Shown here piece by piece: positions 1 through 64,000 of a stretch of 64,000 nucleotides of DNA. How positions within the stretch are numbered: the stretch's first letter is position 1; every line of letters begins with the position of its first letter. The translations under genes and the position numbers were made by a program. The notes beneath the pieces were generated by a model. The model was not told the DNA's origin. It searched no databases and saw nothing but the letters and a program-made list of their open reading frames with translations. Source of the stretch: Podarcis bocagei (taxonomy: Eukaryota); the NCBI GenBank assembly GCA_964188305.1, contig OZ076885.1. The stretch is one strand, 5' to 3'.

Positions 1-71
1 TTTTGTAATTATGTATATAGCATTCATGTAAGATTCATAAATAACTAAACAAAAGTACTGTATCTTTAAAG

Positions 72-155
72 TGCCTGAGATAGCTAAGAAAGCTGTTCCT
101 GAAGAAAAAGTGCCTAAGACTGTTCCCAAAAGGAAAGAGCCTTCACCAACTAAAG
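72..155 (+). CDS. TTN: TTN PEVK exon (PPAK type)
   Basis: tatctttaaag|..aaag|gtagat; 84 nt, phase 1-1; VPEIAKKAVPEEKVPKTVPKRKEPSPTK. Confidence 0.9.
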
Positions 156-314
156 GTAGATTCAGTAGTAAGACAGAAAGAATGTTGACATTCCTGTGTT
201 CTCGTCTATGGTGTTATCACTAACGCCTCAGAAGAGAACTTTCAGCAATGTGCACATTATTTTAGAAGTGTGTATTTCTCCAAATAAGCTTGAGTTCATG
301 CTCTATCTTTAAAG

Positions 315-398
315 TGCCTGACATTCCCAAGAGAGCCGTCCCTGAAGAAAAAGTATCCATCACTACCTATGAAGCAGAAGAACCTCCCACAGTAAAAG
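315..398 (+). CDS. TTN: TTN PEVK exon
   Basis: 84 nt AG/GT; VPDIPKRAVPEEKVSITTYEAEEPPTVK. Confidence 0.9.
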
Positions 399-895
399 GT
401 AGATGAAATTTTGAATAGGCAAGAACAAAAAAAAGTATATCTCCGTCAGTGTAGTTGCATGATCAGTGTGCTTAGATCACAGCAGTAAGGCCCTTAGATG
501 TTCCTGGCACAAGTGTATCATAAATCCTATGAAATCTGGAGAAAACATTTTCATTTGGCTTACAAAAATCTGTTGACGATGTTGACAACAGCTGTGATTG
601 GAAGATGTCCTAAATAAAGTGATGGCATTTACTGTATAAAGGAAAAGAGGTATAGCTGACATTAGAAAATGTATTTTATCGGCCAAGCCACTTTATTAAA
701 TTTAAATTGCTCATTATCCCCTTCTTTCCTGCGTAGGAAACCATTAAAATGATATTCTGCCCCTGAAGTATTTAAAATGGAAAAAGAATTTGTTTAGTTA
801 TTCTTTTCTCTGTGTTATTGTTGTCTTGCGTTTAAAGATGTTATAACTATTTTTTAAAAAAAACAACAACTAAGAGAAAACTAATATCTTTAAAG

Positions 896-979
896 CTCCC
901 GCAGTTCATGAGAAAACATTACGGGAAGAAAAAGTTACTTATATTATCTCCAGAGAAAAGGAAGGTGCTACAGTTGAAG
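896..979 (+). CDS. TTN: TTN PEVK exon (divergent)
   Basis: actaatatctttaaag acceptor, 84 nt; APAVHEKTLREEKVTYIISREKEGATVE. Confidence 0.85.
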
Positions 980-1644
980 GTACATCAGAGTTTTATTCAA
1001 TTTGCAAAATAACTAAGCTTGAAAAGCCGGTCAGTCAGTTTAGCAATTTAATTGGCACTGGGAATAGTAAGAGGTGTCTGATTTTGTAGACTTTATAATA
1101 TCAAACACCTTATCATGCTGTGTTTTGCTTAATCAAAATGTCATGATTTTAAATATTATTGTCCACATGTTTTGGCGTGAGGACATATTGCAGTGAGGTA
1201 GCAGGTCTTATGGTCCAATGGTAGGATTCTGGCTCCAGTGCTGAATTTCCTTTGCGAAGCTTCCTATCAATCATTTGACCTCCACAGTCTAAAACAAATG
1301 CACTTGGCCAAACATAGACATAAGGGAAGGAATCTGAGTTGTTAGTATGCAGAGCAGAGCCTGTTGTCACTGTATCAAGAAGAGCATAGTAATTCAGCTG
1401 CTGTGGCAAAAATCACTGTTTCTGCTGTTAGCCATTTCACTTTTAAAAGCCAAAGGAAACAACATAGATGTCAGAGAGCAAATTGTAAATGAGTTGTGCT
1501 TCTTTAGTTCTAGGATTATTCTTTTTTTAACTTCGTTTGTTTTCTTGATCTGCTGGTCTTCACTGTGTGCTATTTATTCCCCCCCCCCAACCTGTCCTTT
1601 GCGTGTCCTTTTGAAACGTCTCAAATATACTAATATCTTTAAAG

Positions 1645-1728
1645 TGCTTGAACTGGAAGAGGAAGCTGTCCCAGAAGAAACGGCTCCCATTGGTGTTCCT
1701 ATAAAACAGAAAGCTCCGCCCATTAAAG
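1645..1728 (+). CDS. TTN: TTN PEVK exon
   Basis: 84 nt; VLELEEEAVPEETAPIGVPIKQKAPPIK. Confidence 0.88.
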
Positions 1729-1870
1729 GTACATACACCACCTCTTCCGCTAACTTCACAAAGCAAGCAGCTACCATTGTATTATCCAGGCCCTTTGTTG
1801 GTCTGCTCCTTTTTGTCTTATGTGTGACATAATTGTATACATACTTAAAAATAAACTAATATCTTTAAAG

Positions 1871-1951
1871 TGCCTCCGGCGGCAAAGAAAGCTGTGCCAG
1901 AGAAGAAGAAACCTACTCCTGTACCTAAAGAAGAAGCCCCGCCCATTAAAG
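1871..1951 (+). CDS. TTN: TTN PEVK exon
   Basis: 81 nt; VPPAAKKAVPEKKKPTPVPKEEAPPIK. Confidence 0.9.
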
Positions 1952-2384
1952 GTAACACACCTCTAGCTACAACTGCAGTGAAATGAGACATTTCGCCATT
2001 TTATTTCCCCACCTGCTATTCTCTTATATAATTCAGTGTTTTGTGCAATGTAGGAGAATTTCTTGCTAATTTCTTGCCAAATTAATGACAAATTATCCCA
2101 TGCAATTTTAGGGGGAATAATTAAATGGGATAAAATCCTGTACTAGAAATCTGAATAGGAATAGGAATATTGCTTTTCATCTAGAATCGCCACTCTTGCA
2201 AAGCAGAGACGAATGCAGAAGGCAATGTTTTGTCACTGTAATTCTATCATGGGAGATACGTGTCAAATTTCTTCCAAGATCTTTGAAATATGTATGTGTG
2301 TGTCCTGTTGTTTTGTCTGTGGTCTGCAATAACCTCTTATTTTAAAATGCCCACATTTCTAAAAAAAGACTAATATCTTTAAAG

Positions 2385-2471
2385 CACCTGAGATTCGAGA
2401 AAAGGCTGTTTCACAAGAAATAATTCCTACTCCATCGGTCTCAAAAGAATTGGAACCTCCGGCAGCTAAAG
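2385..2471 (+). CDS. TTN: TTN PEVK exon
   Basis: 87 nt; APEIREKAVSQEIIPTPSVSKELEPPAAK. Confidence 0.88.
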
Positions 2472-2651
2472 GTACATCAGCAATTCAGTGAAAGTGATAA
2501 TGAATCAAGGCATTTAAATGTGCCATAATAGCTCATTGTCATAAATTTCGGGGTGTTGTGTGCCAACGTCAATAACTGTTTATTTAGTTTGTCTGTTTCT
2601 ATGTGTTTCACAATTTTTTTAATTTCCTGCCACAAACTAATATCTTTAAAG

Positions 2652-2732
2652 TGCCTGTGATACGAAAGAAAGCCATTTCGGAGGAACAAGTAACAGTTCA
2701 AGTATCTAGGAAAGAAGCTACGCGCTATGAAG
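2652..2732 (+). CDS. TTN: TTN PEVK exon (divergent)
   Basis: 81 nt; VPVIRKKAISEEQVTVQVSRKEATRYE. Confidence 0.85.
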
Positions 2733-3097
2733 GTACATAATCCTTGAATTAGAATGTTTTATCTAAAAGTCTTCTAACTTGTCAATGCTTTATGTTACAG
2801 AGCCCAAGCCCAGGTTGTCATGTATACTAAAGGTGTTTATGGCCATTTGATCGGCCATTCACACTCCATTCACATTACTAATTGGATAGACTTTAAGTAA
2901 ATTCATTTTCAAATGCAGCAATAGACACACATGGGGGATTGTTTCAAGGTTTAGATATTATTTAGGCTGCCTTTCATGTGTCTCAGATGTAGCCCAATAA
3001 AAACCATTCTCATAAAGCATTAAGGGAGAAAAATGAAAACTTGGGTGAAAAAGAAAATAGCATAAGATCCAGTTAATGATAGTTCAGTAGCAATGTA

Positions 3098-3147
3098 AAA
3101 AACTTTTTTCAGAACTTAACTGAAAAACTTTTTTCAGAACTTAACTG
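3098..3147. repeat. Perfect 25-bp tandem duplication
   Basis: aaaaacttttttcagaacttaactg x2. Confidence 0.85.
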
Positions 3148-3740
3148 AAGATTGGAATAACAAGAAACCAGAAAGGTGGAACACTTAGATTTTAATTAGA
3201 TTAGACCAACTGGTTTCAGTGGGACCAAACTTTATAACTAGTAAGGCTAACCATAAAAGCATGACTAGTGCTCAGTTGAGGGGTAAGCCTTAACTTGCCT
3301 TGGTAGACATGACCCATGAGAGCAGAAAAATAATCAGAGCCCAGGTGGGGTAAAAAGGAGTTCCAGCAAAAAAATGTTTAGGGACTTATGGAGCGCAGAA
3401 GGGGCATATTTCAGAACCTTTCACTCCTCCACCCCCTTTGCTCTTAACAACAGGCACTCTACTTTATATGTGATTGTAGCAAACCTAGATTTAAGCAAAT
3501 AATTGTGCTGTACTCCTATCTGCTTTCAGCCTGAGCTCTAATTAGCAGAGCAAAAGGTTTGAATTAGTTAACCTTGAAGAGGGCCTGCTTCTGTGACTAA
3601 ATGAAAAGTATAAGTTTATTCCACAATAAATACGGCTGGGCTCTCTGTTTGTTGGTCATAGTCTTTGGTTATGTCTTTTTTGTCCTATGCTTTTTACAAG
3701 TATGATTTTGCATGTCTCAAAGAAAACTAATATCTTTAAG

Positions 3741-3833
3741 ATACAGAAACATTTGAGGAAATGCTTCTAGAAGAAATGGAAGAACGGTATCCTGCCGCCA
3801 TTCCTAGGAAACGTGAGGTTGCACCTCCCAAAG
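3741..3833 (+). CDS. TTN: TTN PEVK exon (E-rich)
   Basis: 93 nt; DTETFEEMLLEEMEERYPAAIPRKREVAPPK. Confidence 0.88.
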
Positions 3834-3978
3834 GTATATTCTCTCTTCGAGGAAAACGTAAAGCTACCAAAGTCACAGAAGTGACATATTTTCATTATTT
3901 CGCTCTTGTTCAGTTTGATGCTACTGTTTGCATTTTGTGGTTTAAAAATTCTTACAAGGGAATTGATTTTATTTAAAG

Positions 3979-5757
3979 TGTCTGAGGTGCCCAGAAAAGG
4001 AGTGGCGGAAGAGAAGATATCCATTGCAAAGCATGAAAAAACAGAATTAGTTTCTGTACATAAAAAAGCAGAACTTACTGAAGTATCTCAGATAACGCAG
4101 CCTCAAGCACCAGAAAGGAAGACAGCTGCTCGTAGACCCACAAAACCAGAATCTATTGCTGTATCAAAGCCAGCAGAGCCTGAGCTGCCAAAACAGAAGC
4201 CACTTGTTGCCAAACCCAGAAAACCACAACCCGTTGTAGAGCCTGAAGTGCAAGAAGAGGAGATAGATATTGCTGAACCTGAGGAACCCATACCTGTTGC
4301 AGTTTATGAGGTAGTCGAACCTCATGTGCCAGAAAAGAAGAAAGTCGTTGCTAAACCTAAAAAACCAGAGCCTGTTGTGATGCTTAAAACAGTAGAGTCA
4401 AAGCAGGAGATAGCTGTTGCCAAACCCAGAAAACCAGAACCTCTTGTGGAGCTTGAAACAGAAGAGCCTGGGGTGCCAGAAAAGAAGCTATTCATTGCTA
4501 AACCTAAAAAAGCAAAACCTGGTGTGGTTCCTAAAACAACAGAGCCTCCAGTGCGAGAAGACCAGATGGCTGTCTCCAGACCTAGGAAATCAGAACCTGT
4601 TGGGTTTCCTCAAACAGTAGAGCCTGAAGTGGAAGAAGAGGAGACAGATATTGCTCAACGCGAGGAACCAAAACCTGTTGTAGTTCTTGAGACGGTAGAA
4701 CCTCATGTATCAAAAAAGAAGGCAGCTGTTGCTAAACCTAAAAAACCAGAACCTATTATGGTGTCTAAAATAGTGGAGCCTCCAGTACCAAAACAGAAGA
4801 TAGCTGTCACTGAACCCAGAAAACCAGGACCTGTTGTGGAGCCTGAACGGGCAGAGCCTGAAGTGCTAGAGGAGCAGATAGTTGTCTCCAAACCCAGAAA
4901 ACCAGAATCCATTGTCATGGCTCAGATGGTACAGCCTGAAGTGGAAGAAGAGGAGATAGATATTGTTGAACTCAAGAAACCAAAACCCACTTCAGTTCTT
5001 GAGGCAGTTGAACTTCATGTGCCAGAAAAGAAAGCAGCTGTTGCTAAACCTAAAAAAACAGAGCCGCTGGTGTCTGAGCCTCCTGCACCAAAACAGAAGA
5101 TAGCTGTCACCAAACCCAGAAAACCACAACCTGCTTTGGTGCCTGACATAGAAGGGCCTGAAGAGGAAGAAAAGAAGGCAACCATTGCTAAACCTAAAAA
5201 AACAGAGCCTTACATCCCAGAAGACAAGATGGCTGTTGCCAAACCCAGAAAACAGGAATTCATTGTCATGCCTCAGATGGCAGAGCATGAGCTGGAAGAA
5301 GAGACAGATATTGTGGAACCTGAGAAACCGAAACCTATTGCTGTTCTTGAGTCAGCAGAACCTCGTGTGCCAGAAATGGAGGTAGCCGCTGCTAAACCTA
5401 AAAAACCAGAACTTATTGCAGTGCCTGAAACAGTAAAGCTTCCAGCGGCAAAACAGAAGATGGCTGTCACCAAACCCAGAGAACCAGAAGTTGCCATGGT
5501 GCTTGAAACAGCAAAGCCTGAGGTGGAAGGAGAAAAGAGAGCAAAATCCAGGGAGCCAGAACCGACAGTGGTGCCTGAAACAGTTTGGCGGCAAGAGCCA
5601 GAGGAAAAGGCAGCTGTTTCCAAACCCAGAAAACCAGAGCCTCCTGTTGTGCTTGAAGCAGCAGAGGCTCAAATACCAGAAGAGACTGTGATGGTTGCTA
5701 AGCCTAAAAAACAAGACCCTTATGCTGTGCCTGCAACAGAGCCTCCACCATTAAAAG
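3979..5757 (+). CDS. TTN: TTN giant PEVK exon 1 (1779 nt, 593 aa, internal tandem repeats)
   Basis: atttaaag|..ttaaaag|gtagac; open frame, phase 1-1; ~26-aa repeats EPxVPEKKxAVAKPKKPEPxxV. Confidence 0.88.
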
Positions 5758-6011
5758 GTAGACGTCATTCCCAAAGGGAAAAGACACTCTTGGCTATAGA
5801 AATGTTTGTCTTGTTTGTGGGAAAGAAATCTTCTTTGTTTCATGTTAGTTTATAAATTTTGTGCAGGCAACTTTTCTTGTCATACGTAAATGTGAATGTT
5901 CCAAATTAATGTCAATGTTTGGTGTCAAGTCTTTATGGCCTTGCTGTTATTTATCTTTATTGTGGCTTCTTCAGTTCGTACAATTAACACAATCTAATAT
6001 CTTTATTGAAG

Positions 6012-6094
6012 TATCTGGTTTATCCAAGAAACCTGTTCTAGACAAGTGCTGACAAAAAGCAAAAAAACAGAAGCTCTGCTGGATAAGAAAGAAA
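6012..6094 (+). pseudogene. Decayed PEVK pseudo-exon
   Basis: ctaatatctttattgaag acceptor, then VSGLSKKPVLDKC* (TGA 6050-6052); shifted frame continues KVLTKSKKTEALLDK; no good donor. Confidence 0.55.
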
Positions 6095-6830
6095 GTAAAA
6101 AAAGAACTTATCTCTTCTTGTTTCCTGATAATCTTGTGTCCCAAAAAGTTCCCATGCTGATTTTTGCAGAAATAGGAATATCATTTGCAGCTGTATTCTT
6201 ACCTTGATGCATAGGCATCCTTCCCTTTATAAACAAATATGACACAATACATCATAAAACATGAGGTCAGATGCCAGGATGAAAGGGGAAATGCTAATTA
6301 TGATAACAATTAATAGTAATAAACATACCCAAACCACTGTCAGGAAGGTAACAGCAGTGGAAGTAATCTTACAAAACAGATATATCAGCAGGTGTTTTGA
6401 AATCTTTCAAATGTTCAGTTGAGTTCAACCATTTCCATCAGCCCATAAAAGATAACTACTTATATATATGAATGAAGGACCTGTATAGAGGGGAATTTTA
6501 ATCGCAGTGCCTTCTTTTCAGTCACTTGAATGATTTGTTCAGATTTGCCACCTGGACAGCTAATATTCAGCAACAATTGACGTTGTGGTGCTTGTTCATA
6601 TGCCAACTATAGATGTTTTGAGAAAAGGTCTATGTCTATACAATGTAAAGGGGAGCCTCTGGCTTTCAATTGAATACCCACCCATGTGATTTTAATGTCA
6701 ATATTGTCCATGTCATTCCATGTCCATGTGTCATGTTCTGTCTGTTGGGACTAAATCTGTTTCACTTCTTCATGCCGTGTTATAAACCATTTTCAGTTCT
6801 TCAAAGTAAAATGTACTAATATCTTTAAAG

Positions 6831-6914
6831 TTCCCGAGATGCCCAAGAAGGCTGTGCCAGAAGAGAAAATGCCTGTTGCAGTGCCTAAAAAACCAGCGCC
6901 TCCACCTGCTAAAG
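6831..6914 (+). CDS. TTN: TTN PEVK exon
   Basis: 84 nt; VPEMPKKAVPEEKMPVAVPKKPAPPPAK. Confidence 0.92.
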
Positions 6915-7276
6915 GTATATACCTCAGTCTTGGTGCCATTCATTCTCACCAAAAGAAAAAAGAAATGGGTTATGGGTTCACTTCCCCCCACCCCCATTTA
7001 TAATTCTGCATTCTTTTCTTCTTCCTCGTCTTCTAAAAACCGACTTCATTTCTTAATTGGAAACGTTCAAATAGGTTTTGGTTACAATTCAGAGAGTTAT
7101 GGATACAAAACCCCATCGATTTCAATGGAACTTGCTTGCCCCCTGAACTGTGACTGCTTAATATTGACCACTAACCTTCCTGATACTCCTCTAAAGGCGC
7201 CTCTTTATTCCTGACACTTTTGCCTACATTTTAACAAACTGAAACGTAACAGAAAATGATGCTATTTCTTTTCAAG

Positions 7277-7351
7277 TGCCTGAGGTACCCACAAAAGTTG
7301 TCCCGGAAAAGAAGGTGCCAGCTGCTGTTCCAGAAGCACCTCCAGCTAAAG
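7277..7351 (+). CDS. TTN: TTN PEVK exon
   Basis: 75 nt; VPEVPTKVVPEKKVPAAVPEAPPAK. Confidence 0.92.
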
Positions 7352-7411
7352 GTAACATCCCCTTTGACAGAAAACAGCAGTGGGTTAGGGCTGGTCCAGG
7401 AGGATAGGCAT

Positions 7412-7804
7412 TGGCCTGGTTTGCATGACATGGTAAGAAGAAACCTCAGCTGCAGCTCATGGTTAGTGAGTAGACCACTTAACAGTGAGTCTGGGCTCCG
7501 GCAATACACTAAACCAGGCCTCCTCAACCTCGGCCCTCCAGATGTTTTGAGACTACAATTCCCATCATCCCTGACCACTGGTCCTGCTAGCTAGGGATCA
7601 TTGGAGTTGTAGGCCAAAAACATCTGGTGGGCTGAGGTTGAGGAAGCCTGCACTAAACTAAACTTTGATTGAGCTCAGCGCAGTGTAATACTAAAAAAGA
7701 CTATGGAGGAGCAAAATGGTTGCAAGCTGGTGATTGAAAGCCTGCACTTTTGCACAATTCTGGTAAGCCATAGCTTAGCTTACTGTGTCACATGAACCAG
7801 GCCA
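7412..7804. mobile_element. Old inverted-repeat element (MITE-like) hosting the 7515-7650 insertion
   Basis: tggcctggtttgcatgacatggtaag vs reverse complement of cttactgtgtcacatgaaccaggcca. Confidence 0.45.
7515..7650. mobile_element. Palindromic hAT-type MITE
   Basis: TIR caggcctcctcaacct..aggttgaggaagcctg; perfect 8-bp TSD CACTAAAC (7507-7514, 7651-7658). Confidence 0.9.
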
Positions 7805-8848
7805 GTGTATATCTTATTATTTTAAATTCATATTACTTTTTTATACTACACATTATCATCTCTAAATGCCATGCGTTCTTCACTTTAGGAGACCATATCA
7901 AGTGTGGTATTTGGATACCAAAGGTGGCAGAAATGTTCTCCTTTAAGCTAATATTATTTATTTGTTTGCTTGTTTGTTTGTAAATTCACAGTCAGCCGTT
8001 AATATCAAAATTTCTAGAACAGGTCACCATAAAAATAAGAAAACAATTTTAAAAGATCAAACAGCAGATAAGACTAGCATCACTAAGACAGTCTCCTCAA
8101 CAGTGAACAGGCAGGTGAAATAAATAGGGTGGCATCAAAAGATATTATGAGAATATATAATTATGGTTTCCGTCAAATTTCAAATTATAAATTATACATT
8201 AAAGATAAAGGATATAAATTGAATATTATTATTTAAATATCCCCATCTACTATAACTTTATTTCATATTATTATATTTCCTTTTTAAATTATTATTGAAA
8301 CTAATTTATTGTAGTGTTGGTTGTTAAATTGCTAACTGCTTAATTATTTACTGTTCTGTTACTGGTTTGTCAATGCTGCGCTTTCTTCCTTACTATTACT
8401 TTCTATTTAAATTATGTATAATTTTAAAAAAAATGTTAATGGTGGTGTTAATAACAATGATGGCAAAAAAGACTGCATGCTAGGTGAGCCTCCCTTGGGA
8501 AATAGTTCCACAAAAAGGCCCCTACCCCAGTCACCGCCCACCTTGTCTCAGAGAGATGGCACATTTCAGATGAGAGCCCTCAAAGACAAAGCCTTGTGTG
8601 TTAGATGATGGCCAGTGCAGTCAAATCTCAGAAGCGGCTGCTGCTGCATTCGATGGGATTTGAACGTAACTGGACCTAGGATTACAGCCTTAAGCTGAGC
8701 AATGTTGTCACTTGTTAATATTCAGTGGGACTTACTTCCTAGTGTGCATTGAGTTTAGACTGCAGCCTCAGTTTGCATTTGTGTCTTAGAAGTTATATTT
8801 ATCGTCCTGCAAAAAGAGTAAGCAAAATCCATACCCTTCCTTTAACAG

Positions 8849-8923
8849 TGCCTGAAGTACCAAAGAAACCTGTTCCAGAAGAGAAAGTTGTGCCTAAAAA
8901 GCCAGAGGTGCCAGCAGCTAAAG
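8849..8923 (+). CDS. TTN: TTN PEVK exon
   Basis: 75 nt; VPEVPKKPVPEEKVVPKKPEVPAAK. Confidence 0.92.
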
Positions 8924-9093
8924 GTGTGTGCATTTCATGAATTCAACAAATAAGATACTCCCATCCCGTCAGTTCCTTACTGTTCCTTTAGTGTCTACAC
9001 TTCATTTCTTTCATACTTCCTTGTCATTATTCTTCACATAGAATACATGGCAGCAACGATAGCACTTCTTAGTCATGTTGTATATATGGTATA

Positions 9094-9289
9094 CAGTAGT
9101 ACCTTGGTTCTCAAACTTAATCAATTCCAGGAGTCCATTTGACTCCCAAAACCGTTCAAAAACCAAAACACAGCTTCCAGTTGGCTGCAGGAGCTTCCTG
9201 CATGCAAGCGGAAGCCGCGTTGGATGTTTGCAGCATTCGGGAGCCGATTTGTTCGACAACTAAGCTATTCGAGAACCAAGGTACTACTG
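9094..9289. mobile_element. Tc1/mariner (Tigger-like) MITE
   Basis: 19-bp perfect TIR cagtagtaccttggttctc / gagaaccaaggtactactg, preceded by TA. Confidence 0.88.
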
Positions 9290-9402
9290 TTTAAGTTCAC
9301 ATTATTGAAGCTATTATGTGTCCACCTGCTACCATTCTGTGACAGGATTAACATATGCTACCTTTGGAATAAATGGCATTAACATAAGCTAATCTTATTC
9401 AG

Positions 9403-9486
9403 TGCCTGAGGTACCAAAAAAACCTGTCCCAGAAGAAAAAGCTCCAGTGGCTGTGCCGAAGAAGCCAGAACCTCCACCTGCCAAAG
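9403..9486 (+). CDS. TTN: TTN PEVK exon
   Basis: 84 nt; VPEVPKKPVPEEKAPVAVPKKPEPPPAK. Confidence 0.92.
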
Positions 9487-9528
9487 GTAGGCCTCATTTT
9501 TAAAGAAAGAATGACAAGTTAGTACTAC

Positions 9529-9646
9529 CAGGGCTTTTTTTCAGCCGGAACTTGCTGGAACTCAGTTCTGGCACCTCTCAGGTGGGCGCCATTGCCATTC
9601 TAAGGAAACAAAGTCTGGCACCTCTTTTTCTAGAAAAATAGCACTG
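9529..9646. mobile_element. Short hAT-like MITE
   Basis: Termini cagggctttttt..aaaaatagcactg; TSD degenerate. Confidence 0.55.
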
Positions 9647-9727
9647 AGAAGTACACATTTTTTCAAACTGAAGTCTGTTGGTGTTAGTATACTGTATATC
9701 TGCAATGCCTAAATGTGTTTGGGTGAG

Positions 9728-9989
9728 CATAAGAAGAGACCAAAAACCCATCTAATCTAGCACATGGCTGTCACAGTGCCCGACTAAATAGATGCTAATG
9801 GGAAGTCTACAAGCAGAACATGGGCACTACAGCACTCTTCTCACTTGCGATTTCCCAGAAACTGGTTTTGAGGAGCATACTGCCCCTACTCTGGAAGTAG
9901 TACACAACCATAATGGCTGGTAGCCACTGGTAGCCTTATTCCCCCATGAACCCCTTTGAAGGCCAACCAATTTGGTGGTCATCACTGCA
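9728..9989 (-). mobile_element. CR1 LINE 3' fragment (degenerate)
   Basis: cataagaagag..ccatctaatctagcac..atggctggtagccactggtagcctta resembles the lizard CR1 3' end in antisense. Confidence 0.6.
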
Positions 9990-10131
9990 TTAAGAACAAC
10001 ATGTCAGAATCATGAACTCAAATGATGGATCTGTGCTGCAATTTAATGTTGGGGTTGTGTGTGTGTGTTTGCAACTGTGTATGTTTCTTAAATGACTTGT
10101 TGTAAAAAATATATATATTAATGTTTTCAAG

Positions 10132-10215
10132 TGCCTGAGGTGCCAAAGAAAGTTGTTCCGGAAAAGAAAGTACCAGCTGAAGTGCCTAAGAAACCGGAAG
10201 CTCCACCTGCTAAAG
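10132..10215 (+). CDS. TTN: TTN PEVK exon
   Basis: 84 nt; VPEVPKKVVPEKKVPAEVPKKPEAPPAK. Confidence 0.93.
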
Positions 10216-10509
10216 GTGTGTATTACTCGTAACGCATGAAACAGCTTTGTTTGCTCTTGGGAGGAATATTTAACCTTTATCAAGGGGAGAGACAGGAAAA
10301 TATCGATTTCCGTCTGTGTGTTTCTACTGTGTTATCCGTAAAGAAAGATAGGAGGCTTACTACTGTACAGCTTAATTGTGTCATACCAGTTCTCTACAGT
10401 TTTGTCCTTATTTTTGAAGTTCTGTGTTTTACGACTTTCATGTGTCCTTAGTATATTCTGCACATTCTTTGATATTCGCATTCTTAAATGAAATTATTTT
10501 CCCTTCAAG

Positions 10510-10593
10510 TTCCGGAAGTACCCAAGAAAGTGGTCCCTGAGGAAAAAGCAAAGGTTCCTGAGCCTAAAAAACCAGAGGCTCCTGCTGTTAAAG
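10510..10593 (+). CDS. TTN: TTN PEVK exon
   Basis: 84 nt; VPEVPKKVVPEEKAKVPEPKKPEAPAVK. Confidence 0.93.
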
Positions 10594-10873
10594 GTACATG
10601 TCATAACCAGAAACGCCACAAAGAACTTCAGATTTGCTTTATAGATGTAACATTAGTTTCCCATAACTGAATATTTATGAAAGTATGTTTAATAGTCTTA
10701 TTTTCCCTCTGAGATGACTTCTCATAATGCAGTCATATGTAATATGTGTCCCACATGTATTTTAGAAAAAAGATAGCCCTTTATGTTGGTTTCCCTTCCC
10801 CTTGTTTGCTCTTGTTAATTACTGGCATACATCACTGAAGCCCAAGACTTAAAACAATTTACTATCTTTGAAG

Positions 10874-10945
10874 TTCCTGAGGTGCCAAAGAAAATCCCAG
10901 AAGAAAAAGTACCCGTGAAAAAGCCTGAACCTCCAGCACCCAAAG
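10874..10945 (+). CDS. TTN: TTN PEVK exon
   Basis: 72 nt; VPEVPKKIPEEKVPVKKPEPPAPK. Confidence 0.92.
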
Positions 10946-11384
10946 GTATATCTTAGCATCTTGGGAATATTTGTATTCATATTGTTTTGCATGTTTAGTT
11001 CTTTCAAATTCGCCACCTCCTCGGATTTCCTTCTACTGTTTTGGTGGCAAACTCAAATCTGTTCACTCGATTCTGTGAACAGATCTAAGGAGTGCTGCTT
11101 GAGTTTCTTGTATAATCTGTTTTTCCTTTGCGTTTTGCTCATCTCTTCTACATTTAGAAAGCTGGTGCATGTTTTAATCTGTTTATTGTTATTTTAGCCT
11201 TTTCAAAAGTCTTAAATTACTGTTGTTAATTCTTCTTATCAATAATTGTATTATCTTTTTTTGTAAACCCCTTTGAGGATTTGTTTTTTATTTTACTTTG
11301 TTTTTACAATCAAGCAGTATATAAAATTTCTCGTGAAAGTAAATAAATAAATCGGACATTAAAACTGACCAATGTCTTTTAAAG

Positions 11385-11453
11385 TGCCAGAAGTTCCCAA
11401 GAAAGTCGTTCCAGAAAAGAAACCGCCTGAACCGGAAGCTCCACCAGCTAAAG
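11385..11453 (+). CDS. TTN: TTN PEVK exon
   Basis: 69 nt; VPEVPKKVVPEKKPPEPEAPPAK. Confidence 0.92.
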
Positions 11454-12091
11454 GTACATGTCAACATTATTGTGGTCACATGGAAGCATCTTCTTATTCT
11501 GATGTGTTTGTTGTACTTTGTGTTTCTTGTTTTCTCTTATGATGTACAACATGTCTTCTTCATGTGAGATATTCAGAAGGCTTTCAGCCTATTTATAAAA
11601 TAATTTCTTTATTAGCTTACTCTTAGCTCCTGGTGAGTGATCTGCCATCCAGGCTGTTAACCTATTTACTTTCAGCAACCCTGGCAGCAGAAATTTACTG
11701 GAAAATAAACTGTGTAGTTCATATACTTAAGGAAAATTCAAATGAGAATGTACCAGGAAGCATCTCCATCCCTTACTAATGCTATGCTCATCTTCCATTG
11801 ATTGTGATAATTTAACAGAAGGACAAAGAAATAGGATGGCAATTAAACTGCCACACTTTATAGAGATCTACATAACTTCTCAGGAAAGGGAAGGAGGACT
11901 CATTTAACAAAACAAAAACAAACTAGGGATATAGCATGAAAATAAAGAAAATATACTGTCTGCATTTGTGGAGAGGAGGAGAAAATTGTATTTGAATATC
12001 GTTTTTGTCACTGTTTTCAAGTTTTGTGTTCATTGTTTTCAAATCTTTTATATCTTTGACAATCACACATTCAAAACTAATATCTTTTAAG

Positions 12092-12163
12092 TGCCTGAAG
12101 TGCCCAAGAAAATTGTCCCAGAAGAAAAAGTACCAAAGAAACCAGAACCTCCCCCTGCTAAAG
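12092..12163 (+). CDS. TTN: TTN PEVK exon
   Basis: 72 nt; VPEVPKKIVPEEKVPKKPEPPPAK. Confidence 0.92.
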
Positions 12164-13301
12164 GTATTTGTCAATTCTGAAATAATCATAGTGAAAATAT
12201 TTGGGTACAATGCTGCTTATATAGAATCAGTAGTAAAACTCCCATGGGTTTTAAATGGAGCAGGATTCCAGCTTTTGCCTTGCTCCCATGCCTTCAGTTC
12301 CTTCATTTATTACTTCCCATTGAAATGTGGCATTTATTAGGCACAATCCAGGTGAAGCTAAGCACTTTTAAGGCTACAGTTCTATGCACACATCTGAGAG
12401 AAAAGTTCATTGTACACCATGGGACTTCCTTCTGACTAAACATGAGCAGGAAGTTTATGCATGTCCCATTAATTTCAGTGGAAGGATTAAGCACAAAGTG
12501 CTTAACTTTAACTGGATTATGCCCAAAGTAACATGTAATCCAAATGCATATCAGATACATTTTTATAGTCTTTTTGATCATATTGAGTAAGGAAAGCCAG
12601 AGGTTTATGAGCTGTCAGTGACATTTAGGTTGCATTGAGCTTGGTGGGTCACAAAGAAGTTGGTGGTACGCCTAGGCAATGCATGTCTACAAAATATCAA
12701 CAGGCCAAAGAAGACATGTAAACTTCCAGTTGTGTTGTGTCATCTTCCTATAAGGTGGCAAAATTCTTGTCAAAGGCATAAACTTCTTCATTATCCATTT
12801 AAGTCATTGGATGTTAATGTGAACATCCTATTAATATGTACTTGGATTTTACCATCATTTTGAGTATATCATTGGGCTTTGAGAATTAAGGAGTACACCT
12901 TAGGAATATATGATGGCCCAGAAGAAAATATTTATCAAATATTTATCAGTTCATATATAGTCATCAGTAATAGAGTAAATATAACCAAGGCTAAAACCAC
13001 TCCAATCTTTTTACAGATTTACTATTTATGAGGAGTGGGGGTGTAATGCTATCTTGTCACAGTGGGATTGTAAATGCATTTTCTTTGTTTGTGTTTGATA
13101 CCCTTGTTTTCCATCTGCATTGTCTGAATTAGTGATTGTTTTAATGAAAGAGAAAAGCGAGAGGCTGAGATAGATCTTCAATGTTATGTAGTAGATAATG
13201 TTGTATATCGTCATGTTTTGTGTCTCACGGTTTCTTGATCTCATAATCTTGCACATTGCATTTCGAATTAATAATAGTAAAACAAACAAATATCTTTAAA
13301 G

Positions 13302-13379
13302 TGCCAGAGGTGCCCAAGAAACCTGTGCCTGAAGAGAAGCTCCCTACTCTCAAAAAGAAAGAACCACCAACACCTAAAG
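13302..13379 (+). CDS. TTN: TTN PEVK exon
   Basis: 78 nt; VPEVPKKPVPEEKLPTLKKKEPPTPK. Confidence 0.92.
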
Positions 13380-13702
13380 GTATATGTTATATGTGATCAA
13401 ATCTTGAAGTGAAAAACATCATTTTCTTATACTCTTGATCATTGATCATCTTTTGGATATCCTTATGAGTCTATGTCATGCATTCTTTTGAGTAGCTTTC
13501 TGTGGCTAGCATCTCCATCCTTATAGTTCTGCTGTTGGTACAAGTGGAGTTGTACTTCATGGTAGTTTGTTGTTACAAGATTCTGGGGACAAAAGCATGC
13601 ATGCCCCCTCACCTTACATCTTGAGCTTTGACATTTTCCCATCTTTTACATTTCATTGTGCTTTCAAAATTCAATAGTAAGCATTAACTAATATCTTTAA
13701 AG

Positions 13703-13801
13703 TGCCAGAAGTGCCCAAGAAGGCTGTCGTCGAAGAGAAAGAACCAACTCCTGTGCTTAAAAAGCCTGTACTTAAGGAACCAGAACCTCCTCCTGTTAAA
13801 G
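13703..13801 (+). CDS. TTN: TTN PEVK exon
   Basis: 99 nt; VPEVPKKAVVEEKEPTPVLKKPVLKEPEPPPVK. Confidence 0.92.
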
Positions 13802-14179
13802 GTACATTTCAGCATTAATGCAGTTATAAAGAATGTGGTTTTGATGCAGGTGTTTAAAGCAGATGTCTGGGAGATTCTTGTTCTGTCTGTGCTCCGTTGC
13901 TTAAAATTTCTTTTGTAAACAATACTGTTGGTTCAGTCCAGTGTGTGAGAGAAAAAGTGCTTAGCTGTGCTGAACTGCATCACGACTGCTTTCTCTGTGT
14001 CCTAGTATGCAAACACACAATTGCTGATTTTGTTATAATTGTGCATTATGTTTCAATCTTCTTCATATTAGCTACATATCTTTTGCCCCTTCTTAAAAGT
14101 AAAACTAATCTCTTTTAAGCACTCAAAGTACTTCGGAAAACTGTGCCAGTTTAAAAAGTAACTCTTGTTTTACCTAAAG

Positions 14180-15574
14180 AACCAGAACGCTTTGCTGTGT
14201 CTGAAGAACCAGAGACCATTAGTGTTTATGAAGAAGAAAAAGTCACTGTTGAGTATGAAGAAGAAGTCGTCACTGTTGTTGCCGAAGAACGTCAACCTGC
14301 TATTGTGCCTAAGAAACCCAAGCCTACCATTGTCCCTAAGAAACCAGAAGCTGCAGCCGTGCCGAAACCACCAAAGACTGTACTTAAGAAACCAGAACGC
14401 CCACCTGCTAAAGAGACCTTGGAATATGAAGAAGAACGAGAGGTGCAAACGATTGTTGGGTACAGAGAGCGAACACATGTTTCTGTCCACCAGGACATAG
14501 AGGCTATAGTTGCACTTGAAGAACCCGAGAGTGCTTCAGCTTTTGAGATCACAGAGCCTGAGCAATACTTTATTGAGGGATCAGAGGAGATTATTTCACT
14601 TGAAGGACCCGAAGCTGTCCCAGAAGAACCAGAAGTCGTTGCTGCTCCAGAAGAAATGAAACCTGCTATTGTGCCAAAAAAGCCGAAGCCTACTGCTGTA
14701 GCTAAAAAGCCAGAACCTGCGGCTGCACCCAAGAAACCAGAACCTATTGCGGTGCCTAAAAAGCCGAAACTTGCTCCTGTACCTAAAAAACCGGAGCCTC
14801 AGAAGCCAGAACCCTTGTTCAAAAAACCGGAACGCCCACCAGCTAAAGAGATCGAAGAGCACGAAGAGGAACGAGAGGTGCAGACTTTTATTGGAAAGAG
14901 AGAGCGACAACATGTTTCCGTCCACCTAGACATAGAGGCCATAACTCCTTTTGAGGAACCTGAGAGCGCTGCAGCTTATGAGATGGAAGAAGAAGAACAA
15001 TACGTCATTGAGGGGTCCGAGGACATTGTTTCCCTTACAGGACCTGAGCCTGTTGCTGTCCCTGAGGAACCCCAAGTCGTTGCTGCTCCTGAGGAACCTA
15101 AGCCTGCTCTTGTGCCCAAAAAACCCAAGCCTGTTGCTGCGCCTAAGAAACCTGAACCCGAAGCTGCTCCCAAGAAACTGGAACACGTCGTGGTGACGAA
15201 AAAGCCGAAACCTGCCGCTGTGCCTAAAAAACCAGAGCTTGCGGCACCGCCCAAGAAGCCCGAACCCTTGTTCAAAAAACCAGAACGCCCACCAGCTAAA
15301 GAGATCGAAGAGCACGAAGAGGAACGAGAGGTGCAGACTTTTATCGGAAAGAGAGAGCGGCAACATGTTTCCGTCCACCAAGACATAGAGGCCATAACTG
15401 CTTTTGGGGAACCTGAGAGCGCTGCAGCTTATGAGTTGGAAGAGGCAGAACAATACGTCATTGAGGGGTCTGAGGACATTCTTGCACTTGAAGCACCTAG
15501 AGCTGCTCCTGAGGAACCAGAAGTCATTGCTGCTCCTGGCGAGCCTACGGAAGTACCTAAGAAACCAGCAAAAG
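14180..15574 (+). CDS. TTN: TTN giant PEVK exon 2 (about 1.4 kb, three ~145-aa repeats); 5' boundary uncertain (14120, 14159 or 14180)
   Basis: Open frame from 14155 to donor aaag|gtatat at 15574; alternating E-rich and PKKP-rich blocks; the acceptor at 14119 gives an in-frame TAA at 14152. Confidence 0.78.
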
Positions 15575-15969
15575 GTATATGGCATAATCTTTTCCAGTAC
15601 AAAGAGTATGTCTTCCTTAAAGCAGAATGTTGACAAGCGTTGCTTTGCCAACTTTCTGCTGAGCAATTCGAAAAACTGCTCTTGGAAACAAAGTTGTTGT
15701 GTGTATACATTGGTGCGTGGGTGTGTGAAAGAGAGAAAGGTTCTTTCTGATTCTGCAAAGCAATTTGCTTAGGCCTGCAAGAATTTGAAATTTCCATTAT
15801 TAATTGACGTGAAAGTAAATAAAAAACAACAACTTAAATGTATAAATGGAAACAGATTCAGGAAGAATTATTCATTTGAAGCTGGATGAAGGTGATGTCT
15901 GATGTGCCTGTGGGTTGATGGATATATTTTTTCCCCTGTCTTTTAACAAACCAACTAATATCTTTAAAG

Positions 15970-16053
15970 TGCCTGAGGTACCCAAGAAAGCTGTCCCAGA
16001 AAAGAAAGTACCAGTTCCTGTGGCTAAAAAAGTCAAACCGCCACCAGCTAAAG
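15970..16053 (+). CDS. TTN: TTN PEVK exon
   Basis: 84 nt; VPEVPKKAVPEKKVPVPVAKKVKPPPAK. Confidence 0.93.
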
Positions 16054-16343
16054 GTATATGTCCACACCTAAAGAAGAAATTTCTTTGTTCTTCTTAAAAT
16101 ACTCTCTTCTTCTGTACTGTCTCTCCTATAGTTTTTGCTTGACTGAAATAACCTAGTGTTCATGAACTCTGTATGTATAATACGAAGTCTGTATGTCTCT
16201 AGATACGATGTACGTCTATGTATCTGTCTGTAGCATTAATCTTGCTTTTGATACGTCCTTAATTCTTCGTTCCTCTTCTTAACATCTTGGTACCTCTTAC
16301 TTCAATAATTCTCAAAGTAAAAATAGAAATATTATCTTTAAAG

Positions 16344-16427
16344 TGCCTGAAGAGCCCAAGAAAGTTGTTCCCGAAAAGAAAAAACCAGCTGCTGCACTTA
16401 AAAAACCAGAAGCTCCTCCCGCAAAAG
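16344..16427 (+). CDS. TTN: TTN PEVK exon
   Basis: 84 nt; VPEEPKKVVPEKKKPAAALKKPEAPPAK. Confidence 0.93.
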
Positions 16428-16675
16428 GTACTTTTATCATTCACAGAGAAAATCATTATCTTGCTTGCTGCGTTTGGTTCAGCTGTTGGATTTGTAAATC
16501 GTACTAATGTGTATAAATGACAGGCTGAGCCTAACCTGGGAGGGGATGGGGGTGAGGGAGTGTTTGTGTCCAAACACAATAGGTAGCTTCAATACCTTCA
16601 GCAGCTCCACTTTTGCTTTTAATGCCTTGTTTGTTTTACCTACATGAAAGTAAAACTAATTAACATTTCTTGAAG

Positions 16676-16759
16676 TCCCTGAAGTCCCTAAGAAACCTGT
16701 GCCAGAAGAAGAGGCCCCTCTTGCTGTTCCTAAAGAGCCGGAACCTCTGCCTGCAGAAG
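16676..16759 (+). CDS. TTN: TTN PEVK exon
   Basis: 84 nt; VPEVPKKPVPEEEAPLAVPKEPEPLPAE. Confidence 0.92.
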
Positions 16760-17213
16760 GTAGCTCTCCCTATTAATCACGACGTCATTCTTATCCAGAC
16801 TGCTATGTCCGCTTTGTTTGGTCTTACGTTTTATGTGGTCCTGTATGTATATGTAAGGTGAGGGTGGTGGTGGTAGAGGACTGTCTGTTCTTTATGATGT
16901 CCTTCTGTTTAAAGTCTGCCTTTCTGCCTTATTACAGATTTCAGGCCACAGTCTTCAATGGCTGCGAGCAATTCTAACCGTGGAAAACCCACGCTTAGAA
17001 TCTTGATTTGCCATTAAGGACTGAAGCTAATACTTCAATCATCTCATTTTGCACAAATTGGCTTTGGCCTTTTTGTCATCTTTCTGCTGTGTGGTGTTGC
17101 ACTCCTTTTGGTTGCAATTATAGTACTGGCCTCATTTATAGGGGCCTTAGGGAGAAATCAGAAGCAGGGCTTTTTCTTTCCTTTTTTGTCCAGCAGCAGC
17201 AAGTCTACCTGGG

Positions 17214-17353
17214 NNNNNNNNNNNNNNNNNNNNNNNNNNNNNNNNNNNNNNNNNNNNNNNNNNNNNNNNNNNNNNNNNNNNNNNNNNNNNNNNNNNNNNN
17301 NNNNNNNNNNNNNNNNNNNNNNNNNNNNNNNNNNNNNNNNNNNNNNNNNNNNN
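17214..17353. other. Assembly gap (140 N)
   Basis: Run of n. Confidence 1.
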
Positions 17354-17852
17354 GCTATTGCCTTTGTGTTGAGGGATCTGAATTGTGAACATTTGAATGA
17401 AACACAGCTGCATCAAATAGTTGCTTCATACAAAATTGGACCTTATCAGGCCATCAAAGCTGCCCCAACTTCTTTGAAGGGGAAAAACACATGTATATAT
17501 ATATAAAAAAATCTGTGAATCTGATGGCAACAATCCTTCTTTAAAATATGTGTGAATATAATCTGGACATACACTTTTCAAAAGCCCCATCAAATGCAGA
17601 CTATATAGGCCTTTGTGCAGAGGGCTGCAGAGGGTTCCTAAAGGCCTGATGCAATTTCTGTTTACGAAAGCATCCATTTAAGGGCCTTCCATCCATTTAT
17701 GTACAAAAATACACTGTGACACTGGTGTGTTTGTCTGTGAATGTGTATGTTGTAATAATGTCCCCGCTATTTTGTGCAATATGTCTCCAATTCTTCTTGC
17801 CATTTGATCTTTGAAATGGCAATCTTATCTTCGTTGTCGATATTCTTTAAAG

Positions 17853-17936
17853 AGCCAGAAGTTACAGAGGAAATTGAACCGGAAGAACCAGTACCTGTTC
17901 CTATTCCAGAAACAGAGGAGATAATTCCAGATGAAG
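17853..17936 (+). CDS. TTN: TTN PEVK exon (E-rich)
   Basis: 84 nt; EPEVTEEIEPEEPVPVPIPETEEIIPDE. Confidence 0.9.
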
Positions 17937-18387
17937 GTATATACTAAAGTGTGAATGAAATATACCACTTTCTTTTGTACCATCTCCATCTTGCAGAGTA
18001 AGAATTAGGTGTGTTTGTTCCGTGATGTGTACACTCCAGTATGTTTTGTTTTGTTATTTTTGTGTGTGTGTTTGTATGCGTGTATTTCCTATGTTGTATT
18101 GCTTTCTGTAACTGTGTGGTGATTCCCATTATCTTTGACCATGTAAACACCTTTCCCTCTTAATTGACTTGGAAGTTTACTAATGACTTTTTCAAAAACT
18201 TTCTTGAACCTATGGGCCATCAGATATTTTGAGCTGAGTTGTTTATTTTGGCACTTGCATTACTGGGACTTTTACGAATAGAGTCTATAAAAGCAGTTTA
18301 TTTCCTTTGTTACATTAGATGGTTTACATCTGAGGTTTATATAGTATAATTACATTAGCACTGAATCTACCGCAATATCATTTAAAG

Positions 18388-18483
18388 AACCAGAACCGGA
18401 GAAGAAGATACCTGAAAAACCCAAACCCCGTGTACCTTTCCCACCAAAAGAGGAGGTTAAGGAGGAAAAGGTTCAGCTTAAAG
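18388..18483 (+). CDS. TTN: TTN PEVK exon
   Basis: 96 nt; EPEPEKKIPEKPKPRVPFPPKEEVKEEKVQLK. Confidence 0.9.
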
Positions 18484-19054
18484 GTATCAGCAGCAACCCC
18501 AACAGTACTTAACAACTTTTACTAAGCCCCAGTTTTATAACTAATGCCTGTTGACACATAATAATGTTCTTTGAAAGTGTGGACTTTAGGCTGCCATCCT
18601 ATTCCCACTCACCTGGGAGTAAGCCTGATTAAACTTACTTTTGAGTAGGTGTGTATAGGATTGCGCTGTTAATATATTAATGTAAGTCTAACTTAATGTT
18701 GTCTGAATGGTTTTCAGTCTAATGTCCCTACTCACTGATGGTTTTCATTTTTTTATTGTTTCTAAATTTGTAATTAGGGTTTGCAATCCAGATAGTTAAT
18801 TTTACCTGTGCTCTAAGGCCTTATGCATGGTGTAGAAAACCTCCCGTTACATTCAATCAGTCACTGTGCTTTGCAGATAGAGAGCCTCCTTCAGATACCA
18901 TCTTACCAAGAGCTTTGTTCCACATAATGTAGGAATCAGGCCTTAAGTGTCTTGGCGCCTAACCATTGGAATTCTGTCCTATTAAACATTAGACAAGTGA
19001 TGTCTCTGTTGCTTTTTTGGTACCTTCTGAAGATCTTCCTATTTCAACAAGCCT

Positions 19055-19190
19055 TTTAAATAGAGATCTTTCCCAGTCTGCATCTGTATTGGAATTGTAT
19101 TGGGTGTTTTTAGATGAATTAATTGTTTTGTCTTTTGTGTTTTTGCTGCCCTGGGCTCCTTCAGGAGGAAGGAAAGGTTATAAATTTAAC
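19055..19190 (+). mobile_element. L2 LINE 3' tail remnant
   Basis: ..gctgccctgggctccttcaggaggaaggaaaggttataaattt stem-loop tail typical of lizard L2. Confidence 0.5.
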
Positions 19191-20269
19191 AAATGATGAC
19201 GGCGATGTCACCTCACAAACTGCTTTTGAAACTCTCCTGAGTTTCAAACACCAGTCAACGTGTGGCATGTTTGTTTGCTGTCTGAGATTCAGAAGTCCAG
19301 AGTCCTACTGAGTGTGTGAAACTTGTTTTATAGTTCTTTGGATTGTATTTAGTTATTTGAAAGTGCATGTGCCAAGCATGGATGTAATATAGCTAGCATT
19401 CAGAATTAAGCATAGAGAAAATGGAACTCAAAGCATTATAGACAGGGAGGAAGATTTATTACTTCCTAATGAAAATCAGTAGTGGATTATCAAAATAAAC
19501 AACTATATGTAGCTTTTTTAAAGGTTCCATAAAAAATATTACTCCACATCCCACATTTTGCAATATTCTGATCTTATACAGCATCATGAAAAGAATCAAA
19601 CATAATTTAATATTTCAAAGTGTATCACCTAAGTAATATTTGGTCCTACAAGAATTGCATTTACTTTTGAAAAATCTGTTCTTTTCCCACCATCTCAAAT
19701 CAGAGGGAAATAGATCCTCTTCCCGAAACAAGATTCCACCCCACCACCGCACACACTTTTGCAATAATAGTTTCACGCAAAATTCACAGCGAAAAACTTG
19801 GTTATAGGGTCTTTATAGCTTATGTCAAGAAGGAACATTGTGGCTACACAATCTATTAAAGTTTCAACAGAAGTGGATGTCCTCTCTGCTAAGTATATAT
19901 AGATCCAGTGAAAACAAATTATTGTATGATCAGATATGCTAGAACCAAAGTAAGCAATGTAAAGTCTTCAGGCTGCATGTATCCTAAGAAGGCCCTTCCC
20001 CAGCCCAAGCAGCCACTATGTGGTAAGTTGTCCACAGACCCTTGTGTCTTGTTCTCATCTTAAAGAGCGCTAGACTGTAGTTTTTAGTATATTTCACAAA
20101 GTAGTATATTTTTCATTCCATTTCCATGTGTGACTTCCAGTGGTTGTTTTGTGTTCAACTCGATTCACTTTTTTCCTATTTTCTTTTTACTGAAGCATAC
20201 TTTCATTTCGGATGGAGTATTCTGTGGCTTCTTCATCATGGCCTTGTTATCATGACTAACAATATTATA

Positions 20270-20513
20270 CAGTGGCACCTCAGTTTTCGATCTTCTCAGA
20301 AGCCAAACACTTCGGTTTTCAACCGCCGAAAACCTTGAAGTAAATGCTTCCGTTTTTGAATGTGCCTCAGAAGTCAAATGGATTCCACTGAGGTCCCCCC
20401 CCCAAGTTTCTCCATTGATTTTTCAGGCTGCCCTTTGTGCCTCAGTTTCCGAATGTTTCAGAAGTCGAACAGTCTTCTGGAACGGATTATGATCGAAAAC
20501 TGAGGTACCACTG
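20270..20513. mobile_element. Tc1/mariner (Tigger-like) MITE
   Basis: TIR cagtggcacctcagttttcgatc / gatcgaaaactgaggtaccactg; TA TSD both sides. Confidence 0.9.
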
Positions 20514-20794
20514 TATATACTAAAGTTAAAGTCAAAAATTAAAGTTTAGCAACAAAAATGGTGGTGGTTGTTTTAGTTTTTTAAAGAACTCCTTCTGAAA
20601 TAAAGTATCTTTGGAAGAGAGGACCAAACTTAACAAAGAGAAAAGTAAAGTAAAGTAACAAATGTCTCCATGTTTTGTGATCATTCAAATGGAACTGAAA
20701 GGTATAGCTCTCTTATAATAGGAGGTTTTTCAGTTTTAAATGCCAATGGAGATGATTGCATATGCGCTTATTCTGAAATTAATATCATTTTAAG

Positions 20795-20872
20795 CACCTG
20801 GACTGAAGCCACGGAGACCCACACCTGAGCCTCCCGCTCCACCACCTAAAGAAGAAGTTGTTTTGAAAAAAG
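20795..20872 (+). CDS. TTN: TTN PEVK exon (about mammalian exon 219)
   Basis: 78 nt; APGLKPRRPTPEPPAPPPKEEVVLKK. Confidence 0.88.
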
Positions 20873-21459
20873 GTAATTTAGCCATGTTGCTTTTTTCAAA
20901 AACTGGAGGACCCCACTGCTGTGATATTCCAGTCCTAACGCCACATTGTGAGGTCTGGCTGCAACAGCTAAGACACTTCAGCTTCTTCTTGCATCCGACT
21001 ATAGGATCTCGAGAAGCCCATAAACAATTTCCTCAAGCAGGTTAACTCCTTTGCTGGTTCAAAGAAAATGCTAGTTCTAGACATGCCGATTCTAGGCAGA
21101 AAGCTCTACTAGCAACCATAGCTGATGCTGGAAGCTCCCAGACAGTTGGAAGTTCTAAGGTGTCTACATTATTTGCAACATAAAGAAAGCTGTTGTTGCT
21201 TTTGCTTTTGAATATACAGTAATTAGTGCTTTGATTTCACCTGCAATTCTAAAAAGGACTTCTCAATGGAGACTTGGTTGTAGATTATCACACCGTGCAG
21301 ATTTTAAGTGGTGATCAGTTTATCAGCCTTGAGAAATAAGAGGTCACTATTCTCCAGATGTAAAACCAAGCCTATTTGTTAGCCTGTGTCATTTATTAAT
21401 AAAGTTCCTCATCACTTCATCACACTGTTCTTGAAAGAAAATTGTTTTTTCTTTTAAAG

Positions 21460-21555
21460 TCACAAGAGCAGTTAAGAAACCAGAGGAAGAACCTAAGCCA
21501 GAGAAGGAACCAAAAGCTCCACCCAAGCCTCTTGAAAAGATTAAGAAGCCTGAAG
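21460..21555 (+). CDS. TTN: TTN PEVK exon (about 220)
   Basis: 96 nt; VTRAVKKPEEEPKPEKEPKAPPKPLEKIKKPE. Confidence 0.9.
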
Positions 21556-22051
21556 GTACAACGAAAATCAGATTGCCATGAGGTTAAGCAGTAGGAGACC
21601 CTTCTTAGATCCCCATATTCACAAATACTTTCTGAATCTGAAACAGTAAGCCATCTGAATTTTGAATAGTTCTTCAGCATGGAAAGAAAAATCCCAACCA
21701 TTTGGAATATTCAGAAATTTGGGGACACAATCTGCAGTGTAACAACTTTCCCTCTCCCATCCCCTTGACACACTCTGTCTTTTCAGTCTTCACTTTGTAA
21801 GAACTCTTGTAGAAAGCTACATCTGACATATTCTATAATTGATAGTTTTGATCTGTCTTCCTCATTATCGCTATTGTGTCCCAGCTGTTCATCTTCGCCA
21901 CATACAGTGTTTTGACAGGCTTTGAACTTATTTCTTATTTGTTTTAAATAAATCACACCAGCTACATGGCTCAGGATAAACTCGATTAATGCATCAGGGA
22001 AGTCAAAATATATGAATTCAGCTTCCGCATAAAACAAATATTTTTTTTAAG

Positions 22052-22138
22052 TGCCGGAGGTTGAAAAGAAGAAAACTGAGATCCCAGCTTTCAAGAAAAG
22101 GGAAGAAAAAGAAAAACCTGTGCCTGAACCAACAAAAG
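22052..22138 (+). CDS. TTN: TTN PEVK exon (about 221)
   Basis: 87 nt; VPEVEKKKTEIPAFKKREEKEKPVPEPTK. Confidence 0.9.
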
Positions 22139-22514
22139 GTACAAACATGCAGTGCTCTTATAATCGCTTATACAACTAAAACCGCATTTGATCTTGAATA
22201 TTGGTCTGTGAGCTGCACTAATCTTTAAAACAAGCCAGCTATAAATGCTCCCATCTTTGTGCTCTTCCAGCTGCTCCCTAATTCTTCATGCAGTACCTCG
22301 TCGTTTCTTCTTCTTCTTCATTAAATGTTCTCTTATTTGTCTTTATATGGTTCAAGCCTGTTCTGTTCCCCTGAAGTAGTATGTGAATGTCTTTAAGGCT
22401 TCTGTTAACTGTGCTGTTTGTCTCTCCAACTATTTTTATGCATTTTTTTGGTTTTGCAATGTTCTGTTAAAAAAAAACCCTGATTGACCCACTTGTTATT
22501 TTTTTTGTTCAAAG

Positions 22515-22562
22515 TTCCAGAGCCTAAACCAGCCACAATTCCTGAACCAAAGCCTGCTACAG
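22515..22562 (+). CDS. TTN: TTN PEVK exon (about 222)
   Basis: 48 nt; VPEPKPATIPEPKPAT. Confidence 0.85.
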
Positions 22563-23122
22563 GTAGGACATTTTGAAACCACTGATTATAGACCATTTTC
22601 CTCCAATCTAGTTAACTCTGGCGTTAGCATAAAATCAATGGAGCACCAATATAACATGAATTATTTTTAATCCCACCCTATGCCCTTATGTGCTGGTGCA
22701 ACTCCTTGTTTTTTCAGACTGCGGGCTTACATTTTAGCATTTGTAAATTATGCAATCACATTTGAGAATTCTGTAGTGTTCTGCTTATGTTTTGCTTGTT
22801 AAAGATTATTCCAACAAGTTTGCTTGTTAAAGATTCATCCCAGCTAATACCACTGTCTGTTTCTGTGACAAACTAAGGCTAGTAAAAATCTATTTCATGG
22901 TTCTAAGAAGTACTAGCAGTGTAAGCCTATGTATGTCTATTCAGAAGGAAGCCCCATTGCCTTCAATGTGTAGGATTGCAGACTAAAAGGATTTTTAAAA
23001 ATGTGTATTGTCTAATGTTAATCATTGTTGTGCAGAAGTAGGTCCACTTAACTCAGTGTGGCTTTCCTAGTATGTGTGTTGAGGATTACAACCTCAGTAA
23101 ATATATATAATTTTTTCTACAG

Positions 23123-23203
23123 CCCTAAAATCTCCTAAGCCTCCCACAGAACCCAAACCTGAAACAGCTCCTTTAACAACACCAGTGGTTGGAAAGAAAG
23201 CAG
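23123..23203 (+). CDS. TTN: TTN PEVK exon (about 223)
   Basis: 81 nt; ALKSPKPPTEPKPETAPLTTPVVGKKA. Confidence 0.9.
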
Positions 23204-23766
23204 GTATGACTATTACTTCAGTAATATATTCAAGGGCGGGACTGTATTATTATTCTGTAATATATTCAAGAGCAAGGTTGTATCACAATTCTATTAACTT
23301 TTGTATGAGTAATCATGAGCACAACAATCATGAGAGAGTTTAAATGTTCTTACTAACAAAAATATTTACAATACACAACTCACTAAAGAACTTTTAGGGA
23401 TCACATCTTGTTGTGCTATCAGTATTATTCAACGTCCAGTCTTCAGATGTGGTTGGACTACAACTCCCAGCCTCCTTAATCAATGGTGAAGGGAGTTGTA
23501 GCGCAACAACATTTTGGGCCCAAACCTTGAATGGACACTGTCCTAAATAACATGCACACCTTTCACCCAGGACTCAATGATAGCAGATGGGGAAATGAGT
23601 ACACTTAGCTGGAGGGCTTGAGGATCCAAGAGGATGATAAGACCATTACTACAAGAGGGGGAAATGAGGCTGAATTAAACCATTCATTCATTCATTCATT
23701 TGAATATGCACAACTTCTCAACAGTAAAATGAATGCAAGAAGCAACATTTTGAGGAAATAATAGCT

Positions 23767-23781
23767 GATAGATAGATAGAT

Positions 23782-23829
<48 letters not shown>

Positions 23830-23846
23830 TAGATAGATAGATAGAT
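23767..23846. repeat. (GATA)n microsatellite
   Basis: About 20 GATA units. Confidence 0.95.
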
Positions 23847-23900
23847 AATAGTTTAAACTTGACTTCATTATCTAATACTGCTGTTGCTGTTTTATGTCAG

Positions 23901-23954
23901 AGCCTAAAACTACACCAAAGGAGGAAGCTGGTAAAGCTAAACTTCCTATTAAAG
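23901..23954 (+). CDS. TTN: TTN PEVK exon (about 224)
   Basis: 54 nt; EPKTTPKEEAGKAKLPIK. Confidence 0.88.
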
Positions 23955-24219
23955 GTAAGAGAGATTATGAAATGGAAAACTGCCCCCCCCAGCCTCTTTA
24001 AATATATAGTAACTGTGATCAACAGTCCCAGTATTTATGCTATACCAAATAACTGACTATCTAGAGTAAACCTGTGAGTCATTTGATAAATGAATGGCAA
24101 AGACACTCACACACCCTTTGTAGTCAACATTTTTACAATGAGTAGTGTCTCTTCTTTCAGAGAACCTAGGCGGTAGTAAGCTAAATTTTACTCAAAGTAG
24201 AGACCTATTGAAATTAATA

Positions 24220-24460
24220 CAGTCAAACCTCGGTTGTCGAACGTAATCCATTCCAGAAGACCATTCGACTTGCGAAACGTTCGGCAACTGAAAACTGAAA
24301 TCGGAAGCCTAAATACAATACGAAAACTCAAAACGGAAGCCGCATACCATGTTCAGATTCCGAAAATCGTTCGAAAACCAGAACAGTTACTTCCGGGTTT
24401 TCGGCGTTCGGGAGCCAAGACATTCCAAAATGGAGGCGTTCAGGAACCGAGGTTTGACTG
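24220..24460. mobile_element. Tc1/mariner (Tigger-like) MITE
   Basis: 16-bp TIR cagtcaaacctcggtt / aaccgaggtttgactg; TA TSD. Confidence 0.9.
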
Positions 24461-25061
24461 TAGACCTAACTTAGTCATGTGCATTAATTTTACTGGATCT
24501 ATGCAGAGAAAAAGGTAGCTAAACGCCACCCCATGTTTTCATGTAACCATTTTCCCAAAGTGCAAATGGTACTTAAAACAAGAGATTGGCTTTAGCATGC
24601 CTAAATTAACAGGATCACATAAAAATCTAGAATAATTGTATCTGTTTTTTATGTAATATTCCTGGACTTCAATAAGTAGACAATAAGAGTGGGGGTGGGG
24701 TGGACGAATATTGCAATCAAATTAAAGAAAGGAAGTATGAAGTGTTTTGCTCTTTGGGCAGAACAATACTTTGTCTGTAGGAACCACAAAGGACCAAGAT
24801 CGGCTTCTACATGCCACAGCCATGCCTTGCATTTTGTGTCTTGGTCATGCTAGAATGGGATTGGAATGTCAAAAGGACAGAACTGACTGGCTTGTATATA
24901 GAATAGATTTAAATGTTCTAGGGATAAACAAATTGCCACTTGAACAGAAATAACTGCATGCTTTTCCTGCTGTGTTTAAGACTTGTCATCTTTCATCACA
25001 CCTCTGCTGACTTTAACTGTGAGATTCATACAAATATCCCTTTTAAATATATTACTTGTAG

Positions 25062-25457
25062 CCAAAAAGACACCTTCGCCAGCAGATGCCGAGAGGAGGA
25101 AATTAAGACCAGGAAGTGGTGGCGAGAAACCTCCAGATGAGCCTCCTTTCACATACCAGCTGAAAGCTGTGCCCCTCAAGTTTGTTACAGAAATTAAAGA
25201 CATAGTGCTGACAGAAGCAGAGTCGGTAGGCTCTTCCGCCATCTTTGAGTGCCTCATCTCTCCCTCCACTGCCATTACCTCTTGGATGAAAGATGGCAGC
25301 AACATCCGCGAGAGTCCTAAGCACAGGTTCCTCTCTGATGGGAAAGACAGAAAGCTCCACATTATTGATGTCCAGCTTTCAGACGCTGGGGAATACACTT
25401 GTGTACTGAAACTGGGAAATAAAGAAAAGACCTCTACAGCGAAACTAATTGTTGAAG
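25062..25457 (+). CDS. TTN: TTN exon about 225: PEVK end plus Ig I84
   Basis: AKKTPSPADAERRKLRPGSGGEKPPDEPPFTYQLKAVPLKFVTEIKD..STAKLIVE. Confidence 0.96.
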
Positions 25458-26137
25458 GTATTTTACGGCATCTCCAGTTGGGCTTGAGTTGCTTATATAG
25501 ATGTTATTTATGCCCCAAAGTTACATTTTATTTGCATTAGATGTAATTAGATGTAATTAATGCCATCCATAGCACAATATTTTGCAAAACACAATGGAAC
25601 AGGTCCCTGATCCCAAGTGTGTTACAATCAATATTTTAACACAGGGGAGACAACAGAAGTAGCTAAGGAGTGTGTGTTTACTTCATTACACGACCTTAGT
25701 TTTAGTGATAGCAAGGCACGGGGTCTTCCTACATAAATTAAATTATATATACTTGCCCCTAATTTGACAATTTATTCTGGGCATAGGTACTCTGATGCGT
25801 GCACAGAATTTCCTGGCTGAGAAGAATATTGCTTTCTGTATGCATGTCACACCACTATAATGAATAGGCTCCACCTCAGATCCAAGAGACAAGCATGTCT
25901 ATATGAGCACATGTGGATCTCTGAAGTTAGAGTCATCATTCTAATGTGACTGCTTAAATTTCTATACTGTAGTTTATGGCAATGGTTCCCATTTAGCTAA
26001 GTCCTGTGGACTTCCTGTACTTCAAAAACCAAGCCACAAACCCCCTGCTTTTGGGGGGGGGGAGGGAATCTCTCTATGGTAGTTTTTGTTACGTGAATGG
26101 TGCCATGGACGCCCCTGTGCAGGTTACGCCAAGTGTA

Positions 26138-26266
26138 GATTGCTCAGAGCATGAGAGCATGAGACTCTTAATCTCAGGGTTGTGGGTTTGAGTCCTTGCA
26201 TAGCACGGAGTTGGATTAGAAGATCTTTGTGGTCCCTTCCAATGCTATAATTCTATGATTCTGTGA
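26138..26266 (+). mobile_element. tRNA-derived SINE with CR1-type tail (Squam2/POM-like), degenerate
   Basis: gagcatgagactcttaatctcagggttgtgggtttgagtcc (tRNA-Lys-like) plus ggtcccttccaa..attctatgattc tail. Confidence 0.7.
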
Positions 26267-26356
26267 CCCCCCTTGGAGTCCGTGGACAACCAATTGGGAA
26301 CCACTGGTTTGTGGGAGTGGGGAAAAGATGCAAATAACACTTCTCCTGTTCCCTAG

Positions 26357-26632
26357 AATTACCAGTGCGCTTCGTGAAGACTCTGGAGGAAGAGCTTACT
26401 GTCATCAAAGGGCAACCCTTTTATCTAAGTTGTGAGCTGAACAAAGAGAGAGATGTGGTCTGGAGAAAAGATGGGAAAATCATTAAAGACAAATCTGGAA
26501 AATTTGCTCTGGGTATTATTGGTTTGCAGCGCGCCGTTACGATCATGGATGCCGATGACACTGATGGAGGTGTATACACTGTGACTGTGGATAATACTGA
26601 CCTCATCTGTCAGTCAACTGTGAAAGTGGTTG
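26357..26632 (+). CDS. TTN: TTN Ig I85
   Basis: ELPVRFVKTLEEE..STVKVV; AG/GT. Confidence 0.95.
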
Positions 26633-27143
26633 GTAAGTTAAATTTCAAAACTGTGTAGTGTGTGCTTGGGATAAAATTGGGATATGAAGAAATTCTATTG
26701 AGTAATATTAAGCCTTGTGCATTATTTTTGCTCTTATATGCTAGTCCTTTTACTTTACTCTATCTTCACTGACCTATTTAAGAAGATTGGTTTTCACTTA
26801 AGTTGATTGTGTAATTAGTACTGAAATCATCTGAAGGTCTTTAGTGAAGAGCTGGTTTGACTAGAACTGGAACTCAGTATTTAATTCCAGTTAGAAAATG
26901 ATTCAGTCACAATATCTCACATTGCTGTACTCCCAAAAGCTTCAGATGGAAATATATCAACCTGTGCAAAGTTTATAAAATTGCCTCTGTAGAAGTGCTA
27001 ACAACTATACCAATTCAGTTCACAAGACTGAAGATCTGTGGTCATCCATGACTCACTTTGGGTAATCTTATTTGAGGGCGGGGGGAGGAATATTTAGCAA
27101 TAACATCAGATTCCAGCAGTTCTGAGCAAAATGAGGCCATCAA

Positions 27144-27274
27144 NNNNNNNNNNNNNNNNNNNNNNNNNNNNNNNNNNNNNNNNNNNNNNNNNNNNNNNNN
27201 NNNNNNNNNNNNNNNNNNNNNNNNNNNNNNNNNNNNNNNNNNNNNNNNNNNNNNNNNNNNNNNNNNNNNNNNNN
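27144..27274. other. Assembly gap (131 N)
   Basis: Run of n. Confidence 1.
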
Positions 27275-27536
27275 ATATATTCAAAGCAGAAACACCCCAA
27301 CACTTTTGTTGTATATTTTTAATTAATAACATATGTGGCAATGCCCAGACATTTTATTCTGTGTTATCCAGGTTTTCATGGCACTTTGGCTATGTGGTAG
27401 CCCTTTAATACAATTAGAAAGAAGAGATGGGCAACCTTTCTCTCTCTCTCATAGCGCAAAGGACCCTTGTCATTCATCTCTACATGTATTATGCTAATTC
27501 TAATGGTTATTAATTTTTTTGTCATTTGTTATACAG

Positions 27537-27812
27537 AAGTGATAAAAGACTGGCTAGTGAAGCCTATTAGAGACCAGCATGTGAAACCAAAGGGTACTGC
27601 TACCTTTGCTTGTGATGTCGTGAAGGACACACCAAATATTAAATGGTACAAAGGTGATGAGGAGATTCCTCTTGAACCCAATGACAAAACAGAAATTGTA
27701 AAAGATGGACCTCATCTCTTCCTCAAAATTAAGAACTGCATGCCGGAAGATCTCGGAGAATATGCCGTGGAAGTTGAAGGGAAGAGATACCCAGCTAAAC
27801 TGACCCTGGGTG
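27537..27812 (+). CDS. TTN: TTN Ig I86
   Basis: EVIKDWLVKPIRDQHVKPK..PAKLTLG. Confidence 0.95.
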
Positions 27813-27941
27813 GTAAGTGTCTTTTGATCTTGATGCAATACATTTGCCGGGGAGTAAGAAAAAAGATGAAAGCCCGCAAGACTGTTGAAGTACTGTCTTG
27901 ATTGCATAGATGTTATTAATTTGTTCATTTCTAAATGCCAG

Positions 27942-28081
27942 AACGTGAAGTTGATCTGCTTAAGCCCATTGAAGATGTCACTATTTATGAAAAAGAAACA
28001 GCCAACTTTGACTGTGAGATTTCTGAAGACGATGTCCCCGGTGAATGGAAACTGAAAGGAGAAACACTCAGGCCCTCACCT
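27942..28081 (+). CDS. TTN: TTN Ig I87, 5' half
   Basis: EREVDLLKPIEDVTIYEKE..TLRPSP; 140 nt. Confidence 0.94.
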
Positions 28082-28423
28082 GTAAGAATCTATATTTAAG
28101 ACCTCGTGAATTTGAATGTAGTATTATTATGTTGGTCAATTGTGGCCCTGCAGAATACCTTAAAGAAGGATTTAGAACCGTTTGGGCTTATAGTTAACGT
28201 TAGTGTGGTTTTCAAAGAGGCACATTTTAATTATGAAGCTTAAAATCTCAAGAGCAGGGTATCTCCACGCAACATAAACAACTGATCCTAGCTCACTGTA
28301 TAGCTCACCATCAGAATTTTACTTGCGACCCTAAGAAGACATTTGTTACCACATATGCAAGGAATTTTAGGGCGATTATTATTGAGTACTATGGACAGCC
28401 CCAAGTTTTGTTTAGCTCAGAGG

Positions 28424-28668
28424 CACTTGTGGAGGAAGAGGAGTGGGGGGGGAGGGCACTGCCCCCGGCAGCGCGATCCTGGTGGGGTGCCATTGTGGCT
28501 GCCCCCCCGCCCGTGCTGGGTGCCACACCCCCAGGACACGCGCCACACCGCTGCAGGCAGCGTGCCCCGCCCCCAGGATGTGTGCCCCGCCCCCAGGACG
28601 CATGCCAGCCCTGCCCCCGCCTGCTCTCCGCCCCCCACCCGGTGCCGGAGCATGAAGCTCCGCCACTG
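28424..28668. mobile_element. GC/CpG-rich hAT-type MITE with internal ~22-bp repeats
   Basis: Perfect 8-bp TSD CTCAGAGG (28416-28423, 28669-28676); terminus gctccgccactg; repeats tgccccgcccccagga. Confidence 0.82.
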
Positions 28669-28844
28669 CTCAGAGGAGGATGGAAGACCATGGAAATATC
28701 TTGGCCCTGGATCACTTCAATTACATAGAGGACTTCGCCATCACATTTTGAGGACTTTACGAGCTATTGCTTTAAAATCAACAAAACATGCTTTGATTAG
28801 AATTTTCTTTTGTTACCGTGAACTTTTTCATCTTTTCCCTCCAG

Positions 28845-28971
28845 ACTTGTGAGATCAGAGCCGAAGGAGGAAAACGCTTCTTAACCTTACACAAAGTCAA
28901 ACTAGACCAGGCTGGAGAGGTTCTCTACCAGGCATTGAATGCAGTGACTTCAGCTATTTTGACAGTGAAAG
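28845..28971 (+). CDS. TTN: TTN Ig I87, 3' half
   Basis: TCEIRAEGGKRFLTLHKVKLDQAGEV..LTVK; 127 nt. Confidence 0.94.
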
Positions 28972-29067
28972 GTAAAGTGTTTCACTAAAAATGTGTCTCC
29001 AATTAGCCTGCCGTTTCTGCCATTGTAGTATCTGGGGGGAAATATTCAATATTCTCTTTATTTGCAG

Positions 29068-29331
29068 AAATCGAGCTGGACTTTGCTGTGCCTTTGAAAG
29101 ATGTGACTGTACCAGAGAAACGGCAGGCGAGGTTTGAATGTGTGCTCACCAGGGAAGCCAATGTGATATGGACTAAAGGCACTGACATAATCAAAGTTGG
29201 AGATAAATTTGACATAATTGCAGATGGAACAAAACACATTCTGGTCATCAATGATTCTCAGTTTGATGATGAAGGAGAGTACACTGCTGTAGTCGAAGGG
29301 AAGGAAAGCACTGCAAAATTGTTTGTGGAAG
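29068..29331 (+). CDS. TTN: TTN Ig I88 (GC donor)
   Basis: EIELDFAVPLKD..AKLFVE; donor gaag|gcaagt. Confidence 0.93.
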
Positions 29332-29431
29332 GCAAGTTCATTACTGTCAAGAATTACACTGTAAAAGTCACAACAGGAATCAGTCACTGGTTATGACCGG
29401 ATGGCATTAATTGTCTTTCCCTCTATTTCAG

Positions 29432-29698
29432 GTGTCCGGCTGAAATTTATCTCCCCACTCAAAGATCAGACAGTGAAGGAAGGAGAAACAGCCCACTTTG
29501 ATTTTGAGCTTTCTCATGAAGATATGCCAGTAACCTGGTACAAAAATGATAAGAAAATCCACAATAGCAGAACGGTTCTCATTTCTGTAGAAGGGAAGAA
29601 ACACAAATTAGAAATTAGAGAAGTGACACTTGATGACATCTCCGAAATCAAGGCTGAAGTGAAGACACTGCACACTAAGGCAAACCTGAAGGTTTTAG
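29432..29698 (+). CDS. TTN: TTN Ig I89
   Basis: GVRLKFISPLKD..ANLKVL. Confidence 0.95.
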
Positions 29699-29873
29699 GT
29701 AATTTATGTTGTCACATTTTGTTACTGGTTGGATCTGTATCTATTATATGTATGTATAAAATACATATCTTTATGTATTTTAGTATTTATGTTTTTCATG
29801 TACTAATTCACTCTGATTACTAACCTCTTCAAAAAAATACAACAACACTTCTTACCTGACCCATATCTTGTAG

Positions 29874-30137
29874 AGGCCGACCCATATTTCGTTGTGAAAT
29901 TGCAAGATTATACCGCTGTTGAGAAAGATGATATCATTCTGGAGTGTGAACTTAGCAAAGATGTGCCAGTGAAATGGTATAAAGATGGTGAGGAGCTTGT
30001 AGCTTCCAAGAGAATCTCCATCAAGACTGATGGCAAGCGCCGCATATTAAAAATTAAAAAAGCAACCGATGCTGATAAGGGAAATTATGAATGTAACTGT
30101 GGAACTGACAAGACAAATTCTGAAGTTAAGATTGAGG
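29874..30137 (+). CDS. TTN: TTN Ig I90
   Basis: EADPYFVVKLQD..SEVKIE. Confidence 0.95.
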
Positions 30138-30234
30138 GTAAGTGATTGTCCTCCTTCAGTAGAACCTCTTCGAAACATTGTACACCTTACTGGTCAAGGC
30201 AGGAAATCTGAGATATATACATATTTGCTTTCAG

Positions 30235-30374
30235 CCCGTATGATAAAAATAGAGCGTCCTCTTTATGGAGTGGAAGTATTTGTTGGCGAAACAGCACGAT
30301 TTGAGGTCGAAATCTCTGAGCCTGATGTTCATGCCATTTGGAAGTTAAAGGGAGAAACTTTAACAGCTTCACCT
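30235..30374 (+). CDS. TTN: TTN Ig I91 (I27), 5' half
   Basis: ARMIKIERPLYGVEVFVGETARFEVEISEPDVHAIWKLKGETLTASP. Confidence 0.96.
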
Positions 30375-30532
30375 GTAAGTCTGTTTCAAAAAAAAACCAA
30401 GCAAACCACAGCACAAGTGTTGTTTTTTTAAGAGACACACACAAAAACAATTCTTAGAAAGTTTTAGAGAACACATGAGTGATTAGGACAAATCTGTTAT
30501 TTTTTTCCCCACCCTCATAAAAAAAAAATCAG

Positions 30533-30659
30533 GATTGTGAAATGATTGAAGATGGCAAGAAACATGTCTTGATTCTTTACAACTGCAAACTGGATATGAC
30601 AGGAGAAGTGTCCTTCCAAGCTGCAAATGCGAAAAGCGCTGCAAATCTGAAAGTGAAAG
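30533..30659 (+). CDS. TTN: TTN Ig I91 (I27), 3' half
   Basis: DCEMIEDGKKHVLILYNCKLDMTGEVSFQAANAKSAANLKVK. Confidence 0.96.
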
Positions 30660-30805
30660 GTAGGCTTCAGAAGGCATCAACTCCCAACCCATCATGCAGG
30701 GTTTTCTTAATGCCCAGCAATATCAATAAATCCATTGCTGGAGCAGTTTATAAAAAAACAAACAAACACGTGTCTAACACTCTTAATAACCCGGTTTGAT
30801 TTCAG

Positions 30806-31072
30806 AGCTGCCTCTCATCTTCATAACTCCTCTCAGTGACATTAAAGTCTTTGAGAAGGATCCTGCGAAGTTTGAATGTGAGGTATCAAGGGAACCGAAG
30901 ACGTTCCGTTGGTTGAAAGGAACCCAAGAGCTTGAAGGGGATGAGAAATTTGAAATTATAACAGAAGGCACAAAGCACGCACTTGCCATTAAGAGTGTGG
31001 CTTTTGAGGATGAGGCTAAATATATGTTTGAGGCTGAAGACAAACGGACAAGTGCAAAGCTGATCATTGAAG
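30806..31072 (+). CDS. TTN: TTN Ig I92
   Basis: ELPLIFITPLSD..AKLIIE. Confidence 0.95.
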
Positions 31073-31175
31073 GTTTGTTTGTAGCTCTGGTTCTCCCGAC
31101 GGTGTGTTTGGCTTTCATATTTATGTCATTTGATTCGTCACAGTTTAACTTTAACGAGATGCTTTTGTGGTTTAG

Positions 31176-31442
31176 GCATTCGCCTTCAATTCATTACCCC
31201 TCTCAAGGATGTAACTGCAAAGGAGCGCGAGACTGCAGAATTTACTGTTGAGCTTTCCCATGACAATATCCCTGTTATCTGGTATAAGAATGACCAACGG
31301 CTCCATACCACCAAGGTTGTTTCAATGAAGGACGATGGCAAATTCCATACGCTCACATTCAAAGATCTCAATATTGATGACACCTCTCAGATAAAAGTGG
31401 AAGCTATGGGCAAATCGTGTGAAGCTAAACTTACTGTCCTTG
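31176..31442 (+). CDS. TTN: TTN Ig I93
   Basis: GIRLQFITPLKD..AKLTVL. Confidence 0.95.
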
Positions 31443-31859
31443 GTATGTGTGGTCTGAGTTTGATTTACATTATGGCTCTTCTTTGATAGAACATCAACTA
31501 GAAGCATAACCGTGTGCTTAGAAGCTTTATTCACATGGGCTTCCCCTTCCTCAGAGCAGTTCTTTAAATCTTATGGGGAGATCCCATTCCAGATTCTTAT
31601 GGTACAGCTAGATTTGCCTCCATATTGGGGCTTTCTTGGCAGCAGACCTCATACTTTTGAACATGCTTTCAAGAAGAGGTTTCATATGAGCTCCCCTTTT
31701 GGGGGCCATCTGTCCTCTTTCAGAAAGCTTCTGACAATTGACTGCCACTAGTTGATGTGTTCTATTATACTGCCATGCTACCCTATTAGCAATCCTTTTG
31801 TTATTTATTTGTCCTTTGGTTCATTGTTTCATTGTAGTTGTTGCTTTGAATTTGCACCC

Positions 31860-31975
31860 TTTTCCATTGGCTGCCTGTTTCTTTCCGGTAACACAATACA
31901 AAGTACTAGTCCTGACCTATAAAGGCCTAAGTGGTCTGGGACCAGCATATCTAAAAGAACATCCTTTTCACTTAC
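31860..31975 (+). mobile_element. L2 LINE ORF2 C-terminal remnant
   Basis: ccattggctgcctgtt..tacaaagtactagtcctgacctataaaggcctaagtggtctgggaccagcatatct (QYKVLVLTYKGLSGLGPAYL). Confidence 0.65.
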
Positions 31976-32002
31976 AAGTCTAATCATCAGTTAAGAATAT
32001 TT

Positions 32003-32184
32003 CGGTGGCAAAGCACATGCCTTGCACACAAAAACTCCCAGGTTAAATCCCTTCCTTCTCCAGGTAGTATTGGAAAAGACTCCTGTCTGAAACCCTGCAT
32101 AGCTACAACCAACCATTGTAGACAGTAGTACTTAGTTAGATTGAGCCAATGGTCTGACTGAGTGAAAGGCAGTTTCCTATGTTT
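32003..32184 (+). mobile_element. Old tRNA-derived SINE with CR1-like tail
   Basis: Degenerate B-box ggttaaatccc; tail ccaatggtctgact..ggcagtttcctatgtt. Confidence 0.55.
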
Positions 32185-32773
32185 TTATCTGTTGGGACCT
32201 TTTTCCAAACTCCCATGCTTGTTATTGTCATTCAGGCTTTACTTTGAAATGGTCCTATTTTCCTGTTTTTTTATTATCAGTAATAGCTTTCAGTGTCTTT
32301 ATATGGCTCTGCTGTAAGTTTTTGTGCTGCCATTTTATTTTTGTTTTAGTCTTGTTTTTTGGGAAACGTCATCCCTCCTACAAATTTTTGGATGTCATAT
32401 TGTCTAAGTTTGTTTTGAATTTGTTGTAAGCCGCCTTGTGGATCCAAATCTCTGGAAGGCGGGGTATAAATCTCTTTTAAATAACCAAAATAATGAAGAA
32501 ATAAGAAACCACTTTGTGGTGTACCACATAAACACGTTTCTTTCGGGTCCGTGTAAAGGAAACAAAATGAAAAGCAGAATCAGCTACTTTTACCTAATAA
32601 CAATAATTTGCTCTATTAAAGTTGCTTAAAAACTTGCTTTTAGAAAACTTTATCCTACATAGAAAATCTAAAAAAAGCACTCTTACCTGAAAGGAGAACT
32701 GTCTTGCATAAGTTGGTACACTTTTGAATGTATGAATAATCTTAGAATGTCACATATTCACCTTGACTTGCAG

Positions 32774-33040
32774 AGGGGGACCCTTATTTTACTGGGAAGC
32801 TTCAAGATTACACTGCTGTGGAGAAAGACGAAGTGATTTTGCAATGTGAAATTAGCAAAGCAAATGCTCCCGTAAAATGGTTTAAAGACGGACAAGAACT
32901 AACTCCGTCTAAGAATGTTATTATCAAGGCCGATGGCAAAAAGAGAATACTCATCCTCAAGAAAGCCTTGAAGAAAGATATTGGTCAATATACCTGTGAT
33001 TGCGGCACTGATCAGACTTCTGCTAAGCTGAACATTGAAG
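32774..33040 (+). CDS. TTN: TTN Ig I94 (GC donor)
   Basis: EGDPYFTGKLQD..AKLNIE; donor gaag|gcaagt. Confidence 0.93.
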
Positions 33041-33235
33041 GCAAGTTCACACTTACTGGTGTATTATTATATTCTATTTTAAACCGCCTTGAGGATCATT
33101 CATTTGAAAGACAAGATATAAATCTTCTTAATAAACACATAAATAAAATCTTCCTGATCCTTCTGTTGTAGAACCCTTCTCATCAACATTGTCATGAAAG
33201 CTAATAATATTGGTGTGGGTTTTTTTCCTTCACAG

Positions 33236-33375
33236 ATCGTGATATTAAGATTGTACGTCCCTTATACAGCGTGGAAATATTTGAGACAGAGACTGCACGT
33301 TTTGATACAGAAATCTCTGAGGAAGATATTCATGCTAACTGGAAACTTAAAGGGGAGCCCTTGACACAGACGCCT
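33236..33375 (+). CDS. TTN: TTN Ig I95, 5' half
   Basis: DRDIKIVRPLYSVEIFETE..LTQTP. Confidence 0.94.
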
Positions 33376-34169
33376 GTAAGCAATGCTTTTAAATATTTCC
33401 CCACTTCTAAATGAGACTTATATTGCCTAAAATATGCAGATGGAAGAACATAAACCTTTGGAAAATCTTTGGAAGATCTGAGAAAGTACTGTAGGGGTAC
33501 TGAGAAAATAATTTCTATATCAACACAATTTAAATGGCTTGAATTGTAAATCGTGCAGTTAAGCAAAATATATAGAATGTAGTCATCCATGTTTCATATT
33601 TACACAACAGAAAATATATAATTCAAGGGGAGCAGTTTTAACGTTAGAAATCTGAAGATTGCTTTTGTAATGAAAAGCAATTGTAAGTAATATGTAAATA
33701 ATATTTGATAAAAATATGTTGGTTGCAATTGTTAAAGCAATGTACCAGGTGCCTCTGGAAGTTAATAACTGCAATCAATTGGTTCATTGTAGCCATATAT
33801 GGGGAGGGTTATTAATGTTCCCATGTAAACAATTCAGAAAATCAATGTGCATGTTTAGCACATTAACATCTCATTGATCGGGACAATGTGTGGTTCAAGG
33901 CCTGAGGTAAAAGTTTTGAAAAAGTTCAGTAGGTCTTAGCCATTGGTTGTGGGAGCAGATAGATGGAAGGGTTGCGCACAGTGCCCTGACCAACTTTAAC
34001 TCTTTAGCAGCTGGCTGCAACACGGCCAATGCTGTTCAGGAGGGCCTCTGACCCTCCAAAGAGGCTTTTCATGAGGCTCACTGGGCTGCAGTGGGGAGGG
34101 GAAAGATTGGTTGCACAGGCACCCTTCCTCTCACACAGTCATTAGATACAGAACAATGGGGTCCAAGTA

Positions 34170-34411
34170 CAGTGGTACCTCGGGTTACACACACTTCAGG
34201 TTACATATGCTTCAGGTTACAGACTCTGCTAACCCAGAAATATTACCTCGGGTTAAGAACTTTGCTTCAGGATGAGAACAGAAATCGTGCAGCGGTGGCG
34301 CAGCGGCAGCGGGAGGCCCCATTAGCTAAAGTGGTGCTTCAGGTTAAGAACAGTTTCAGGTTAAGAACAGACTTCCAGAATGAATTAAGTTCATAACCCG
34401 AAGTACCACTG
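34170..34411. mobile_element. Tc1/mariner (Tigger-like) MITE
   Basis: TIR cagtggtacctcgggtta / taacccgaagtaccactg; TA TSD. Confidence 0.9.
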
Positions 34412-34648
34412 TATTGTCAATGTACGTGCCAGAAAATGTGTTGTTCTGGTATTTGTACTCTGAGGCAGGATGTTGAGAATCATGGTTGCAAAACAGCTGC
34501 AGCCAGTACTGTTTTGTCCCCAAAGGGGAATGAAAGGTTGCTACCATTCTGAATATCCAAATACCAGAAATATGGACCTGATAAAAGGAAGTGAAAGCTA
34601 TTAAAAACAAGCATTGTACAAACCTTTGCATTTGTTTGCTCTTGGAAG

Positions 34649-34775
34649 GACTGTGAAATTAAGGAGGAAGGCAAAAGGCACTGTCTTACCCTCTACAACG
34701 TGCGCTTGGACCAGGCCGGTAGCGTAGACTTCCAAGCAGCCAATGCCAAATCATCTGCCAATCTTCGAGTAAAAC
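34649..34775 (+). CDS. TTN: TTN Ig I95, 3' half (about exon 239)
   Basis: DCEIKEEGKRHCLTLYNVRLDQAG..NLRVK. Confidence 0.94.
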
Positions 34776-35199
34776 GTAAGTGTCTTGCAAGTGTATCTGT
34801 AAGATCACTTGTCTTTTACATCAGTAACTGAGCTAAACTGAAACAAGTTGAGAGTCAGAGTGGGGCATGTGATCTGTTGTTAATGGAACAGTAAATGAGA
34901 AGGAGAGACAGTCGGGTGAGCTGAGGTTAAGGAGTAGTTATTTGATATAGTTGTGTGCCTTATTCTTTCTTTATAAAAGCTTTTTATAAGTTAATTCTGA
35001 TACTTTTAATTTAGTTTGTTTGTTTTTAGATCGTGGGATAGGTATTATATAAAGATTTTCAATTAGTTAATAAGAACAGGTTGTTAGACCACTGGAATTG
35101 CCCCTCCTTATTCCAGGATGATTGGCAAGGTAGCATAATGAGTTGTTACGAAATCTAAAATATTACAAACGGACTCTCTGCTGTGCTTGGCATTTGGGG

Positions 35200-35608
35200 T
35201 ATAAGATCTGAGAGATAACACCATGCTGACATTTGTGGAAAGTGCCAGTAGCTTGATGGACAGGAACACCCTACACAGTTGGTGGCCACTTGTCTCTCTA
35301 TCCAATTGTAGACCTTGCTATTTTGGAAGGCGCATGCCTTATCTAGCAAGAGGCATGCAGGGCTTGGCAAAGGAGACAGATGCAACGTAGCTTTCTTGCT
35401 GATCTTTTCATTTAAAAGGAACAGGCTCCGCAAATAGGGAATCTCCAGTGACCAGCCTTCCCCCTGAAAACCCCAAGGGCCCAGATCTAGCCAGGGAATT
35501 TAAATAGCCTCTGTACATCATACTCCCTCTCTCTTGGGGAAAGGCACTATGGCCATTAGTAAAAGGTGCAGGTGGCTAATCTGAAGATGTTTTCTTCGTT
35601 CCGTCAAG
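35200..35608 (+). promoter_or_regulatory. Candidate internal (Cronos-type) TTN promoter and first-exon extension
   Basis: Intron counts as about 239; GATA 35213-35218 and 35339-35344; TATA-like TTTAAATA 35499-35506; Inr-like TCATACT 35518-35524; in-frame ATG 35587. Confidence 0.5.
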
Positions 35609-35751
35609 CACGTGTAATTGGCCTGCTGAGGCCTCTGAAGGATGTAACTGTAACAGCTGGTGAAACGGCAAACTTTGAATGCGAACTCTCCTATGAGGGA
35701 ATTGTAGTGGACTGGTTCTTGAAAGGACAGAAATTGGAGCCCAGTGACAAG
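35609..35751 (+). CDS. TTN: TTN Ig I96, 5' half (about exon 240)
   Basis: PRVIGLLRPLKDVTVTAGE..LEPSDK. Confidence 0.95.
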
Positions 35752-36149
35752 GTACAGAAGACATTCTTTCTCTTCTCCCCTTTTTCCATGTCAAACCCTA
35801 TTTCTTTCCCTCTTTCTCTCCTACCCCTCCCGTTTGTGAGACTGGCAGTGCAATCCTATACATACGTACCTGGAAGTAAGCCCCACTGAGCTCAATGGGG
35901 CTTGCTTCCAAGTAGAGATCCATAGGATTGCACTGTAAGGCGCTATTCTAAAATGTCATTCAGAAAAATCAGTTCCTTCCGCATGGTAGAAGATAAAAGT
36001 TTCAAAGGGAGAGGTGAAAGGGGTTGGGGAGGTTTTGTATCAGTGCTAACATAAAGGGATATGTAATATTTTGATATTAGTGGGGAAGCTTATGAATGTT
36101 TGCATCTCCTGATTCTTTCCCTTCTCTGAATGTAGAGCTGGCATTCAGT

Positions 36150-36315
36150 TCTGCATATAAGGGGATTAAGGAGATTGAAATTCCATTTCAGGCATTTGAG
36201 CAGGCTTCCAGATAACTTTCTCGGTAGATCTGCTCGCAGAGCATTTCTCACCAGCTATTTTTAACCCTTCATCAAGTGTGCTGTTAGCGCTGAGATGTGA
36301 ACAGCCTGGAATGCA
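36150..36315. promoter_or_regulatory. Candidate cardiac/muscle enhancer
   Basis: CArG-like GCATATAAGG 36153, GATA 36210, MEF2 CTATTTTTAA 36255, NKX2-5 TCAAGTG 36272, MCAT GGAATG 36308. Confidence 0.55.
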
Positions 36316-37237
36316 GTTCATTCAATATTTAAAATGTTTTAGCAGCAAGCCATATAGTAGTATAAGTAATCACATGTAGAAGTTGCATTCAGTGAAATAT
36401 TATTTGGTGCATGCTTTTTTAGATCCTCTGTTTAAGTTGTTAGAGTGTCTGTTAATGATAGGCTTACGCAGAGAATATTTGCAAAGGAAAACAGAAATAT
36501 ACCTGCTAAAATAAGGCATAGTTAGTGCAAGTTTGAAATTACCATAGCCAATTCAGCCTAATCAAAACATTAAATTTAAACTAGCATAGCGAGATTTAAC
36601 TAAATGAATAGATTAATACTTACGGTTCCCATGAAAAGTATTTTAATGGTGAAGCATTATTAGATGCATCATAAATATTTCAACTTTTATTTCAACTTTC
36701 ATATTAATAGTTAGCAAGATTTTATGTTTTGCTTCTGATTAACCATTCTACATCAGTTTAAATGGGCCTATGATGACACAAACAATGGTGTTTAGGGCAC
36801 TCCTACCCCAGTCTAGTAAGGGATGATAATCCATGCACAACCAAGCATCTCCTGACTTCTTCCCAGCTGGACAGGGGAGCTATGATGAAAAGCTTCTTAT
36901 ACAAGTACTGTAGTTCCCTGTTTTGATTGATTTGGATTATATCAACCCTTTGAAGAAGTTTACAGTTCCAGCAATCAGCTGGTGGATTCAGTCTGCCGAC
37001 TCCCACAAAACTCTAGAGGCCTTTGGGGCTTGGCGGCTGATTCAGTACGAAGAGCTGAAATTGCAACAAGAAATCAGAGAGGCCCCAATGCATGCCCAGA
37101 GGTGCATGGGTGTATAACTGGGAGTCTTTGTTTACCAGCCTATTTAGACAGACATGTGCTAATACAAATGTTTGATATAAGGTTGCAACATGTTTGCTTA
37201 CCAAATCTATTCTCCTGAACATTCCTTTTGTTTAAAG

Positions 37238-37361
37238 ATCGTGCCCCGTGCTGAAGGCAGAGTTCACACCCTTGTTCTAAGAGATGTGAAACTAACAGAT
37301 GCTGGAGAAGTCAAACTGACTGCAAAGGATTTCAGAACTCAAGCAAATCTTTTTGTAAAAG
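37238..37361 (+). CDS. TTN: TTN Ig I96, 3' half
   Basis: IVPRAEGRVHTLVLRDVKLTDAGEV..NLFVK. Confidence 0.95.
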
Positions 37362-37617
37362 GTAGGCTTCCTAAAGTAACAATTTATTCCCTTAGTAGTA
37401 TGCTAGAGACGACTGATCTGTGTTAGGCAAACTGCATGATTGGGCCGATCCTTTTCTGCAGTACTTTTTACACATAAAATGCTGGAAGGAATTCTGGCCA
37501 TAACTCAGTCTTTTAAAAAGATCAGAATGATAGCTAGCTTTTCAATCTCTTGGGAGGAAAAAATGATGCATGTAGCACCAACATGATTTGTGGGGTTTTT
37601 TCCCTCCCTGTCCTCAG

Positions 37618-37884
37618 AACCACCTGTTGAATTTACTAAGCCTCTTGAGGACCAGACTGTAGAGGAGGAAGCTACTGCAGTTCTGGAGTGTGAAGTATCC
37701 AGAGAAAACGCACCAGTGAAATGGTTCAAGAATGGCCAAGAAATCCACAAGACAAAGAAATATGATATAATTGCTGATGGCAGAGTCAGAAAACTTATCA
37801 TTCACGGCTGCACACTGGACGATGCTAAAACGTACACATGTGATTCTAAAGATTTCAAGACATCTTGTTTCTTGAACGTTGAAC
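37618..37884 (+). CDS. TTN: TTN Ig I97
   Basis: EPPVEFTKPLED..CFLNVE; 267 nt symmetric. Confidence 0.95.
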
Positions 37885-38176
37885 GTAAGTTTTTCTCATA
37901 ATTTTCTTATAAAGACATAGATACTTGTTTGCATGATTCCAAAGGTAGGCATGTTGCAGATATATGGGTGGGTCAAACTGATGGTGCTGTAAAACAAGCA
38001 GACCTTTGACTTAAGTGGGTTGGGCTTTTTCTTTCATCCACAAAAGTGGGAACCTCTACTTTATCATAACTCTATTAGAATAAATTATTATAACTAAGGC
38101 CATTGCTACGAATTGAGATTCACGGATAAGAAAAAAAGAGATCGTTTTCAAACTGGAAATTTTTTCTTCCTTATAG

Positions 38177-38274
38177 CACCTCATGTTGAGTTCACAAAGC
38201 CCCTTACGGATATTGAAGTTAAAGAAAAAGAAGTTGCTCGGTTTGAATGTGAAATTTCCCGACCAAATGTTCAG
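38177..38274 (+). CDS. TTN: TTN Ig I98, 5' half
   Basis: PHVEFTKPLTDIEVKEKEVARFECEISRPNVQ. Confidence 0.93.
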
Positions 38275-39389
38275 GTCTGTAATGTTTGTGTCTCTTCATA
38301 TTTGCCCTTGTCAATAGCTTTTGCACAGAATCTCACAGCATTTATTGCAGCCACCAGGAAACATTTTCTATTTTTCTAGTCACTAGGGCAGCCCAAAGCA
38401 TTTAGAAGGTGGAAACTGTGTCTACTAAAAGCTCAAACCAAAAGATGATCTAGGTTGTCTGCATCATTCAGTCCCACCTTCACTAGCTCCTTACTATAGA
38501 TCTCCAGTTGCCAACGTGGTGCCTGAGCAGCTTCATCTTTTTCACCTCTAAAGATTTCCTTAGGTGCCCTCAAAGCCTCTGTGCACCCTTCCCACCCACC
38601 TGCTTTTCAAGGATCAGATTGGCACCTGAGCAGCTTTCTTAGGGCTGCCACGACATGGAAATATGGATCTGAGGCATGGGTCCTTAAGGATTCTCATAGC
38701 CTGATTGTTCCCTCACGCCCACCCCCAGGAAACCCAACCCTTCATACCAGCCTGCCATTGGCCAATTCCGCAGGCTGACGCGGAACATGATTTCAAGTTG
38801 TGAGTGTGAGCTAAAGCTCTCGCTCCGGCTGGGATCAGCCCACCACACCCTGTCCTGTGTCGTTGGGTCGTCCCACAAAGCTGCTGCCCTCCTAAAAGGG
38901 GGTAAGCAGACTTCCAGAACCTTAATAACAAAAACCAGGACTGCCAATGAAAATAAAACACACCTATCTGAACGTAGATTCTGTCTACATATTTTACTTT
39001 GGTTCTAGAGCCAAATCCTATGCCCTTTCCAATAGGTGATTGGCACCATCGTCAATTTTCTAATTCATCTCCACATGTGCAACTTCCAAACGGCCGAATT
39101 GGAACGAACAATGGACCCAGTACTCTCATGCTTACAACTGATTTCTGAGTTTAGATGAAAAATAATTGCAGTAAAATGTGCACCATTTGACATGTTCATA
39201 GGGAATGCATCTATATTCACTGTGGGATATTGGTTTATGGTTTAGCTTAAAATGTCATCCAGGCATGCTTTACTCTAATACAGTCAGTAATTATATATTT
39301 CAATTTCTCAGTTACTGCTTCAGTTGATATTGCAGTATCTCTTCTTTGCATTCTGTTCAACTTGATTTTTATCACTATTTTAAATATAG

Positions 39390-39558
39390 GCACGGTGGTT
39401 TAGGGATGGCGTTGAAATCAGAAAAGGCAAGAAGTTTGACATCATTGCTAAAGGTGCCCAGAGAATACTTGTTATCAACAAATGTCTGCTTGATGATGAG
39501 GCAGAATACGCATGTGAAGCAAAAGGAGCCAGAACCTCTGGCATGCTGACAGTGATAG
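39390..39558 (+). CDS. TTN: TTN Ig I98, 3' half
   Basis: ARWFRDGVEIRKGKKFDIIAKG..GMLTVI. Confidence 0.93.
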
Positions 39559-39655
39559 GTAAAGCTAAAATCAAGTTTGTTGCATTTACATGAAAGAGCA
39601 ATGGCTTGATCGCTGTTGTGATCAAATACAACCATTGTTCTTTTTCTTTTTACAG

Positions 39656-39922
39656 AAGAGGAAGCTGTCTTTACCAAAAAACTTCCCAATGTGGAAGCAA
39701 GTGAAACAGACACTGTCAAATTGATTTGTGAAGTTTCCAAGCCTGATGCAGAAGTAACTTGGTTCAAAGGCGATGAGGAGTTGCCTGAAGGTGGTAGATA
39801 TGAACAGATTGCTGATGGCCGGAAGAGAATTTTGGTCATCCACAATGCTAGTCTTGACGATGCAGCAGCATACACCTGCAAACTTCCTAGCAGTCAGACA
39901 ACTGGCAAGCTGAAAGTTCATG
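39656..39922 (+). CDS. TTN: TTN Ig I99
   Basis: EEEAVFTKKLPN..GKLKVH. Confidence 0.95.
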
Positions 39923-39970
39923 GTAAGAAAACTACTTTGGAATTTTTCACAAGTGTTGCCAGGTGACATG

Positions 39971-40657
39971 TAGGGCTGGGCGCTATATTGATATGTCACC
40001 CCAAACCGGTTTCTAGACATCGTGATAACCATTTCAAAATAAATGACCCAGCAATATATCACAACTTGTGTGTGTGTGCTATGCAAAAATTCACAATACA
40101 GTCATACCTTGGAAGTCGAACGGAATCCGTTCTGGAAGTCCCTTTGACTTCCAAAACGTTTGGAAACCAAAGTGTGGCTTCTGATTGGCTGCGGAAGCCC
40201 CGGCGGACGTTCAACTTCCAAAAATAGTTTGCAAACTGGAACACTCACTTCTGGGTTTGCGGCGTTCGGAAACCAAAACGTTTTAGAACTAAGCTGTTCA
40301 AAAACCAAGGTACGACTATATTTGAAAAACCAGAAAGTCAGCCGGTGCTTCTGTGTCTCCTTGAGGTGAATGAACAGGCGCTCCTTCCTTCCTTCCTTCC
40401 TTCCTTCCTTGTGTTTGTGTGCGCATGTGCGCCTCAGCTGAGCAGTTTAAGGAAGCTCACCCCGCATCCACACCTCCAGCATGAGCTGGAGCAGAATGGG
40501 AGCTTGCTCAGTTGTAGGGCTGGACGATACATCTCAGCTGCTTCTTCCTCTTATTTACTCCTCCCTCCTTATTTCAGACGTTGCGATATATCAGCATATT
40601 GTGGTATTTAGCTGGTGATACATCACGATGTTGAAAACCACATATCGCCCAGCCCTA
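39971..40657. mobile_element. Non-autonomous hAT transposon with nested MITE
   Basis: TIR tagggctgggcg / cgcccagcccta; perfect 8-bp TSD GTGACATG (39963-39970, 40658-40665). Confidence 0.9.
40099..40318. mobile_element. Tc1/mariner (Tigger-like) MITE nested in the hAT element
   Basis: TIR cagtcataccttgg / ccaaggtacgacta; TA flanks; same family as 51659-51908. Confidence 0.85.
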
Positions 40658-40871
40658 GTGACATGTGTGCCGCTGAGTAGGGTTTTTGACCCACTTCTTA
40701 TTGACCGAATATGCATGGTTGTGTCATCTGTGCTAGGACACGGCCATGTCAAGTCAGTCTCAGACGTCTTTTGCTGACTGAAAATATTTTTGGTTATCAA
40801 TTAGATGGGGGGGCAATCTACTTATCCCCATATCAAAAACTAAAAAACAATATGCCCAACGTCTTTTTCAG

Positions 40872-41138
40872 AACTTGCAGCAGAATTTATAACCAGGCCA
40901 CAGAACGTTGAAGTAATTGAAGGAGAAAAAGCAGAATTTGTCTGCTCAGTATCCAAAGAAGCCTTTGACGTACAGTGGATAAGGGATGATACTGTTCTTG
41001 AAGCCAATGATAAGTATGACATAATTTCCGACGGCAAAAAGAGAGTCCTGGTCATTAAAGAGTCTGTTCTGGATGACGATGGAACTTATTCTGTCATGGT
41101 CGGTGCAGCCAAAGCAACAGCCCGCTTGACAGTGATTG
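40872..41138 (+). CDS. TTN: TTN Ig I100
   Basis: ELAAEFITRPQN..ARLTVI. Confidence 0.95.
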
Positions 41139-41241
41139 GTAAGCTTTATGGGGCTTTCTCATACATTTGTGGGCATGCTTTTATTTCCTTTGTGAGGATT
41201 TAATTCTAATAATAATAATAATATGCAAATTCAAATTGCAG

Positions 41242-41520
41242 AAAAACTCAGGATTGTCATCCCACTGAAGGACCAACAAGTAAGAGAGGGAGAAGAACTT
41301 GTATTTAACTGTGAGGTTAATACAGAAGGTGCCAAGGCGAAGTGGTACAAAGATGAAGAAGCAATATTCGACAGCGCAAAATACATCATGGTCCATAAGG
41401 ATTTAATTTACACTCTAAGAATTAGAGACGCCCATTTGAATGACCAAGCAACCTACAACATAGTCCTGGCAAACAAGAGAGGAGAACAAGTAAAGAGCTC
41501 TGCTACTTTGACTGTGCTTG
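41242..41520 (+). CDS. TTN: TTN Ig I101
   Basis: EKLRIVIPLKD..ATLTVL. Confidence 0.95.
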
Positions 41521-42043
41521 GTAAGTGTTTTCCCAGGGCTATTATTCTAGAAAAAGAGTTTCCATGAATGCCTCCCTTGTTCTCTTATAATGGCAATGGT
41601 GCCCACTTAAGAGATGTACCATTCCAGAGAGGAATGGCAAATTTAGCTGTTGGGCAATGCCGAAATAGCAAAACTGACCAGAAAGCTCAGGAACCAAGAA
41701 GACCAAAACTTCAATAAACAATGGGGAAAATTTTATAATTTATTTAGGAGACCACTGTAAGCAGATGAAAACATTAGCAGGACAGCAATAACACTTGTAA
41801 GGTAGCAAATATTATGGATAAAATATGGACTATGAGATAATATGCAGTTGAAAAGGATAACAATAGGACCAATGGAAGGGATGGTGGGAGAGAGAGAGAG
41901 GTTCTGAAACTGAGTTCTGGCTGGAAAAAAAAGCCCTGGTGTTTTCTTATTCTAAGTGGCACAGGCTTTTACTCTTGCCAAATTACTGTTTGGATGAGGA
42001 TGTAAATTAACAACACTTTTCAAACCACTTCTCTCTTAAACAG

Positions 42044-42452
42044 AGGAAGACCTCAGAATTATTGAGCCTCTTCAAGACATCGAAACCATGGAGAAGAAGT
42101 CTGTCACGTTCTGGTGTAAGGTTAACCGCCTCAACGTAACCCTCCAGTGGACAAAGAATGGTGAAGAAGTCACCTTCGACCGCCGCATTTTGTACAAAGT
42201 GGATAAATACAAGCATTCGCTTATCATTAAAAACTGTGGATTTATAGATGAAGGGGAGTACGTTGTTACTGCTGGCCAAGACAAGTCGGCTGCAGAGCTT
42301 ATTATCACGGAAGCACCTGCAGATTTCATTGAGCACTTGCAGGACCAGACAGTCACTGAATTTGATGATGCAGTCTTCAGTTGCCAGCTTTCCAAAGAGA
42401 AAGCAATGGTGAAGTGGTACCGAAACGGACGAGAAATTAAAGAGGGCAAAAA
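42044..42452 (+). CDS. TTN: TTN Ig I102 plus I103 5' half
   Basis: EEDLRIIEPLQD..EAPADFIEHLQD..REIKEGK. Confidence 0.95.
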
Positions 42453-42557
42453 GTAGGTGCAGGTGCTTTTAACTGGTTGGTGGTATACTATGGTTGCTGT
42501 CTGGATTCTTGCCTCTGAATTTAATACATAATCCTTTTTTTTCTGTCTGCAATAAAG

Positions 42558-42682
42558 GTATCAGTTTGAAAAGGATGGAAATTTACACAGGTTAATCATA
42601 AAAGACTGCAGGCCAGAGGATGAATGCGAGTATTCCTGTGGTGTGGATGACAGGAGATCCAGAGCAAGACTTTTTGTGGAGG
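42558..42682 (+). CDS. TTN: TTN Ig I103, 3' half
   Basis: YQFEKDGNLHRLIIKDCRPEDECEYSCGVDDRRSRARLFVE. Confidence 0.94.
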
Positions 42683-42783
42683 GTATGTTTACAATTTCTA
42701 TTTATCTTTCACCTTTCAATATTTTTTTTGTGAGAAAAAAAAGTATGTCAACGCAATCTAAATTTTATTCTTATTTTGACCAG

Positions 42784-43050
42784 AAATTCCTGTGGAGATT
42801 ATCCGACCACCACAAGATATTTACGAAGCCCCTGGCTCTGATGTCCTTTTCTTTGCTGAACTGAATAAAGATAAGGTGGAAGTCAAATGGTTGAGAAATA
42901 ACATGATTATAGTCCAGGGAGATAAACACCAAATGATGAGTGAAGGAAAAGTCCATAGGCTGCAAGTCTGTGAGATTAGGCCTCGCGATCAAGGAGAATA
43001 TAGATTTATTGCCAAAGATAAAGAAGCTCGAGCTAAGCTAGAACTGGCAG
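42784..43050 (+). CDS. TTN: TTN Ig I104
   Basis: EIPVEIIRPPQD..AKLELA. Confidence 0.95.
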
Positions 43051-43359
43051 GTAAGCCTCTGAAATTTTTTAACAATAAAATAATATTTATATGAGTAATG
43101 CAACATTTTATATACTTTTTCTGGGTGTTAATTTCAGTGATTAACACACTTCTAGTGGTAATTAAAAAGCTCTGTAACTGAGATCCTACAAGCAATGTGT
43201 TTCTGTAGCCTTTATTATACAGCTTTGTAATGTAGCTTCTGTGCATTTAGAAGTCAGAACGATCTTTACCCAGCACAGATTAATTATCTGTGTGTGTTGG
43301 AGGCACCAATAGTGCCCCCATTGACCAGAATGGGACAAGATGGTGTCTATACAACATTA

Positions 43360-43699
43360 GGTAAAGGTAAAAGGACCCCTGACCATTAGGTCCAGTCATG
43401 GCCGACTCTGGGGTTGTGGCGCTCATCTCGCTTTATTGGCCAAGGGAGCCGGCGTACAGCTTCCAGGTCATGTGGCCAGCATGACTAAGCCACTTCTGGA
43501 GAACCAGAGCAGCGCATGGAAACACCGTTTACCTTCTTGCCGGAGCGGTACCTATTTATCTACTTGCACTTTGACGTGCTTTCAAACTGCTAGGTTGGCA
43601 GGAGCAGGGACTGAGCAATGGGAGCTCACCCCGTCATGGGGATTCGAACCGCCGACCTTCTGATAAGCAAGTCCTAAGCTCTGTGCCACCCGCGTGCCA
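43360..43699 (-). mobile_element. Sauria SINE
   Basis: (ACCTTT)n tail and B-box ggttcgaatcc on the - strand; 14-bp TSD TCTATACAACATTA (43346-43359, 43700-43713). Confidence 0.93.
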
Positions 43700-43841
43700 T
43701 CTATACAACATTACTAATGGTTATAATTTTGGTTCTCCCTTCACACAAAAGTTGCTTAAAAATCACAAAACAGTTCACTGCGCTGTTGTTTCCTGTTTCA
43801 GATTTTCTGTAACGTATTTCATTGTTTGTTTGTTTTACTAG

Positions 43842-44111
43842 CTGCTCCAAGAATAAAGATAGCTGATCAGAACCTTGTGGTAGATGTTGGGCAGCCATTG
43901 ACTATGGTGGTTCCATATGATGCCTACCCACGAGCAGAAGCTGAGTGGCTTAAGGGAGAAGAAGCCTTGCCCACTCTTACTGTGGATACAACACCTGAAA
44001 GTACCACCTTCAGAATTCACGAAGCAAAGACGACTGACAGAGGGAGTTACAAAATCATCCTTAAAAATAAGCATGGCCAAGCTGAAGCACACATCAATGT
44101 TCAAGTTATTG
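43842..44111 (+). CDS. TTN: TTN Ig I105
   Basis: AAPRIKIADQNLVVDVG..INVQVI. Confidence 0.95.
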
Positions 44112-44298
44112 GTAAGCTCATCATTTCCTATGGCCAAGGGTTGTTGCTTTTCTGATGTAGAAGATGAAAGCATTGGTATATAATGATGAGAGAAATAAGA
44201 AACTGCATCCACGAACCTCACTAAGTTGTTATTGTTTTAGGAAACTCAAAGCAAATCCCAAATTCTTTTAAGTAAGCATACTTTCGCTTTATTCCCAG

Positions 44299-44601
44299 AT
44301 GTCCCTGGCCCAGTTAGAAACCTGGAAGTAACTGAGACGTTTGATGGTGAAGTTAGCCTTGCCTGGGAGGAACCAGAAAGCGATGGTGGTAGTAAAATCA
44401 CTGGGTATGTTGTTGAAAGGCGTGATGTCAAACGAAAGACCTGGATTTTGGCAACGGATCGTGCCGACAGTTGTGAATACACAGTGACTGGCCTTCAAAA
44501 GGGAGGTGTGGAGTATCTCTTCCGCGTGAGTGCAAAAAACAGAGTGGGCACTGGTGAGCCAGTTGAAACAGACAGACCTGTGGAAGCCAAGAGTAGATTT
44601 G
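44299..44601 (+). CDS. TTN: TTN Fn3 I106
   Basis: DVPGPVRNLEV..WEEPESDGGSKITGYVVE..AKSRF. Confidence 0.95.
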
Positions 44602-44697
44602 GTAAGAAAATTGTTATTTGGAGACTATAATTTGTTGAAGTTCTATTGAATAGAAAAATAACTTTTTTAAAAAAAAAAATCTCTTATGACCTTGCAG

Positions 44698-45000
44698 ATG
44701 TCCCAGGACCTCCTCTCAATGTACAAGTTGTTGATGTGAACAGATTTGGCGCGTCTCTTACTTGGGAACCCCCAGATTACGATGGAGGCTCTCCGATTAC
44801 GGGCTATATCATTGAATTACGTGACAGAGCTTCGATCAAGTGGGAACCAGCCATGACCACAGGAGCACATGACTTAGCTGGAACCTTAACTGATGTGGTG
44901 GAAAACAAAGAATACTTTTTCAGAGTCAGAGCTCAAAACCAGGTTGGAATTGGCAAACCTAGTGCTTCTACACATGCGGTGAAGATAATGGATCCAATTG
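44698..45000 (+). CDS. TTN: TTN Fn3 I107
   Basis: DVPGPPLNVQV..KIMDPI. Confidence 0.95.
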
Positions 45001-45353
45001 GTTAGTATGCAGGCGATAAGAAAATATTTCTAGATAGTTATAATATCATTTGCTTATAAAATATGAAAACAGGAAAGACTTGAGGTGAATCAGTTGATAT
45101 ATCTCAAACAAAAGTCCAGTGTTTATTATTCACTTTCATAGAAACCATTATATATGTTGTTTTGGGAAATTAGCAGTGTCAGAAAATGAAAATAATAGAA
45201 GCTCCACATAAGCTCTAAAGCAAGGACCACTGTTGATGTTCAATGAGGAAGGATTTATGGAAATAATACTGCAATCTATTTAGTAGAAGACTGTGACAAG
45301 AATCTAGCAAGCTACTTTTGGCATACTCTAAGGCTTATATATATGCACGAATG

Positions 45354-45605
45354 CATGGGTAGGCAAACTAAGGCCCAGGGGCCGGATCTGGCCCAATCAT
45401 CTTCTAAATCTGGCCCGCGGATGGTCCGGGAATCAGAGTGTTTTTACATGAGTAGAATGTGCCCTTTTATTTAAAATGCATCTCTGGGTTATTTGCGGGG
45501 CATAGGAATTCGTTCATTTTTTTTCCTTCAAACTATAGTCCGTCCCCCCACAAGGTCTGAGGGACAGTGGACCGGCCCCCTGCTGGAAAAGTTTGCTGAC
45601 CCCTG
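45354..45605. mobile_element. hAT/Charlie MITE (OC1-like 3' end)
   Basis: TIR catgggtaggcaaact / agtttgctgacccctg; TSD CACGAATG/CACTAATG. Confidence 0.85.
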
Positions 45606-45821
45606 CACTAATGCCTATTGTTTCTATACACAACATGCCCCTATGTCACATCACATGTAATTCAGACATTCCTGCTAGTTTCAAAACAGCAGTTTGGCAT
45701 GGTCTTAGGATACTGTTGTTTGAGGAACTCAAGAGTAGCCCTTCCAGACTTGTGGGACTAGTTGCATAGTTATTCTGATTCTGTCCATCTGTTATATTGT
45801 GCAAATCATTGTGTTTTGCAG

Positions 45822-46009
45822 AAAAACCAAGTCCTCCCATTAACCTCGATCATTCTGACCAAACTGTGTCATCTGTGAAACTTACATGGGAACCTCCTTT
45901 GAAAGATGGAGGCAGCCCAGTACTGGGCTACATTATTGAAAGGCGTGAAGAGGACACAGACAACTGGATCCGTTGCAACGCAAAACTTGTGCCTAGTCTT
46001 AATTATAAG
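45822..46009 (+). CDS. TTN: TTN Fn3 I108, 5' half
   Basis: EKPSPPINLDH..PSLNYK. Confidence 0.94.
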
Positions 46010-46100
46010 GTAGCATATTCCTTTCTGAAGTAAAATGCCTATTAAGGTTTTTTAAAAAAATAGTGATTATTAGTTATGACATTTTCCTCTGTCTTCATAG

Positions 46101-46215
46101 GTAACTGGGTTGAAACCTCTAGCCAGGTATTATTACAGAGTATCTGCAGAAAATGCTGCTGGTGTGTCAGATCCTGCTGAAGCTATTGGACCACTGACTG
46201 CTGATGATCCTCACA
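46101..46215 (+). CDS. TTN: TTN Fn3 I108, 3' half
   Basis: VTGLKPLARYYYRVSAENAAG..TADDPH. Confidence 0.94.
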
Positions 46216-46880
46216 GTAAGTTGAATTCTCATTTCTTGCCATAGTCAACGGCTTGAAAGGAAAGGTTGTGTTCATCTGAGACTATTCATGCTTGTTCATA
46301 AAAACAATACTTTAATATTGCTCTCATACGTTGGATACCAAAACCAGCCCCCCTCTCAGCAGTAAAAGTCTAAAACAGGAGTGGGGAGACCATGTGGCCC
46401 TCTTGATGTTGTTGGACCCCAGTTCCAGCCAGTATGGCCAAAGGCCAGGGATTATTAGAGTTGAAGTCAAACAACTTCTAGAGGACCACAGGGTCTCTAG
46501 GCCTCATCTAAGCTATACTAAAATGGAGGGAAACCCTTAACATTCACTAGGTAGCACTGTTTTACATTTACAATTTGTCCTCTAAGGCTGCATTGCTAAA
46601 CAAGTCAGAATTTTTTAATTTTTAAAAATTGTATTAAATTGAACATTTAGGTGTCTTTAAATTGGAGCAAGCTTATATATCGCCTTTCTATATTGCTAAT
46701 TTCATCAGATTATGAAACAGTTTTATGATGTGTTCTCAATAGATAAAACGCCACGTGAAGGCATCTATAATAATGCTTTCCATTCAAACAGATTTCAAAG
46801 GCAATTTCCCTTTAATGTTATTGTGGAGAAAAAAAGAAAGTTTATAACTTTAATCGGCATAATTTGTGTTTGTATTTCAG

Positions 46881-47165
46881 CTGGACCTACAATGGACTTA
46901 AGCGGATTTAAAGATGGACTGGAGGTTATTGTTCCAGATCCCGTCAAAATACGTGTTCCTATTACTGGCTATCCAGTCCCAACTGCCACATGGTCTGTCG
47001 GCGACAAAGTTTTAGAACAGGGTGACCGGGTGAAAATTGACACGTCTGCAGCCTTTGCAGAGCTTGTTATTACCCCAAGTGAACGGCCAGACAAAGGCAT
47101 CTATACCTTGAAATTAGAAAACCCTGTGTCATCTGTATCAGGAGAAATCAATGTTAATGTCATTG
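46881..47165 (+). CDS. TTN: TTN Ig I109
   Basis: GPTMDLSGFKDGLEVIVP..INVNVI. Confidence 0.95.
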
Positions 47166-47274
47166 GTGAGCAATCCAGTATATATTCTGAAGAATTGTAT
47201 ATAACCTGTTTTGTAAATAACCATGTGTGTAAAATCCAAAAGTTTCAACAAGCCAAATTTGTTATTAATAGCAC

Positions 47275-47436
47275 CATAGGAGCCAACTCCTAGGGCCCAA
47301 GGTCTCTTCACCCCCCCCCCAAAAAAAAAAAATCTGACGGGGATGGTCCTTCCCAAAGTTGATGGATGTGTGTTCGATTGTGTGGGGCAGGGCTTATCTG
47401 GGCCTCCCCAATATTTTATTCAAGTTGGCACCCCTG
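47275..47436. mobile_element. hAT-type MITE
   Basis: TIR cataggagccaact / agttggcacccctg; TSD AATAGCAC/AATAGTAC. Confidence 0.8.
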
Positions 47437-47768
47437 AATAGTACTAAACAACAGCAGCATGTTTATTTATTAAATTTATGTGCTGCTTTTCCTCCCAAGA
47501 GAGCCTAGGTTGGCAACTTCTATTGTACCATTTTGTTATGAAACCCTATAATACAACGGAGATCATAAACTTAGCTGTTAACAATTAACAGTCTGTCCTA
47601 AGAATGCTTACTCAGAAGTAAGAATCCTTCTTTCTTTCTTTTTTAAAATGAAGCATGAATTAAAATCTAGTAGGTGTAACCAAACAGCCAAAGTCTTCCA
47701 TCAAAGAAAGAATAAGTAATATATATATATAATAATTGGTTTATAATATGATGGGTATTTATTTTTAG

Positions 47769-47920
47769 CTCGCCCAAGCGCACCAAGAGAACTACAAATT
47801 GGAGAGATAACTAGGAACTCAGTCCAATTAAATTGGGAAGTTCCTGAAGATGATGGAGGAAGCCCATTGACTGGCTATCTTATTGAAAAGCGTGAAGTGA
47901 GCCGCAAAACATGGGTCAAG
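47769..47920 (+). CDS. TTN: TTN Fn3 I110, 5' half
   Basis: ARPSAPRELQIGEITR..RKTWVK. Confidence 0.94.
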
Positions 47921-48051
47921 GTACGCAGTTTCTTTAAAAAACCAAAACACCTATATTTCTAATATGTATTGCTGAAGATGGTATGAAATATTCTGGTGCT
48001 TGCTATGGGGAAAAAAGTTCTGTAATTACTTGGAACCTCTCTTGTTTTTAG

Positions 48052-48199
48052 GTGATCGACAACGTCCTTGACCAAGAGTTCACTGTACCAGATCTGGTTC
48101 AAGGAAAAGAATATTTGTTCAGGGTCTCAGCATGTAACAAATGTGGACCAGGAGAGCCTGCTTACATTGATGAGCCTGTCAACATGTCAGCACCTGCTA
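48052..48199 (+). CDS. TTN: TTN Fn3 I110, 3' half
   Basis: VIDNVLDQEFTVPDLVQGKEYLFRV..MSAPA. Confidence 0.94.
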
Positions 48200-48466
48200 G
48201 TGAGTTTTCTTAATTAACTATTCCTATTGATTTTGTATATCTGCATTTTACATAGTAACTTGTGCTATGCAACATAAGTATTGAAAGAAAGCAAGGAGCA
48301 GAGTTTGAATCAATAAGGGTTTGGTATGGCTTACCTGTTGTATTAGAAAAACTGAGGCTTGGATCCAAAGATGCATAATTGGAACTATGTGCAAAAAAAA
48401 ATCCACACACACCCTCTTCTGCACTGCAGCCCTCAGTACCCACTGAAGAGCTGCTACTTAGTATTA

Positions 48467-48823
48467 AAATAAAAGGTAAAGTGACCCCTGACCATTAGGT
48501 CCAGTCGTGACTGACTCTGGGGTTGTGGCGCTCATCTTGCTTTATTGGCCGAGGGAGCCGTCGTACAGCTTCTGGGACATGTGGCCAGCATGACTAAGCC
48601 GCTTCTGGTGAACCAGAGCAGCGCACAGAAACGCCGTTTACCTTCCTGTTGGAGCGGTACCTATTTATCTACTTGCACTTTGACATGCTTTCGAACTGCT
48701 AGGTTAGCAGGAGCAGGGACCGAGCAACGGGAGCTCACCCCGTCGCGGGGATTCGAACCACCAACCTTCTGAACGGCAAGTCCTAGGCTCTGTGGTTTAA
48801 CCCACAATGCCACCTGCGTCCCT
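48467..48823 (-). mobile_element. Sauria SINE (full length)
   Basis: Paralogous to 43360-43699; TSD CTTAGTATTA (48457-48466, 48826-48835). Confidence 0.93.
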
Positions 48824-49034
48824 TGCTTAGTATTAGTGGACCCTCAATTGACAGAAAGCAGGGAGCTACCTTGCACAAATGGGTCTTTTCTGTTGTGCAG
48901 GGTACTTGTTGGATACCAACCAATGTGAGAAGAGCACCCCAGAGACAGTAAAGAATTAAAAAAACTAAGACACACTATAAGGCACACACTATATGCAAGA
49001 CAATTATACATGTTCTTTCCTCCCCACCTTGCAG

Positions 49035-49212
49035 CGGTGCCTGATCCACCAGAGAATGTGAAATGGAGGGATCCAACATCTAAGTCCATTTTCCTCACAT
49101 GGGATCCACCTAAGTATGATGGCGGTTCTCGTATCAAAGGCTACCTGGTTGAAAAATGCCAGCGTGGCACTGACAAATGGGAGCCCTGTGGTGAGCCAGT
49201 CATTGAGACAAA
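49035..49212 (+). CDS. TTN: TTN Fn3 I111, 5' half
   Basis: VPDPPENVKW..PVIETK. Confidence 0.94.
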
Positions 49213-49304
49213 GTAAGAGCTTGCAGTATGAAGAAAAATGTTTTACAAAATTGGATGGTTACATTTAAACACGCAGTACGCTGAACTTGTTTTCTGATTA
49301 ACAG

Positions 49305-49426
49305 AATGGAAGTAACAAAACTTAAGGAAGGAGAATGGTATGCTTATCGCGTGAAGGCTCTGAACAGGCAAGGGGCAAGTAAACCAAGCAAGCCAACAGA
49401 TGAAATCCAGGCTGTGGATGCAATGG
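49305..49426 (+). CDS. TTN: TTN Fn3 I111, 3' half
   Basis: MEVTKLKEGEWYAYRVKALNRQG..AVDAM. Confidence 0.94.
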
Positions 49427-49558
49427 GTAATTTTTGATTTCCCACTCATACTTAATCTATACTCTTGAAAACACTGTGAATGTGTTTCTGCTGTTAACGC
49501 TTCTGTGCACAGTTGCGTGTTCTTTTTTAACAATATGTCGATTCTTCTCTCAAATCAG

Positions 49559-49846
49559 AGGCCCCTGAGATTTTCCTAGATGTGAAACTGCTTGCTGGAA
49601 TCACTGTCAAAGCTGGAACTAAGATAGAGCTGCCGGCAAGGGTAAATGGAAAGCCTGAGCCACGGATTAGCTGGACAAAAGCTGAACAGACCCTGAGACC
49701 CGATAAAAGAATAACCATTGAATCCAAACCTAACCAGTCCACAGTCATAATAACAGAGAGCAAGAGAAGTGATAGCGGCACCTATATTATTGAAGCCGTA
49801 AATGCCAGCGGTCGGGCAACAGCTACAGTTGAAGTTAATGTCCTAG
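49559..49846 (+). CDS. TTN: TTN Ig I112
   Basis: EAPEIFLDVKLLAGITVKAG..VEVNVL. Confidence 0.95.
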
Positions 49847-49937
49847 GTATGTTTTGTTTCCATAGAAATAACTTTCAATGTTTTCCTAACAAAATATTTG
49901 AATAGAAGAGGTTCAAACTACTGTTATGCTTCCACAG

Positions 49938-50234
49938 ATAAGCCTGGCCCACCAGCTGCATTTGATATCTCCGACATTACAAACGTATCTTGTGCTTTGG
50001 CTTGGAATCCTCCTAGAGACGACGGCGGCTCCAGAATCACGAACTACGTTCTGGAACAAAGAGCTGCAGACAGTGAAGTGTGGCACAAACTATCATCCAC
50101 TATCAAAGAAACAAAATTCAAAGTAACAAACCTAACACCACTTAAGGAGTACATCTTCAGAGTCAGCGCAGAAAACATGTACGGAGTTGGAGAACCAGCT
50201 CAGTCCGTTCCTATCGTTGCTAAATATCCATTTG
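49938..50234 (+). CDS. TTN: TTN Fn3 I113
   Basis: DKPGPPAAFDIS..AKYPF. Confidence 0.95.
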
Positions 50235-50530
50235 GTAAGTCTATTCGCTTGACAGAAAGGGCTGCTTGTCACAAGATGGCTGCCAAGGGAGCCTGCTAGA
50301 AACTATAATGTGGTAGCCACTCCACATGGGTACCACATTGATAGGTACCACTTCTCCATGTGGGTCAGTCCCCACCATAATGTTTGTCTCCACACTATCA
50401 TTGGTGACATGGAGATAAGCCTGTGGGTAAGGGTCAGTATTTATGGCAAGCTGGTACACATAAACTGCTTGTCATGTGGAACCGGCAGCAGCCACAAAGA
50501 GACAGTTTCAAGCAGCCTCTACATGGCAAC

Positions 50531-50940
50531 TGTACGTTTCTGAGCACAATTCAAAGTGTTGGTGCTGACTTTTAAAGCCTTAAACGGCCTCGGTCCAGTA
50601 TATCTGAAGGAGCATCTCCACCCCCATCATTCTGCCCAGACACTGAGGTCCAGCACCAAGGGCCTTCTGGCGGTTCCCTCACTGTGAGAAGCCAAGTTAC
50701 AGGGAACCAGGCAGAGGGCCTTCTCGGTAGTGGCGCCCACCCTGTGGAACGCCCTCCCACCAGATGTCAAAGAGAACAACAACTACCAGACTTTTAGAAG
50801 ACATCTGAAGGCAGCCCTGTTTAGGGAAGCTTTTAGTGTTTGATGTATTGCAGTATTTTAATATTTTTTGGGAAGCCGCCCAGAGTGGCTAGGGAAGCCC
50901 AGCCAGATGGGTGGGGTATAAATAATAAATTATTATTATT
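50531..50940 (+). mobile_element. L2 LINE 3' fragment
   Basis: ..ttcaaagtgttggtgctgacttttaaagcc..gccgcccagagtggc..gggtataaataataaattattattatt. Confidence 0.85.
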
Positions 50941-51042
50941 AATTTGATGAAATGGCATTTATTGCTACAGGTGCTTCCTATTACATTTGCACACAAGGAA
51001 TTGCAAGTATGTCAATGTTCCCCTTTCTACTTCTTTGTACAG

Positions 51043-51229
51043 ATCCGCCAGGTCCTCCGACACGAGTTCAGCCTGTTGAGATCACTAAAGATTCTGTAAC
51101 CTTGACTTGGGTAGAACCAGATGAAGATGGTGGCAGCCCTATCACTGGTTATTGGGTTGAACGGTTGGACCCTGATCAAGATAAATGGGTCCGTTGCAAT
51201 AAAATCCCAGTTAAAGATACAACATTCAA
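51043..51229 (+). CDS. TTN: TTN Fn3 I114, 5' half
   Basis: DPPGPPTRVQP..KDTTFK. Confidence 0.94.
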
Positions 51230-51658
51230 GTAAGATCATTATATGTTTCGTTTTAAAAAATATATAGCTAGGTAACTGAGAAGATTGCTATTTGTTTTTA
51301 GGTAAACAGCTGACTTTTATATACTCTTGAACTTGACTCCTTGTCATGCATTCGAATAAAATATTAACTGGTGCTCTGTAATAGCATCGAATAATTGTAT
51401 TGCTATCTATACTTTGGGTCTACAATAACCATTGAAAATATCCTTACCTAAATCATGTTCATAACCATCCACCAGTGCCACTGAATAGGACAACTGTACT
51501 ATGGGTGTTATCAGTAGCACCAATTTCTGCTATGGAAACAGTAGTGGGATTGTGACTTCTGATGTGATTCTACATCACTGCAGCTGCTCATAAGATTAGT
51601 GCTGATATCAGAACTTCTTAGAGATGAATATAGTTTTCTGCTTTTTGAACTCCCAGTA

Positions 51659-51908
51659 CAGTCGTACCTCGGAAGTCAAACGGAATCCATTCCGGAAGTC
51701 TGTTCAACTTCCCAAACTTTCGGAAACCAACGTGCAGCTTCTGATTGGCTTCAGGAAGCTCCTGCAGCCAATTGGAAGCCACGGAAGCCCTGTCAGACGT
51801 TCGGGTTCCAAAAAATGTCCGCAAACCGGAACACTCACTTCCGGGTTTGCGGCGTTTGGGACCCAAAACATCCGAGTACCAAGGCATTCAAGATCCAAGG
51901 TACAACTG
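51659..51908. mobile_element. Tc1/mariner (Tigger-like) MITE
   Basis: TIR cagtcgtacctcgga / tccaaggtacaactg; TA TSD. Confidence 0.88.
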
Positions 51909-52272
51909 TAATATGAATTTCTAATACAAGCTAGGGATATTTATTACACCCAAGCATTATTCATCCTTAGAGTTTTAAGTAGTGCCAATATATATCATCT
52001 ACTAATGAATAGTACAGAAATGCAGATTATATTACATCTGACCAGTGTCTGAGACTTTCTAGTGATACAGTAATAAGAAGGTCCTTCTTCCATGTACACA
52101 GGGAGTCTCTGGTTTGGGGTGATAGTATATATTTGCTCTGAACAGTTCAAAGGTATTGATTTTTTTAATGCACGAGGTACACTTGTGATGATGCAGAGTA
52201 TTTAATTATAGTGTTAATTAGTAATAAGTATTACAAATTTTACATTTGGAGCGTTATCATCATTACTATTAG

Positions 52273-52388
52273 GGTTAAAGGTCTCACGTTCCATAAGAAG
52301 TACAAGTTCCGTGTCGTGGCAGAGAATCTTGCTGGGCCAGGAAAGCCAAGCAGAGCAACAGAGCCAGTCTTAGTGAAGGATCCTATTG
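52273..52388 (+). CDS. TTN: TTN Fn3 I114, 3' half
   Basis: VKGLTFHKKYKFRVVAENLAG..VKDPI. Confidence 0.94.
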
Positions 52389-52478
52389 GTATGAAAGCAT
52401 TTTTCTTAGATGAATTTTATAACTTACTCCAAGTCTTAATGCTGGGTTTTCTAAACCAAGTTATCAATTCCTGTCTAG

Positions 52479-52778
52479 ATCCCCCATGGCCACCCGGCAA
52501 GCCAATTGTCAAAGACGTTGCCAAGACCTCGTGTTTCTTGAACTGGACAAAGCCAGAACACGACGGCGGTGCCAAGATTGAATCGTATGTCATTGAATTG
52601 TTAAAGACTGGCACAGACGAGTGGGTGAGAGTGGCTGAAGGCATCCCCACACCAGAACACTTCCTCAAAGGGCTTATGGAGAAACAAGAATATTCCTTCC
52701 GAGTCAGAGCTGTGAACAAAGCTGGAGAGAGTGAGCCTAGCGAGCCCAGCGATCCCGTGCTATGCAAGGAGAGACTGA
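52479..52778 (+). CDS. TTN: TTN Fn3 I115
   Basis: DPPWPPGKPIV..LCKERL. Confidence 0.95.
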
Positions 52779-52816
52779 GTAAGTTGGCCATTGCATTCTG
52801 CAGGAGAGCTTCTCCT

Positions 52817-53065
52817 GAGAGCCAGTGTGGTATAGTGGTTAAGAGCAGTAGACTCGTAATCTGGGGAACCGGGTTCGCGTCTCCGCTCCTCCACATGCAG
52901 CTGCTGGGTGACCTTGGGCTAGTCACACTTCTCTGAAGTCTCTCAGCCCCACTCACCTCACAGAGTGTTTGTTGTGGGGGAGGAAGGGAAAGGAGAATGT
53001 TAGCCGCTTTGAGACTCCTTCAAGTAGTGATAAAGCGGGATATCAAATCCAAACTCTTCTTCTTC
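52817..53065 (+). mobile_element. tRNA-derived SINE (Squam3-like)
   Basis: A-box tggtatagtgg, B-box ggttcgcgtct, CORE-like gtgaccttgggctagtcac, L2-type tail ending (ttc)n. Confidence 0.85.
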
Positions 53066-53199
53066 AAGTCCCAAAAGTATCAGAAGCCTGCTCCACAGTA
53101 ACTTGGAGTGGGGCTTTCAGCGGGGCTGCCACTGTCTGTACTTGCAAAAGACAATTGAATATATTTTCGTTTCATCCTCAGTTATTCTTTGTATTGTTT

Positions 53200-53202
<3 letters not shown>

Positions 53203-53257
<55 letters not shown>

Positions 53258-53590
53258 TAATGTATTATACCCCGCCCATCTGGCCGGGCCTCCCCTGCCG
53301 CTCTGGGTGGCTCCCAACAGAATATTAAAAACATGATAAAACATCAAATATTAAAAAACCTCCCTAAAAGGGCTGCCTACAGATGTCTTCTAAAAGTCAG
53401 ATAGTTGTTTATTTCCTTGACATCTGAAGGGAGGGCGTTCCACAGGGCAGGCGCTGCTACCAAGAATGGAATCTGCCTGGTTCCCTGTAACCTCACTTCT
53501 TGCAGTGAGGGAACTGCCAGAAGGCCCTCGGCACTGGACCTCAGAGTCCAGGCTGAATGATGTGGGTGGAGATGCTCCTTCAGGTATACT
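53203..53590 (-). mobile_element. L2 LINE 3' fragment with (TAA)n tail
   Basis: Reverse complement of the 50596-50940 element family. Confidence 0.85.
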
Positions 53591-53764
53591 GTTTTTAGCT
53601 GCTTTTGTGATGTGATTGTAAATTGATATGTGACACATGTAAAAGATGATACATCAATTAATACATTATCACTAATTCATTAGAACTATGGTTTGTGTTA
53701 AGGGTGCAATGGAAACATTAAAACATATTCAAATTAATAATATTTTGCTTTAATATCGTTACAG

Positions 53765-54064
53765 ATCCTCCTTCACCGCCTCGATGGCTTGAGGTCATTA
53801 ATATCACTAAAAACACTGCAGACCTTAAATGGACAGTACCAGAACGCGACGGAGGTTCTCCTATTACAAATTACATCGTTGAAAAGAGAGACGTACGACG
53901 GAAAGGCTGGCAGACGGTTGATACTACGGTTAAGGACACCAAATATACAGTGACACCACTAACAGAAGGCTCTCTGTATGTGTTCCGTGTGGCTGCAGAA
54001 AATGCAGTGGGGCAGAGTGACTACTGTGAAATTGAGGACTCTGTTCTTGCAAAGGACACCTTCA
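53765..54064 (+). CDS. TTN: TTN Fn3 I116
   Basis: PPSPPRWLEVINITK..AKDTF. Confidence 0.95.
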
Positions 54065-54163
54065 GTAAGTTTTCAAGTGCACACACTCAGAATTCAGCTT
54101 CAACAAACTATGTCATCGTTTTTAAATTTCCGTTTTCCTAATTATCAATATTATTTAATTTAG

Positions 54164-54269
54164 CTACCCCCGGAGCACCATATGCACTTACACCAGTTGA
54201 AGTGACAAAGAGACATGTCGACCTAAAATGGGAACCGCCTAAGAATGATGGTGGCAGACCAATTCTACG
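54164..54269 (+). CDS. TTN: TTN Fn3 I117, 5' half
   Basis: TTPGAPYALTPVEVTKRHVDLKWEPPKNDGGRPILR. Confidence 0.94.
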
Positions 54270-54559
54270 GTAAAAGAGAATTGTTATTATATTTATTTTT
54301 TTGTAATCCACTTAGAGGTTCTGTTTACAATCAAGCAGCATATACATTTTTAGATAGATAGAAAGAAAGATAGAAAGAAAGATAGATACAGACAGAATAT
54401 ATTGGGAAAGAGTATAAAATCTGGGGCAGGGAGAGATGATTAATAGAGAAAATTTATTTTTAAAGGTTCCAAAGTTTATTGTGTTCATTATACACATTTA
54501 TTATCTATTAGATGAGCAATGTTTCAAATCTAAATGAACGATTCGTTCTTGATTAGATC

Positions 54560-54911
54560 TTTCTACTTGGCCTGATCTTTTATTCCCCTTCCTTCCCTCT
54601 CCCTCCCCGTTTTATGAAGATTACCCGCTCTGGATCCTGCAGCTAATTCTCCCCTGGTCTCCACACTGGCCCAAATAATTTAGCCAGCTAGCCCTGGTGA
54701 TCATCTAATGTTTATTGGATGGATTTCCCCCCTAAATTGATTTTTGAATTCTGAATTTATTGTTATTCACGTTTTATACTGTATTTTATGCTGTTTTTTG
54801 TTGCATCAATGAAGTGTTTTAGATTTGTTGTTAGCCACCCTGAGCCCAGTTTTCTGAACTGGGAAGGGCGGGGTATAAATAAAAAATTATTATTGTTGTT
54901 GTTGTTGTTGT
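54560..54911 (+). mobile_element. L2-type LINE 3' UTR remnant with (TTG)n tail
   Basis: gttagccaccctgagccc..gggaagggcggggtataaataaaaaattattattgttg. Confidence 0.6.
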
Positions 54912-54960
54912 TTGAATTGTACGGATTCATGCACCTTATAAACATCTGTTCTTCACACAG

Positions 54961-55157
54961 ATACGTTATTGAAAAGAAAGAGAAGCTTGGCACGCGCTGG
55001 GTGAAAGCTGGCAGAACATCAGGCCCTGACTGCAATTTCAGAGTGACGGATGTGATAGAAGGTACAGAGGTGCAGTTCCAGGTTCGTGCTGAAAATGAAG
55101 CCGGCTGTGGTCACCCTAGCGAACCGACTGACATCTTGGCAATTGAAGATCCAACAA
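54961..55157 (+). CDS. TTN: TTN Fn3 I117, 3' half
   Basis: YVIEKKEKLGTRWVKAG..IEDPT. Confidence 0.94.
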
Positions 55158-55249
55158 GTGAGTTACGAACATTGGAAATTATAATCAATGAAATATGTGT
55201 TGTGCCAAATAGAATGGCAGAAAATAACATTACTTATGTATTCCTGCAG

Positions 55250-55555
55250 GCCCTCCTTCACCTCCTCTGGACTTACACGTGACAGACGCAGGAAGAAAAC
55301 ACATTTCGATTGCGTGGAAACCCCCAGAGAAAAATGGCGGCAGTCCTATAATCGGATACAACATAGAACTCTGTGAAGCAGGAACTGAAAAATGGATGAG
55401 AATAAATTCTCGACCAGTCAAAGATTTGAAATACAAAGCAGAAGAAGGCGTTGTCCCTGACAAGGAATATATTCTCAGGGTCAGAGCTGTCAACGCTATA
55501 GGGGCTAGTGAGCCATCAGACATATCAGAAAACGTTTTCGCCAAAGATCCAGATT
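55250..55555 (+). CDS. TTN: TTN Fn3 I118
   Basis: PPSPPLDLHVTDAGRK..AKDPD. Confidence 0.95.
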
Positions 55556-55670
55556 GTAAGTATAGTTGTTTTCGAAACAGTCATGAAATAAATTATAAAT
55601 TGTGAAATTGCTTTGGTACACTAATTGAAATTATTTTTCTGTGTTTGTTTTTTTAAAAAAACAACAACAG

Positions 55671-55949
55671 GTAATCCAACTGTTGATATAAAGACTACAG
55701 ACCTCGTTGTGGTTGAAGGTGAAAAGTTAAGTATCCCTGTGCCCTTCAGAGCTGTTCCAACTCCAACTATTGCTTGGCATAAGAGTGGGAAGGAATTGAA
55801 AGCCGGTGACCGAACAACAATGAAGAGCGACCACATCTCTGCCTTGCTGGAAGTAACAAATGCAGTCCATGCTGATGCTGGCGTTTACACTATTACCTTG
55901 GAGAATAAATTGGGTTCAACAACTGGTACAATCAATGTCAAAGTAATAG
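55671..55949 (+). CDS. TTN: TTN Ig A1
   Basis: NPTVDIKTTDLVVVEGE..INVKVI. Confidence 0.95.
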
Positions 55950-56029
55950 GTAATTTGTTTTTCTTATATCGGCAATTATGTGAATTAGACTCATAATGGT
56001 GAATGGGTGACAAGATGCTCAGCTCTTAG

Positions 56030-56557
56030 TGTCAAGGACTGTGCTGAGGAGGGCTGCACTGAGGAGAAAGGTTGGGAGCCTCCCCCTCAGCCTCCCCATC
56101 CCCCTCCTCTGCATCCGGATCCTGAATCTTCCCAGGAGCAGGAGGAAAGTATAGATTTGGAACAGTGGTTTGCAGAGGGGCACAGTTCAGAAGGCAGAAG
56201 CTGGGAAATACTGGATAGGGAACAGCTAGGAGAAGAAACACTGGAAGAGAGAGAGTTAACAGATTCACAGTCGTTGGACAGCATTCCCCCACTGCCCTCC
56301 CCAAGGTTGAGAAGAGCAGAAAGCTGCAGAACAGAAAGCACACAAAGCACAGAGAGTACAAACTCAGATTACAAGACGTAGAAGTGACGTAGATTAATAG
56401 GGACATAAGGGGGTGGGATCCTTAATTGGGAGCACTGCCATTCCTAGGAGATGGGTTCTTTGTTCTATCACTGTGATTATTAGTTTCTAACTGGTAAGAC
56501 AGTTTTCCATTGTTTTGCTTATCTACTGCCAGGGGGGAAGAAGCTGATTCCCTGAAG
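56030..56557. mobile_element. Putative solo LTR remnant
   Basis: Abrupt purine/GC-rich block starting tgtcaagga and ending ttccctga (imperfect terminal inverted repeat); no TSD confirmed. Confidence 0.45.
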
Positions 56558-56859
56558 CCTGCTTTATTGATACATGTTGATACAATATTTTATTGATACA
56601 TTATTGATACAATAAAGCCTGCTTTAGTGATATATATTGATACTTAGCTGCTTTATTGATACATGTAATGTGAGCCAATGCTGATATCTCCATATGTCTA
56701 AATAGGGAGATAGGTCAACCTGAGGAATTGTAAATTATATATATAAATGTTTATCATCCATATGATTAGTGTGCACGAGTATATATATTCTTTTAATACA
56801 GTTTTCAAACCAATTTACTTTATTAAATGCTACATGTGTACCTATTGTTCTTCAATTAG

Positions 56860-57159
56860 GTGTGCCTGGACCATGCAATAGTATTAAGGCAAGTGAAGTA
56901 ACTAAAAATTCATGTAAAGTGACCTGGGAACCTCCAGAATTTGATGGCAACACTCCAATTTTACATTATGTGCTGGAGCGAAGAGAAGCTGGTAGGAGAA
57001 CATACATACCAGTGATGTCTGGTGAGAACAAATTGGCATGGAATGTGAAGGATCTCATACAAAATGGTGAATACTACTTCCGCGTTAAAGCTGTTAATAA
57101 AATCGGAGGAGGTGAATACATTGAACTGAGGAATCCAGTGATTGCAGAAGATCCAAAGC
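56860..57159 (+). CDS. TTN: TTN Fn3 A2
   Basis: GVPGPCNSIKAS..AEDPK. Confidence 0.95.
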
Positions 57160-57254
57160 GTAAGTTTTTTTTAATGATCATCAAGACTGAAAAAGGCAAA
57201 TGGTTTCTATGTGCCTTCTATTTATCCATTTTCTTTTAAATTTTCAATATGCAG

Positions 57255-57557
57255 AGCGTCCAGATCCACCTATTGACCTTGAGGTTCACAATCCAACTTC
57301 GAAGTCAGTAACACTCACGTGGAAACCACCATTGTATGATGGAGGAACCAAGATTATGGGCTACATTTTGGAAAAGTTAGTTAAAGGAGGAGAGAAGTGG
57401 GAAAGATGCAATGACTTTTTGGTTCCTCTTTTGACTTCTCCTGTGAAAGGTCTTGAGGAAGGCAAAGAATATCAGTTCCGTGTCCGTGCAGAGAATGCTG
57501 CCGGTGTCAGTGGACCTTCTAATGTCACTCCTCTGGTGAAAGCAGTGGATCCCATTG
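57255..57557 (+). CDS. TTN: TTN Fn3 A3
   Basis: RPDPPIDLEV..AVDPI. Confidence 0.95.
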
Positions 57558-57657
57558 GTATGTTTTGCAAACTACCTATTCATTTTTAGCAAGTGTTCAA
57601 ATTCTGCTGTATGCTACAGTATCAAATATGAACAAAACAATATTTTTATGGTTACAG

Positions 57658-58032
57658 AGGCTCCAAAAGTTTTCCTCGGCGCTAATCTGCAGGCTGGCCT
57701 TGAGGTGAAGCAAGGATCTGAGATTGCACTTGAAGCACACATTTCAGGGTCACCTTATCCAACTATCGATTGGTTATGGAATGATGAAGTTGTTAAGCCA
57801 ACAGAAATTAAGAAGAGAGTTACCAAGGTTACTAGGAAGAAGAAAGGTGAAGTTGAAGAAGATGAGCCTTTCCACTTGTCCCTGCCTGAGCGTTTGAGCA
57901 TTGACAACCACAGACAAGGAGATTCTGTACTGGTCGTTCGGGATTCAATCAGACCAGACCATGGCACATATACTATTCGAGTTGAAAACGATCACGGGGT
58001 TGCAAAAGCTTCATGTGAAGTCAATGTGTTAG
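57658..58032 (+). CDS. TTN: TTN Ig A4 (with basic/acidic insertion)
   Basis: EAPKVFLGANLQAGLEV..CEVNVL; 375 nt. Confidence 0.95.
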
Positions 58033-58129
58033 GTATGCCCTTATACATAATGGTGTGTGATACATTTTCTTCAAAAAGTTTGAAGTGATATGTGCAAAGT
58101 CGTGCTCATTATTTTTGTTTTCAAAACAG

Positions 58130-58432
58130 ATACACCGGGACCACCGATCAACTTTGTTTTTGAGGAGGTTCGTAAAAATAGCATCACTTGCAAGTGGGAG
58201 CCTCCTCTTGATGATGGCGGAAGTGAAATATTGAACTACGTCCTTGAAAAGAAAGACAACACAAAAGCCGACATTGGCTGGGTTACCGTTACTTCAACGC
58301 TTAGGCATTGCAAATATAATGTGCCTAAACTTATTGAAGGAAAGGAATACATATTCCGTGTGAAAGCTGAGAACAGAGTAGGAGCTGGACCTCCATGTCT
58401 TTCAAAACCTGTTGTAGCTCAAGATCCATTCA
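58130..58432 (+). CDS. TTN: TTN Fn3 A5
   Basis: DTPGPPINFVF..AQDPF. Confidence 0.95.
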
Positions 58433-59407
58433 GTAAGTCTTGTACGCTATCTAAATATGTGCATTCATTCATTTTTCCCAAAAGGCACTGCCGTCATCAT
58501 CATTATTACCTTACACTCATATTGTACTTTAACATTAAAACTTTAATTCTATAATAACCCAGCAGAAAAACCTTGCAGAAGGAAATGGCTAAATTACATT
58601 TGCTGATTGTTGCATCTGAGTGCAACATCCTAAAAAGAAAAAGAAAAAGCTAAGACAATCCATGCTAGTTGACTGTAAAACTTGCCATATCAGACTTTTC
58701 TATTCTGTTCTCTCCTTGTGTCTTAAAGTGTGTGAAGTGGGTGGTAATTACAAATAATAAATCCTTGAGATATATGGGTACACTGAGCTGGTAAGATCAT
58801 CATTGACAAAAGCAAATGCTTAAATAATCCACCAGTAAAATAAATTGCAGATGAATTCGTACATAAAAAGCGGAAAAAGAAGAACACATTTTCTTTAAGT
58901 CTTTCCATATACACAAAACCCACCCGCACTCTCTACAAGTTTCAAGCATGCGCATCTACACATTTAGGGTATAACACAGAGATAATATTTACATATCATG
59001 AAGGCAGTTTCGTTTTATTGGGATGTGGCTTTCCAGGGACCAAGCTAAACTTTACTACTCACAAGGGGTTCTGAATTCACTTAAAGGCATGCTGGGAGAA
59101 CCAAGCTAACTGCCCCTGCCCCCATTTTTCATCCCAGTTTGCCCCCTTTGTGTGGTCAAGAAAAATACATGTAACAGCTGATTTAGTAGCTCTCAGGCTG
59201 CAATCCTAGTCACATTTACCTGGGAGTAAGTACAGCTGAAATCATGGGACTTCATTTCAAGTAACTGTGAACAAGATCAGGCTGCATATTGCAACTGAAG
59301 CCTCCGAGTAAAGATATGGCGGAGGAGAAAATTAGAGGCATTAAACAAATTAACTTTCTGTATGATTTGGTAAGCTCCACTAACATTTGCATATCCTCTT
59401 TTTATAG

Positions 59408-59707
59408 GTCCTCCTGATGCACCTGATAAACCTCTAGTAGAGGATCCAACTAGCAGTAGTCTGTTGGTTAAGTGGAATGAGCCTAAAGACAATGGTAGCC
59501 CCATTTTGGGATACTGGATTGAAAAGCGTGAAATCAATGGAACCCACTGGGCCCGTGTGAACAAAGAGCGTGTGAATGCCCTGGAAACTAGAGTTGAAGG
59601 ACTTTTAGAAGGTCTAACTTACGTTTTTAGAGTTTGTGCTGAAAATGCAGCTGGCCTTGGCAAATTCAGTCCCCCTTCAGATCCTAAAACTGCACAAGAC
59701 CCAATAT
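59408..59707 (+). CDS. TTN: TTN Fn3 A6
   Basis: PPDAPDKPLVED..AQDPI. Confidence 0.95.
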
Positions 59708-59799
59708 GTAAGTTGTTAGATAGAGAATATTATCCCTTAGTTTGAAAAGGGAAGTTTTCAGTCTATTAATCTCTCTCTATATGTATTTTTTTCTTTTAG

Positions 59800-60096
59800 T
59801 GCCTCCTGGCCCACCTGTTCCAAGAATTGTTGATACAAGCTCAACATCTATTGACGTTGAATGGGACGCTCCGCTATACAATGGGGGTAGTGAAATCACT
59901 GGCTACCATGTTTACAAGAATTTTGTCGGCTCAAATGAATGGTCTCGCTGCACAGAAAGACCTATTAAGGTTCGGAGCTATATAGTTAAAGGAATTAGAG
60001 AAGGTGCAGATTACAAACTTCGTATTACTGCCCTTAATGTTGCTGGGGAAGGACCTCCTGGAGAGACAGAGCCTGTAACAGTTGCAGAGCCTCAAG
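59800..60096 (+). CDS. TTN: TTN Fn3 A7
   Basis: PPGPPVPRIV..VAEPQ. Confidence 0.95.
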
Positions 60097-60189
60097 GTAC
60101 TGTGATTATGTAATTTAAAATGAAAAGCTAACGTGAAATAGTTTGTGGGATTGTAAATTAATTAATTCTCTCTCTTTTTCCTTATACAG

Positions 60190-60474
60190 AGCCTCCCACT
60201 GTTGAATTTGATATTTCTGTCAGGGCAGGAGTTCAGATATTGGCAGGTCAAGCTCTTAAACTGCCTGCTGTTGTTACTGGACGACCTACCCCTACAATTG
60301 TGTGGACTTTAGAGGATGCAGATGTTGACAAAGAGCGAGTTGTGATTGAAAATGTTGGCACTTCATCTGAGCTATTTATCAAAAATGCACTCAGAAAAGA
60401 CCACGGAAGATACGTGATTACTGCCACTAACGAAAGTGGTTCTAAATTTGCTGCAACCAGAGCAGAAATATTTG
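60190..60474 (+). CDS. TTN: TTN Ig A8
   Basis: EPPTVEFDISVRAG..RAEIF. Confidence 0.95.
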
Positions 60475-60557
60475 GTAAGAAATGCTACATAGAGTGAAAC
60501 GATGAATATATTAAGTATTTGGCCTTCCTTAATTACATCTCATGTCTTCTTTTCCAG

Positions 60558-60851
60558 ATGTTCCTGGACCGGTTACTGACTTGCATCCTGTGGTGGTAAA
60601 TAGAAAGATGTGTCTACTTAACTGGGATGATCCCAAAGATGACGGAGGAAGTGAGATCATAGGTTTCCTTGTAGAGAGGAAAGATGCCAAAATGCATACA
60701 TGGAGACTAGCCATAGATACAGACAGATCTAAGTGTGATATAACAGGTCTTGTTGAAGGACAAGAATATAAGTTCCGTGTCTTCGCCAAGAACAAGTTTG
60801 GCTGTGGACCACCTGTTGAACTGGGACCCCTCCTTGCTGTTGACCCCAAAG
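60558..60851 (+). CDS. TTN: TTN Fn3 A9
   Basis: DVPGPVTDLHP..AVDPK. Confidence 0.95.
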
Positions 60852-61561
60852 GTAAAACTTCTTGTATTGATAAAAACCATCAGAACACTTGGGAACAGAG
60901 GATCCCCCTCCCGTAATTTCAACTTTTTTAACACCATTCAAAATATATATTTATATCCTTTATAATCACAACACTCCGTGTGTGTGTGTGCGTGCGTGCG
61001 CATTCTTGCAGTTGAACCCAGAACCTGTCAGTTTCTTGAAAGAGAACTTTTCTAGAGTCAGGATAACTGAAAACCTAGTGCTGCCCATGTTCATTCCTGT
61101 GTGGAAATACTTTTTTTATATAAAAAAAAGAAAATAATCCTACAAGGGCAAAATGTTGCATGCAAAGATGCTCTGATGTAAAACTTTTCTGTAGCTGCTC
61201 TAGATTTACAAAATCCAATTTCTCCACACACCTCTTTCCCACTTCCAGCATTTCACTGGAGTCGCACCAATGAATTTTGGAGTTAGTATAACATTGCCCC
61301 ATTTAATTTAGTATTTAATGACAGTTTTAAACTGAGGATGGAGAGGTGGGTTTCAGTAAACATCTGCAGAGCTTCCCTCCTCTTTAAATAGCATGTTGCA
61401 TGTCCCTAGCCTTGGAGGCAGGGGAATATAAACCGAAATAAATAAAACAATGTATTTTTACCTTGTTTGCTGGTGAAACTGCTGCACAGTAAACGTGACG
61501 TGAAAAAACAAGGGTTTATTTTTCAAATTTAACTTATCATTTTTCATTCTTGCCACAACAG

Positions 61562-61861
61562 GTCCTCCAACTGCTCCTGAGAGGTTCATGTACACAGAGA
61601 GAACAAAAAACTCTGTTACACTTGACTGGAAGCCTCCCCGTAATGATGGTGGAAGCCCCATCATCGGCTACATTGTTGACAAAAGAAGACATGACTCAAA
61701 TGAATTCGAAAGAGTCAATAAGAGACTCTGTCCAACTACATCCCTTCTTGTGGACAATCTTGCTGAGCTGCATATGTATGAGTTCCGAGTCAAGGCTGTC
61801 AACGAGATTGGAGAAAGTGAACCATCACTGCCCCTTAATGTAGTCGTACAGGATGATGAAG
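61562..61861 (+). CDS. TTN: TTN Fn3 A10
   Basis: GPPTAPERFMY..VQDDE. Confidence 0.95.
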
Positions 61862-61989
61862 GTGAGGCTCTTTAATATAAATGTGTACACTTTACCTATA
61901 GATGTGAACATTTGGTGTCTGCTAGACGCCTCACTATATTTTTGAGAATTACATGGTTAATCACTTTTGCATTCATTTTCTTTTTTCAG

Positions 61990-62298
61990 AACCTCCCACA
62001 GTGACATTGCGTCTATCTGTTAGAGGAGATACTATCAAAGTTATGGCAGGGCAACCAGTCAACATTCCAGCAGACGTGACAGGTCTTCCAATGCCAAAGA
62101 TTGAATGGTCTAAAGATGATGTTGTTATTGATAAAACATCAGATGCCCTTAAGATCACCAAAAAGGAAACAAGTAGAACAGAGGCGAAAACTGAACTCAG
62201 CATGCCTGCAGCAGTTAGGAATGATAAAGGCACTTACACGGTTTCAGCTTCTAATCGTCTTGGCACCGCATACCGCAATGTTCACGTTGAAGTATTTG
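61990..62298 (+). CDS. TTN: TTN Ig A11
   Basis: EPPTVTLRLSVRGD..HVEVF. Confidence 0.95.
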
Positions 62299-62383
62299 GT
62301 ATGTATCTAGCTTCTTGCTTAAAAGGCCAAAGTTTTCTTACTTTATTTCTACCATAACACAATACTAAATTGGTTTTATTTAG

Positions 62384-62574
62384 ATCGTCCTTCTCCACCG
62401 AGAAATCTCACCGTATCGGATATTAAAGCTGAATCTTGCTGTTTGACTTGGGATGCCCCACTCGATAATGGTGGCAGTGAGATTACACACTACATTATTG
62501 AGAAGCGTGATGCAAGCAAAAAGAAGTCTGACTGGGAGGAAGTATCCAGCACTGTTGTGGATAGACGATTTGGG
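62384..62574 (+). CDS. TTN: TTN Fn3 A12, 5' half
   Basis: DRPSPPRNLTV..VVDRRFG. Confidence 0.94.
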
Positions 62575-62941
62575 GTAATGCTTCAATCTTGATTTCATAG
62601 GCGAAAGGAATAGTCTTTAAATGAAAAATGACCATTTATAAAATTGTTGAGCTGAATGTTAACACTGTTCATCTTCCAGATTTCCTATTTTTACGTCTGC
62701 CTTCCATTTAATGCCAAAATAGGTATTCCTATACTCTGTATTGAATGGTACTTCGCTCCCTTCAGAGTCGGGTTAGTAGCAGTTGGTGCAGATATGCCAA
62801 TGATGTATAGAGTTGTTAAGCATCAGAGCAACAAGCAGGTGGTTTTTTCAAGAACTGTTTTAAGATGTCCATATGATGGCATCTAACTTCATGGAAAACA
62901 TCCAAAATACACTAAAACCAGTTCTGAGAATTGGTTTTACA

Positions 62942-63345
62942 CATATCATAGGATCAAACAGTTGGATGGGTCCTTTTTGAGTTTGAGGGGTCTGCCTAGT
63001 CAAATCCCTTGCTCAGTGCAGAAAAATGAGAACCTGGGCACTCCCAACAGATGGCTGTTTAGATTCTGCTTAAGACCTCCAGTGAAGAAGAACCCAATGT
63101 TCATTGACTCCATTGTCAAACTTTTAAGAGGTTTCTCCTAATGTTCAACTGAAACGTGCCCTCCTTTAGCTTATGAGATCTAGATGTTTATGCCCTCTGT
63201 ATGACATCTCCTCAGGTATTTGTAATATGTTGACATGCCCCCCTTCAGACATCTCCCCACCAAGTTAAACAAACCCAATTACTTCATCCTTTCTTTTTAA
63301 GTCTTGTTTTCCATACCACTGACCACCTTTGTTGCCCTCCTTTGT
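62942..63345 (-). mobile_element. Old CR1 LINE 3' fragment
   Basis: atcataggatc..agttggatggg..ctctgcttaa-like..acctccagtgaagaagaaccc..tccattgtcaaac..ttctcctaatgttcaactgaaa. Confidence 0.6.
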
Positions 63346-63454
63346 GAGGTGACCTTTGGCTATTCTTTGTTTAAAGTCCTGGAAACAACACAGGGAATTG
63401 ATATGAAACTGATTTTAAGAAATAATAATGTATCATGTTTCTTTTACTTTTCAG

Positions 63455-63884
63455 GTCTATAAACTGGCAACAAATGGACAATATCAATTTAGAGTGAGGG
63501 CCGTTAACAGGTTTGGGACAAGTGACGAATGCCTTTCCGAAAAGGTAGTTATTAAGGATCCTTATGGTCTTCCTGGACCCCCTGGAAAACCAAAGGTTAC
63601 AGAACACACCAGGTCATCAATGCTGGTAACATGGACACCTCCACTAGACAATGGTGGAGCTCCAATTACTGGCTATTGGCTGGAAAAGAAAGAAGAAGGA
63701 GGTGTCTACTGGTCACGTGTCAGCAGAGCTCCAGTGACAAAACCAGCAGTGAAAGGACTGGAATACAATGTACTGCGTTTGATTGAAGGTGTGAAATACC
63801 AGTTCCGAGCTATGGCTGTGAATATTGCTGGAATTGGCCCTCCCAGTGAGCCATCAGATCTTTATGAAGCTGCAGATCCAATCT
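63455..63884 (+). CDS. TTN: TTN Fn3 A12 3' half plus A13
   Basis: VYKLATNGQYQFRVRAVN..PYGLPGPPGKP..AADPI. Confidence 0.95.
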
Positions 63885-64000
63885 GTAAGTATAAAGACAA
63901 GGAAGCAATAAGTAACACAAAATGCCAACTTTGTAATTTTTGTTCAATTTGTCCTGAACCTGATTTGATAGAGGTTCTGTGATTTCAGTGCAAGAGCTCT

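Follow-up and report, generated by a model that had tools for sequence, protein, structure and literature searches.

A conserved block at the 3' end of titin intron 239 in a lizard as probable orthologue of the vertebrate Cronos internal promoter

Among the truncating titin variants of cardiomyopathy, the mild are separated from the severe by disruption of Cronos, the short form of titin that originates from an internal promoter. To our knowledge, zebrafish, mouse and human are the only species in which this promoter has been described, and a literature search for a Cronos of reptiles found nothing. The start of the isoform has been placed in the intron between exons 239 and 240 (Zou et al., 2015, PMC4720518; Swist et al., 2020, PMC7478974). 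The initiating methionine is found 7 residues upstream of the exon in zebrafish and 12 residues upstream in mouse and human, and the distance of the transcription start site from the exon was reported as 110 nt in zebrafish and 256/257 nt in mammals (Zou et al., 2015, PMC4720518). Here we describe the corresponding region in a stretch of 64,000 nucleotides from the lizard Podarcis bocagei (contig OZ076885.1), which we refer to as the window and to which all coordinates relate. The original prediction, made from the letters of this stretch, had proposed that the 3' end of the intron contains the lizard orthologue of the Cronos promoter and start. Since four independent lines of evidence agree, namely the orthology of the downstream exon, the position of an invariant in-frame ATG, a conserved block of about 390 nt and RNA contigs from the 3' part of the intron, we consider it very probable that the region 35215-35608 is orthologous, in squamates, to the internal titin promoter of vertebrate Cronos and also includes the leader and start codon specific to this isoform. 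The existence of such an orthologue was expected and is now well supported.

The assignment of the intron relies on the order of exons following the PEVK region, which we obtained in a profile search with the window's own Ig exons. With the exon at 25175-25456, encoding the end of PEVK and an Ig domain, set as number 225, the exon at 35609 becomes 240 and the first Fn3 exon 252, a count that presumes a one-to-one exon structure with human. The same description, PEVK end and first distal Ig domain, is given for human exon 225 (PMC6469411), and the intron number 239 of the original prediction could be reproduced in this way. The splice joints 34775>35609 and 35751>37238, which bound exon 240 on either side, are both seen in spliced RNA contigs. 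A link to the zebrafish gene is provided by the morpholino that was directed against the internal ATG. Its target found no match in an exact-match search of the fetched loci, but a single one, at 835-859 of the fish locus L007, once 3 mismatches were allowed, with 0 matches expected by chance. In this locus the target ends 39 nt ahead of the exon, the published distance in zebrafish being 38 nt (Zou et al., 2015, PMC4720518). The lizard region is thus located in the intron directly 5' of the exon that is orthologous to human exon 240, mouse exon 223 and zebrafish ttna exon 116.

The proposed start codon at 35587 is embedded in the context gaagATGt and is in frame with the exon at 35609, into which it reads without a splice as MFSSFRQ-ARVIGLLRPLKD, so that both the frame and the coordinates of the predicted N-terminus hold. 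The closest in-frame stop on its 5' side is a TAA at 35560. Because a gene caller may write M for GTG or TTG, we have inspected the DNA of 11 fetched loci in addition to the window and found a true ATG in all 12. A word search with the unspliced open reading frame (window 35587-35886) as query retrieved 115 ORF fragments from the assemblies of many vertebrates, in 113 of which the exon could be anchored. A methionine is located 7 codons upstream of the exon in 53 of these 113 fragments and 12 codons upstream in 35, with both present in three, while the remaining fragments mostly carry it at -5, -6 or -8. These two main classes correspond to the published methionine positions, the first to that of zebrafish and the second to that of mouse and human Cronos. 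In the three fragments with methionine at both positions (P0002, P0012 and P0014), an M at the first residue may stand for GTG, as is the case in the DNA of P0002. In a gene model from Callorhinchus (P0097), the protein begins with the methionine at the Cronos position and is spliced to the next exon, and in a species related to the lizard an RNA contig of run X5, extending over 35561-35748, contains the ATG at 35587.

The frames starting at -12 and at -7 can be aligned without gaps, and the lizard carries a GTG (35572) where the mammal-type fragments have their methionine, whereas the lizard ATG at -7 is mostly replaced by leucine in the latter. Within the interval 35572-35589 the start codon has thus shifted between classes, being found at -12 in mammal-type sequences and at -7 in fish, amphibian-type and sauropsid-type loci; in this comparison the mammal-type sequences, among which human may be included, were listed and counted by class as protein fragments, and the promoter alignments described below comprise fish, amphibian-type and sauropsid-type loci. 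Ser, Pro and Phe abound in the N-terminal extension, since it arises from reading the polypyrimidine tract of the intron-239 acceptor in frame. At the codon that is split by the intron (34775/35609), the sequence gives a proline (C+CA) in full-length titin and an alanine (GCA) in the intron-initiated form. In the spliced models of a frog and of Callorhinchus, an alanine is found in both forms at this position. In-frame methionines in the upstream intron are also found for several other Ig exons within the window, in open reading frames at 27455, 29365 and 30051.

For the comparison of the intron itself we used three alignments, with A1 comprising seven sauropsid-type sequences (the window and loci L001-L006), A2 eight sequences from fish to lizard and A3, calculated with MAFFT, 12 loci; the labels squamate, sauropsid, amphibian and fish for L001-L011 were inferred from similarity. 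In A1, the sequence 35209-35608 shows an identity of 0.62-0.89 to the six relatives, which is similar to exon 240, compared to 0.25-0.6 in the remainder of the intron (measured over 34809-35108). Approximately 390 nt ahead of exon 240 are in this way as conserved as the exon itself. Invariant in all seven sequences are the CCAAT box (35302-06), CTATTTTGGA (35318-27), CCTTATCTAG (35337-46), AGATGC (35377-82), an upstream ATG (uATG) and the main ATG. As seen in A2, an amphibian-type locus and three fish loci out of four still show the upstream core, which consists of TGAT(T/G)GACAG, CCAAT, TATTTT(A/G)GAA and the GATA-like CC(T/A)TATCTAG, and conservation of the promoter sequence extends across fish, amphibian-type and sauropsid-type loci. 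At the GATA site, the fish and amphibian-type sequences contain the variants CCATATCTAG, CTATATGTAG and CCTTTTCTAG. As judged by consensus sites, we take the motifs of the block to be putative binding sites of Pbx/Meis (in case of TGATGGACAG, which presumably is Pbx/Meis-like), NF-Y, GATA and bHLH factors. The A/T-rich element at 35318-35328 is located about 30 nt before the position that is equivalent to the mammalian transcription start (-256), and its sequence could be CArG-, MEF2- or TATA-like. The features of the locus are summarized in Table 1.

Table 1. Features of the intron 239/exon 240 region of lizard titin, in window coordinates.
Feature	Position	Strand	Evidence and remarks
Titin exon '239', second half of Ig domain	34649..34775	+	Final exon ahead of the internal promoter; joint 34775>35609 (GT..AG) in X1, X2 and X12; Ig-profile match 34646-34774
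Intron '239'	34776..35608	+	5' 60% unconserved and without RNA contig cover
Conserved candidate Cronos promoter and leader block	35215..35608	+	A1 alignment; identity profile; core common to amphibian-type and fish loci; RNA contigs
TGATGGACAG (TGATTGACAG in fish and amphibian-type locus)	35254..35263	+	TGAT and ACAG invariant in 8 sequences
X2 contig, 167 nt	35263-35429		Depth 3.5
CCAAT box	35302..35306	+	Invariant in 8/8 of A2 and 7/7 of A1
X1 contig, unspliced, 335 nt	35304-35638		Depth 2.7, compared to 68-81 for spliced titin contigs
A/T-rich element CTATTTTGGAA (TATTTTAGAA in fish and amphibian-type locus)	35318..35328	+	TATTTT.GA invariant from fish to lizard
GATA site, AGATAAGG on the minus strand	35337..35346	-	CCTTATCTAG invariant in 7 sauropsid-type sequences
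E-box CAGATG	35377..35382	.	AGATGC invariant in 7 sauropsid-type sequences; not retained in fish
TATA-like TTTAAATA	35499..35506	+	TTTAAAT in 5/7 sauropsid-type sequences; the remaining two read TTTAAAG and TTAAAAG
uORF, 11 codons, MAISKRCRWLI and stop	35549..35584	+	ATG 35549 to TGA 35584; context cactATGG; within X1 contig
X5 contig (related species)	35561-35748 joined to 37235-37454		Depth 9.4; only contig over exon 240 in X5
Candidate Cronos start codon and 7-codon extension MFSSFRQ, then A across the boundary	35587..35608	+	ATG invariant in 12 loci
Titin exon '240', first half of Ig domain	35609..35751	+	First exon body common to full-length and Cronos transcripts; Pfam I-set E 1.6e-05; phase 1; joints 34775>35609 and 35748(+3)>37235(+3) in RNA contigs
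Titin exon '241', second half of the exon-240 Ig domain	37238..37361	+	Joints in X1, X2, X12 and X5; Ig-profile match 37247-37360

Intron 240 contains a second conserved non-coding block, which is located about 360-560 nt past exon 240 (36109-36308) and in which the identity amounts to 0.74-0.89 in L001, L002, L004 and L006, compared to 0.2-0.55 around it. It may belong to the same promoter or enhancer region, as a downstream portion. A search of 35100-36400 against Rfam returned sub-threshold miRNA-like and lncRNA-like noise alone, at 35721-35918 and hence downstream of the conserved block.

Taken singly, the motifs of the region do not exceed the level of chance, in contrast to their conservation and the cover by RNA. 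There are 170 copies of WGATAR in the window, with 165 expected from shuffled sequence, and 17 copies of TTTAAATA in these A/T-rich 64 kb. The original prediction had named two GATA sites, which are both present, as AGATAA at 35213-35218 and as CTTATC, a GATA site on the minus strand, at 35338-35343; only the second is conserved. We have dropped the GATA site at 35213, and with it a canonical-looking TATAAG at 35200, as neither is conserved in relatives.

Evidence for transcription was obtained from the contigs of four runs (X1, X2, X5 and X12) with coded species and tissues. None of the runs is registered as RNA, and we have taken them as such from their GT..AG joints 34775>35609, 35751>37238 and 37361>37618. 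As contigs, they come without 5' end, strand or expression level, and holes in their cover prove nothing. Two contigs of low depth, one in X1 and one in X2, cover the conserved 3' part of intron 239 (Table 1). The X1 contig ends exactly 30 nt into exon 240, and the main spliced contig breaks at 35609, which we read as a branch of the de Bruijn graph at k-1, reflecting two predecessors of exon 240. In X5, the intronic leader is joined to exon 241, and exon 239 is devoid of cover, in contig data whose holes prove nothing. Transcripts from the 3' part of the intron hence continue into exon 240, and those of one related species are spliced on to exon 241. Part of intron 241 is likewise retained in this X5 contig, which reads about 95 nt past the donor of exon 241 (37362-37454) before it diverges, with exon 242 left without cover in this run. 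This read-through could reflect a retained intron, a partly processed RNA or low coverage. Beyond this stretch, we found no contig cover of 34776-35262, of intron 241 or of the non-repeat parts of intron 240 in X1, X2, X5 and X12, and the depth in the bins 34868-35218 is 0 in all four runs. A pattern of this kind is hard to obtain from evenly spread pre-mRNA, and it resembles the observation from which Zou et al. proceeded, an accumulation of reads immediately 5' of the exon (PMC4720518). An interspersed repeat in intron 240 (35849-35939) is matched over 50-90 nt by dozens of RNA contigs from the four runs, on both strands and with a summed depth of 21-318, which then run on into unlike sequence; the miRNA-like Rfam matches fall into this repeat.

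The contigs begin 305-346 nt upstream of exon 240 and therefore beyond the published distances of transcription starts, of which the mammalian one translates to about 35353 in the lizard, some 30 nt past the A/T-rich box, and the zebrafish one to 35499. If the leader were to start at the contig ends, the CCAAT/GATA cluster and four further uATGs would fall within it. Several transcription starts may coexist. This bears on the core promoter of the original prediction, in which the TATA-like TTTAAATA at 35499 and the Inr-like TCATACT at 35518-35524 would direct initiation at about 35520-35530, leaving a leader of about 60 nt with a single uORF. Both motifs are found where they had been placed, TTTAAAT is kept in five of the seven sauropsid-type sequences with a related TTAAATAG in the amphibian-type locus, the zebrafish distance of 110 nt falls exactly on the beginning of TTTAAATA, and the X5 contig begins at 35561. 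However, the pair does not stand as sole determinant of the start, since contigs begin at 35263 and 35304, and TTTAAATA is not upstream of all starts because it is located inside the X1 contig, which extends unbroken from 35304 across both motifs and on to the exon. Moreover, TCATACT is not kept beyond close relatives, and the 17 copies of TTTAAATA mark it as a common word in this A/T-rich window. The assignment of the two motifs as core promoter is doubtful, and we regard it as rather unlikely that they constitute the working one; a start at this site may nevertheless coexist with one further upstream, in which case the question is which of them is the major one.

Two further explanations would dispense with a promoter altogether. 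The conserved block could have a different regulatory function within the intron, for instance in controlling the splicing of exon 240 or in enhancing the canonical titin promoter, with the contigs originating from incompletely spliced pre-mRNA of a gene that is expressed very highly. The depth of the intronic contigs, at 3-5% of that of spliced titin contigs, would suit such a background, the X5 contig with its piece of intron 241 may be an incompletely processed molecule, and the second block at 36109-36308 demonstrates that conserved intronic DNA is not unique to the promoter spot. Yet in two runs the cover is limited to the conserved 3' 40% of intron 239 and is absent from the 5' 60%, from intron 241 and from non-repeat intron 240, an invariant in-frame ATG at just the two published positions is not predicted by a splicing element, and promoter activity of this site has been shown by experiment in zebrafish, mouse and human, with the zebrafish morpholino target mapping there (PMC4720518), so that we consider this explanation improbable. 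The unspliced contigs might also stem from an antisense or divergent non-coding transcript across the intron-239/exon-240 boundary, as they carry no strand and begin upstream of the mammal-like start position. Antisense transcription across titin has reportedly been described in human heart, and the lizard RNA would then resemble the mammalian TTN antisense RNAs. On the other hand, the X5 contig makes use of the sense GT..AG joint to exon 241 while carrying 48 nt of intron 239, no unspliced contig of X1 or X2 extends from exon 240 across its 3' end into intron 240, and an antisense RNA would leave the conserved ATG and its frame unexplained. This origin of the contigs thus appears highly improbable, and a Cronos-type internal promoter continues to be the reading that we favor.

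Ahead of the main ATG, the original prediction had recognized an uORF of 11 codons in strong context, whose stop at 35584 precedes the ATG at 35587 by 2 nt, and the sequence bears this out. A short uORF of 5-18 codons is found in all 12 loci, beginning 38-86 nt before the main ATG and mostly in the context CAYYATGR, and the uATG at 35549 occupies one column of the A3 alignment in 11 of the 12. Conservation does not extend to the encoded peptide, in which premature stops are frequent. Abutment with a spacing of 2 nt is found among the 12 loci only in the window, L001 and L002, and in L004 the uORF overlaps the main ATG. Of control windows of equal size, 33-58% contain an ATG with a purine at -3 by chance, and the retention of the uATG would correspond to a p of about 0.01 if 6-7 lineages were counted as independent, which is only partly the case. 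Judged by the alignments, the conservation of its position is suggestive. Provided that the X1 contig represents sense Cronos RNA, the uATG is located in the transcribed leader, and a leader beginning at about 35263-35304 would hold four or five uATGs. When read as RNA, the GATA/E-box block at 35334-35390 contains short uORFs encoding MPYLARGMQGL... and MQRSFLADLFI, and the MPYL start recurs in fish loci. Most simply, these are by-products of conserved DNA motifs, and they would become real uORFs if the leader started upstream of 35334.

The observations can be combined into a proposed mechanism. RNA polymerase II would start in the last third of intron 239, presumably driven by the conserved cluster of TGATGGACAG, CCAAT, A/T-rich box, GATA site and E-box. 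The acceptor of intron 239 would be read through, because a transcript that starts internally is without an upstream donor, and translation would begin at the ATG at 35587, with the seven extra residues MFSSFRQ contributed by the polypyrimidine tract of the acceptor. From exon 240 onward the transcript would be spliced like full-length titin, to yield an N-terminally truncated isoform covering distal I-band, A-band as well as M-band. The strong-context uORF at 35549-35584 in the leader may lower the translation of Cronos. Within this scheme we infer the exact start site or sites, the factors acting on the motifs, the production of the protein and the translation of the uORF. As a tentative scenario, which we consider possible without favoring it, an ancient uORF conserved in position and strong start context from teleosts to squamates would act as a brake on the short titin, with the main start having moved from -7 to -12 in mammals within a single open frame that doubles as polypyrimidine tract.

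With this analysis, the intronic block, the start codon and the leader of Cronos are described in squamates, and recognizable cores in amphibian-type and fish loci. The compact phylogenetic footprint composed of TGATKGACAG, CCAAT, the A/T-rich box, GATA and the E-box offers a guide for reporter and deletion work. A position-conserved uORF has not been linked to Cronos in the literature that we searched. The lizard genome gains a sound annotation of an alternative first exon. No established view is overturned by these findings, as the presence of a conserved promoter was expected.

Compared with the described systems, the lizard locus shows both shared and differing traits. As in Cronos of zebrafish ttna (intron e115-e116; PMC4720518), the exon belongs to the same family, the methionine is encoded 7 codons upstream in the intron, a related fish locus contains the morpholino target region at a matching distance, and the fish sequences share with the lizard an upstream core of CCAAT, A/T-rich and GATA-like elements and a short uORF in the leader. 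Conversely, the start of transcription was mapped 110 nt upstream in zebrafish, whereas the lizard RNA contigs, which do not define 5' ends, reach 305-346 nt, and the leader between core block and ATG can barely be aligned between fish and lizard except for the uATG. Cronos of mouse (e223) and human (intron 239/exon 240; PMC4720518, PMC7478974) originates, by exon count, from the same intron as proposed for the lizard, its leader of 256/257 nt is close to the extent of the lizard contigs, and the intron-encoded extension, as judged from protein fragments, aligns to the lizard frame without gaps. The mammalian proteins differ in starting 12 codons upstream, where the lizard has a GTG (35572), its own ATG being located at -7. 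Finally, the lizard uORF resembles the regulatory uORFs of vertebrate 5' leaders in being short, in its strong start context and in its location inside the transcribed leader. It departs from this class in its spacing of 2 nt to the main ATG, a trait of the window and its two closest relatives, and the suggestive conservation of its uATG position, combined with a peptide that is free to vary, would be as expected of uORFs that act through their translation instead of their product.
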